Below, piece after piece: positions 1 to 64,000 of a stretch of 64,000 bases of DNA. The stretch covers positions 280,396 to 344,395 of the forward strand of contig JAKMXF010000315.1 in NCBI GenBank assembly GCA_024704765.1, given 5' to 3'. Within the stretch, counting starts at the first letter, position 1. Each line of letters opens with the position of its first letter. The stretch is from Oopsacas minuta. Taxonomy: Eukaryota; Animalia; Porifera. The position numbers were made by a program, and so were the translations under genes. The notes below the pieces were generated by a model that was not told where the DNA came from, ran no database searches, and saw only the letters and a list, made by a program, of their open reading frames with translations.

Positions 1-1056
1 ATTTAGTAACTAGGTAATACTATACTATTGAAAAAATGGATATTGGATTTCAGAATAACTAGACGTGCTAGAGAAATTCTGATTGCAGATTCGAGTTCAG
101 CATTCAAATGTATGCTAAGATCAATGTATGTGATCTCTGATGAGAAATCTTGTTGAGTTGTGTTATCAGATCCTGTTTGTTAGGTTACTTTTTCAGCCAT
201 TTCCAAAATGAAATTATCTAACGAATCGTGTAAATTTATATATCTACTTCTATGCATTATATATGCACCAGCATTCCAATGACCACTTGTCGTAATGCGG
301 TTTCGAAACTTATCTATTTACATTCAATTCACTTTGGGTAACTATGGTTGAAATGATAATGTGTATTTATGAATATAACCTATCAATAATCCTAATGTAG
401 CGCATGCGTTATTCACTTTTATATACCTCTGTACACATTTATGTTATCTGAATACTTAGAGATGGGGCAAGGAATGGTCCTCCTATTTCAGTAACAACTC
501 AGCAATCAAAAAGGTGATAAGGGATTCAATTTGTAGGAATCTTCATCGTTTGATGAGGAAAATATCTAGTGATTTCAGAGTGTCTGGGTTTTTTCTACCA
601 AAATTAAGAAACTTTACTCTGGTTTGCATTCATTCAAGTGAAAAAAAGTTTCCTAATTGACTGGTGAAGCTTATAATGCTGCAAAGCTGTGGTTATTTTT
701 GGGATGTTTATAACTTCACATTTCTGAAAATCTAAATAGTTAATTAATTCCCGAGCGATCACATCCACCAATTTTGATAATATTAGAAATTTTAAAAACA
801 AATGATCCTAATTTGTTGAGTATTCAAACAAGTCATAAATTTCATGAATATTATATAGAGGATAGTAGTACATTCAATTCCCTTGCGCTTATTCAAGGTA
901 ATGCTGAAATTGCTTTCAGCCTTTTCATCGTGTTTTCACGTCTTTGAAAAGGAATACCCTTTAATCCTATATGGATATTTTTGACCGTTAATACGCTGAT
1001 GTTGTGCATCAGTGTGATTACACCATTATTTTCTTTACTATTGTGTAGATACTCTT

Positions 1057-1501
1057 ATGGATGACAACATTTTGTCTACTTTGGCCTCTTTGAAAGAACA
1101 AGCGAAAATTGTTCAAACAGGTGACGTTGTCTACAAAGATCAATGTTTTTATAGTTTTGATACTCCTGATTCTCCGCTTGGAATATTTGTAAATCTTTGT
1201 TCATTTTATTGTTATGGGCACAAATTTGTTAGATATTATTTTGATAAAACTGGATACAGATTGTACTTGAATATCAGGCGCACGAAGTTGGATAAGGTGG
1301 AGTCATCTTCATGTGATCTGGTTGATAAATCAATTAAGCCTACTAGATTAGGTATTGGAGTTGAGGGAGGGTTCCTTCCACAACACGATAAACAGTCAAT
1401 ATCTGAACAACATTATTTAGTTCTTTTACCAGAATTTCAATACATACCTTTATCATCGCAATTTCCTTCTCCAATTTATGAATCTATTCTATCCATCTTA
1501 G
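1057..1501 (+). CDS. USP5: USP5 exon 1 (N-terminal cryptic ZnF-UBP-like domain)
   Basis: ATG at 1057. [13 protein letters not shown] and [13 protein letters not shown] match the USP5 N-terminus. Donor TTAG|GTTGGT at 1502, phase 1. Confidence 0.9.
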
Positions 1502-4500
1502 GTTGGTTTATTCTTAATTTTGATTACCGGTATATAGATTTCCATCAGACATCAACCAATTTATACAGTTTTAATCAATTCTTTCAACCTACTTTCTTAG
1601 TGATGAAATTTAGAAGTGGAGAACCTTCCAAACGTTTATAAAAGTTTAAGACTAGGTCATAGAACTAGTAAATATACATCACAGCCAACATTCACTTGTA
1701 AATTTCCGCCTTAGGTTACTGTGTTAGCTGTAAGTCTTTGTATATAGTACAACTCGGTTAGTATGTTCTCTCGGCCTATCACATAGTCTTGATTAGTACT
1801 TTTCCCCAAAACAAATTGTCAATTATTGTACTTACTGTATTAAAAACATGTTCAAATACGACTTAATCCAGTTGGTACCTACTAATTTTTGTTTCCCTAG
1901 GTGTACGTCTCATCCGAGTTCTATTTATACATATTTTTCTATTCTAATCGGAAATAACGTTGCCGAACATTTCTTCTCTTCACATTTCGTTGCTGGACCC
2001 TGATATTTCAGTTTTGCAATATTATAGTTTGGAAAGGGGCTACAGGTCAGTCTCACATAATAAATCCCCCCTATAGTATTTATCCCTGGTTTTTGGTATA
2101 ATAATGGTTATAGGCAATCCCCCTGGTAAGAATACTTTTTAATATTCTTTCCCATTATCACAATTTGCACTAATGCTTGCGACATTTGCTACTAAATAGT
2201 TATTCAATCTGCATTCAATTTGGATGGAGATTATTGAAGTCCCATCCTGTAGATCCAATGGGAAAACATCCAAGGAAAGAATACATCATAAAATACTACA
2301 AGCCATCCTCGAAGGAATTATATTCAAATCTATAAAATATCAAGTAGAAATATATATATACAACTGTTACGAAGCTAAGGCTATTATCTCCAGTAATTAG
2401 CAAAAATACACATAGAACAATACTTATTAACAAAATTATTGAATTGGGGGAACTTTACTGCATGATAATTTTCCTCTGAAAGACTACTACATAGTGTTCT
2501 TCCTGCCTGTCTTAATTATATTGTATTTCAACGCCTTCTATGCTGACACTCAAATTACTTTAACTGTTTTTGAATAGGGGAACTTTCCTATCATGCTAAT
2601 TCTCCGCTCCTGAAGAATACAATTTTAGGATTCTTCCCAGGCGGGATAACTACCGAGGCGAAGGATTACTATATGACACCGTCAACGGCACACATTTGTT
2701 TTCTTAAAGTGTTGATACAGGTTTGGGTTTGGTTTACAGTGTTTTGAGCCTGGACCCGAGTTAGATCGTGCATATCCGTTTGATTTGTTATTATAAACAC
2801 TTTAGATCTGGTTTTGGTCATTTTGACACAGGCCTTGAGGTATTGGAGTAGGAATTTGGATTCCCGTTGTGGGACTTTAGGTTGAAACTTTTCGGTGCCC
2901 ACATACATATATATATGTACGTGTTATGTTTGTGAAGTTTAAGTTAACGGATTTTGATGTTTACTGTAAGAGTGGCGAAATTTCCGGCCACGAATAGTTC
3001 AAGCAACGAAATGAACAGACTATTAAATATCAGGCGACCAGTGCTACCTCTAATTTTTGGTGTTTAGGCATCTCATGGCGGGTACAAGCGTAATTCGGGG
3101 GACAAACAGTCCGAAGAGACTTTTTCATGGGGATACTTTAGGCTAATTTCTATAGATTTCGCAATATGAAATAATTTCGAGAAGTCCCTCTGATTACTCT
3201 TAATCCAGATTCCTACCCCATCTTATTCAGTATTTCATTGTACGTCCTAGAGCTTTATAGCTATATGCAGGGGCGTCAGGTTGACCAAGATAGTGGGAGG
3301 GCAGTTGTACTCACTGCTCATTTTTACTTTTAACTACATAAGTAATAATGATTAACAAAATGAATTTATATCGAATTTATTGACTTTATCAACTAATATG
3401 ACTTGTATATTGGAGAAATTCCGAATATAACATATTTTGTCAGCCCTTTAATGTATTTCTGAATTGATTAATTAAAGAATCTATAGTTGTGCTATTTCGT
3501 AATTACTCGATAAATAATCTAAAGTGGTGGTATTTGTAATTCCTCAATGAAGGAATCAATAGTTTATGTTATTTCGTAATTGAACAATAAGAGGATCTAG
3601 ACTCTAGAGCAGTATTTCCCAACCTTTACCAATTTAACGCCCGTTAAAGACTTAATATTTACAGAACACCCCCTATTTAATACTTTATTGAATCAGTTTT
3701 AATTATTGACTATATGGAATTTAGAAGATTGACTGATATTTTATCTAGGGACTAATCTAAGTATCAGTATACGTTGGAACATGTGATCTCTAACTTTGGT
3801 GGACCTTTGCTAGTTTGAATACATCCGGTTCTAACTGCGTCAGAAAGAGTCTCAAGTCGACTCTTGTTGCTATTTCCGGTCGATTTCTTTGTTTTGTGAG
3901 CAGATTAACTACTGTATTGAATCCCTTTTCGACAAGATATGATGATGGAAATGCAACGAACATTAATTTTACAGTTTGAAAAATATGGGGATAGCATTCA
4001 GAGACTTCTTTCTTCATCCAGAATGCACTATATCCTCATTGGGTGAATATGGCATTGCATTCGATATCATTCTTCAAGTCGATGAATTCTTCTTGACATT
4101 GTGGATCCAAAGTTTCTATATTTGTTCCAAATGGATTTATAACAAAATTAGCGATAACAAACTCGGTTAAATGTTTGAATCGAATCAACAAATCTTCGCT
4201 AAGGGAATCAACATGTGAACAGTAAATATGAATGTTGTCCTCCGTAATGATGTTATTATTTGTCATATCCAGTTCACTTAAACAAGGTAACTGCCCAAAT
4301 TCACGACACGTCATATTCTTTCGGTACAAGGTTAGTTTACTTAAGAATGATAGAACAACATCCTTCCCTTGTATAAGAGTGGTATTTTCCCTTGTATCTG
4401 CTTATTCATTATATTCAGTTAAGTAATCAACATCAGTCCTTATCATTTTAGCCTTTTCTCAGAGTTGAATCGTATTCTTCTAGAAACTCGACTATAGAAT

Positions 4501-7500
4501 CAAACAGTTAATGGAATCGTTTCAAACAATTACCTTTAGAAAGCCACCCAACTTCAGTAAGAAGAAGGAGGCGTTTGTAATCTTCATCATTGTTTGAACA
4601 AAGTTGCTGAAAGATGCGATCATTCAGTGAGTTCTTTTTGATTTTGTTCGTAGCAGTAATCACGATTTGTAAAGACAGGTGAAGATTAGGTGTTAGGTGC
4701 TTGACATCAATATTCCAGCAGTATTCAAGGGACATTTTCGACACTTGCAAAGGAATAATAGACAGTTGTTGGCCGGCCCTTCCTACTATAATAGATCAAA
4801 TGGACACAAGCGTCAAATCAAAGGCCCAGTGTTATGAGGACTCAAAACACGGGTAGTTAATGTCTTTCGGGTTGGTGGAACTGATCACCAAGCAGGAATT
4901 ATTAATGACCAAGCGTATCCCAATTCTCTCTTGTGGTGACAAGCTTCTAATATATGGTCACCTAAGCAACCAGTGATTAGGAAAGAACTATACAAAACCA
5001 ATGTTCCCATTTTTTCGTATTGTGTTAAGGGACCACAAGTTCGATGTTCTTAGGAAAGGCGCCACTTGGTCAGTCATTTTAGATGAATCCGCATTACCGT
5101 CAGCAAGAACCTGTGTTTATTGAGTAAAACTGCCAGGAAAGAAACTATATCCATCGAGAATGTTACTCTGTGTGATGGCCTAGGAGTTACCATCGCCAAG
5201 GTCGCTAAATAGTTCACTGAAGAATATCGTATTCCTCTAGCAAACTGCTGTTTTATTGGGAAGATGTTGCGATCTGTAATACTGGTTAAGTTAATGGCTT
5301 CGTGAAATTCTGTCAGGATGTTGTGGGGGAGAATCGTGGAAATTATGGTAACAAGACGATGTCATCCAAGTTCATTGCATATCACACCTTGTTGCACTAG
5401 CTATCACTGATGTGCGTGCTCACTTAACCGAATACGGTCGAGAAATATTCATGTGTTTTTGAAGAAGCAATTTCTATGATCACATGTATGTAAAAGTAGC
5501 CAATTTCCTGTCAGATTTATCACCAAACCTTAATATAGCACCTGTACTTTAGTTATTTTAATTGCGACTAAGTGAGAAATAATTATTTGATAATTGATTA
5601 TACCATTTCGACTACTTTCAAGTTATCATTGCATCTACATGAGTTTACCTAGATTTTAGTTGTTTACACTAGCCAATAAACCAAGGATATATCCATTATT
5701 GCGAAGAGATGAATTTGAAATCGTCATGGAGTAAAAAAATATACATCATATTATAAATATTATGATAATGATTGGCTACACCTAAGCGGGTAATGAATTG
5801 TTTACACTTGCAATTATAAAGCAATAATATATATAATTACTCAGAATTCAATGGTTTCAACTATCTAGATTCCTCTAATTACTTAGTATAATTGAGAAGC
5901 AATTCAAATACAGTATTACAATGTATTAGATATTTTATCGATTATATATCAGTGTGTACTATGTCATTTATGGTGGCCTATCAGTATATATGGACCATGA
6001 TTCATTCACCTTACCGAATATGTGACCCATTAGACTCATCATGTATGTTACTTACTCGTGTGCAACAACTATATTTCAACGACAACAAAATGTCCAGTAT
6101 CCAATATCCAGTATCCAATGTCCAATGTCCAGTATCCAGTGTCCAGTATCCTCTTCTCTTTCCTTTCTCTTATCTCCTCTACTTTACCTCCAGGACTGCT
6201 AATCCCACGAGTCTCTACCATCACCCAAGAAAAATCGTCGCGTGTACTGTGTGAAGTTACACCACGTCTCCCTCTGCCTCAACGCGCTGAACTTGACGCC
6301 TGGCAGCACAAGCACCGGAGTTGTCGTTCTCACATGATGAGGTAACTGCTGGGATAAAGCGTGATGTAGAGCAAGTAAAATTAGGCATGTCAGTTATGGC
6401 ATCAGGAATTGAAGACCTCAGAAAGAACGAGCGTGAAAAGGAGGAATTACAGCAACAATTGTAAGACTTCAGTCAGCGAATACTCAGCTTCTTAATGAGA
6501 ATGAACAACTGCTAGAGCAGCAATGCAGAGGTGCTACTGCACAGGTTGCACGATCTACTCAGTCTCTACTATCATCGTATCTCCGATCAGATCATCTACT
6601 CCGAATGTGGGTGTCAGCCGTGACTTTCTTGATGAATCTTACCACATCATCCTCCTTTACCTGTCATCGTTGCTAACGGTTGCCGTCAAACATTAAAGCT
6701 TGACTTCTACTTTAACAGGGCGATTCAGGTGGCCAAATCATCCTCATTAAGTGAACCAATTTCAGGGTCTGGTAACTTCCTCAATTCCATAAAAGTGTCA
6801 ATACTCTCCTTATGGCAAATATGCGTTACTGGTTGGTTTAAAAACATGAGTTAGCATTCCTATTATCCCACAGAACATTTCCGAATCGGTCTTCTACCCG
6901 AAGGGGTGAAACCATGAATATAATATATTTTGATCAGTTTATATTCATCTGCTGCTTGATTGATATCATTATCATGAACTTTCAATATGATAGCCAGTCA
7001 AGACTTGTTTCTGGCTTTCATGTAATATTATTGCTTCAGTCATCATTAAATTAATAAATAGAGTTCAATAGGTCATCAAGTTCATTAACTTGTATACTAC
7101 CTCGTAATATACAGTATTTATATATAATTTTGTGCCATATATTGGTGTAAAATCACAATGGAAATATATTGTATTGTACTATAGCAAAGTAGATGGGGAA
7201 TGTAATTTGACAGAATTTGACATGTTGCGCAATGAAGCGCATTTGTAATTTGAATATAATGTTTATATGACTATCAAGAATACATATTACAGATTCAGAG
7301 TGGAAACTATTGACAATACATTTTGCGGCCAATGGGACTGCTTATGGAGAGAGAAATTTCTACAAACTTTTTCAATCTATTGTATCCGTATTATCTGATT
7401 ACATATTTTTTCCTGAAGAAAATGATTGATATATTCAAATTCAGTACACTCACTTTACTGTAAAGCATGTAAATGAACAATGTATGCATTATGAATTCAA

Positions 7501-10500
7501 CAGATTGCTGATATAGCTTCTGTCATTTATATAACGGAATTGTAAATATAGAGTTCAGCAATGAAGTCCTGCATTTGATTGACCACAAAAATGGAAATAC
7601 TTGACGATTTCATCTGAAACTTACTTATTGTTCATTTAATATATAGTAGAATCTAATTCCCAATGGTATTAATTTGAATGTAAGAATTAGCTCCTGTGGC
7701 ACCCGAGTAGTCAACTGTACATTTTTATATTGGCTCAGCATTAAATGATTAGCTATCTATATAGTATGTGTATATTATCTAATGAATAACTCACTATATA
7801 ATTAATTTAATGAAATTTCTTTTCACAGGCGGTAGTTTGATATATTTATCCTTTTCTAGCTTCGCATAATTTACGTATATGCATCGTTTGTACGGTCAGG
7901 GATTATGAATAGTTTCAGACCGAGGTATCATTCCCGATCGATTGATCAGCCAGACTGATGTTTCGGTCCAGACCTTTAACTCGCTAATTGGATCGGTTTG
8001 GGCTGGTATTAGGCGTATCTTCGATTGAAGCGATTTTCACTAATATTTTCTAAACTTTACAGAATTGGGTATCAAAATGTATATTGACCAACTTAAACCC
8101 AACCCAATCTAAACAATTCTAATTTTTCATATCTCTGGACATGATCAAACTTCATTTTTCCCCAAAATGGGTCAAAAATCCAACAAATAGTTTTTATATA
8201 CTGCACAATTTCAACATTTTGTTCGGTATCACGGAATAGTTCTGGATTCTATTCAAATTTGAGTTGTGAATCAGAACCGTATTGGGAAGATAAAAAGTTA
8301 TTAGCTGAGTAGTTTACTAATAATATAGGAAACGAGGCACCCTATTATTTATATTTTGTATAGACAAGTTTATGTACTTTTAATCCATCTTGTAAGATTC
8401 AGAAGATGTTATTGTTTTGGTTGCATTATATAATCCTCCAATTTGGAGATTTGTTTGTGCAGGAGAATTTAGAGAGTATATTTTAATGACATTTTACAAA
8501 ATCTATGATAAATTATATATTACGAGCCTTCGCTCTTCGCCCGCGACGAACTCGCGCATTGCGCCTCAAGGTATTCAACGGACAAAAAACAGACAAACAA
8601 CAATTGGGGTTTAATCATATTGAGTCATTGAAAGTATGATTCTACTTCAATTGTGAAATTTGTTTACTTTATATTCATAAAAACAACAATATATTCACAT
8701 ATGAGAATCTTGAAAATGAGAAATTCGGATTCAGCGTGCTTACTTACCCCTGGTAACCGCTTAGAGCATCCTTTGCGTATATTTTGTGATTTGACTAATT
8801 TGTTTACTCTACTATATTCATATAAACAATAAATTTGCATATGATTCATCCAAAAGTGTGATAACACTGTCCAACAAATTTTTTAGCATTTTAGCTTCTG
8901 GAATACACTGTAGTGTTTCTCATTTATTCAAGCACTCTGATTCCAAATATCTAATCAGTTTTTCTCTATCAGGCAACGATTTTGAAAAATTCAATATTTT
9001 GGTTTTATCATTGTCCCAGTATTCCTATAATATATCTCTTTAGTTTGGCTAATCAAATGCATACTTATGATTTAATTACAATGAAACTTGTCAATTGGTT
9101 TAGCATTTATTATACTAATTTAGAAATGCTTGGAATGTGATTTTCTTTTGTATGTGGCATCAAGAATATCTATTTTTAGTGGCCAACAATAACCAGCCAT
9201 CATGTTTGGAGAGAATTTTCCATTGTAACGACTTTCCATTGTGCTTATATCTTGATGAAATCTTTCACCATATTCATCACTCACAGCACCTAGATTTTCC
9301 GGAAAGAATTGCGAATGTGAGTGAAGAAAGTGTATTTTTAGAGACATATTACATCCCATTGTTCTGAATGCATCAAGTAGTGTCACAACAATTTCTTCAT
9401 AAATTGGTGATTTCTTAGTTCCTATAAAGTTCTCATTTAAAGATTTGAATTAATTCCATGCTGCTTTCTCGACAGAATTTAGACATCCTTCGAAGTTTAG
9501 ATCCTTGAATAGTTCTCTAATTTGGGGACCTATAAATATCCCTACCTTGATTTTAGCATCGCTGACCTTTGGAAATTTGTCCTTGAGGTATTTGAAACCT
9601 TCTCCTTCTTCATTGTATTTTACTATCGCCTTTACAAAGTTTTTCATCAAACCCAGTTTTATGTGTAGAGGTGCTAATAGAATTTTCTCAGGATTTACTA
9701 AGGACTGACTACTTACACTCTTTGTACCAGCAGTTAATTGATGTCGTAGTGGCCACTCCTTAACTATACAGTGGGATTGCCTTGCTCTACTATCCCACTC
9801 ACAGAGGAGGCAACAATATTTCGTGTATCCAGGTTGCATACCCAACAAAAGTCCAATTACCTTCAGATCACCACAGATGTGCCAATTGTAAGAGTGATAT
9901 CTGATCAGTTTCAATAAGATATCCATATTCTCATGAGACTCCTTCATGGTACTGAATGACCTATCGGTATGGATGGTAATACGTTACCTTTGTGAAGTAA
10001 GACTGCCTTGAGGCTGTACTTAGAAGAATCAATGAAGAGACGCCACTCTGATGGTTCGTGTTGAAACCTAATAACTCCATCACACGATCCACATTGTTAC
10101 AATAACATAAAGACCCCTGCATTTCAAAATGTACTGAGAAATCACTTTGACGGGTCCGAAAAACGAGACTTTAGTTTCCTCATCCAATAAGTTCCAACCT
10201 TTCAATCTTGACCCAAGCAATTCACTTTGATCTTTTGTCAAATTCAAGTCCCTAACCAAATCTTTCAGGTCACTTTGTTTAATGATGTGGGGAAGTCTTG
10301 TTTTATCAGGTGGCATAGGCGGAGGTATAAATTCCTCATCATCTTGATCTAACATAGCATATTCAACAGTATCGTCATCAAAGGAAACTTTCTTAGGCTT
10401 AGGTACTTCGAATTCTGTAGAATGCTCAACAGGACGAATCGCAGATTGAAGATTGGAATAACATGTATTCTTTTTGGTCTTAGAAGTGATTCCTTTTATA

Positions 10501-13500
10501 TCAGTCAAACAGAAATAACAATCAGTATAATGATCTCTTGGTTCCCTCCATATCATGGGAATAGCAAATTGCATTGAAGTACGTGAGCCATTTAGCCATT
10601 TACCAAGTCCTATTGCACATTTTGAGCAACAAAAATGAGGTGCCCAAGGCTTATCTTGATCACCAATCTTGCAACCGAAATATTGCTATTATCCTTTGTG
10701 TACAAGAGGAGACATGTCTCTCAGCTTAAATTTTGTAGTAAATTCTCCACAAATATAACAGAAAGAATCGGTTGGGTTTGAACATCGACGAGACATTATT
10801 GAAAAGAAATAAATACAAATACAATCAAATAATCTCCTCTTGAAAGAGCAAGTAATATTCTATATATTTTAAGAAAATTTGAATTGTTAGACAATATATG
10901 CCGAAGGTATTAATACATATACAATTATACATTCTATAGAGATCTATGGAAAAATGATTTGGGAAATTTCTGAATTTTACAAAATCTCTGCCTGATAGAG
11001 AAAAACTGATTGGATATTTGGAATCAGGGCACTTGAATACATAAGAAACATTACCGTGTATTCCAGAAGCAAAAAATGATGAAAATTTGTTGGACAGTGT
11101 AATCGGATTCAGCATGTTTGATATATTTATTGAATTCCATTTACTTCCTTGATAAACACGATACTACATAGTTATGCGACAATTTCAAAATTGCATACCG
11201 TAAATCCTTTCCTTGACAATGTACAAACAGACAGATAGACAAATAAACAGACAGACAGGCAGAAAAACAAACAAACAGACAACAATTGTGATTTAATAAT
11301 ATAGATTTCATTTCCTATCATTTGGTATTCGGTTTAGATTATTATAAATAGTATAGAGTATACCTACATTTTGCATGAGACATGTGTAATTGACAATTGG
11401 CATTCAAATTTACCTTATATATGGATATTTTCTTTTAATTTTTTATATATGAGGAAATGTAGCTGTTTCATACTTATGCTAAAACAAGAGAAGAATCTCA
11501 AGGATACTTCGTCGGTCGCGGGGCAACCTACCAGGCGAACGCATTAGTTTGTTATTACTACTCGTATTTTTACTTATATTCGTTACTACAAGTTACTACA
11601 TAAGATAGAGTTTAGAATCCCTAATTTCCTTCTTTTACAATATTCAATAAATCTGATTGAAATTGTTCATTTGAATCCACTTGTTGGATTCCGCTATTGC
11701 AATCAATTGTACTAAAAACATTGATTACGGAATTCTTGACCCAAAATGTTGCCTGCACATACTTTCTTTAGCCCTGTCTCACTTCAAAGTGATATCATTA
11801 TCGTAGTAATGGCATAATATAAGTCAAGAAGGATTTTATGTTTGCGAGTGACATGTAAAATTCCTATTAGTTAGCGATTGTATTTGTTTGGATTTTGCAC
11901 ATATGTCATTGTTCATCCCTTCAAAATGTCTCCCAAAAGGGGAGGTTTTTCTACATGTATTTTTTCAATATTGTTGGGTCTTCGTCATTTGCTGTATTAT
12001 CTTAACTATCAATTTCAACCTCTCCTTAACAATACGTTCAATAACTATTGGTAACATTGATTCAGTGGTCTTTTTAATACGCATTGATTCAAAAGAATAC
12101 TTATTTTTTGATTTTTTTACTCTTAACAATTGTACCACATGCATGTAGTATTAACGGTTTGGCTTATTTAGCAATTATATATTTTTATCCAATTTATACC
12201 TAATTCGATGCATTACGTGTTCAGAATAGAGATACAAGACCTTTTGCAACTTACAATTTCCCAGCATTTTCATAAATACTTTGTTAAACTTAGTTTATTG
12301 AATGCTAAACAAATACTTAGCTTTTGGGGCAAACTATAGTCTATTTCAACTTTGGCAATATTTAAATATTTATGCAGGATTAGCCTACCGGATGGCCTCT
12401 AAATATAAGGCTTAATCGTAAAGTGCTGGTGTTGGAGTATTAAATTTATTAATTAATAATTTTCACATTAATATACTTGGTTTCTTTATTTTGGAAACAG
12501 TGTATTTTTGCCGGAATAATGCGTTCCATGTTGTGGAACACAGAATTCATACTATTATGCTAGATACTCTCAGGTATGTCTCGAAATATATGTCTACTAA
12601 GCATTCATTTAGTCGAATTTATCATTTTTTGATGCCTCGGAGAACATTTGTATGTTGTATGTTGTATGTGATCTTAAAGTTAATATATGAAATGATCTTT
12701 AGCAGTTCGGGTTTCATACAGCAATTTTTGCTGGTGGGGAAACGATTGATCATACCTTATTGAGATCACTTTCCCATGTAAATACTATCATACATCAGTT
12801 GTCACAATACATAATATTCAGTATTAATTTTAGGAATTCTGGGGTAACTGTCTGTAGGTGGTGAAATCCCAGGGTGCTTCCCCTGATATGTATGAACCCT
12901 GGCAGTGGTTCCCAACCTGCGATACGCGGCTGCTTAATTGTGATACTTATAAAATTGTAAATCTGTATCCCAATCGACAAATTAGAATAATTTTGGCGTT
13001 AAAGGGATACTCTTATATAATGTATACTTATTTATTCATTATGGTTTTTATAACTCTCATGTTTCTGTGATAAATATATATAACTAGTCGGTACCTTTTG
13101 TATATTCTTATTTTGCAATATACTATCCTTACTCATTCGAAATGCATCTGAAAAGGAAACGAGTGTATTCCGACGAATATATATAATATTATTTTACTTC
13201 GATCCATATTTACATCATTGATCATTACAGTGCATTATCTGCCTTAAAACACTTATTGCTGACATCATGAAACCAAGCCTTTGATTAGACAGCTTGAAAC
13301 ATGTCATCCTGAATTTAAGACAAAGATGCCTCATATTTTCAAAGCAAAGAAGGTGTTATACAAATGTCCGGTTAGATACCACTGGAACGTTTAATCAGCA
13401 TTAATTTCAGCAATTGGAACGTCTTACGTTATTTCCTTACAATTGCTCAACAAAAGAAAAATATATAAATGTGGAAATCCTTCCTTACATCTAATTAGTT

Positions 13501-16500
13501 GTTAGGCTAATGTTAAGCTAACTTTAGGAAATTAGCGCAATTATCCATTTCCAATAACACCATTCACCGTCGTATCGTATAAATGTCAGAAGATGTCAAG
13601 TTACAAGTTGTATCCGAGATGAAAACAGCACAATTGGTTTTTCAGTATTCAGTTAGATGAGTCAACAGATGTGACTTCATTTGCTCATTCAATTTGCTTT
13701 CCCAGCTATATTCATGATGAGGATTGCAGAGAACAAAGAGGTTAACGAATTCTTTATCGATAACTGATTGGTCTGGCAAACCTATGTGTCGTCTCTACTG
13801 TTGTAGCTCCAGCAATGTCAGGATGCCATTCGGGATTTAAGCTCGAGTCAAGACATAAGTTTAGGATGTTCTGCCATTTAATTGCATGATACATAAACAT
13901 GCTCTTGCGGCTAAAACCCGGGTTAAGTTTTGTCCTGCCCAAACTGGTTTTGGACGGACAGCATCAACCCCTGTTTTTTAAGTCAAAATTGGTCAGAACT
14001 GGTCAACATTGATCATATCCTTGGAGAATAAGAGAAAGAGTATAACTAGATCTCTTATTTTGATTAGATTTGACACTATTCTCACTAGTTAACAATGGAA
14101 CAGTAAAGCGATGATAAAATATTTGGTTTCAACCAATTATTTACTAAATATTCGTACTAATTTCTTTTCTAAAGGGGATAATTATCCAAAGCATTTTAAA
14201 TTATATATATTGAAACTATTGTGTAGATTGTATATCTCATATTCTTAAAGTGACCACTTTAATATCGCACAATGTGGAAGGCTTATTGATTCAGTATGGA
14301 AATTTTTCGTCAAAGCTAAAGATGGTGGAAAAATACGAGCAATAGAAGTGTATAACTGTAGTGCTATGATCACCCGTGATTCACTATGCCACCTGAAACT
14401 TTTGTCATAAAATCATCCAGCCGAAGTTGAATGACTTCATAATAATGGCCAATTCTCACCAGAAAGAATTCATGACAACCAAATTGCTCGCTTATTTTAT
14501 GCGTGTAATCTTCCTTTTAGCCTCGTTGAGAATTAAGTATTCAAAAAGATAATTTCTATGGACAGACCTGGCTATAAACCGCCTACAAGGAAATGTCTAG
14601 CTGAAGGTCTTGACTAGATATTTAATGAAGTAACCACCATAATTGCTTCACCTTTGGAATGGAGGTATGTTGCTTTGTACAGGATGGGTGGAGTAATATA
14701 AAGAGCTCCTCTACAATTGCACATTGTGTATATACAGGAGAAACATGTTATTTTCTGAATTCTGTTGACACTGGATCGAACAAGAAACTGCTAACATTTG
14801 TACTTCTTTAGCTATCAAAGCGCCTAAATAGGCAACTTATAAATTTGACTGTCGTTACTGACAATAATCCCAAATGTAGTCAATACGTTCCAGTTTGTAA
14901 TTCCTTGTGAGTCACTTTCATTATACAGTTGTGTATCTCATTTACTGAACTTGTTTGGAAAGGATAATCGCCCTTCGTATATTATTTCTCAAATTACAGA
15001 GATGAATACATATCTTCGCAACCATCACAATCCTGGACCCCTCCTATCTGAAGAAATAGGATCTCTTAAGTCTCAATTAAAAGTGGTGACACGGTGGAAT
15101 AGTCTATTGGAGTGTATCAAGACATACCTAATGAATAGGCCTTTCTTTTTAAACATTCTGGCACAATATGAAGATGTTCTCGACATGTCTATTATCAACC
15201 TAATCACCAATATCGCGAGGCTCAAATCCTGTATAACCAACTCAAACCGATTTCAATATCTTTGGACAGTTACAAATAGAGAAGTCTAATATTGCAGATT
15301 CTTGAGAGGAATGGATGAAATAACTAGAGTTAGACTAGCTGATTTTCAGCAAAGCAAAATTCAGCAACGAATCAAACAAGCAATTACATCTACACATTCC
15401 CTGCCAACATGATCAACTTTTTTCTTCTACGTATATCATTTCAACAAATATTTATTCAGCATATTTTTTTATTTACAACTTATTAATTACACAAATAAAA
15501 GAAACATGCACGAGTACTACAATTAGATTTTGACCAGTTTTGTCAAGTCGGGAGTTTTTTGAACAGTGCTTTTATACCGGTTTTTACCACATGAACAAAA
15601 CATGCCATCACTGACTAGAAACACTCCCACCTTTGCTTGGATGTCATGTTTGGGGTCATTAAATTGAAAACTACATTAAGCGTAGTTCTTTGGATACCCG
15701 TCTATTTCGAGAGTTATATAGATCTAGATGCGAGTTCAGAAACCTTCTATTACATACGGAACTACCCAGGGCGTTTGAATTTTCCTCATACACGGGATAT
15801 TTTAACATTCAAGATCAGTTCGAGTTGTAGCGCAAGAAATTCGGCGCACGGGTGTGATTACGTTGCACATTACCTGGCGCAAAAGCACCACCTTGTCTTC
15901 GCCACTGATCCTGAACCTCAGAACACAGTTTTGCTTGTGAAGGCTGTCCCAAGATTTTGCATACCCTTGGACATACGAGAGCTGGGATTTCTATCCAAGA
16001 GCCAAATCTTAATATAGAATAGGCAGTGGTGGTCCAGGATCTTCAAATCCGGGGAAATAACCCTTTGCCCCCTTGTGTCAACCACTGGGTGTGTATTACT
16101 TGCATCAACAAATCTGTTTATAACTCTTTTATGGGCTTATTTTCTGAACCTCTGGAGTTGAAATTTCTAAAAGTCACAAAATTCTAGAAATTTTATAGAA
16201 ATATTTGATTATAAATGCTATAGCTTTTTGATTCCTACGTTGGATAAAGTTCAAATTACCCTATCATCTTCAGCTCTGAATTTATCAATCAGATAAGAAT
16301 ATGTGTGCTGCAGCTTGTTTATAGCCTAAACTTCCAACATAGGTACCTAGTTGCTAGTGAACGAGAAATATTTTGGCTCACCTTGTTAATTTTTGATTAC
16401 TGTTTATTGTATATTAATACAAACAATATTACATTTGCATGTGATTAATCCAAAATGTGAAAATCGGATTCATCATGTTCGATATATTTAGTGAAGTTTT

Positions 16501-19500
16501 ATTGAATTTTATTTACTTTCTTGATACACAAGATGAATACATAGTTATACGAGCATTTCAAAATTGCATACTTTAAATCCTTTCTTTGACAACGGACAAA
16601 CAAACAAACAACAGATGAGATTTATAATATAGAGTACACAAATATATTTCGTCCACAATATAGTAGTAGTTACATTGTCTGATTACTAATTACATTTATA
16701 GTAAAAACGTAGTTACAGGTTTGACAAATTAGAATCTGAAGAATTCGCTATTGGAACTATTGTATCCTAATTCAACTGGGTTGGATAGTTAGCTTATATC
16801 ATATGATTACCACAATTCGTAAACCCCCACATCTGATAGGTTAATACATGTTGACATCTATCTCAGAGAGCTTTCGAGATATCGCTTAGATCTTAGAAAT
16901 TGTTCCTAGGTTTATCATCTTCCACACATGCCAAATTCACGTTTATATCTCTTACTAGTTCCTCGCTCAATTTCGAACAAAATAACCAAAAACAAACCAT
17001 CAACAAATTGATATATTATCGTATGTATATAGGTAAATTCGCATAAGCACAATTGTATATGTAGTGGTGATCAAAGCAAATTTAGCTTAATGTCTTTGTG
17101 GTTACCTTTCAGTCAACTTGTCATACTTTGTTATAATTGAATTCATATTTGTATCTATTTCATTGAATTGTCTGAATTTTATTGGAATTTTCAGTTCAAA
17201 AGATTTGCACAATTATTTGTAATCTATTGCATTCCATATATTATTCATTATCATTGTATGGGACATTATTTGCTAATGTATTTATTTATCATTTCTATTT
17301 TCAGATAATACCTCTGCTGACAAGATTGATTCTTTCGACTCTTGGGAGCAGAAACTTTTTGTTTCAAAGCACTCAGAAACGTTAATTCAACTAAGCTGTG
17401 TTGAAAGAATTCTACCATCTGGATGGAAGTGTTCAAAGTGTCAGATGACTGAGAATTTATGGCTGAATCTAACTGATGGTTCTATTCTTTGTGGCCGTAG
17501 GCAATTTGATGGTAGTGGCGGTAATAATCATGCTTTAGAGCATTATTCTTTGACCAAGTAATGTCGCCAATTATGTACCATTGACTATGTTCAGTGTTTC
17601 TTGTTCAAAGATTTGTTTTGTCTGCCCTACCAATTTGAGATTCCTCACTTAAATACCTAGATTATTGGAGTAATCCGATCTAGCAGCAAATGATTTTTTG
17701 ATTACAATTGTAAATACTTCCAGCTTGTCTGGTACTTGCATAGTAATCCAGCTTAGGGTCTGAAGGCCGCATTATCGTTGGAAGTTTGAATCACTCGTAA
17801 GTATGGAGTTGCGATTGAGTTCTAAAATTGGTAAAAGAAACTTAACATAATTCAAGACTGGTTTACCAAACATAATTATAATTGTTTGTTTCTATATGTA
17901 GCCTAACAGATACATGTGATAGTTTGGGGCAAAAACCTAATTCCCACTCAATAGAATATCGTATAAGACAGGGGTGCTCAAACTTGTAAATCTACGGGCC
18001 ACTTTAAAATTGGGCTCGCATTACGGGCCACAAATAATATATCGCCTCTAACTTTAGAAATCAATTTCAAGCTATAGAAATTGACCTCATATTGCTTAAC
18101 AATGTATTCTACTTATAAATTCAGGTTATTGACTTAAATCATAATCTTTTCAATGGTTTCGAATCATTTGATGTTTATTTTGAAATCAGCTCGTTTTTTA
18201 GCAAGTGGACAATAGTACTAAACCTAGATTTAGGGTATACTATGTATTGTCCATAGTAGAATAACAATGTAAAAAAATCTCGCCATTTCAATTTAGGTTC
18301 TGTATCCTACGTTATGCTTATACTTTTGAGGCTCTAATAATTGATAGAATTCTAAATGCTAACTAGAGTTACCGATACTTTATTCATACTCGGAACATAA
18401 ATGCAATTGTAGATTATCTATCATTATTCTGTATTGTGTTTAGAATAATAATTTTTATCTGACAATTGAAGCACGTGAATTTACTGTATATACAACGGGT
18501 ATTCATTTAATTCGTAAATATTAGAATATTTATATTATTTAAGTGAGCTAAGGCACAAATTCTACTATAAATTTTCAAGGTAGTCTCCCTTGTGCTCAAC
18601 TACAGGCTTTAAACGCTCTATCCACTTGAAAAATGTTTTATTATACTCTTCTTGTGGTATGCCTCTGAAGCACCATTGGATGACCCTTCCAATTTGCATC
18701 TGTTCTCCAAAACTGTACCTGCTAGGTGCTTTTTGAGCCCATCGAAGAGCCAAAAGTCGCACCGTGCTAAGTTAAGGCTATATGGTGGATGTTCCAATTC
18801 CTTAAGACCTATGGAAGCAATGTTTTCCTTAACTTCCTTTAATTTGTACGGTCTGGCATTATCATGCAAAATTTTGATTCCTCTGAGATCCGTGGCTGGC
18901 GACGCTCAATCTATTGTTTTTGATTTACGGAAGAAAAACTGTACATAAAAGTGTCCAGTAACTGTTTGCCCCTTAAGGGTACAGATTTGGCAGGCTGGGC
19001 CATGTGCATCGAAAATATGGTGTATGTTAATTAGCGAGCCCAATGATCCGGTCTTGGTAGTGCTGGAGGGGATCTCCCTTTTACAATCCATACCTTGTTC
19101 TGTTCTTTGCGAGTTGGCTCTGAATATCTTGTCCACTTCTCATCACTCATCATCGGTACATATTTCAAATAGTCGCCTCTCATCACATTGGTCATACTTT
19201 TCAAGCAGTTTTTTGCAATTCTTTCCTGGATCTTCTTTTTGGGTCTGATTCAACAAATGTGGGACCCAACGTGAGCAAACGTTGGACATACCAAATTGCT
19301 TGGTCAGAATTGCATGAACACTTCCCGTTGACAAAGTTAGGCTGGTAGCTAACTGCTCTATCGTAATATGAGGATCAGAGTCACACATTTCAGTTATAAG
19401 AGTAATATTGTTTACAGTGGTAGCAATTATAGGTTGCCCCATCCGAAGGTCATTTTCAACCAACACTCTACCTTCACGGAAACAAAAACTCCACTTTTTA

Positions 19501-22500
19501 ACGGTTGATTCCGAACAGGCATGCACACCATATACCTGTACTAAGTGTTGGTGGATATTCCTTGGAGTGTGGTCGAGGAATGAGTGGAGTTTGATGTATG
19601 CTCTTTGTTCAAGTAGAAATTCATAAGATTTTGAAGCAATAAATTCATTTGTGATTGCTTTAACCTATCTTCAAAAGGGTGTATCTCAAAAGTTATTAGA
19701 CCAATCTCCTCAAAGTAAAGTGTTCTAAATAGACGAAAATCTAAGCTATAAATTTGATGCAAATAGTAAAAACATGTGGTTGAACAATAATAGCAATAGC
19801 TAAGGTTACGAACTAATTGAAAGCCCTTTGTTTATATGTGAATAATGAAAACAAGCGAATTATCTGTGGCCATAGTGAATGTTCTTGCAGGCCACACGTG
19901 GTCCGCGTGCCACGATATGAGCACCCTTGGCATAAGACCTAATTCCCATTCAAACGATTACTTTTCTGGATTAATTGTAAGATGTGGGAAATATAGAATA
20001 TTTAAATTAACTATTTTCTCGCGTTTTGCGTGAATATTTGGGTCAGCTACCGAGATCTATGCCATACGTTAAATGAATCAATAAATTAATAATTAGCATA
20101 CAGACGATATTTCATGTATTCATGTTAAATAATAGGAAATATTAGGGAAATCGAGGCATCGCGGAGGTCGATCTATTACAATCGTGTTAATAGATCATTT
20201 TGAAAGCAGCAAGATTATTTGTTGTGCGTCATATTTTGAAAAGGTTCTGTTTGGGATGTTCAAATCAGGTCCTAAGCTGCCCTATTTATATTGTTTACAT
20301 TGATTTGTACCTGAATTTATCACTCTGCTATATATTTCAGAGGATTGTAGATTCCTTTGTGATTCTTTTCAAGTTTGTAATGAAGTTTTGTAACTAAAAT
20401 TGAAAGTATCAATACATAGTAAGTATGTATTCAATCGTGATGCGATTGTATCAACCGAAAACAACTAAGGATATTTAGTAATGGTGGCCCTAATTGTGAA
20501 TCTCAGAAATACCTACCTAGCAGAATTCGTATATTTGTTATTTTCTTACCAGTTGAAACCTTGAAAATTATTGATAAATTGTTAGCAATGATGCTATTCG
20601 GTTAACCGAATATATTTGTTTCCAACAGTTAACTGAGTATAGCGTCGGTTAACCGGATAACAGAAACCAGCCCTGTGCAGAGTCCATTAGCTTCATAAAC
20701 AAAATATGGAGAGCACACTCTACAATTATTACATTACATAATGTAATATATTTTTGGTTAGAAAAGTGAGGACTATGAAATATTTGCTTTTGATCTATAT
20801 AAGTTGATGAAAATCAGGTTTGTCTATAATTATTGATGCTACTATAATTAGGATATTATTATTTTCATGATCCTACGGTACGCTATCAAGGAGATCAATT
20901 ATGCATGTGTTTTTAACTACTGATTATTTTCGATGCATTGTTCTCTATTACTAATCTATACCTTTTAAGCATTGATTTGTATATGGTGCTAGAAACTACT
21001 GAATAATAGTATTCCTAATTCCTTGAATCCTCTTTTCAAGTTGTGTCAGACTAGTATAGTTGTCACTATGCAACATGTTTTTGGTTCAACCAACTGTATT
21101 CTCAATTGGATAGAGAACTTGACTCTGGCTTGAACGCTCTCTTCTATTTCTGTATATTTTTCTCCATCCACTCCTTTGCAATCCTTGAAGTTGGTCTTGG
21201 ATCATTATTCTGTATCATAATTTACCCTGACAATGAATTAAGGAGTCGCCGGTTGAATTTTCTATTACGGTATGGGCTATCTTCGAAACATACCGGGTAT
21301 ATACCCGTTTTTGTCTGCATGCTTGTTAGACTAGCCAAACTAAGACATATTTAGGATATAATACATTGTATCTAGTGTATCTTAAGGTCTGTGATTGAAA
21401 AAGGGGCAAAAGTCCTCTCATAGACGTAACATTAAAGTTCGGGACACATCAAGAATTTTCCAGGAAAAGTTATTACAGCTTAAGGGCTATAATTGTAACT
21501 ACATAATAACCATATATAGTTCAAAAGAATTGACTAGCTTCAGTGGTGTCCGTTACTCAAAAATGTTTTATATCCCTCCAAGTCGGGACGACGAAAAATC
21601 TCCAAAAACGAGAGTCCACGTAGCCAAAATGATAATTTAACAGAAACTATTCTTTCATTCATTCCTATTCTAGTCAATTATGTAGATAACATCATATTAT
21701 TGCTACTAAATACGATTCAGAGCTTGAGGAATACTCATACTTTTATGAAAATCTTTCCTGTGGCGAGAACACCGTTTTGCGATAATTAAAGTTAAAGATT
21801 CATAAAGTTTATTCTTTGAATATATACATATTATATTAGTGTTTCGTCCCGCTAGGACTTATCAGTTAAGCTATGCCTTGTCTTGAGACACTACCTTATT
21901 TTTGACTATTAATAAACAACAATAAATCAGTCAAAAGGTGTAATAATCTCCAATCAAGCAGGGGGTAAATAAATCAGCTGACAAAATTCTGAAGGACAAA
22001 AGTGAGTCCTGCTTAAGGATTCGAACCCATGCACTGCTCCTTTGTGGGAAGTTGTTCTTCTCACTAGACCAGCAGGACCCTTAATATATAAATATAATTA
22101 TAAACATTATATAGGAGAGTTATTTGCTAAAAATGTCCAAAATGAAGAGAATTCGAAAATTTTTGAAATGACTATTTTTAACCATTTTACCTCACAAAAT
22201 TGTCACAACTCACTCTAGAATACTCGGATCTCCAAAATTTCAATGTAGGAATGATTACAATACATGTGAGTATGTTTCTATATAATCAACTCATTTATAC
22301 AAATTTGGCTTAAAATGACCAAAATTTCGACGGTGTGTCCTTCAATCTGCTTGCTCTATCACTGTTGACAGTTTACAAATTCACTTGCTTCCATATTCCA
22401 TTTAATGTAACTAGCGAAGTTTCCCATATTCGATTTGTAGTTGCCTGAATCGCGGATACATGAGTATATTCTCTTGTCTCATTCAATACGGTAAAGCCTG

Positions 22501-25500
22501 TTTCTTTCACTCAACATTTGAACATCAGTCGACTAAGGCTTGCAAAATCCATTACCTGTAGAAATCTGCCAACTGTGTTTTAGAATCTGTAATGCCACAA
22601 TTCTTTTCCAAAGCATGTGCTATTTCACTAATTTGAAAATAATCGTTAGTATGAATGGAATGTGGACACATTCCTGTGTTACGAAGGAAATGTGTTTGTG
22701 TTAGATGCGGCTATAACTAACTATGAGTCCGTTGACTCTAAACTTTGTGCTAGTAGTTCCGCCATAGTCAACTTTGTATTCACTAATATTTTTACATTTA
22801 CTCTTTAGATGGCAATCATAAGCAAAAAATAAGATAAATTTTAAAATATCTCAAAAAGTATTGGCTAATAGCAAATGTAATATATTTTTTGTAAATCAAC
22901 ATTTTTCTCTCTAAAATTGCTATTTAGAATCCACATGAAGAGATACCATATTTTATGCAATTTAGATTCATACTTTGATACATAAATCCGGTTTCAACTT
23001 TATGTTCTTACATTTTAGGTCGAAAACTTGTTCCATTAAATAACATCAACTTTTTTGTTACCAATATTTTCTTTCTAGATATTATTTTACCAAATTGTAA
23101 TTCACGATCTACGACTGGAATTTTATAACTGTTCAACATCGAACCCGAACCGAACCAAACCCAACCCGAAAATACGTAAATGATTCCTACTCTGCGAAAC
23201 AATACAGCTCAGTGTAAACATAAATCTAATGCCTGTTATATATGTCCAAACGTTGTCCGGCCATAGCCACGCCTGCAACGCACAAGCTAACAGCTATAGT
23301 ATAACATTTAGCTTAAACGCAGCTAGCGTGGTTAATTTTTTGGTATGTTATAATGTCAGAAAATAGCATTTTAATCCATTAAGACACTAGCATTGCATGT
23401 TCCAATGATTGGTTCATGTCTTACATTGTTGTTTTTGAAAAATCTCTTTCTAATCAATTCTATCTTTCTTACATTCAACAAGGGTAGGATTTAGATGTAT
23501 TCTTACCATTTTAATTATTAATTATTCAGTCTAACTACTCAGACTAATGTTGGAGAGTATATTTGATTTCATTTGACAATTCTACGGTTAGTTTCGAATA
23601 AATCATCAGTTCAACAATACTAAACAATATTCAAACATGACCAAAGCAATTGAAAACTATTATTTTAATAGTTTGAGTAATGAGGTTAGGTACCCAACTA
23701 CCTAATCTTCATTGAGGTTAACTACAGATCTAGTTAATCTTCAATCATATTACCCATCTAGTTTATCCTCAATTAGGATATTTACACATCTAATCCTCAC
23801 TGAGGTTAGTACACTTCTAGTATGGCATATTCAATTGTTTTGTGTGAGTATCCGATGGTCTTGAGAGTATCAACATTCCAACTATAGGAATTTAGTAAAT
23901 ATTATGTACTTAATTTTCCAATTTGAATTGCCTAGTCAGACTTGGTCACTAATGCATTTGAAATAGTCACCATTAACTTACGATATTTCCTTCAATAAGC
24001 TTCTAGGCGCTTTTTCTTTTGCGAGCATATTATGTTCAATTTCTTTTTTGATTTTTGAATATACAAATAACCTTTAGAGACTAATTTGCATAATCAAAAG
24101 ATCGACACCACCGAATTCTATGTAAAACTTTTATGCTGACTCATGTCATTGTCAAAGTGACAATAAGTATGTCAATAATTGAAGAGAAGCATAGTGGGAA
24201 GTGGTGAGAATTAACTGATTATAAAATATACATACATGAACCTCCTTTTATTCATCAAACATGTATCTATTACGACTTATAATCATTATAATCTTCCATT
24301 TTTTCTCAGTTATTTACTAATTCTAACAATATGAGCATTTATTATCTAAACTATAAAACCCTGCATAAACAGCGACATAATGCATGCTAGTTGCGATGGA
24401 CTTATCTAAATACCTGAAATGATGTACATATAAAGATTCAATGTAATATTGTAGTTGATCAGAATCTGACATTTTCGACAAACTTATTTATATCTCTTTC
24501 GATGAAATTCAACCAATTATCTCTTTGTATTTTATTATGAACATTCGGCCCCTATAACAATAACATGCATTTTGAAATTTATTTGTTTAATTATTATGCA
24601 TATTTTTGTATTCCTTCGTAAAATTACCAATTTCGGCTATACAGAGAACTGATTATATAATGTGACAGAAATACCCTGTTATTCTCAAGTACCCTCAATT
24701 TTGATCATCCGTTTAAAATAGAGAAGGAATAATCGATAATTTTACCATTTTTTGCGTTTTGTATATCAAAATTGTGAGATTGTTACAAAAACGACCAAAT
24801 TTGACTTCAGATTCGGAATTAGCATATGTGATTGCTTCTAGGAAAATATTTTCATTCCTGATAAGACAGTTACAAATTTTGGAGATATGTGTAATTAATG
24901 AATTGGTATTATATTTCTAGGAATTCCTTCAAGAATTTCCATGTTTATATTTGAGTTTATTATCATTGATATGTAATGTCCGAAATTTTAATTGTACTGC
25001 ATGAAATCCGCTTTTCATACAGTTCAATAGTATACACACTTTTACGCAGTATATCGTGAAATTGGTACAACTACTATATTCTTAGAGCTAAAACGGATAT
25101 TAGAAATCGCAACTAAGAATTATTTCTAAACGAACGAATATTCCAACATTTGTTCGTTTTGATGACGCAAAAACTTATGAAGATTGAAAGGGGTTGATAA
25201 TGAATTTTGTGTTGTTTTGCTAAGTCGTTATACATTTTGAATCATCATTAGTAAATTGACAAGATATAGGCTTAATCTATATAGTTCAATCTCAATAGTT
25301 ATTTGTTTGTTTATTTGTCCGTTGTCAAGGTAAGGATTTACGGTGTGCGAATTTAAAATATTCGCATAACTATGTATATATCGTGCTTATCAAGGGAGTA
25401 AATAGAATTCAATAATACTTTACTAAATATATCGATATGCTGAATCCGATTTTCCCACTTTTGTATTAAGATATTTAGGAGTGAATTCACAACATCAGAT

Positions 25501-28500
25501 TTGTTTAGGTCAGTGCTTCTCAACCATTTTAGATGCACGGAACCTTGCGAAATTTTTATCCTATCTAGGAACCCTCTGCCTATTCACTATTATATAATGT
25601 CCACACAGTATCATAATTACTAAAGGATTATAAAAAAACTAATTTCTTAGTGGCTTTCGAGGGGCACTCGAAATGTTTTGCAGTTTGATATGAAACCATT
25701 AATCTGTCGGATATTTTTCCGCATCCATCTTTCCATACATATTTTATTACTCTACTTTGAAACTTTGATTCATTTATCTCTTCTACTTTCATAAATTAGA
25801 TAATTTTAGCATACATGGCCATGGTTTCTAAAATATCTCAATCTCAATTAGATCTCACAAAACGTGATTTTCGAGCAATGATTTCGATTTTATTCAAACT
25901 ACAGAAGACAAGAGTAGAAATCTATGAATCTTTACAGCAACATTTCCCGGATCTAATTCCTTCTCAAAGTACAGTTGAACGATGGTACAGGGAATTTATT
26001 CACGGAAACTTTGTTCTTGAAGATGCCCCTTGTTCAGGAAGACCGAATATTTCACATAATGAAGAAAATGTTAACTAAATGCTATATCTAATTACTAAAG
26101 CTCCTCATATTACGTACGCTCAGTTAGAGTATGAAACCGAGTTATCATCGGGGACAATTAATATCATTTTGCACAAAGAGTTTTGCGTCAGGAAGTTGTG
26201 TGGCTGATGGCCCCCATTCTTTGAACTTACAGCAAAAAATATCCTGCATAGACTTTTGCAAAATTATACCCAGAAAGTTTGCTAATGGAAGTTCAAGAGC
26301 TATTTCTGAGATCCTTACAGGTGGTGAGACAGGGATATACCATTATGAGCCAGAAACAAAGCGAATGACAAAGGAGTGGGTTGAAGAAGATGCCCCACCT
26401 TCAACCAAAGTGCGAAGGGCTCGATCTGTTGGGAAACAAATGTGGGCGATTTTTTCAGATCTAGTGGGTTTGTCGTCGCTGTTGCTCTCGAGGATAGAAA
26501 GACTGTTACTGCCGACTGCACACTACAGTGTGCCTACCCAAAGTCATCACAGCAATTGAGTCACAGCGGGAGAAGACAGGCATTAGAGGAATTCTTCTTC
26601 ATCATGATAATGCATCATCGCATACGGCAATCGGAACTCGTGAGTTTTGGAAATTTCTGGACTCAAAACATCGCCTCACCCACCCTACAGTCCTGATTTA
26701 GCCCCTTGTGACTTCTGGTTGTTCCCTAGACTCAAAGGTCAATTACGTGGGAGGAGATTTTCGACTAATAAGGAGTTGAGAGGAGCACTTTTCCAAGCGA
26801 TCGGAGACATAGCCAAAGAAGAGTGGAGAAAATGTTTTGATAATTGGTTTACCAAAATGAAAAGATGTTTAGATTATCAGGGAGAGTATTTGAAAAAATG
26901 TAATAGTCAAATTTATGATTACTATCTGATATGTCGGTCAACGTCAAAACTTTCGAGTCCCCTTTATATTTGCTGCTGTTTCTTTCCAATCATAAGTTCA
27001 GAACATGGAACATGTTTAGCAAGAGCACATCGCATTGCAGTATCTAAGTTTTGATCTAGACAATTTCTTAATTTCGTCTTTATCGTGTGAGACAAGAACA
27101 ACCTTTCTCATAAAGATATTTCTTAGGAAACTGGACCAGAGTTTTGGTTGCCTCTTCAGGAGGTACTTTACTTTTTCAAATGTAAACCCAAAACTTTGCT
27201 CTATCACTATCAAATGTCTGAAACATATTCTCCATGGTAATATCTTTATGAAGTTCGATTACATGTTCTATAAAATCTGAGTTTGTCACAGTAAGACATT
27301 TGGTAGACAATGAATCTAGAATGCAATGGATTCTTTCAAGATTTGTGAATTCTTCCTTGGAAAGTATTTGTTAAATTTTTCTTCGAGACTGTTGAATGAC
27401 AGGGTATTAGTTGTTTTATCTCTTGAAAATCGTAAATATTCGCTTGCGGAAGAACACTCTGTAGTTGTGGTAAGCATGATAAGCTTCCTATCTCAACCTT
27501 TTCTTTCCATAGCTTCAGTTTAATCTTGAAATCCTCGATTTTGCTGTGTTGGGTAAATGTATCAGCTTTAAGGCCTTGCAGGCTCAGGTTCAAGAGTTTA
27601 TCAGATCGGATATAGATGCGAGGGAAGACAATTTTGCTCTCCAAGTAGGTTCCGAAAAAAGGGAGACTTTCTCATCCCCTTGTGAAGTTAAAAGGCTTTA
27701 ATTTCTTATTTCAATTGGAATACTCTGTTGAACACATTTCCTCTCGATAACCATCGCACCTCAGAATGAAGTAATAGCGTCGTAGAGTGGAAGCCGCTTA
27801 ATTGGGACTCGGATAATCGGGATATCCGTTTAAACGGGACAATGGTTTGAGAACAGATTTTTTACATAGAAAATCATGGGATAATTGTGACATTTAATCG
27901 GTTAATCGGGATTTTTATTCCGAATGTTTGAAAGTTTATAATCGGTTATTTAGGATTTCTTATCCCGATTAACAGGATATTAATTGTATTCGCTCAATTG
28001 GGATTTCTATCCAAATTTAACGATTGTATATTTATTCAGAATCATTGTAAAATGGTTTGTTCTAAAACTAGGAATTTAAATATTATCTACAACCATAACA
28101 ATACAACACCAATGCGATTACCATTTACTATACTAACATTATTAACATTGCTCACTCGCCTCAGTTTCCATTGGCTATTCCACCGTGTATAATTCCCTCA
28201 ATAATGACCAGACTGTTGGATATCCAAACGTTTTGCATGGGTTGCGGTAATAAACACACGCATTATTATTTAAACTATAATTTCTACCTTTTTATGTATA
28301 TATCGTCACGCATTCTATCACCTCTTGAAGCGGAACTATATCCATACTACAACCAAATCTCTACTAGACCTAGATAAATCAGGATTAGTAATAGAGAAAT
28401 AAGATATACCTAGCCATGTGACAATGAAAAACTAAATTGAATATTTCCATAATTATAATCCGTTAATGGGGACAATGGGTTAATCGGAACAAAACATTGA

Positions 28501-31500
28501 CTTCCGAGCTGTCCCGATTAAGCGGCTTCCACTGTATACTCTCCTTTCATTTCTTCAGAGAATTTCTTGAGCATACGAATAATCTCCCCATTCCCACCAG
28601 CTTTGATGCAATTGACAATTTTTATCACATCTTTCAGCACAATATCTAGATACTTTTGGTTGCAGATCCTACATTTCCTGTAGCAAATCGTTTCACTGCA
28701 AGTATCTCACGAGGAATAGTGCAGTGCTTTGAAACACAGTGAAGAGCGCCCGCTCGTACTCTTGTAATTACTCTAGATATCTTTCCCGTCAGTGCTGCTG
28801 TGCAATCTGCCGTAATCGCTGAGCATTTCTCCCATAGAATTCGTTTTCTCTTAATGTATCCATCTAACTTCACGAAAATGGCCCTCGCCTGTTGTACATA
28901 CACCAACATCCAACCAACAAAGGTATTCTTTTATGATATTTTCTGCCTCCATATCAGGGTAATGAACGTATGCTAATACCTGTACTCGACTACTCACATT
29001 GGTTGATTCATCAATCTTAAGGCCAACCAGCAGGTAACTCGAAGTTTTTGGAACAGTTGATCTTTAATGTCGAGATTTATATCATTCGCTCGCAACACCG
29101 TGTCATTGTAGAAAGGAGTTCTTTCGCTCTTTTGACTACTTTTTCACCACGAAGTTCTTCAGCTGCAATAATAAGACTTGGTTTGATGACATCTTCACCC
29201 TTAGTAAATGGTCTCTTTTGCTTACACAAGACTTCAGCAATTCGATAGGATACTCTCAATAGCCCAGTATCCCAATTAATACCCTTCATAGTCTGGTTAT
29301 AGGTGCATTTCTGTTTACATGTGAGTTGTCGCATCCTTTCGAAGAACTCTTTTGTTTTAGTTTGGTATTCTCTGTGGTTTGCAAGATGTTGTTTCAGTTT
29401 TGCAGATGCAAGGAACGAATTGATCAGTCACGCTCCACAAATAAGGCATTCTTCCTCAGGTTCAATAGACATCATCTGATCATTTGGAAGGTAGAATCCG
29501 AAAGCAACATAGTCATCATTTCATTTTCTGGACTTTCTTACCTTGCTAAGTCTATTTTGTTTAACAACTCTTCGTTTCGCTTTGGCTGTTCCTCAAAAAC
29601 TCTATCTGTTTTTCCGTGTACTGAAAAACTTCCTACTCCAGAGACTCTGAGAACTATTCAATGAATCTTGGGACAGATTTTATGGCATAAAACCGGACAA
29701 ATATGACTGTTTCATTCAAATTAACCTTACTAGTATGATTTGGTTGAAAATTTTCTAAGTGAATACATATATTTATCAATATGCGACCGAGCATAAAGGA
29801 ATGTTATACCAATAGATTGAGTATCTAATTCTTGGAAATGATAACTTGTAAGACCATATAAAACAAAAACTCTGATGTTTTAAGGAGCACATTGAATCAA
29901 TGAGTGAAATTTCTGTTTTCTAGTCTCCCATGATAATAGTATAGCTATTAGCATATTATTAATAATTAATGTTGTTGCAAAGCTAAAACATATGAGAAAT
30001 AAGAAAACATAGCTATTTACTCATGCTTACGATCTATTCTAAGATGTCATATTTTCTTAGAATTAAATTATCAAACTTAATTAGATTAGATTATCATCTG
30101 GGCCGCGGAACCATATTGGAACCCCAATATTTCGCGGAACCCTAAATTCATTCTAGTGGAACCCTGGTTTAGGCTACAAACAAGTTTATTTTGCAGAACG
30201 CTACTTACTTAAGTGAGCCAGGTGGATCATAAAATTCTCCGATTGTATTGGCTTCAGAGATACAACAAATATTATATTCCATGTGAAAAATGATATCCCA
30301 TGTGAGATATACAATTTACATTGTAACAGACCTAAGACAGCACACGTTTGAAATTGCCAGTTAGTAAACCATAGGAATCTCAGTACAAAATACCTTCATC
30401 AAGTACTAATTGTATAGGTCATAGATAGTGAAGATAATAATGGGAAAGTCAAAACCTGTGTTCAAAGTCGTAAAGATGTTGCTATGAGGAAGCTCGGTAA
30501 AGTACGTAAAATAGTTAATCGATATTTTAGTAGCCAATGATATATTCAATATTTTTCACATTTGGGAATAAATGAAAGAATTCGCGAAGTCTAGCTCAAA
30601 TATTTAGGAATTTCAGTATTCTAGACAATTTTGACATGGGATACAGATTCAGCCTACTCGATTACATCAGTATAGTCGTTGAAAGTATGATTCCACCCAA
30701 ATTTGAAATTTGTGTACTGTATGTACCTAAAAGTATGCGTATGTTCACAAATTGTTCACAATATCATATTTGATTCAGCATACTCTAATACAACAATATA
30801 CCCATTGAAAGCATCTTTCTACAACAATTTTTAGATTTGTTTACTTGATTTTCATAAAACATCAATAAATTTGCATATGAGAAGCTTGAAAATTCGAAAT
30901 TCGGATTCAGCGTACTTAGTTACCCCTGTGTAATCGTTTAGATCAAGCCTGTATGATATATTGAGATTTGGATAAATTGTTTACTATATATTTATACAAA
31001 CGACGATACGTATATATATGATTGATCCAAAAGTGTAAAAATAAGATTCTGCATTTTCGATATATTTGGTGGACTTTATTGAATTCTATTTACTTCATTT
31101 GATTAATACTATAAATTCATAGTTATTCGACAATTTCAAATTGCAACAGTAAATCCTTTTCTTGATAATGAATAATGAAACAAACAAACAAACAACATAT
31201 GAAATTCGATATTATAGATTGTGCTCGCAGTATATAAGATGTGGCCATTTTGATTTGAGAATTGTATTCAAAGCACAATAATTTCCTCTTGAAGTTTCTT
31301 TAAACTCAATTTGATATTATTGGCAAGTTTGAAATTTTCATCCAGTGCCACAATGTGCAACTTTTCGATTTCTCACCACTGTGTATTATGAGAACAAGTC
31401 GAAGTGTCAAGGATTGTTTGTTATTAACCATATCAGTGGATATTAGTTTTTGGAAGGTTCTGTGATACATATTTCTGATGAATCTAGAAGAAATCTGAAA

Positions 31501-34500
31501 TCAAGATGGCAAAACTCATGTGCATAATTTGCTTTTATACTGCTTGGTATATCATTTATAAATTAGAACTATTATAATGGATATTTTTGGTGTAGGATTA
31601 CTTTTGCTAGGGATTTCACATATCTTTCCTTCTTATCCCAATAATGCGTTTGTTTATTTGTCACCACAATTATCTCTTTAGGGATTTTATTATCCATAGT
31701 TCAGTGCAGGCGTGTATTAGCCTGGCGATACACCTTGAAGTTCCAGGTTGGCACCTGGGGGTTTTAATTGAATTGTTCTTACATAGTGAATCATTGTCTC
31801 ATTTACGCATATAATACATTATCATGTTAGATTCTTGCAACACTACTGTTTTGATTATTTCCCATTGAGTCCTACACTTGTTCACCATACCTGCCATACT
31901 TAGCCAATCATATCCTAGGACTGAGTCCTGGAATTTCCTCCTTATTGGAGAATTCTCCAGGCTTTTGCTCTAGAATCTTGAAATCTTAGAGGCTACGCTA
32001 AGCTCACTTGCCATATTGTATTATGGAGAACTATATTTATTAAAAGATGAAATTGTAAAATATTCTGTCCCAGTTATACCTTGAGCTAGTACCGGATTTA
32101 GGAGTGTTCGGAGTGTGCGGCTGAACAGAGCCTCACAGCTTAACGCCATTAAATTTATACGCACTGTAATTCTACTTTAATCACTATAAATCTTATACTA
32201 TAAAGCAAGTCCTGCCATGCTGCCATTGGGCGAAATAGGCCTTGGGCTAGAACGGTACTACTTATAGGATTGAATTTGACATATGCCAAATTTGAATACA
32301 ATATACACAAGCATTCTAAATTCAGGAATGGGGACAGGTGGGCGAATCGTGACGGCTTTGAATTGGTTTCAGAGGTCCCGGGAATTGCCCTCGAACAGGA
32401 CCAACACATACCTAAATCCGGCACTGGCCTGGGCACATATATAAGTAATGATAATTCCATGTATCATTTGATCACTTCAATGATAATATAGCTTATGATG
32501 AATACTCATTATGAACCTGGAAAAGTGGTTATATTAGACAAGAATGACTGAAAGATTAACAAGTATGATCAATTTTCAGTCTACCATTGCAGACATTCAT
32601 TAATTACCTAGAACAATTAGATAACGAAACTATAAAATCATACTTTTGTCAGTAACTTTTTTGATGTCATACAGACAGTAAGTAATACTGTTCTCCCCAA
32701 CCTAACTAATCTAAGCTAAATATATAAAAAATGTACCTTGATCTTGTGCGTTGGGAGCACCTTAGGGGCTCTAAGTTAAATGCTATAATATTTTCCATAC
32801 AATCACATCTATCTTATTCGTTATATATTATTACTCTCTAATTTCGTTTAGATACCCTTTGTCTGTTAAACTTGGTACTATTACTCCTAATGGGGCAGAT
32901 GTGTTCTCATATGATGAAGATGAGATGGTCATCGACTCTAATCTATCTACTCATCTTGCACATTTTGGTATAAATATTTCTTCTATGCATAAAACTGACA
33001 AGACTATGAATGAACTTCAGGTGTGTAAATGACTATTTTAGTAATTTGACTATAGTAGAACTCGGATAAGACGTACCCCCTCGGGAAACAGAAATTAGTA
33101 CTTCTTTACCGAGTGTACGTCTTATCCGAATATGTTTGCATTACAAATAATGATGGCTGATATTTTGGGATATAAGAAATAGTACGTCTTAACCGAGTGT
33201 ACGTCTTAAGCCGAGTACGTCTTATCCGAGTTCTACTGTATATCGCTTTTGTAAGTTATATACCCGCAGTCAGCCTTGAATAATTTGATTTTCATTTACT
33301 ATGAGTGAGACCTCTCAGGGCAGATATAGAGATGCAAGCTAAAATATATAATGGTGAAGTGTGAACATATGCGCTTCGTTTGTCGCTACTTATCCATAAC
33401 ATAAGTATCGGATAATTCTTTAAATCTCTTTTTAAATTTTTAGGGGTATTATACCTGAATTCACTTTATCAGACTTAGTGTATGGGAGTGTTGCTATGTG
33501 AAATATTTTGATATTGATATATTCTTTTAATTGTGACATCCCTTAGGCATAGCATTCTAATACACTGAAGCAATGCCACTCTATAAATTTATTGAACCAT
33601 GGATTCAGTATTATCCTCAAAATTATCTTCATGATATAAAATGTTTTTCTTATCAATCAGTTGTTATTGATCTCAATGCTCTCAGATTCGCAAAACATTA
33701 TTATAATTTGCTTAATTTTCATTAATATTTCTTCCAGCATGTTCTTGATTACGCTATTTCTCAATTATGTCCAACAACATTATTCACCAGGTAGCCGAAA
33801 TTACTTTCCGAATTTGATATATCTGGTTCATAATACCTTTAGATTATCTTACTACATGCTAGCCTAATATAGTTATTATAGAGCGATACTTGTATTCCCA
33901 ACTTATGAATAAAAGATCTTTTTGAACAATATCGCTAGACGAATTATGTATTTTTCAAAAGTTAAAATCAGAAGTCTAAATGGTCAATGTTAAAATTCAA
34001 GGATTCCATAATTGAGAAGTAAGTAACTCTTTCATTCAATTGATTGAATGATACACGTTGAATAATTCCCGACAGATTCAAGTGCCTTATTCACTAGGAT
34101 AGTAGCCTCTTCTCGAGAAATCTCCACCTGAGGGGGCATATAACTACTTGTTATCTGCACTGATTGCCCCCTTTGAACAGGTTTGCGGCCGATTGCTTTC
34201 ATTTGATTACGATTACAATTACAGTATTACCTAGGAATCCATTTATAATAGTAATTAAATGATTCTTAATACGATTACTATTCTAAATGGAGTAAAATGG
34301 ATTACGATGGACTATGACTATGATTATAATCAGTCCTAACCCTGCCCCTGAATAGGCTTTAATCTATATTACTTAGGAGTTAGGATTATTACTTCTAGTA
34401 GGAGTATATGGCTGCATATATACATTAGAATAATATCTCTCCCTGGCACTGTGGATGTCCAATGATTACTAATCGCTCGGGAAACTATCCGAGTAAATAC

Positions 34501-37500
34501 CCCATTTCCTATTCGTTTCCTTCCTTTTATTCCTTAAGATTGCATACCTTTTGAGAACAATTGCCCTTGTCAGGCTTTTATTGTGGTATTTCACATTTTA
34601 CAAATATACTTTACAGCAAGATTTAATTTGCAAAGTCTCAAATTTGTATGTCTTTGGACATAATTTAGTAGAAAATATAAAGATGAAGTCGCAGCTAAGT
34701 TTATCCAAAGAAAGGTAAAATGAAATTCGCCAAAAGCAGATCTTTCTCCAATAACAGGACATTTCGGATATCTTTGTTGAATTTCGCTAAAAAATTGATA
34801 AAAGTCAATTTTTTTGGACTTTTATTACAATTTTTCTCTTGATATTTGTCACTCAAAGTTCGCTGATTCATAAAATACATTTTGACAAACTGGGAAAGGG
34901 TGTATTTACCAACCTTTTGACACTAGAATACTGCTTATATCCAATTTGAATTATTTTCATCATTTCTTGTCACCTGATTAGGATTTCGCGTCGAAAATCG
35001 TTTCAAACTAATTATTTTGCTCAATTTCTCCACCACACCTTTTTCCCTCTAGATTGGAGTTTAGGTTTCTACTTTTTATAGTCCGCAGGATCTGTTCTGC
35101 AAGTATTTTCAGACTTTCTCTTTCCAAATATGTGTTCAGATCTAATATTTGCTTAGAACTTGTCCAAGTCTTCTGCTCCAAGATTGGCCAGATTGTGTAA
35201 CTCATAAGATTCTGATCGGGGCTGGAGGGTGGTCATTCTACTTTGGAAATGAAATCAATTTCCTCTCACGAAACTACTGCTCTAACTCCTATTTCCAATC
35301 TTCGAACGACCAAAGCCCTTCACTTCTTTATCCAACATTAACGTACTATAAGTTTTCTAGTTATTTTTACTCCAGATGGGTCAAAAATATGATTTGTGCT
35401 GGCATTTTCGGAGATACCGCACCATTCTATGACGAAGCCGACTCTGCGTTCTTAATACATCGAAGTTTTTCCGAGATCTCTTGGACGCTGTTTGAGATTA
35501 TGTGATCATTCTGAGGATTGGACACCTCCTCACTAGTGAATAGTTTATTACCTGAAACAATATATGATCCCAAGCATTGGACACCAAACATCAACTTCTT
35601 TGTAGCCGTCTTTCTTACATTCCCTCAGTAACATATGAACCATTTTCTTTTGAGAGACTTTAATCTTAGGTCCTTGTGAACAATATATCCAATGGATATA
35701 GAGCTTATTCCAATATAACACTAAATGTTCTTGATCAACACCGCGGATAACGACCGATTCTTTGCTTAATCTTCGCCTTTAGCTCTCCCGTCCTTACAGT
35801 GCGCCAAATCGAGCTCTATCTTTCAACTTCCGGACTGATATTATCTTTGTATTGTGCGATATATCTATTTCTATCGCATTGTCACTTTGAAGTATTTTCA
35901 TAGGCTCATTTGCAGGCCTTTGCGGCCTCAAAACCAAGTAATGTCACAATTTGTAAATTTTACCATAATTGGTATAGTAATTGATTAAATATACATCCTG
36001 TGGAAAAATTTCAATTTGGAATTCAAATACTATAATAGCGATGTGTATAATATAATGGTAAACATTGGGGGATAACCTTTGCTACACCCTGTAAATGAAG
36101 CGCCTGCAATTGATCGAAAATACAATTGTCGATGAATTATAAACCAAACAAATGAAACTGTAAAATGTATATTCAGAAACGTTTCATTGTATAAATAAGT
36201 GTACATTTCACCAATTGCTTATTCGAATACGTACCTATCTCTAACTTTATTATCATTCTTATCATGGACTACGTTTTCGGAATTTATAAACATAAAAGGG
36301 GAACAATTTTCACTACTCCAGATGGTTTTAGATACACTCAACACAAAGCCAGACCTGGGATAATCCATCTCCGATGTGTTTTACATCAGAAAGTAAAGTG
36401 TAAAGGATCTGCAAAGTTAAACTCTGAATCCAATACTATTGATCCTTTAAAACACCATAACCATCTAGTTTCTGATTATAATACTGAAGTTTTAGTTCTA
36501 AAATCTAAATGTGTTTCTGCGGCGAGATCTTCACGTGAAAGGTTATCTAAGTGTTCAAAGATGTTGTTCGTGATGATTCTTCTGCAATTGATGTGTCATA
36601 CAAAACTTTAGAGAGTGCAATGTATCGAGCAAGAAGAGAAATTGAACCACCTATTCCTAAAGGTGCTACTGAATTTTGTCAACTTATTGTATCATCTGAT
36701 TTTGGTATATACTACAAAGGTGAAGTACAAGTAGGTTGTGAAACTGGTGTGATATTTTTCTCAGATAAGATAAAGATTTCTCTCTCTGAAGTGGATCACA
36801 TTTATTTTGATGGTACATTTTAGACGGTACCATCCCAGTTCTATCAATTGTGGACTATTTTCGCCCGCTTTGGACGCAATGTACTGCCGGTTATCCATTG
36901 TCTTCTTACATCCAAGCATGAGGAAATCTATACAGTTGTTCTAGCTAGAATACACGAACTTGTTCCGAAACTAAAACCTATCCATGGAATGTCTGATTGG
37001 GAGAAGGGGGCTAGAAATGCTGTAAAGAGACAGTTCCAAGGTATTCATCTACGAGGATGTCATTTTCACTACACTCAATGTATTTGGCGGAAAATACAAA
37101 AGTTAAGTCTGTCAACTGTTAATCACAATAATGCAGATTTTTAAAAACTAGTTAGATCATTTATGACTCTTCCTTTCCTTCCTGAAGATCAGATTATATC
37201 TGTATTCAATCAACTGGAAGTAAGAGATTTGCCTCTTAGTGAAGTTCATATGAATCAATATACAATTTTTAGAAGTATTTAAGATGTCAATGGATTATTT
37301 CTATTCCTAGGAACGAATTATCTATTTTTAACTGCCACATGTCACAAATAATGGAGCAGAGAACTACCACTGTAGATTAATAAAGGACATCGTGGTCTCT
37401 CACCCGCGTGTATGGTCTTTTGTTGAAATCCTCAATAAGATGATACAGGATACAGATTTAGATATTCAGCGCCCAGCAAAAGGCATTAACATTACTCGGA

Positions 37501-40500
37501 GTCGTAAGTTGAAGGGCATCCAAAATGATTCGTTTCGTGCTCAATGCAAAGAAAAGCATGTGTCGGGAGAATATAGTCCAACTCAATATGTGGATGTAAT
37601 AGCTAGCTCTATCCACCCGGATACAAACCCAATAAACCTACTTGGAGATTGCCCAGATGAGTCATCGTCGATGAAGAGCCTGAAGATGATATTCAGGTTA
37701 ATTGTTGTGTGTGCTTACTTCAGAGAGCAACAACAGTCCTATTTCTTCCTTGTAGGCATGCACAATGTTGTGAGGAATGCAGTGCATCCTTGGAACAATG
37801 TCCAATATGCAGGTGCAATATAGAGCAAAGATTCAAAATTTTTACTTAATTTTTTCTCTCCAATATATTTTACTGTTGTTTTTCATTTTTCCTTCAATAT
37901 GTTTTTCAATTCATTAATTAAATCATTATATTCTCAATAATATTAGTCAAGGTTAGGATAAATCAATTCTAGAGTTGATCATTTGCAAACCTTAAAAATT
38001 CTATCAATTGCAAACGTTGTCAGTCGATCAATTGCCGCGCCCCCCCTGTAAATATATGAGTCACTTTATTATTTGATTTGGGAAGTACTTTCCAACAAAA
38101 CTTAGGCGAAGCTCTCTTACTTTTGAAATAGAGCCCTGCTTTGCTGGAGCCCATCTCTCTAGTATGGCAAGACCGCAGAATCGAGATTTTAACACCTGTT
38201 CATACATTTTGCCTGCAGTATTTGGTTAGCAGTTTCTTTAGTTCATTTACCTTCCTTATACACATTTCAATCCACCTTATGAAATTGATATGCCTAATAA
38301 ATGCACTGTTGTTGGGTGTCGTCTCTGCAATTCTGATGGTCCAATGAACTTCTTATTTCACTTCTTTAAGAAAGTCTCTCCAGGAAAGGTGGATTGTCTT
38401 TTAATAAAGAAAAGATTGGGGCAACAACTTCTAGTACAACTATCTATATATATATATTGATTTTTTATGGCAAGAATGTAGTTCTGGACTCTAAGAAACA
38501 GTTGCTCAACTATTCACTCTTCATTCAATTTGTTCATTATCTCTCCCCAAAAGTCAAAGAGTCATAACACATAAGCCTAGAAACCACCTGTTTAAAGAAT
38601 ATATCAACTAGACAAATTCCATCTATTGTAAACTAAATTCAAATTCGATTCTCTCTAAAACATATGTATAACCACTTCTTATGAATATATGAATTGAAGA
38701 TAGACTTCAATCTTTACCAGAGATCGATTCAGTTATTAGGCTTAGAACAGATTTATAGATATACATATCTAAGTGGTAGTTTATTAGCCGCCAATAATGA
38801 TCCTGAAATATCGTTCTGCAAAGGGTGAACCACTTATGGGTAGCACAACTGGCCCGGTGTTACAGCCATGATTATACCCCATCCTCAATCAGCTCTAGTA
38901 TGAAGTGGGCTAGCCCATAACATAACCCCAGGGCGGTATAATCTGGGCCAGCCCAGAATATACCCTGGTATATTCTAGTGGGTATATACTTTCGGGCTAC
39001 AACAGCGCGCCTTAACGATTTATATCCATGCAAATATATATGTGTAGTTACCATCTATCTAGATTTTGAATGTGGCCACTATTTTCAGTATCAAGGTTGT
39101 GACCTGGTCAAAACCTGGTCTGGAAAATTCTGCCCAGGTTTGACTTGGTCACATTGCATTACTGCCACGTCCCAGACGTCTCATTAAAAACATAAGAAAT
39201 TCTTTATTAGCTTCTTGATATTTTCAAGTTCTTGTGAGTCATCTCGTATTCCAGCAAATATCTATCCCACCATTCCCAGCGGGCGAAATTCATTTGTCGC
39301 GTCTACATACAGGGTGACAAATAAGTTCTGTCCCATTGAAAATTTATTATAACTAAGCTATGAACTAAGATATTGGCTTGAAATTATGCTATAACTTAGC
39401 AAACTAAATATAGATTCATAATATATTCAATTGTTCGATATAGCCCCCTTTCTTTTTGATGACAGCTCTTAGCCGCTTGGGGACGGACTCAACAGCGGCA
39501 CGCAACTTTTCCTGCGGGATTTTTGCCCATTCTCGGGGTAAAGACGTTTTTAGAGACTTGATACTCTTATGGGAAGTAGTGCACGCATTTGTCTCCAATA
39601 TCGACCACAACGAGAAGTCCATCGGGTTGAGATCTGGGCTGGAAGGAGGCCATTCCTCCTTGGAGATGAAGTCTGGGATATTGTTTCGTAACCACTGTTG
39701 GTTGACTTTCGCTGTGTGGGCTGGCGCACCGTCTTGCTGGAATAAAAATGGACGATTATTGAACATGGTCTTACCAAGGCCTCTCACTATTGGGTCTAAA
39801 ACGAGCTCCTGATATTTAACAGCGTTTATTTTTACGCCCGGTGGGATGAAAACCAGTGGGGTACGGCCTTTTGCGGACACCCCCGCCCAAACCATCACTG
39901 ACTGAGGATGCTGAACTCTTTGGACGCATCGATACTCTTGTGGTATGGAAGATGGAGAAGAGACAATACTCGATCGTTTTGACGATTGTACGCCTGCTCG
40001 ACCGTGAATAATTTCTCATCCGAGAATAAAATTTCATCAAGGCCAAAACTTACGAGCCGGGCGAGTAAGGCCTTGCTCCTGGCTAGTCTCTTTTCTTTAA
40101 TCTGTGGCGAAATAAAATGAACCTTCCTCTTTTTGTAAGGAAATAGGCCCATATCGCTCTTCACAATTGTTCGGACCGATTCTCTTGATATTTTGAGTTC
40201 TAGCGCCATTTTTCGCATCGAACGTTGCGGATTTCGCTGAATCCGACTACGGATAACCTTTCTCTTCTGGGTAGTGGTCGCAGATGTTGGACGTCCACTT
40301 CTCTGCCTGTCTGAGGTACTACCAGTGTCCTTATATCTTTTAATAGTACGATATATCAATTTCCTGCGCGACATGGGGAAATTGAGAATCTTCAATATTT
40401 CGCTTTGGCTTTTCCCTTGCAAATATAATTTAACAATAGCCACCCTATTCTTCTCCATTTTGCCTAGAATCTTTTAGCTTGTTCAGAATGTACAGATTAC

Positions 40501-43500
40501 CATTGAATACTTTAAATATATACATTGTTACTTATCTTACACTATAACTGTTTAATCTGGTTCTTTAATAAGGAACTACACTACATCAAACATATGGGAC
40601 AGAACTTATTTGTCACCCTGTACAATCCATTCACCTGATAACAAACAACCTGCACACCTAAACTATTTGCAAAAGTTAGTTACTCTATTCTTCATCTTGG
40701 CAACATCACAGAATCCGCTCCCTTGGCATTAGCCACTTTCGAATCTACCACAACTACGGTACTTCCCCAATACCTTCCCATAAATACTTCACGCCAACAT
40801 TTCTGAAACTTTTTCCATCATCCTAATCATGTCGGTATTCCGTGATATCAAATGATGATAAATTATTTTTTGCTGAATTGATAGAGTGCCTTATCTATGG
40901 TGAGATTCAAAACAACTTGGTTTAAGAATATCGACATTCATGACACTTTTTTCACTATACTGCTATACCGGCTTATGTAGTGATTTACTAGAGAGTAGAT
41001 ATCAATTTGTTATTACTGGGAATTTAATCCATGGTACAAGACATTTATCAATTATTACTAAAATTTATGATAGTGATGCGAATAAACCTAGATAAATATA
41101 TTCTAATATATATATATTTGAATACGAATATGGACATACGAAATCATATTCCATATTGGTCATTTGTTAGATCGTCATTATACATATCAAAATTAATAGA
41201 TTGTCCTGAAAATTTAAGATAATTAAACATAGGTATTTTTAATATACTTGTTATACACTTGTGAACACAGTCAGCTAATATTAATTCGGAAACATCGATT
41301 CAGGAATTTGTCCCGATTTTTATTGCTTGGACAGTGGCTGATAATGTGAATGAAATCCGAAAATTGTGACAATGACGTCATAATTTCATCATCAATGTGG
41401 ACTTTCGTCCAAGACTCGAACTTTCCCGACTCTGGCCCAAAGTTCCTTGTATGCGGACTTTTGCCCTGAATCTCTTCCAGTTTGTTCAAACAATCCAGAA
41501 TATTCAAACACATTGATATACTCTCCCTTACCAAAATTATTCGTAAAATTCCATGGAAAATACTCAACTAGTTATAGGGAAGTATTCCGTGATCCAGTTA
41601 GCAGGTTACACGCCGCCTATCCAGTTAACTGCTAGGATTAAGCATATTCGGTTTGCGGAATAGTTTCATTTCCACTAACATAACCTAAAGTTTGTGAGGT
41701 AGTAACTTATATATATACGAATTTTGCTAGTTGGTGATTTGTTAAATATTACATTCTAGGTCCGTATTATTGAATTTAATAGATTTTTATGATACAATGT
41801 CATAACGATTGCATATAATAACTATTTATGCAATAGTATTTAATTTAATGTTAATTAGATATTGCGATTTTGATTAGATAACTATCCCCCATCTGCCACT
41901 TGTTCACGTCCTTTGCCATGGTGGCAATTGAAAAAATGCCCAGCCGACAGAATGACAGTGTAGCTCAGGATTATTTGTTTGTTTTATGATTACATGTGAT
42001 TTGGCATATAGATTTAGATTTGAAAATGTGAAATTTGAAATCTACCTACTCGATTACGACTAACTAACATTTACAATGAACTCTCTAGCATGATTTATTT
42101 TGTGCAATAAGGTTTGAAAATATACTTATTCATGTGGTGAATCTTCGAATTTGTAACTTTCACACTCTGAAATTCACAAATTCGGACTCTACGTCCCAAT
42201 TACCCCTCACAGCATGTTGAAGCCTAATCGCTAGCGTGCGTTTGTATTCACATAGAAGGGTTTGAAACTCTGATTAATCACCAAAGAGGTTTGAAATATT
42301 TACTTTAGAAAAAGTTATTACCCTAGGTGCAAATCTCTTATACAAAATATTTATTTTTCTACAAATTTTCATTTTAATTGTGCTGCTATATTTCCCACGG
42401 GCGCGCGGACTGCGGACGTACATACTTCGCACATCATCCATGTCATTAGGGGATTTCCCTATAGGAACTTTGTAATAGTATTGGTACACGTAGATATTTA
42501 TTCATCTATTTGTAGATTGATTTGAATATTCACATTGGGGAGGCTTCTATTATCCAAGAATCAGATTCAAATTTGAAGCCACTTTGTGGTTCAGGTTATA
42601 CTGGTTTGAATAACCTTGGCAATTCTTGCTATATTAATTCTGTAATTCAAGTCCTCTTCTCCATTCCACGTTTTTATGAATACTTCTATGGTACTGTTGA
42701 TTACTTGACATTATTTGAAGAAAAGAACGTAATATTTGACCTGATATTTCAAATAAAAAAATTGGCTCGTGGAATATATTTTAGAGAGTATTCATCAGAA
42801 TCATCGTTGCCTTCCAGCACTATTTTTGATTCGCTTCCAAATCAAGCCGTTATTCCAAAACAGATTCTGACAGATTTCGAGAACAACCCAATATCACTGT
42901 TGCATTTTCGGACTGCGATTGGCAAGGGTCATCGTGAATTTTCATCAAAAAAACAGCAAGATGCACAGGAGTTTCTACTATATTTATTGAATACTATTGA
43001 TAGACATCTTTTATCCTCAAAAACTAACCCTTGTGATATATTTCGGTTTAAGATACAGGATCGTTTAGAATGTCTACAAACTCATCATGTTCAGTATTCT
43101 ATACGAAATGAATCTATCCTGAGCTTACCAATTCCAAAATTGTCTAGTACTATCCAATCAAAGGTAAAATTTCTGTAATTTTGTTAGTCTGGAATCTATG
43201 ATTTATATATATCTTTTCAATGTACTTATAAATACATTGCTTTATACTATGGGCGTTCAATAAGTAGTCGTTATCACATTATAATTCTAGATTTTTCTAG
43301 CATAATTGTGTAGTCAGTGATGGAGTTTCTCAGAGTATTCCCCTTCGTGCTGTAAAACCAATCTCAGCCTTTTTATCCAATCGAAAAATACTTTTTGTAG
43401 TCTTCGGCAGGTATACCTTTCATATACTGGAAAATCGCCGATCCTATCTGAGCTTGACTCTCATATTTTCTGCCTGATAGATGTTTCTTTAGCTTTGGAA

Positions 43501-46500
43501 ACAACGAAAAGTCACAGTGAGCTAGATCTAGCAAGTAGGGAGGGTGATCTAGCTCCACAATCTTCATAGCTACTAACTTTTCTCTAACCAGCTTTGTCTT
43601 GTGCGGTCGGGCGTTATCTTGCAATATTCGCAATCCACGAGTTCCAGTCCCTGGCCGTGGATTTTGGTAGAATTTTCCAACCTCTGTTAGACACTCATTG
43701 GTGTAGAAGGAGCCTGTTATTGTTTGGTGTTTGGGGACACAATTCTGGCACACTTGACCATTAGAATAAAAAAATATACAGTACATAACCTTCGGATCCC
43801 GAAAGTCATGTCGAGGGATTATTGGTGGGTCCTGTCATTTTTCCACCCATACTTTGTTTGCTTCTTTTGAAAAAGGCTCAGAATAACGTACCCAAGTTTC
43901 CTCACCTGTTACAATCTCAAATAACCTTCTGGAGTCAGCTCGATCAAACTCAAAGAGCAATTTAGTAGCGCATTGGACCCTCTTTGCTTTCTGGGCCTGA
44001 GTTAGTAAATGCGGCACCCATCGAGCACATATCCTACGGAATTTCATATTATCATGTACAATAGCTTGAGCAGTTTCCGTTGAGATCCCAACCGCATCAA
44101 CTATCTCCACAAGCGTGAAATGAGGGCCTTCTTCAAGTAACGCAGATACCTCAAGGATATTTTTGTTACTGGCGCTGGAAACTGGTCTCCCTATTCTTAC
44201 CCCATCTTCAATGGACTCTCTACTTTCACGAAAGCGTCTAGCCCAATCAACAGCAGTGGAGTATGGAAGTGCTGTATTCTTTTAAACTTCCTCTAAATCT
44301 TTGTGGACATCTGTTGGTGAAACTTTGAGCAGTGTTCTGATCTTCACATATGTTCTCTGCACAATTTTGAAATCTGTACTTTTTGAAGCCATTAAAAATG
44401 TTACTATAATAAACTGTCAAAATGTAAATAGGTACAATGTTAGAACGAGACATCAGAATCAAAAACGCTTTGCATTATTGAATTCACAATGGATGGATTG
44501 TTATTAGAAAATTCAGTTTGATCTGGGCCAAAATATTGCGACTTACAAAATTGGAATAACTACTTATTGAACGGCGGAGTATACAAATCTTTCAGTACAT
44601 TCTTTTAAAATTTGGTATACGGTTGGAGTCCACTCGTTACTTCCAATCAACTATAATGCACTTATTTATCCCTGGACACAAAATATATAATTTATTTATC
44701 AGGGATAAAAAGGTGCATTGTAGTTGATTCGGTTTAAAAATAACTCATCACAAGTATAGTTAATGAATCATATTTTCCACATTTTGAAAGTATTTTTTAG
44801 ATTGAAAGACGTCATGTGTTCCCTAATAGGCTGACATTTTTGGATAAACTGCTACTTCGAAACACTATATGACACAAACATCAAAAAATTGAAATGGTAA
44901 ACTGGGCGACTTTTTTCAGCTGATACCATGGATTGCACTTGTTTGTCAATATTCACTAGCTCTATAATCGTTACTATTGTGGTTAAATCAAGATTGCAAA
45001 CCTATAGTACATGCCCATTTTCCATATTTTGATAATATATTTTGATGCGACATCAATGAAGATTATCGCGCAATCTTGAATATTACTATATATGTGCATA
45101 TACGGTATTACTTCACTATGGTACTAGATATCATATCAAATTGTATATTTTGGTACAACATATTATGAACAATTTTATGCCCAATAATTCAGGAATGTAC
45201 TATAATATGTGTCCAGTAAGCAAGTATTTGCTAGAATATGCCATTTTTTGATGCATAGCAGACGGTAAATATTGTATTTTGGTTTTAAGGTGAATGCATG
45301 AAATTATCTATGGATTATTTAATGCAATTCTAATACAAAGTTGGCTCGTTCTTGAGTTACAAGGGAGATCAGAAATAACTCATTATTATGAATATCGAAC
45401 AATATCTTGGTAATGGCTCGTATGATTACATAATCATTATACCCACATTATAGTATTTACTCGACTTCCTACAACCTGATAATCTATATTATTAAATCTC
45501 AATTATTGTTTCTTTGTCTGTTTGTCCGTTGTCAAGGAAAGATTCACTGTATGCGATTTGAGATTTTGCATAACTATGTATTTATCGTGTTAATTGAAGG
45601 AAGTAAATAGAATTCAATAAAACTTCACTAAATATATCGAATATGCTGAATCTAATTTCACTCTTTTGGATTAATAATATCTAAAATTATTGTTGTTTAT
45701 GATTATACAGTAAATAAATTAGCCAAATTTCAAAATATGCTCACAGGCCTGCTCTAAACGGCCTCCCAGGGGTAACTAAGTACGCTGCTGAATCAAAAGT
45801 GAATGAAATGTCGAATCAAACAATTAAGCCAGTGGTCGGGATATAGGGGTAAATTACCCCATTGAGGGTAATTTCAGACTTTCTTGGGGAATTAGGCCCA
45901 TCCGGATTTAATAGTATGAACACAACTTATGTCTACGAGAGAAAGCAGTTAATTTAATATAAGTAAAAATTTCTATTATACCAATAGCAAGCGATCTCAA
46001 TATGCCGTGTGTGTTTAATTATTTTTTGCTTGTAATCTCATTTGCAGCATGATAAATTCAAGAATCAAAGAGGAACTCTTGGAGTATGGCTTCATTTCAA
46101 CACCCGAGCTGTGCTGTGTCCAGAGTCCCTGAAATCATCTCAACTGCAGAAGTATCTGCGCAACAAACACCCTGCACCTTTGGATAAGCCAAAGAAATAT
46201 TTTCCCTATAAGGGAGTCGAGTCTCAAGGTAGGGGTTGGATCACATGCCAAAAGCTACATTTGATCAGCGGGACTCTTTAGAAGCAAGCTTAGAAGTGGC
46301 ATGGCTAATAGCTCGTGCAATAAAGCGGCACAACACCGCTGAGGAACTTATCAAACCGGATGCAACAACGATAACAGAGATTATGTGTGAGAAGGAGCAA
46401 GCAGCGAAATTGGGAACTGTTCCATTGTCAGCAAGGACAGTTTCGAAGAGGTTGGATGAGTTGGTACAGAACATCAAGGACCAGTTGAGCATAGCCATAA

Positions 46501-49500
46501 AGAAAAATGTGTTGTTCGCAATGAAATTGGACGAAACCTTGACCTCGGGAGCGATACTCAGCTCGTGGTATACGTCAGATTTCGAGCTGAATACAGGATC
46601 GGAGCAGAGAAGCTGTTCTGGAACCAGCTGGAAACAACAACTCGTGGACTCGATGTTTTCAACATGGTTGACTAATTTCTTGCATCTCGAGATGTAGATT
46701 TGTACTGAACTGATTGGTTTGCAGTTTCCACCGCCGGAGCGCCAGCTATGGTTGGGATTCACAGATAGACATTGGGCGTGAATGCTTTAGAGCCTGATAT
46801 AGACGAACTAATGAATAATGTAACCAAGATAATCATTTTCATCAAGACCTAGCCGCTAACTGCCCGATTATTCCGGGAATTGTATGAAGAAGCAGATTCG
46901 GAGTATTCCATCTTGCTCATGTACTGTGAGACACGGTGTCCTTCACGCAGCAACGCCCTGGAGAGACTTGGGATACTGAGGACTGAAGTTGCAGTTTTGC
47001 TGGCCGACAAGAAGCATTGCTGGGCCATCAAATTTCAAAACAACAAGTGGGTGTCTCTGTTGGAATATTTAGTGGACAATTTCGTGCTCTTGAACGAAAT
47101 CAATATATCATTCAGTTAGCCAGCAAATTTGTGCATTTATGACAAAACTTGAGCTTTGGGCAATAAGAGCTGGGGAAGGTAAGATTGCATCTTTCAGTCG
47201 TCTCGCGAAGTATCTCGAAGACGCCGAACTATCTTTGAGACTGTTAAAGCTGTGGTTTTTCACCACTTGAGCAAATTGAACTTGCGATTTGAACAGTACT
47301 TCCCAGAGGAAACTATGCTAAAAGAAAGCGTAGGATGGGTTCTCAACCCGTTCAGATGTTCCCTACAAAACCTTCCAGAGAAGCCAAATGGACTGGCAGA
47401 AACTCCTTGAATTGCCAGCGGGCTGAACTGCTCAAGGAGAATATGAAGGTTTTGACCTCGAGTCCTTCTGGATGAGTCAGCCAGCGAAAGCTCAACCATT
47501 GGCACATGAATAGGCGGCCGTTTTTGTTGCCTTTTGCGACTACCTACCTCGCAAAAGGCAACAACTTAAAGACGAAACCGCGAAATAGACTCAATCCTGA
47601 AAGCGATATAAGATGGTACTGTCACAATCCAAGCAGTAGTTTAAAGGAATTATTAAGATTGGTAAGTGTCATTTTATCCATTAGAGATAACTGTTCAGAG
47701 TTTATAATTTTATCTAATAGATAGATATATTGAGGTTAGGTTAAATCCAATATTATTTTTCGTGTTTTATCAATATACAGTAGTTCCTGTAGGTTGGGGT
47801 AACAGTGATCCGCGGAGCTTTTAAATGGGGTGTCAGTTAAGCCTAGTTCCAAACTACTGCATTAGCTTAGTCTAAAATCTGACAGTGAGGCCAAACATAA
47901 ATTCATCAATTGAAATTTGCAGGATCTGAGAGCTAATTTCAAATATATTGTTTTCCCAAACTGTTGGTTAGTATGGCATACTGACAATTCTGATACAAGC
48001 TTTATTCTTCTTCGTCTTATTGAAAATATTAGTTAAGTTGATTTATATCTAGAAATTTATTCATTTTCTCTGGATCAGCCAGGTTCCATGGATAAAGTAC
48101 AACTACTGTGCTAAATTCAATAATAATATTCGACAAATTGGATCATTAATACATCAAATTTTCAAAAAATCCTTATCTGATGATCACTATACTAAATCAC
48201 GTTCTTTTCATATCCTAGTGCCGAAGGACATATAAAGACGTTTATTGATTTAGCCGGCATAGAGGATACTGAAAACAATTCTTCTTCAGTTAGCCAAGCT
48301 CAAATTTATCATCTTTGTCAATTTAATAATATATTTCTTCCAAAGAACAGGCAAAAGTATATTGTAATTTCTCAAGTCATGTCAGTTACGACTCATCTAA
48401 TTTCTCCAGTATGTTATGTATATCTCAAGGTTATAGAGCGTATTTCTCTTTCTACGTTTAGACTTTGAATACAATATGTTCTTCGTTTTGCATTGAAAAC
48501 GATTTCTCTACCCTGGCGCCTAAGTTACTTCTTGCTTCAGTTCACTAGAAAGAAATAACATAGCTAAATGGATTAAATACACAGTACATTTAGTATTACG
48601 TGTAAATTGGGGAAATCTTTGCTCGTAATTGGAAACCCGAGGGCCCGACCAGAACTGTGTTCGCGTTTATGGTATCTAGCTTATATAAGAAATGGTCTTG
48701 TATTTCCCATCTTCAAAGTGTTTATCATTGATATTGAGAGTTGTGGTTTACGCGTATAGGTAATTTCAACTGATAATTATCCTCCGAATATGAATATTTT
48801 CGAACTATTTGTCCAAGTAACAAATTTCAAACCCTTATAGAGCACAGTGGTCTTAAATGCCCCATGCTAAGGAAGATATATTCCTGTTACAGTTTGATAA
48901 TCTTGTATGTTAATTTTATTCTTTAGTGAAAATTGACTATCTTAATGTATCCAATTATTGGATAATTTTCTCTGTATACTAACGATATTTGTCTGAAACT
49001 GAGTAAAAACATATCTAAGTACTCATTATGTTTCCAAATAATGAACAATTAGCTAATGTGTTGTCAAATGATATTCGAAATAGACCTAAAAGGACCTTAG
49101 GATATTGAGTGCGATTTTGGTGCAATATATTTCGCACACTAAAATACGTAATTGCTCAATTTGTTTCTACGGATTGAAATAGTTGATTAATGGATTGTCA
49201 TAATACATTCCAAAGGTGCCCTGACTGTATCTAGGGATTTATCCCTGAGCACAGGTAATTGAGACTTGACCAAATTTCGGAATAACTCTGTTTTCACAAT
49301 AATATCAATCCCACTTGAATTAACAAATCACTATTGGGGGTTGGCCAAGAGTATATTAATACCATTATTATTTTTGAAGTATATCGAAACCAATAATCAA
49401 TATGGCAGAAATTTATTTACCCTGTATCTAAGTTTAATTACTATAAGTAGAAATTATATTACTTATATAATGAGTATTCGTAATCGTGATAATGAATAGT

Positions 49501-52500
49501 TGTATAATATACTAAAACGGTGAAAGACACGTAGATAAATAATTTATCACTTCCATAAACGCTTATTTAACTATATTACGTGGAATTCATAATGAATTTG
49601 TGGTCAATGTAATGCTAGAATGAGAAATGTAACTGGTTAATATGCATATTTTCAATAGTATATACAAAGAATACGGTATATACACCAAATATCCATACAT
49701 ATTTCATTCAATCATGCATGTTTCCACCAATTAGGAAGTAACAAAATTCTATATATCCATAACACCCTGTATGTTAGCTTTGAAGCAATTGGCACTTATG
49801 CGATATGATTCTAACATCTTTCACATACTCTAATGCTAACCTCACGAAATATCTGTGATGTTAGTTTGAAAACTATACTTACGAGATAGATGTTAGCTGT
49901 ATTTTCGATCTAGTATATTCCAAGATTCTAGGCCTTTTCCTGGCAACTTTTTGATCCAAAACCAGAACTACATTTATACAATAATTCTTCAGCATGGGCA
50001 AATATTTTGTGTAGAGTTAGAATAATACTAGCCCACTGAAATGAATCAAGTCGAAAGAGGTAGGTTTCTTTACGCATATTTCTAAGATCTTCTGTTTATT
50101 TTTTGTTAGAATTAAAAATTTTGACTAAAGCTGCTAATTGAGCATGTGTTTTGGAGAGTACTATTCTGTGTTTGGCATCAACTAAACTTATGACACTCTA
50201 TGTATTTAGATTTGTATAAAAATGCTTGAATTGTGTTTCGGACTTATTTCATAGATCTCTTAATATGTGGAGAATTTGGAGACCTTGTAATTTTCCCATA
50301 ATTCAAGCGATAAATTAATTATTAATACATTGATCTAACGAAAACGCGAGTGTATATATTAAGTGGTGAAGCAGGGCTGATATCGATTGTTGAAATGGGT
50401 TGATGAGTCAAGCTGTACCTTTGGGCAAATGAAAGTTTGATAATCGCTTCGATATCTTTAATCTCCCCAAACTTTTCTATTGCCTCTGTAATTTCCCTAT
50501 TAATAGGTAAGCCCTGAATAATCTATTCACGGTCAATGAGGTATGAATGAGTTAGCATCTCCTGCCTTGAAAATATTGCTGCTATTTTCCCATCTAACAT
50601 TACCATATTATGTCAACATTGATAACTCCATTACACACATTTATACCTTGTTCCTTCATAACTTATGTGTCAGGATTGATGAATTGATTCATGAATTCCC
50701 GAATGTTTTCCTCACTCTCTCTTTAGCTGCTCAAAGAAAAACTGGCCTTTTAGAGAAAGGAGAGCTCTTTTTCCAGATCACCCTACCTGATTCTGCAATG
50801 ATGTCTTTTGGTTTAAAGTAAATATGATATAGCTTTTAGGATCTGTTTCGTTCTCTTTTGGTTATACGTTATGTGACTTTTGACACATCTAATCCATCAG
50901 TTAATTTGAGAGTTAGTGGATAATCGTCAACAGATAGCGAGTTAATTGAGTCTACCTTTCGTTCAGCTGTTTGCTTAACAAATTTGATATATGATATATA
51001 CCCCTCTAATTGGCTTACTAATTTCAGGATGCAATATAATTATAGGTCGTTAGATTAATGAACCCCTGATGTCTGCAACATATTTATATTCACCAAGATT
51101 GACTCCATTATGAAGCAATAACTGTCGAAACTGAGTATATTTTCTTCTTCATTTTTCCACAAGGTGTACAACGAATACTGATTTATCTTTGGGAATATAT
51201 ATTGTTTGTCTCGATCACTGAAGTTTCCTTTATAAGCAATTGATTTTGATAAACTAGCAACTGTGCGATTGTTCTCTTCATTGGCCAGTAGTTGTAATGC
51301 AAGAGATGCAATTGTGATGGAAGAAGTGTGCTCACGTTCGGACACTAATCTGATGACCTCTAGAACAGCTTTTGACTTACGAGTTGTTGCTAAGTGAAGA
51401 GATAGAAGATCCTTACTCATAGTAACAATATATTCGGAGTTATCCTCTAAAATTTCAGTAAGACGACGCTTCTTTTGTGAAGGTTGCCAGGGAATCGCTT
51501 CATTTCCCAACAACAGTAATCCAATATTATAGATTTTACAGTTTTTTTTGGATTGTTATATTTGAATCTACTCTTTTCAAAAGTGAACATACATTGGCAT
51601 TTTTGCCCTCACCTTAACCAAGAACTTCAACCACTTCATTGTTACATGTTTGAATTCAAAGAGATGTCTTGTTAGGATGAGTGCTAAGTAGTGTCTGGTT
51701 TTAGGAAGAGAAGTTCCTGAATTACACTGAGCTATTTATTATAGTAATTATGTATATATTCGTTGCCATGGAGTTGTATGTCTTGTCTATTAACAGTTAA
51801 CGAGAACAAATATGCTAGATAATGCAGCTCAGTTTTATAATTGGTATTGCTTTGTCTGAAAGTAAGATACTAATGTGCTTCAATTCACTAGAACAATTCA
51901 GTGGCTATTTAGTGTTTCCTAGCAACGAAAAGTGGACATTAGAATGTACAACATGAAATACTCTTTAGCCACTTTGCGGACGCCCAAAATTAGATGTGCT
52001 CTTTAAATTCAATTGAAATTGTTTGTATATTATTTCTTATCAGTAAAATGTGGTTTTCAGATTGTGTCCTTTAATGAGTTCTATTTATGAGATTCATTCT
52101 TTAATACTTTTCTCCACTTAGGATTGAGAACAAGTCATCATTTTGAGCCATATGATGTTTTTAGTAAATTCCAAATATTCGCTAATTGCATCCAAGATAT
52201 TACATTACAATACAATTAAACGTTTCTAAGAAATAAGAATTGATGTTATTTTAGGTTTAACACAAACTTATATCTTTTGCTTATTTGGCTTCACATGCTA
52301 TGATGATTTCTTGTTAATAATTTGACCTAGATCAAATCATAATTTCAAAATACACTCTCAATATTTTCTCAATTTCATTACACTTAAAATTTTACAATTC
52401 TACCATATTCGTTTTTAGGCTATTTCTTGCGATAAACCGCTGTGTACGGTGCCTACACAGTGGTATATGGCAAGACATAGTCTTTTGATTCAATTAGATT

Positions 52501-55500
52501 TCATATTCTCATATTAGACTTTGTTCATATATTATAAGTAAAAGTAACAATTGGTTGAACCAGAAAATATTACTTCAACGTTAATTCGAATCCTTCTTAC
52601 TACATGGAAATAATCAATGTTAGTACACCCTTGAAAGTCATCCGTTTAAATGATCATCTCTCAATACCATTAAGGGATCTTACACGATCAGCGTTTCATT
52701 TATTTACCTCGTGTAGTGTCTTGGATATCAAGATCCTAGCAGTTCTTGCTTGGCAATTCGGGTAAATTGAGTAACCAAAAGTATGCTAGTTTGAAAACTG
52801 ACTTATTGGAACATCATTCTGGACTCTATCGTATGATGGCTGGTTCGAATTTTCATATTTTTACATTCAAATTCTTTAATCCGAGGGTCTTCTTAAGTTC
52901 TCTAACATCCTAATAATGTAGTCTGGCCTACTGAACTTTTCTCAATACATACATACATTTGTCAAAGCTTTTACTTCACCTTCTATTACTTCTAGTGATG
53001 ACCAATTAGTTATTGAGCCTTATCTTGATGGAAATGCTGTTATATTCTCAATTGTATACACTCAGAATATACCTCAGTCTTAAGCTTTATAGGTTGATAT
53101 TAGGTCTATAAATTCTTGAAAGGGTTTCAGGGTGTATATTGTGCACTGATACACTAAATAATCAAATATCTATCTGCTTCAAAGAATTTCAAATGGAATT
53201 TCAATATTTTGTGCAAAACCATATAGAGATATTTGATAATCATTGATATAACATTTGGATTTGATATTTTTGACAATTAGCATAATTCTCCTGTACTTTT
53301 ACTGTTAGGCCTTGTTTTAATAGGCTATGGATAGAGATGCTACGTATATTGCTAATGATAAATAGACTATGTTAATTTTATTCAATTGTATATTGCATTC
53401 TTTGAATTTTTTGGCCCGTCTCCCCAATGAATGACCTGAAATGTTTTTCGATATGTTAAATATTTGACCAATGATAGTAACAATATATTTTGATATTTAA
53501 TTGTCATATTTGTTAAACAAGAGATGATACACACTAAACCATACAAAATTTCATAAATTTAATTTTCGGAGGGAAAATCTCGACAGCCAGTATTAGAGGA
53601 CAAAAAACTTCATTATTCGCCTATTAATTTTGGTATCGTTTGAAATATTGACTTATAAAAATTATATATTCTTATATGTACTACTAAAATACGATGATAA
53701 CACAAATGCGTAAGAATTTACAGTTCGAAAATAATTTTTCAATTATTGAAAATATTTTTTTGAGATGTTGTAGTTTTGGATTTATATTTTCCTACTAATT
53801 CAGATATGGATATTCCCAAAAATATATCCAAATCAGATTTTGGGGATATACCTACCTCTGCATGTTGCCAAGCACTGTGAGTCAATGGTCGGAAACCGAT
53901 GTGGAGAAAATCCTGAATTATTGAAGGCGATTTCCATTCGACAAAGAGTTGATTTGATAAATCAGATTGTCCAGAAATTGATGGGATAGAACTTACAGCA
54001 ACGACTATGATATTCCTCACATTTCTTACACATTATGATACAATTTGTCCCTGTTCGCCTCAGGATTGTTACCGTGGACCAGTTTACTTATCTTTACCCA
54101 ATAGATTTTGGATTCCTAGGATAAGAAATAATAGTAGCGTCTGGGAAAAGCAATTTGATAATACCAATGGACTTTAAAGCAAATATATACTGCTTTAACT
54201 AGCCTGACAAAAACAAGCCTAAAATAGGACTCAATGTTATACCTGCCTGCAAGAATCGATTGAACTTGTATATTTGCCACAATTATTGTTATATTCATTT
54301 GAATCCCCTTTGGTCCAATAAAGGGGCCAACTTTGAAAAATATCGTATTCTGAAATTTCAGTAAATTTCAACCTCACTTCCTTAAACGTGAATTATCGCA
54401 TAAAAGCTCCGAAATTGTATTAAAATCAACAGTAAGAGAATCTATTTTGAACCAGATTCATGGAATAGGACCGGTTAGACAAAATCTGATTATTCAGTGA
54501 CTTCTAATCTTACAAGATGTACAAAATTGCATCGTGCTTGTTGAATTATCTATGCAACATTGATACAAGAAGTTTCTTGTTGCATGAGAATAGGAACATG
54601 TTCTATTTACTGTAACAATGTTGCTTGAAAACGTAATTTTATTTGCAAAATTTTTTATAGTATATGCTGCCTTGTATGCCAAAGTTGCATCATGTATAGT
54701 GGCCTTATCAAACTAAGTCCAGAAGTTATATACTAATTAGTGATATTCTGTACCTTGATCTTTGTTTTTGTTATACTTGAAGGATAAACAATAATTTCTA
54801 TAATCAATGGAATAACTGAATGAAGACCTATTGATAATCAGGTGACGTTATCTATTTGAGTTGGATTTACTTTGGAATTGGAAATACCAAATGAGGGAAA
54901 GAGAATTGTTATTCAAAGTTTGAAATTTTCGGCTTACGGATAATTAGTGTTTAGTAACAATTAACAGAGAAATTATTGTAGGCGTATACGTACAATTTGT
55001 TCTTGTTAGTAATAACACGTATTCAAGTCTTAAATTTGCTAATTCTTGAAATTATTATCGTTTTTACTAGTTATAAATATTTTTCTACAAATTTTGAACA
55101 CATAATCTATCTACACGAAAAAGTATCAAAATACAACGAGAAGCCACCCAAACAACACATTATAGTATCCAGGCGAAAAATATCAAAATATAACGAGAAG
55201 ACACTCAAGCAACACATTATAGCTTCCTTTGCAAAGGTTTTCAGAACCCAAATGTTAAATCACGAACGCTACACTTTCGGAGGACAGATATAAGATTGAT
55301 GTAAACAAGGATATGTATTTGAATTCGCAGCTAATCTCTTCTTCGCATATTTACAAGATTTATCATATGATTGATGAAATTGACACCTTTGGCTTATACT
55401 TTGAATTATGTCAATAATCTTACTATTTCTTATTGATGATTTTGTTCATTTGTTAGAAACTTAATACAGTTGCCCGAGCTGCACTACTTATCTGTCCTCC

Positions 55501-58500
55501 AGACGTTTCATTCTATTATTGTAATTTACAATATTAGAAAATTATAATATCAATTTTGATGATTGTTCCTAATACCCACGATCATCCAATATGCTTCAAA
55601 ATTTCCAAAACCAAATCTGAATATTCTGTTGTACCTGTTAATTATTATGATAAGTAAATCGTAAGATTTTTCCCTTTCTGAATATTTTGATGCTGAATAC
55701 CTCTTAGATTGCCCAAACGATCACTAGCTTTCGCTGGTTTTGGGGATCTCGCTAGAAATATTCTTCAAATTGACCGGGAGAAGGTCATCAAAATATGGTG
55801 GGATACACAAGATCCCCACTTAAATGCAAGAGTTGCACGCGCATCTTATGTATAGCCGCCTTTGAAATTGGGGTCAATATAAGTATACCGCTTCAGCATT
55901 TGTAACATTATCAGATGGTTGCTCGGTGTTAATGTACTCATTGATGCAGTTACCCACATTTTGATATTGATAGTCACTGTGAACAGTATAATCCGAAGTA
56001 GTCGCTACACCTCGTCTTTTGATAACTCGAACTGGTGATAGTAGGCGAATATTTGAGACAGTATATACCTTTCGCCATTCAACGCGATTGGTTGTATGCA
56101 CCAGCTGGCCTGAAACGAGGTTTATGTCTCTGGTCACCAAGCTTAAAAGGGCTAGCAAGATGAACACTAGATAGTCCTCTCTTGGATAATATTCCAACAT
56201 CTGTAAGTGGAGGAATTCAATGGCCAAGCTCCGATGCTCCATAAGCCAGGAATGTTCAGTCTGAAAAATACCGCCACGTCCTGACGCATCATTGTCCATA
56301 GAATGGGGGAGTCATTTTGATCAATGAAAAACCAAAATCCTTAAATTTTCTAAAATGTCTCTTCTCAGGAGCGGAGGAGATGAAGAGCATTTCGAACACG
56401 GCTGCCTCTAGTATTTCTAGTACATGATTCGAAATCAAGCAAAGCAACCTTCTATTGTAATCCTCATGGCGGCAGTATAGCCATTCTATAAATTCCCGTG
56501 CTCAGTGATATATTTGTTGGATAAACATTTCCCTTAGGATATAAGCTCGACAATAGTTATTATTATACCCTGAATTTTGGCTATTGAGCTTTAAACTAAA
56601 GAATATTTGTTTTATGTGTCAGATTTTGAGAATGAGTTAGCATTTGAAAATTATGACATCATATTTCTTATTTCCAATAATATTCAATTCTGGTCTGATC
56701 AATACCCAAATTCTAGATTCTCTAAGCAGTCAATCGCATTGCTATCTCAAAAAGGGAACATTAAAATGTCACTACTCAAATGAATTTCTTGAATCCACAA
56801 ATTGGCGAACTCATGTCCACTGGCTTCGAGTATGAAAGTAGTTATGTAACTATTGAAATTATGGTCTCAATGTTAGATGGTAAAATGCGTTCTTTCTGAT
56901 CATCTCCATTTTATAACAGCGCTCTCCCTATACCTCAAAAAGACGTTAAAATCTTAAGTTTTTGTTTAGAAATAGTTTTTTTTCTTCTTCGTGTAACTAA
57001 TTCCCCTAAGAACTTCTATGTTAGTGACTCCAAGGCATTATATGAAGAAACATATTCCTTTCTGTTAAAGCATTACCCGTAGGTTTTGTAAGAAATGTGG
57101 AGAGTTGGGACATCAACAGATTGATTATATTGTCAAACACTTGTTATAAGTCACTGATAATGTTTATCCAAATGTAGTAACATTATGATAAGTTAGATTG
57201 TACTTTGTGTATCATGTGAATACTGTTGAGTTAAACATTATCTCAACATTTTAGCTTGATATACCATAGTAACCAAAAGTATAGAATGGACTGTTGGTAT
57301 TATTTTGATTTCGCTAAACTTCGCTGAACAATGTTTGATAGACTGATTTTATTCGATACTGTGTCATGAGTGTAATATCCTTTATAGTGCGAGAAATTGC
57401 AAGAGACTTATGTTCACAACAAAATTTGTTCGCAGTTTTTACTTTATATGACCCATAATTATGCTGTATGATCACAAAGTTTAAGTATAGAAAACTAAAT
57501 ATAATTCACATAAATTGGGTTTGAGTTGTAAAAATAACATTAGAACTACACCCAGCATATGTTTGATAATTTTTGAAGGTTGAAATTATATTTATAGTTA
57601 TTTAAGTTGGGTGAACAAAATATGATTTCAAAAGTCCCGAAATTAACATAATTTGGTTGGACTTTGAGCTAGTACAACACTTATGTATTTTGATTCTGAT
57701 ACAAAGCTATTATAGATTTGGATACACCTACATATTTCTAATCATCCTCAATATATAAATTGACCTGATTTAAATATAAAAATTCCTCCTACTTGAAGCG
57801 AATAACCCACCGTGCCCGTGTTGCTCGCGATCGTATCGATGCAGAGATCGGCAAGATGGGGAACGACATCCGTCCACCTCTGGAGAAATTGAGTACCTTA
57901 TGTCCCATTTGAGTCGGGAATTTCTAACAACTTTTCTGCATCCTTATCTGAAAGAATTACTGCCATTCTGTCATTTTTTCCACCTTTCCAATCTGGTAGC
58001 ATCTTCCCATCAAGAGAGCTATGAGAAGGACTGTCGGACAGAAAATCTCTTTATACTGGCTCCGATCGGCTGTTTTAATATTTGAGAGCTTTATTCAATG
58101 TGCTAGTAGATCCAGCGACTTAATCGCAGGATTCTCGTCTTTTGATCTTTTCGCCATAATTATCTTCAAAGTTGGTATGGTGTATATATTTTTCCAATTT
58201 CATCTTGTGTAATAACGTCGGATATTTATATACTTTCCACGCAAAAGAAACAATTTGAATCAATTACTTCAATTTCAATTCATAAATTAATACAATACAA
58301 TAAATTCATTCCATTTAGTTCCTTCAGTTCCCAATAGGTATGGATTTACTTCATTCTTGGAAAATGTAGAAATTGTCTGATTTTACTAATATTTCCATTT
58401 CATTATGCTCCTTATAGGTCTGTATGTTATCGGATTGGTATAAACTTCGCAATCTATCTTTCTTAGTTAGCCTCACAAGTTGAGAGTTTATACATTGTAA

Positions 58501-59848
58501 GATTCAAAAATCTTTTTCAGAACACCCTATTTTTGAATTAACTGGTGAAAATTATCAAACATGTGCTATCAATGGTCACTACTAAAACTCTAGGACTTGC
58601 GAACTTCAACATGACAAATTTTGTTGTAGGTACTGCGGTACAATTATTGTAGGTTGCTTGAAGCTAAAAATCAGCCCCAAGTTTTTCCAATCTCTTTGGG
58701 AGTTTCCCTTCTTGGATTCTATTAGTCAGTTGCAGAGTCAACTATATTTATATTGGCGGAGCTAGCGGAATGCAAAAGGTTGCTGGCAAACGTGGGCTAC
58801 TGTTAGGGACTCCAATTGCAACCCATGATTCCTGGGGATGCATGCAATTTGTGAATTTTTAGGGTTCCCGCCACCCCTGTGACAACTTCACAGAGTGGAT
58901 GGTTAGCTAAGTCTCAGTGTATACATTTATTCATAACTTCTTGATCAGAATTATTTCATGTTCTTTTTATAGGTGACAGATCAAATAATCATTGAAGATA
59001 ATTTTACAAATATGCCCACAGAGATTTTGCCAAAGCCACAAGTAAGTATCAGCGAATGTCTTGATTGTTTTCAAACCCCTCATATTATTTCCGATTTTCT
59101 ATCACCGGTTAATCACAAATATGGTAATGCATCCAAGACCTCTACATTTTCAACTTTCCCCGAATACTTATTTATTCATTTCGGTAAATTCTATTTAGGA
59201 GACGATTGGATGCCCAAAAAACTAGATATTGAAATTTTAGGGACAGAAAACGTTTTAGATATCGAATTTCTACGCTCTCCAAATATAATCACCAAAGAGA
59301 CTATAATGCCAAGCGATGTAAGCGATGTTAATTTAGAAATACTTACCAAATTGTTAGAGGTCGGTTGCGATGAAACATTATCCCGGAAAGCCTTGTCAAT
59401 GTTTAAAAATGATTTTGAATCAGCACTTTCGTGGGTCTTAAATCCAGAATCCTCATTCAAAATTGAGGAAGAGCCAGAGAACAGTTTAATTGAATCATTG
59501 GTTGACTTTGGATTTACCCATGCTCAGTCCGTATATGCTCTAAGAAAGACTGGTAATAATGTAGAAAGAGCTGTTGATTATTTGTTTTCACACACTGAAG
59601 AAGTTTCTTCGATGTTATCTTCAGATAATCTACCAAAAATCGATATCGCTGATGGAACAGGACATTATACTTTAGTATCTATAATTTCGCATATCGGTTC
59701 TTCATCTATGAGTGGCCATTATGTTGCTCATATCCTTAAAGAAGGTAAATGGGTTTTATTTAATGACGATAAAGTTACCGAATCAAAGAGTCCTCCATTT
59801 AAACTAGGTTACCTTTATCTTTACAAACGCTATTGTGACAAAAAGTAG
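1057..59848 (+). CDS. USP5: Ubiquitin carboxyl-terminal hydrolase 5/13 family (isopeptidase T), spliced CDS join(1057..1501,17305..17557,32852..33020,42516..43163,58973..59848), 796 aa
   Basis: The five exons join in frame with GT-AG boundaries (intron phases 1,2,0,0) and total 2391 nt. Domain order is N-terminal cryptic ZnF-UBP, ZnF-UBP, Cys box, two UBA domains, His box, which is the USP5/USP13/Ubp14 architecture. Confidence 0.95.
3610..5470 (-). mobile_element. hAT (Buster/Charlie-type) transposon relic, one end visible
   Basis: TIR-like CAGTATTTCCCAACCT at 3610, preceded by CTCTAGAG (Charlie-type target). Minus-strand fragments include [13 protein letters not shown] and [11 protein letters not shown]...KQRNR...DLRLFL (hATC dimerisation region). 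Multiple stops and frameshifts. Confidence 0.8.
6093..6151. repeat. 7-bp minisatellite, TCCA(G/A)T(A/G) x8
   Basis: Direct read: tccagta tccaata tccagta tccaatg tccaatg tccagta tccagtg tccagta tcc. Confidence 0.85.
8523..8623 (-). mobile_element. ~100-bp miniature Helitron-like element (family A related)
   Basis: The minus strand starts TCAATATGATTAAA..TTGTTTGTCTG..GTCCGTTG like family A. It ends with hairpin CGCGA-GTTCG-TCGCG, then CTCG|T. Confidence 0.4.
8640..8864 (-). repeat. Family A Helitron-like repeat, part left of the Chapaev3 insertion
   Basis: Matches 30860-31030 (gaaattcggattcagcgt..ttacccctg..ccaaaagtgt). Confidence 0.6.
8865..11099 (-). mobile_element. Chapaev3-type (CMC superfamily) DNA transposon, full length, transposase pseudogene ~9120..10796
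   Basis: ~130-bp imperfect TIRs begin CACTGTCCAACAAA, with a 3-bp TAA TSD on both sides. The transposase has N-terminal FCYICG, GDLKV, YCCLLC [C(2)C], LHIKLG, HFLHSH [H(3-4)H] and [12 protein letters not shown]. It carries in-frame stops and frameshifts. Confidence 0.8.
11100..11305 (-). repeat. Family A Helitron-like repeat, part right of the Chapaev3 insertion (5' TC end, ACAG/AAAC microsatellite)
   Basis: Homologous to 16410-16633, 25276-25490, 31030-31218 and 45483-45700. The minus strand starts A|TCTATATTATTAAA. Confidence 0.65.
12903..13920 (+). mobile_element. hAT (Buster/ZBED5-like) relic, 5' half
   Basis: TIR-like CAGTGGTTCCCAACCTG at 12903. Fragments [31 protein letters not shown] and [12 protein letters not shown]. 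Confidence 0.75.
14280..15400 (+). pseudogene. hAT transposase relic, DUF659-like type
   Basis: [45 protein letters not shown] and VVTRWNS occur in the expected order, with many lesions. Confidence 0.7.
16024..16087. mobile_element. 64-bp MITE-like remnant
   Basis: Ends CAGTGGT / ACCACTG with a GC-richer interior. No TSD resolved. Confidence 0.35.
16410..16633 (-). repeat. Family A Helitron-like repeat copy
   Basis: ccaaaatgtgaaaatcggattca...tttgacaacggacaaacaaacaaac...tataatataga. Uninterrupted at the site where the 8865 element inserted in the other copy. Confidence 0.65.
17305..17557 (+). CDS. USP5: USP5 exon 2 (ZnF-UBP domain, first part)
   Basis: Acceptor atttctattttcag|. Translates [41 protein letters not shown]. 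Donor AA|GTAATG at 17558. Not in the supplied ORF track. Confidence 0.95.
17969..19929. mobile_element. Non-autonomous hAT element (host of a nested mariner)
   Basis: TIRs CAGGGGTGCTCA / TGAGCACCCTTG (1 mismatch). 8-bp TSD GTATAAGA / GCATAAGA (7/8). Confidence 0.75.
18490..19760 (-). mobile_element. mariner (DD34D) relic nested in the hAT MITE; ends approximate
   Basis: HTH fragment STVKKW..FREGR, WVPHLL, EICTDDE, HDNARP and [12 protein letters not shown] with 34-residue D-D spacing. Frameshifted. Confidence 0.85.
21050..21330 (-). pseudogene. Tc1-like transposase fragment
   Basis: [20 protein letters not shown] resembles the Tc1 motif QQDNDPKHTSK..K.W. Heavily decayed. Confidence 0.45.
22006..22078 (-). 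tRNA. Degenerate tRNA-like sequence (tRNA pseudogene or SINE head), anticodon ambiguous
   Basis: 73 nt with a perfect 7-bp acceptor stem GTCCTGC/GCAGGAC, A-box-like TGGTCTAGTGAG and B-box GGTTCGAATCC. A T4 run lies 4 nt downstream. The D, anticodon and T stems each contain mismatches. Confidence 0.5.
25276..25490 (+). repeat. Family A Helitron-like repeat copy
   Basis: A|TCTATATAG..gtttgtttatttgtccgttgtcaagg..gctgaatccgattttc, the reverse complement of the 11100 and 16410 copies. Confidence 0.65.
25658..26966 (+). mobile_element. mariner relic nested in the last codons of the hAT transposase
   Basis: Imperfect TIRs CGAGGGGCACTCGAAATGTTTTG / CAAAACTTTCGAGTCCCCTTTA. ORF pieces from 25815: [34 protein letters not shown] and [16 protein letters not shown]. 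Confidence 0.85.
27785..28534 (+). mobile_element. MITE family B, copy 1 (750 bp, Tc1/mariner-pogo type, TA TSD)
   Basis: TIRs (G/C)AGTGGAAGCCGCTTAAT..GGGAC with TA on both sides and many TTAATCGG subterminal repeats. Removing it restores the hAT frame [18 protein letters not shown]. Confidence 0.85.
30740..31218 (-). repeat. Family A Helitron-like repeat, long copy
   Basis: Colinear with 8640-8864 plus 11100-11305. Ends ..aaacaaacaaac..attataga|tt. Confidence 0.65.
32852..33020 (+). CDS. USP5: USP5 exon 3 (ZnF-UBP second part and linker)
   Basis: Acceptor atttcgtttag|. Translates [28 protein letters not shown]...[10 protein letters not shown]. Donor CAG|GTGTGT at 33021. Not in the supplied ORF track. 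Confidence 0.95.
33053..33238. mobile_element. 186-bp MITE (Tigger/pogo-like, TA TSD)
   Basis: 24-bp TIRs (T/C)AGTAGAACTCGGATAAGACGTAC / GTACGTCTTATCCGAGTTCTACTG, flanked by TA, with internal GTACGTCTT repeats. Confidence 0.85.
35010..35920 (-). pseudogene. Decayed maT-like (DD37D-type) transposase
   Basis: NPQNDHI, PSGVKI and [24 protein letters not shown] parallel the intact element at 39310-40620. Confidence 0.65.
36097..38044 (+). mobile_element. Mutator-like element (MULE), full length; FLYWCH-MULE-RING transposase pseudogene 36264..37849
   Basis: Perfect 9-bp TSD CCTGTAAAT (36088-36096 and 38045-38053). Imperfect G-terminal TIRs share GCAATTGATCGA. Motifs LRC-x7-C-x18-[31 protein letters not shown], then a C3HC4 RING. 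Confidence 0.88.
38290..38450 (+). pseudogene. THAP-domain relic (P-element/THAP9-like N-terminus)
   Basis: [11 protein letters not shown]...FHFF..SLQERWI..KDW fits the start of the THAP C2CH consensus. Frameshifted, and the distal C/H residues are not seen. Confidence 0.5.
38851..39011. mobile_element. Possible ~160-bp MITE
   Basis: Ends GGCCCGGTGTTACAGCC / GGCTACAACAGCGCGCC form an imperfect inverted repeat, with internal GGGC(T/C)AGCCC palindromes. No TSD resolved. Confidence 0.3.
39310..40620 (-). mobile_element. maT/mori-like DD37D Tc1/mariner element, nearly intact (transposase 40458..39416, one frameshift)
   Basis: Perfect 27-bp TIRs CAGGGTGACAAATAAGTTCTGTCCCAT with TA TSD. Motifs FSDEKLF, VMVWAG and QQDGAPAH-...[12 protein letters not shown] with 37-residue spacing. 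Confidence 0.93.
42516..43163 (+). CDS. USP5: USP5 exon 4 (catalytic Cys box)
   Basis: Acceptor catctatttgtag|. Contains [22 protein letters not shown] and [19 protein letters not shown]. Donor AAG|GTAAAA at 43164. Confidence 0.95.
43247..44579 (-). mobile_element. mariner (DD34D) element, 1333 bp, decayed
   Basis: TIRs sharing CGTTCAATAAGTAGT, flanked by TA. Motifs [28 protein letters not shown] and [12 protein letters not shown] with 34-residue spacing. Confidence 0.88.
45483..45810 (+). repeat. Family A Helitron-like repeat copy
   Basis: A|TCTATATTATTAAATCTC..tttgtctgtttgtccgttgtcaagg..aggggtaactaagtacgctg. Confidence 0.65.
45830..47859 (+). mobile_element. hAT (Buster/ZBED5-SCAND3-like) relic; ends tentative
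   Basis: [61 protein letters not shown] and LPFATTYL...[13 protein letters not shown]. Candidate ends are CAGTGGTC / ACTACTG. Confidence 0.8.
48843..52444 (-). mobile_element. Transib-like (RAG1-related) transposon relic; transposase ~51520..49700; ends tentative
   Basis: Minus-strand motifs in order: [23 protein letters not shown] (frameshift), [33 protein letters not shown]. Candidate termini CACAGTGGTCT (48843) and AAACCGCTGTG (52444). A 5-bp TSD was not confirmed. Confidence 0.55.
55116..55227. repeat. ~57-bp tandem duplication (2 copies)
   Basis: cgaaaaa(g)tatcaaaata(c/t)aacgagaag..caacacattatag..tcc is repeated once. Confidence 0.75.
55500..58200 (-). mobile_element. hATm-like transposase relic split by a ~1.3-kb insert (~56480-57790)
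   Basis: Right piece [27 protein letters not shown]. Left piece [48 protein letters not shown] and HLSGDLV..IF. Confidence 0.6.
58973..59848 (+). CDS. USP5: USP5 exon 5 (UBA1, UBA2, His box, stop)
   Basis: Acceptor ttctttttatag|. Contains DWMPKKLDI, two UBA-like segments and [30 protein letters not shown]. Ends at TAG. Confidence 0.95.
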   Translation: MTDQIIIEDNFTNMPTEILPKPQVSISECLDCFQTPHIISDFLSPVNHKYGNASKTSTFSTFPEYLFIHFGKFYLGDDWMPKKLDIEILGTENVLDIEFLRSPNIITKETIMPSDVSDVNLEILTKLLEVGCDETLSRKALSMFKNDFESALSWVLNPESSFKIEEEPENSLIESLVDFGFTHAQSVYALRKTGNNVERAVDYLFSHTEEVSSMLSSDNLPKIDIADGTGHYTLVSIISHIGSSSMSGHYVAHILKEGKWVLFNDDKVTESKSPPFKLGYLYLYKRYCDKK

Positions 59849-60040
59849 GAATGGTGAATTGATCTCCAGATTTATTATTTCTCCGTGTAGCTAATGCTAG
59901 TCTGGACGAAAAATTCTTCATGAGACAGATAACTACTATTTACATACCTATTCTTACTTACATACTTATTCTGATATTGTCCACAGATGTATTTGTCTTT
60001 TTGTGTTTAGATACATTTACACTATTGTTCTGCTATATTC

Positions 60041-60046
60041 AATAAA
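60041..60046 (+). promoter_or_regulatory. Candidate polyadenylation signal of the USP5 gene
   Basis: AATAAA about 190 nt after the stop codon, followed by T/GT-rich sequence. A second AATAAA lies at 60237-60242. Confidence 0.5.
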
Positions 60047-60413
60047 CTATTTATGTAATTGTTAGTCTATGTGAGTGAATTATTGAACTCTTGTAGATAG
60101 CCCATACATTTCTTTCTTGTGATGTGATATTCCAATTTTGTTCTTCAAAACTTTTATCTACGGAACTAGCGGGGACATGTGGATTTTGGGCCAGAGTTAG
60201 GTCATCATATGTCAATTAGAAGTTATATGACTCTGCAATAAAAAGAAATTTTGTTGGTATTGTTTAAACACAGTTACTGACCAGGAATAATATCGTACTA
60301 TTCAGTACCAGTGGCAGATATACAAAGATCAACAAATTGACAATTTTGAACGGATAAATTGAAAGTGCATTTATCTATCACGTATGGATTTATTTCCTTT
60401 GCAACGCAGAATA

Positions 60414-61151
60414 CAGTGGAAGCCGCTTAATCGGGACAGCTCGGGAGTCAATGTTTTGTCCCGATTAACCGATTAACTGATTAATCGATTATGTTATTTA
60501 AGTATTCAAAACTTGTTTTTCATTGTCACATGAACTAATATATCTTGTTTCTATACTACTAATCCTGATTGATCTAGAGTCTAGTAGAGATTTGATTGTG
60601 TATGGGTATAGTTCCGCTTCAAGAGGTCATAGAATGCGTTACGTTATATACTTAGAAAGTAAGATAATATAGTTTAAATAATAGTGCATGTGCTTATTAC
60701 TGCAACCCATAGAAACGTTTGGATACCCAACAATGTGCTCATTATTGAGGGAATGATACACGGTGGAATAACCAATGGAAACTGAGGCGAGTGAGCAATG
60801 TTAATAATGTTAGTATAGTAAATGGTAATCGCATTGGTGTTGTATTGTTATGGTTGTAGATAATATTTAAATTCCTAGTTTTAGAACAAACCATTTTACA
60901 ATGATTCTGAATAAATATACAATCGTTAAATTTGGATAGAAATCCCAATTGAGCGAATACAATTAATATCCTGTTAATCGGGATAAGAAATCCTAAATAA
61001 CCGATTATAAACTTTCAAATATTCGGGATAAAAATCCCGATTAAATGTCCCAATTATCCCACGATTTTCTATGTAAAAACTGTTCCCAAACCATTGTCCC
61101 GTTTTAACGGATATCCCGATTATCTGAGTCCCCATTAAGCGGCTTCCACTG
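60414..61151 (-). mobile_element. MITE family B, copy 2 (738 bp, inverted relative to copy 1)
   Basis: TIRs CAGTGGAAGCCGCTTAAT, TA TSD on both sides. Reverse complement of 27785-28534. Confidence 0.9.
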
Positions 61152-61842
61152 TATCTCATGAATTTGACAACTTTCCTGAGATAATCTATATTAAGCTTTC
61201 GTCCAGATTGCCATTCTTTAGTGCATTTGTCGCCACGCGACTGTGAAATACTCAGCAGCACATACCACAAATTATTAAAGGAAGAGATTCCATATATATA
61301 TTGCTGATCTATAGTATACAGTTTAGTAAATGTCAAATTGTCTTATATGACCAGATAGTTGAAATCCTGCGAAACCATACTCAACTATTTATTTTGACAA
61401 GTAACACATCAACACAGCTATTCCACTCATGATATTTGCACAACTTACCGATTTCATTCATTCTTCTTTTTTTCAAATTATCCGGGTAGGCCTCGTTTCA
61501 CAACCAAAGGCAGCACTTGGAATAGCATCTATATTAACAGGCTCCATACCCTAATTGAGATTATGCTGCAAAGATGTAAAGCCATAGTTCAAGCATAAAG
61601 AGGTTGTACTAAGTACTAACGACAAATTACTAAATAATACAACATTACGGTGAATATCAGTCATAGAGATAAGAATTTGGGGTAAATGAATTCTGAGCAA
61701 TTCTTTTTGACCGGCATTGTAGTACAGTTTTTGCAATACAAAAACTTCATACCCTAATTTCAAAAGGTGACTTTCATTAATCCGACAAAGTGACCATTCC
61801 TCGAAGATGATAGGAAAGCTAATACATCAAAACTGTACTATA

Positions 61843-63176
61843 CTAGGGCGTTCAATAAGTCTTGCGGGTGAAATCATAGAGTATGATACAAACACTATAC
61901 ACACTAATTCACTATATTATTTATTCAAAGTAATCCCCTCCTGCAGATACACAAAGTTTGAACCTTTCCACCCACTTGTAAAACACATTTCTGTACTCTT
62001 CTTCGGGGATGGATTTGAAGTACTGGTACAGGCCCGTTCCGAGTGCTTGTAATGTGTTAAAATCTTTGCCTTGGAGGTAGATTTTAAGCTTGGAGAATAG
62101 CCAAATATCACACAGGGGTTAGGTCTGGTGAATAAGGTGGATGAGGGAGTAATTCTAACCCTTCTACATCCAAGTTTTTGGCAAGCTTAGCTGTATGGAC
62201 CTGGCTTTATCAATCAAAATCTTCATTCCTCGAGTTCCGTTCCGGTTTTCGGGCGGTACTTTTCTATATTTTTATCAAGTTTCGAAACACATGCTCTGTA
62301 AAGAAAGTAGCAGTAACTGCTTTGTCATTCTCACAAGGTAATTGCAAGACAATTCCATGACTACTGAAGAAGATGGTATACATAATCTTAGGTTTTCTGT
62401 AGTCGGGCCTAGGAATTTTCGTCGGTTGTCGTTATCCCCCACTCATGATCGCTTCTTATACTTGCTATATGATGTTGGATAGTACACCCACGTCTCGTCA
62501 CCAGTAATAATCTCTGTTAGGAGTCTAGAATCGCAGTTCTCATAAGTTTCCAAGAGTTTCTTGGCGATATTCAGTCGTGCCAACCTTTGATTCTCACTGA
62601 GCTTATGCGGGACCCATTTCCCACAAATCGATCGGTAGCCAAGCTCAGTCGTCAGAATTGTACGAATAGCTCCCGATGAAATCTCCATACTTTGTTCTAA
62701 CTGATTGACAGTAATGCACTTGTCTTCCATGACCATATTTTAATGAGTGCGATATTCTCTGAAGTGGTGACGGATACTGGTCTTCCAGATCGAGGCAAAT
62801 CTGTGACATCAGCATCACTAGAGCTAAAACGGACAGCCCATCGCTCTACAGTAGATCTGGAAGGGCAATCCACGCACAATGTCTCCTGTAACTCGCTGAA
62901 GATCTGTACGGGCTGGATCTTGAGTATTGTGCGAAACTCTATGTAAGCTCGCCATTTGAGGTTGAAGTTATCATCCTTTGAAGCCATATATTCAACAGTG
63001 GGTATAAATTGACTACACATAACTATCTCAAAAATTCATAATTTGTATTGAATAAGCTTGAAACTTTCAGTATATGGAGTTTAACTATATGGGCTCATAA
63101 TATATGAAAGTTAGATATATTACTTGACTAATTCCTAAGATACATCAAAACCCGCAAGACTTATTGAACGCCCTGA
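61843..63176 (-). mobile_element. mariner (DD34D-type) element, 1334 bp, decayed
   Basis: TIRs CTAGGGCGTTCAATAAGTCTTGCGGGT / ACCCGCAAGACTTATTGAACGCCCTGA with TA flanks. Motifs STVERW..RSGRP, WVPHKL, DSRLLTEIITGDETW and [12 protein letters not shown]. Confidence 0.9.
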
Positions 63177-63532
63177 TAGTTACTACAGTATACTAGACCT
63201 GTATATAAGTTATTTGATAAAGGAAAATACAATAGACTAAGGCATGCAAATTATATTTGATGATTTATTTTACTGACGAGCTGCTATGTAGCTTTTGGTC
63301 ATTAATTTGGCACCCCTTGCCTATGCCTATAGCATCAAGAAATAGTAAATTCTCAAATTTCGATTTTTACCAATTTTAGAACAATTTTGATGACTTAATA
63401 ATTCTATCAAGAGTTTGCATTGGGGTTTAACATCATATTGAGGGGTACCTGTGATTGAGATTTCAAACTTCCATCGGGGTGGGTTCCAAAGGGAGATGGT
63501 GTTTGGTTCGTTTGGAAAACCACAGCCCGATG

Positions 63533-63620
63533 CAGGGCCGGATTAAGGCGGGGGCTGATGGGGCTGCAGCCCCAGGCCCATCGTAAAAATAGGCCCACTT
63601 TGTTAGTGCCATAGGCCGTG
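63533..63620. mobile_element. GC-rich MITE end (hAT-like CAGGGCCGGATTAA)
   Basis: GC-rich island starting CAGGGCCGGATTAAGGCGGGGG. No partner end was found. Confidence 0.35.
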
Positions 63621-64000
63621 TAGACAGAGCCAAGAGTTAGTTTTGTTGACCCTAGAAGCACCTGGATTTCATAAGAAGGCCTTAAGTTGATCCATGGCTA
63701 ATTCTCATAGCAGGCTAAGTTTCACTATTTTTTGAGAATGGCATGATTTATGTAGATGTGTTTATGACTTAATATTGTCATATTAATTTTGGTCGTTAAT
63801 CAATAGTCTATGTTATCATTGTGAAACTCAATTTTGTCAGTAAGCATTGCTTTATGTTTTCTTATATTAAATTATATCTTCTAAGATTATCACAGAGCAA
63901 TTTAATAATATCCGCTAAGCCCAAGCATACCTTGTATTTATAGCTTACTTTTTACTTCATTGCATTATATGCAGCTTTCGATTATATTTGTGTTAGCCCA

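Follow-up and report, generated by a model that had tools for sequence, protein, structure and literature searches.

Ubiquitin-system domains in transposases and recombinases

KI-MULEs carry a Ulp1 protease, and the RING of the RAG1 recombinase has E3 activity, which comprises auto-ubiquitylation and the ubiquitylation of histone H3. Within the Mutator superfamily, a RING zinc finger has been recorded in two copies of the 'Ghost' MULE of Myzus cerasi (Dupeyron, Singh, Bass & Hayward 2019, Mobile DNA 10:12; PMC6446971, Table S2), a clade whose hosts also include Acyrthosiphon pisum and Myzus persicae. Table 1 of the same paper gives a C3HC4 RING for MuDR-37_Pi and an OTU domain for MuDR-6_HM. 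In that description Ghost is incomplete and lacks both TIRs and TSDs. Its RING, an ORF of 420 bp set apart in a copy with a frameshift, is regarded as a zinc finger and not as an E3. RING-bearing MULEs have been mentioned this once, in passing, so the kind is already known, although the layout has hardly been noted in the literature. A sequence-only reading of the locus described here had warned that its architecture might already be catalogued, and the warning applies in part, a RING being known in Ghost and MuDR-37_Pi.

The present element, found in the genome of the glass sponge Oopsacas minuta, is Mutator-like and 1.95 kb long; TIRs, subterminal repeats, and a TSD are all present. It lies at positions 36097-38044 of the window, by which we mean the whole 64,000-nucleotide stretch of DNA that was analysed.

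A dead copy, probably within a deubiquitinase gene

The element is flanked by an exact 10-bp direct repeat, CCCTGTAAAT (36087-36096 and 38044-38053); the 9-bp TSD originally proposed is acceptable, since TSDs of sibling copies measure 8-9 bp. The TIRs of the window copy are imperfect over about 21 bp (GAAGCGCCTGCAATTGATCGA versus GGGGGCGCGGCAATTGATCGA) and contain a perfect 12-bp core (36106-36117 and 38024-38035). Alignment of seven copies indicates that one 25-bp subterminal repeat unit present in the siblings has gone from its left end.

When the reading-frame pieces are searched separately, three Pfam domains score above their curated cut-offs: FLYWCH (PF04500, E 6.5e-6), MULE (PF10551, E 4e-8), and zf-C3HC4_3 (PF13920, E 3.2e-10). 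These are the three domains that the sequence-only reading had named, and its RING peptide and ligand spacing are likewise correct as quoted. Three-frame translation shows that the D, D, and E codons and the GCHFH motif are still there, as are CCVC, CPIC, and R in the RING, which correspond to the E2-contact residues and the linchpin Arg. The coordinates of all features are collected in Table 1.

Table 1. Features of the O. minuta element and its flanks (window coordinates).
Feature	Position	Strand	Basis and remarks
Left TSD, CCTGTAAAT	36088..36096	.	Direct repeat; exact match runs one base more, to 36087
5' TIR, GAAGCGCCTGCAATTGATCGA	36097..36117	+	Inverted repeat; 7-copy alignment; in siblings a 25-bp subterminal unit, missing here, comes next
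Coding segment 1: start Met and FLYWCH (Pfam match 36288-36464)	36264..36548	+	PF04500; ends at 1-bp deletion near 36548
Coding segment 2: N-linker and MULE DDE core	36549..37270	+	PF10551, three-frame translation; ends at 1-bp deletion near 37270
Within segment 2: catalytic D (36809-36811), catalytic D (36995-36997), C..H motif (GCHFH), both premature stops			
Coding segment 3 (21 residues)	37271..37336	+	Between 1-bp deletions near 37270 and 37336; joined to its neighbours in L003 and L006
Coding segment 4: catalytic E (37359-37361, in NNGAENYH), helical post-core region, start of acidic linker	37337..37669	+	Ends at 1-bp deletion near 37669
Coding segment 5: rest of acidic linker, C3HC4 RING (37703-37816), 10-residue tail ending KIFT, stop codon	37670..37849	+	PF13920
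3' non-coding stretch, in which the TCGATCAATTGC motif recurs as subterminal repeats (e.g. 37978-37993, 38000-38012)	37850..38023	+	Repeats; copy alignment
3' TIR, reverse complement GGGGGCGCGGCAATTGATCGA	38024..38044	-	Inverted repeat; copy alignment
Right TSD, CCTGTAAAT	38045..38053	.	Direct repeat

The window copy carries six lesions, namely the four 1-bp deletions of Table 1, of which that near 36548 is private to this copy, and two stop codons (TAG at 36821-36823 and TAA at 37142-37144). An earlier count of about five was slightly low. The copy is dead, and no protein can come from it.

A zf-UBP exon (17430-17561) and UCH exons (42600-43109 and 59039-59824) lie on the + strand, and the element is probably situated inside a USP deubiquitinase gene. 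Because other copies occupy unrelated sites, this position looks coincidental, as had been supposed from the outset.

Sibling copies and sister families

The window family (family A) has at least seven near-full-length copies that are 94%–97% identical, or 92%–97% when fragments are included. TSDs of 8-9 bp, different at each copy, bound seven of them (L001-L007), and with at least seven copies so delimited the element cannot be chance. Its identity as a MULE rests on PF10551 with D, D, E and C..H, on the TIRs, on an 8-9 bp TSD that differs per insertion, and on the dispersal of its copies.

In sibling L006, the C-terminal half of MULE, the linker, and the RING form one open frame of 302 codons; in L003, an open frame of 437 codons runs from the FLYWCH Met and overlaps the region of the L006 frame. 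The sibling copies thus show that family A has one ORF, free of introns and about 530 aa long. Protein-level searches of the O. minuta genome give 88 matches, with about 26 counted as reaching the RING in frame and four as full-length ORFs without stops, so that at least four intact FLYWCH-MULE-RING ORFs exist in sister families of the same genome. These are 530-532 aa long; Pfam confirms MULE and RING in two of them (L018 and L021), with FLYWCH passing in L021 but not in L018. The frames of L006 and L003, together with the intact ORFs, bear out the initial proposal of an ancestral transposase-RING fusion of about 525 aa lying wholly inside the element, and the RING of other copies is kept in frame with MULE.

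Copies of sister family B are 98%–99% identical to each other, with TIR arrays of about 185 bp and, at three copies, 8-bp TSDs; the terminus of this family (GGGGTGCCTGCA...) is similar to the 3' TIR of the window element. TIR arrays of 285-334 bp surround the ORF in elements on other assemblies. Within O. minuta, the copies are found at unrelated sites and their ORFs are intronless.

Relatives and the catalytic core

The MULE plus RING architecture is also present in aphids, phylloxera, and adelgids, with close relatives of the sponge proteins in A. pisum and M. persicae, and the RING is found in families that are just 40%–47% identical. The D, D, and E columns are kept in 69-70 of 71 relatives (68-70 of 71 when the C..H motif is counted). 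The catalytic core is best superposed on the ISCth4 transposase of the IS256 family (6xgx; Foldseek E 1.6e-3, probability 1.00), a weak match by its TM of 0.29-0.40. Modelling of one relative (P0008) leaves its linker disordered, at pLDDT <50 over residues 453-474.

Rows without a RING are scattered over the tree; several are truncated proteins or carry variant RINGs, and some lineages may do without the domain. In a relative from the firefly Photinus pyralis (XP_031358675.1), FLYWCH, the DDE triad, and C..H are kept, and a HECT domain with the catalytic motif HTCSN takes the place of the RING. This gene, single and spliced, is probably domesticated and may say little about mobile elements.

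Conservation and class of the RING

The RING is the best-conserved part of the protein: pairwise identity averages 60.0% over RING plus tail, as against 57.9% over the DDE core and 29.8% over the linker. All eight zinc ligands are invariant across 64 aligned RINGs. Two unsaturated pairs yield dN/dS values of 0.08 and 0.09 in the RING; the linker has 0.38 and 0.49, and the remainder of the protein 0.13 and 0.18. RING codons are under strong purifying selection, and the expectation of a ratio below 1, as opposed to neutral drift, is borne out.

Features specific to E3 ligases were counted in 96 RING-bearing relatives. Of these, 88 have V/I at C1+2, 87 a Pro following C7, and 85 the linchpin Arg following the last Cys; 74 have an aromatic residue exactly 11 positions past that Cys, and in 89 the tail measures 11-14 residues. 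The RING lies no more than 16 aa from the C terminus in 96 of 99. Both the aromatic position and the tail length match those of cIAP2 and BIRC7 in alignments. The closest PDB sequences are the RINGs of cIAP1, cIAP2, and BIRC7 (E 6e-9 to 1.4e-8), and the modelled RING superposes on BIRC7, cIAP2, cIAP1, IDOL, XIAP, and MDM2—all of them dimeric RING E3s—with an rmsd of 1.4-2.7 Å (1.7 Å for BIRC7). The IAP-type assignment made at first sight is thereby upheld. With its V/I and Pro E2 contacts, linchpin Arg, and aromatic residue near the C terminus, the domain is placed by its sequence in the dimeric IAP/MDM2 class.

A homodimer model of RING plus tail lends support to pairing without demonstrating it: it scores 0.37 against 0.00 for the best control, although the tool warns of possible recall from solved IAP/MDM2 dimers. 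Of 30 proteins solved as one-chain pairs, 21 attain this mark, and of 23 solved as single chains none does. Subject to the same possible recall, at least 86% of contacts are shared between runs, with a partner pLDDT of at least 82, and the predicted interface comprises tail residues 62-67 together with residues 25, 27, and 31-35.

Cargo, host gene, or part of the transposase?

Capture of host gene fragments is known for MULEs (PMC6446971), and a frameshift separates the RING of the window copy from the preceding coding segments; the RING might then be Pack-MULE-like cargo or a swallowed neighbouring gene with no role in transposition, the fusion being an accident of decay. A captured fragment would be lineage-specific, not co-translated, and neutral. 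The RING is, however, in frame in sibling and sister copies, shared between phyla and between divergent families, more constrained than any other region, and almost always at the very C terminus, which leaves this explanation scarcely credible. That the RING-bearing proteins are domesticated host genes, of which the window copy would be a pseudogene, draws on the annotation of aphid and firefly relatives as ordinary loci, some with several isoforms and, in the firefly, with introns; domestication was also raised for Ghost, for which no TIRs or TSDs were found (PMC6446971). The sponge elements nevertheless possess TIRs and arrays of subterminal repeats, each copy has a TSD of its own, the ORFs lack introns, and copies up to 98%–99% identical occupy unrelated sites; long TIR arrays flank the ORF on other assemblies too. 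Individual insect loci may be domesticated, but for the sponge elements this account is contradicted, and overall it is very improbable.

There is greater room for the idea that the RING lacks ligase activity and acts as a structural zinc module, serving dimerisation or the binding of protein or DNA in the C-terminal position held by the SWIM finger of plant MULEs. In Dupeyron 2019 (PMC6446971) the RING is entered simply under 'zinc finger type', a column in which other MULEs show SWIM; no SWIM domain was found in the proteins described here; and the predicted homodimer could by itself provide a useful pairing function for a multimeric transposase. Yet what is kept goes beyond the eight zinc ligands to the residues that contact E2 or prime E2~Ub in IAP and MDM2 (the V/I, Pro, and linchpin Arg counted above, together with the aromatic residue at 11), and the replacement of the RING by a HECT ligase domain in one relative is hard to square with the need for a mere zinc knuckle. 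A purely structural role is on balance unlikely.

The RING is almost certainly an integral, selected part of the transposase. It is an ancient module rather than cargo or a captured gene fragment, common to a large clade in sponges, aphids and their kin, and many further assemblies. It is probably competent as an E3. The overall reading—a dead, six-lesion MULE copy whose intact family encodes a FLYWCH-DDE-acidic linker-IAP/MDM2-class RING protein, up to and including E3 competence—is a likely one.

A proposed role in transposition

In the mechanism proposed here, the N-terminal FLYWCH zinc finger would read the subterminal repeats, and the IS256/MULE-type DDE core would perform cut and paste, leaving TSDs of 8-9 bp. 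Between this core and the C-terminal RING lies an acidic, disordered linker some 22 residues long. As the transpososome assembles, two transposase protomers would pair their RING tails, and the paired RINGs could recruit UbcH5-type E2~ubiquitin, such that proteins at the transposition site are ubiquitylated. The likeliest target might be the transposase itself, leading to its turnover or to extraction of the stable post-cleavage complex and hence to dosage control; nearby chromatin or repair factors could be targeted instead, as with the RING of RAG1. Self-ubiquitylation or removal of the complex as the main role is a somewhat doubtful proposition. The broadest form of the proposal is tentative, though far from implausible: an entire, ancient group of Mutator transposases in animals may rely on ubiquitin ligases of their own, for the most part IAP-class dimeric RINGs and in one instance a HECT domain. 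Protomer pairing would turn such a ligase on, and its substrate would be the transposase or local chromatin, whose ubiquitylation would bring transposition to completion or hold it in check. If true, the transposase-plus-E3 design of RAG1 has been invented independently, and these elements would offer a tractable model for the coupling of ubiquitin signalling to DNA cut-and-paste reactions.

Comparison with known systems

By description, Ghost and the sponge element are both invertebrate Mutator-like elements with a RING by the transposase, and the sponge proteins have close MULE and RING relatives in the same aphid species. The sponge element differs in being complete, with TIRs, subterminal repeats, and an 8-9 bp TSD, in having the RING as the C terminus of a single ORF, and in its host. 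ISCth4 has the nearest solved fold for the core, as expected of the Mutator superfamily, but is prokaryotic and lacks both FLYWCH and RING. Ulp1 in KI-MULEs, OTU in MuDR-6_HM, and the RING of MuDR-37_Pi are precedents for domains of ubiquitin-like systems inside Mutator elements. Ulp1 and OTU, however, are proteases that remove modifiers and usually occupy separate ORFs, whereas the sponge domain would be of ligase type, fused to the transposase and kept across phyla.

With the dimeric RING E3s of the IAP/MDM2/IDOL group (PF13920), the sponge protein shares the E2-contact residues, the linchpin Arg, the aromatic residue at 11, and a tail that ends the protein. It has no BIR, p53-binding, or FERM domain, its RING being appended to a transposase instead, and in the window family the C5-C7 loop has 6 residues and the tail (KIFT) is one or two residues shorter. 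By analogy, RAG1 seems the best functional counterpart of a MULE-RING transposase: RAG1 and RAG1-like recombinases, derived from Transib, likewise join a DDE cut-and-paste enzyme and a C3HC4 RING in one polypeptide. RAG1 nonetheless belongs to Transib and not to Mutator/IS256, and its RING, which stands at the N terminus next to a zinc finger, represents a different subtype, in contrast to the C-terminal, IAP-class RING with its activating tail; the two RINGs were acquired independently.

Structure of the window element and its family

The element is a 1.95-kb segment enclosed by an exact 10-bp direct repeat, CCCTGTAAAT (36087-36096 and 38044-38053). Inverted repeats of about 21 bp terminate it, imperfect overall but with a 12-bp core, GCAATTGATCGA, that matches perfectly. 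Three-frame translation resolves the coding region into five frame segments, which were scanned one by one against Pfam with the curated cut-offs applied. The sequence-only reading had described a transposase ending in an IAP-type RING, and the three domains that it named (FLYWCH, MULE, and zf-C3HC4_3) each pass their cut-off (table), while the RING peptide and ligand spacing it quoted recur unchanged in the translation. Relative to the majority of copies, the window copy diverges by 2.4% and carries four private 1-bp deletions (near 36548, 37270, 37336, and 37669). There are also two premature stops, at 36821 and 37142, and alignment of the copies shows that the left end is without one 25-bp subterminal repeat unit. 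The window copy is dead and without function.

Searched at the DNA level, the assembly that contains the window (61.46 Mb, 365 contigs) yielded seven near-full-length copies, 94%–97% identical, plus fragments and one further family at only 68% identity. Every window-family copy aligned with its flanks has the shared termini GAAGCGCC...GCGCCCCC and a separate target-site duplication (TSD) of 8–9 bp, and all seven copies are damaged. One decayed copy (L004, C222:1099205-1101142) underlies the gene model LOD99_869, a 'hypothetical protein' of 387 aa that is 100% identical to it across all 387 residues.

Because zf-UBP and UCH exons flank the element on the plus strand (table), it is probably intronic in a long USP deubiquitinase gene. 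These exons, putatively of one gene, span more than 42 kb with transposon-filled introns, which is unusually long for a 61-Mb genome. The element's other copies are inserted elsewhere, at unrelated sites, and its association with the ubiquitin system therefore looks like coincidence, as had been supposed from the sequence. The neighbouring Tc1/mariner-type remnant is frameshifted, since its HTH and DDE_3 parts lie in two overlapping frames.

Positions of the features discussed (plain coordinates refer to the window)
Feature	Location	Strand	Remark
FLYWCH	window copy, frame piece		Pfam E 6.5e-6, above curated cut-off
MULE	window copy, frame piece		Pfam E 4e-8, above curated cut-off
zf-C3HC4_3 RING	window copy, frame piece		Pfam E 3.2e-10, above curated cut-off
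zf-UBP exon	17430-17561	+	USP-type deubiquitinase
UCH N-half exon	42522-43178 (also delimited as 42600-43109)	+	USP-type deubiquitinase
UCH C-half exon	59039-59824	+	USP-type deubiquitinase
Tc1/mariner-type transposase remnant	39416-40458	-	HTH 39895-40458, DDE_3 39416-39898
Sister family B copy L021	C301:468303-469898
Sister family B copy L019	C325:46766-48361
Sister family B copy L020	C222:1052374-1053969
Sister family B copy L022	C7:118836-120353
OTU-family cysteine protease gene	L030:3742-4419	-	ENA assembly contig; adjoins MULE-RING element
Firefly transposase-HECT gene	L033:3001-9455 (VVIM01000761.1)		several introns; transcript-derived UniProt entry matches

Transposase and RING in one open reading frame

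Two siblings of the window copy complement each other because they are broken at different places. L003 retains an open frame of 437 codons from the FLYWCH methionine to beyond the DDE core; L006 retains 302 codons that cover the latter half of the MULE domain, the acidic linker, and the RING as far as the terminal KIFT. The ancestral product was therefore one intronless protein of about 530 aa, and the single transposase-RING ancestor that the first reading had proposed is borne out by frames that together span FLYWCH to RING tail.

A profile search of the Oopsacas minuta genome returned 88 matches, of which around 26 were counted as reaching the RING in frame and four were full-length and free of stops: C188:403213-404802 (L018), C99:62878-64482, C122:201784-203388, and the C301 copy L021. 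The two that were checked, L018 and L021, encode ORFs of 530 and 532 aa in which Pfam finds both MULE and RING; FLYWCH passes in L021 too. The ORFs of L018, C99, and C122 belong to subfamilies other than that of L021.

Members of the L021 family (sister family B) are 98%–99% identical; their terminal inverted repeat (TIR) arrays measure about 185 bp and their TSDs 8 bp, and their terminus, GGGGTGCCTGCA..., resembles that of the window family. Sister family B looks young and, because the 532-aa ORF of one copy is fully intact, may on this sequence evidence still be active in O. minuta. The gene model LOD99_860 ('RING-type domain-containing protein', 488 aa) lies on its decayed member L020 and omits the region around an internal TGA.

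Distribution, conservation, and selection

A word-based protein search found more than 20 proteins of 512–551 aa, 40%–47% identical, that carry PF10551 and PF13920, often with PF04500, and align colinearly from FLYWCH through the last residue. Exhaustive profile searching extended the set to 1,672 cluster representatives at E ≤ 1e-30. From the top 150 relatives, the 71 longest were scanned with Pfam: 68 match MULE and 38 match zf-C3HC4_3, several of the 'RING-less' ones carrying variant or truncated RINGs. Named relatives are Aphidomorpha (Daktulosphaira, Adelges, Acyrthosiphon, Aphis, Macrosiphum, Metopolophium, and Myzus), with annotations of 'uncharacterized' or 'RING-type domain-containing'. 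Several Oopsacas and aphid proteins bearing that label or 'hypothetical' are transposases of the MULE-RING clade.

A rough FastTree phylogeny, midpoint-rooted for drawing only and read with no polarity or order of events, puts the window family in a sponge-type clade with good support, separated by the deepest split from the aphid proteins. Both branches of that split include RING-bearing rows, under regex-based labels that under-call RINGs (e.g., P0080 and P0155). MULE-RING ORFs in three other assemblies are flanked by long TIR arrays of tandem subrepeats. The ENA assemblies ERZ25069837, ERZ25072730, and ERZ25071281 (L016, L017, and L030-L032) are filed as metagenome; their contigs are eukaryotic, reach 1.3–2 Mb, bear animal genes (fn3/I-set, actin, and NHL), and are probably host DNA of other sponges. 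Many intact MULE-RING elements reside there, 40%–66% identical to the sponge families. An OTU-family protease gene beside one of them (L030) was considered as cargo and rejected, since the right TIR array ends 185 bp short of it.

Averaged over pairs, RING plus tail are 60.0% identical, the DDE core 57.9%, and the acidic linker 29.8%. Within the window family dN/dS is uninformative because its seven copies have been decaying neutrally since they inserted; pairs of intact ORFs drawn from related subfamilies were used instead, more distant pairs being saturated at synonymous sites. In the two unsaturated pairs, the RING has dN/dS of 0.08 and 0.09, below the value of 1 that the first reading had proposed as a check; in the same genes the remainder of the transposase has 0.13 and 0.18, and the linker 0.38 and 0.49. 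The RING could in principle have been a captured fragment or part of a neighbouring gene; both are ruled out by the in-frame RING of L006, the colinear relatives, the C-terminal position, the conservation, and the low dN/dS.

RING class and predicted dimer

The closest PDB sequence matches of the RING are cIAP1, cIAP2, and BIRC7 (E 6e-9 to 1.4e-8), followed by CGRRF1, IDOL, and XIAP. An AlphaFold model of the relative P0008 (mean pLDDT 78.6; RING approximately 80) attaches the RING via a disordered linker (residues 453-474); the modelled core best matches the IS256-family ISCth4 transposase, and the modelled RING superposes on BIRC7, cIAP2, IDOL, cIAP1, XIAP, and MDM2 at 1.4–2.7 Å.

The RING ends no more than 16 residues from the C terminus in 96 of 99 RING-bearing relatives. 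Among these 96, V/I occupies C1+2 in 88, proline follows C7 in 87, arginine follows the last cysteine in 85, and an aromatic residue stands exactly 11 positions beyond that cysteine in 74; the tail measures 11–14 residues in 89. In printed alignments, cIAP2 and BIRC7 match the MULE RINGs in both aromatic position and tail length. It is established for dimeric RING E3s that these residues contact the E2 and prime E2~ubiquitin in the partner protomer's reach across the dimer. A predicted RING homodimer scored 0.37 against 0.00 for the best control, a value that may carry over from solved relatives and denotes likeness, not binding; among proteins solved as pairs of one chain, 21 of 30 attained the mark used, and among those solved as single chains, 0 of 23 did. 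Across model runs, contact agreement was at least 86% and partner pLDDT at least 82, with the predicted interface formed by the tail and central strand.

A candidate role for the RING

In a proposed working model, the subterminal repeats would be read by FLYWCH, cutting and pasting would fall to the DDE core, and pairing of protomers would unite two C-terminal RINGs as an active dimer. Once formed, the dimer would bring in a UBE2D-type E2, and proteins at the transposition site would be ubiquitylated. The favoured target would be the transposase itself, giving clearance of a stable post-cleavage complex and dosage control, a choice put forward only tentatively; by analogy with RAG1, chromatin or repair factors might be targeted instead.

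The main rival holds that the RING is a ligase-dead structural or dimerisation module standing in for a SWIM finger, which we consider unlikely. Several features argue for ligase chemistry, and not a generic zinc knuckle, as the property retained: the RING is selected no less strongly than the catalytic core, the E2~ubiquitin-activating residues are conserved, and the domain is maintained from glass sponge to aphids, with a HECT ligase instead in one beetle gene.

The beetle gene is that of the firefly Photinus pyralis (XP_031358675.1/A0A1Y1M514, 975 aa), whose product keeps FLYWCH, the DDE triad, and the C..H motif and has a HECT domain at the position that a RING would occupy. This assignment rests on a Pfam match (E 1.1e-10) and the HTCSN catalytic motif; a PDB sequence search with the HECT part gave no match at E ≤ 0.001. 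A genome copy, P0228, is near-identical to the firefly protein (P0168) and spliced, so the gene is probably a domesticated transposase-E3 fusion, in a single case. Exchange of RING for HECT would be the expected outcome if ligase function is the retained property, and this one case is a hint to that effect.

Comparison with known systems

In the full-text literature, a single paper was found that pairs a MULE with a RING. Dupeyron et al. 2019 (PMC6446971) reported two Myzus cerasi 'Ghost' copies with a RING zinc finger, which in one frameshifted copy is a separate 420-bp ORF, and found no TIRs or TSDs for Ghost; the paper also records a C3HC4 RING in Phytophthora MuDR-37_Pi. The sequence-only reading had asked whether RING-tailed MULEs were already described: the architecture is on record (PMC6446971) and the proteins are in public databases, while analysis of the RING as an E3 module is absent from the literature searched. 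The present analysis adds the full structure of the element, its single ORF, the class of its RING, selection data, and a range from sponge to insect. With tiny elements of 2–3 kb and a single intronless ORF, and with intact copies that seem young in the same 61-Mb genome, the hypothesis is cheap to test.

Transposases with accessory catalytic domains are rare and reveal how mobile elements manage their hosts. To our knowledge, no DDE recombinase with an E3 ligase domain other than RAG1 is well studied, and what the RAG1 RING does is still debated. The MULE-RING proteins differ from RAG1 in belonging to another superfamily (Mutator/IS256) and in carrying the RING at the opposite end of the protein.
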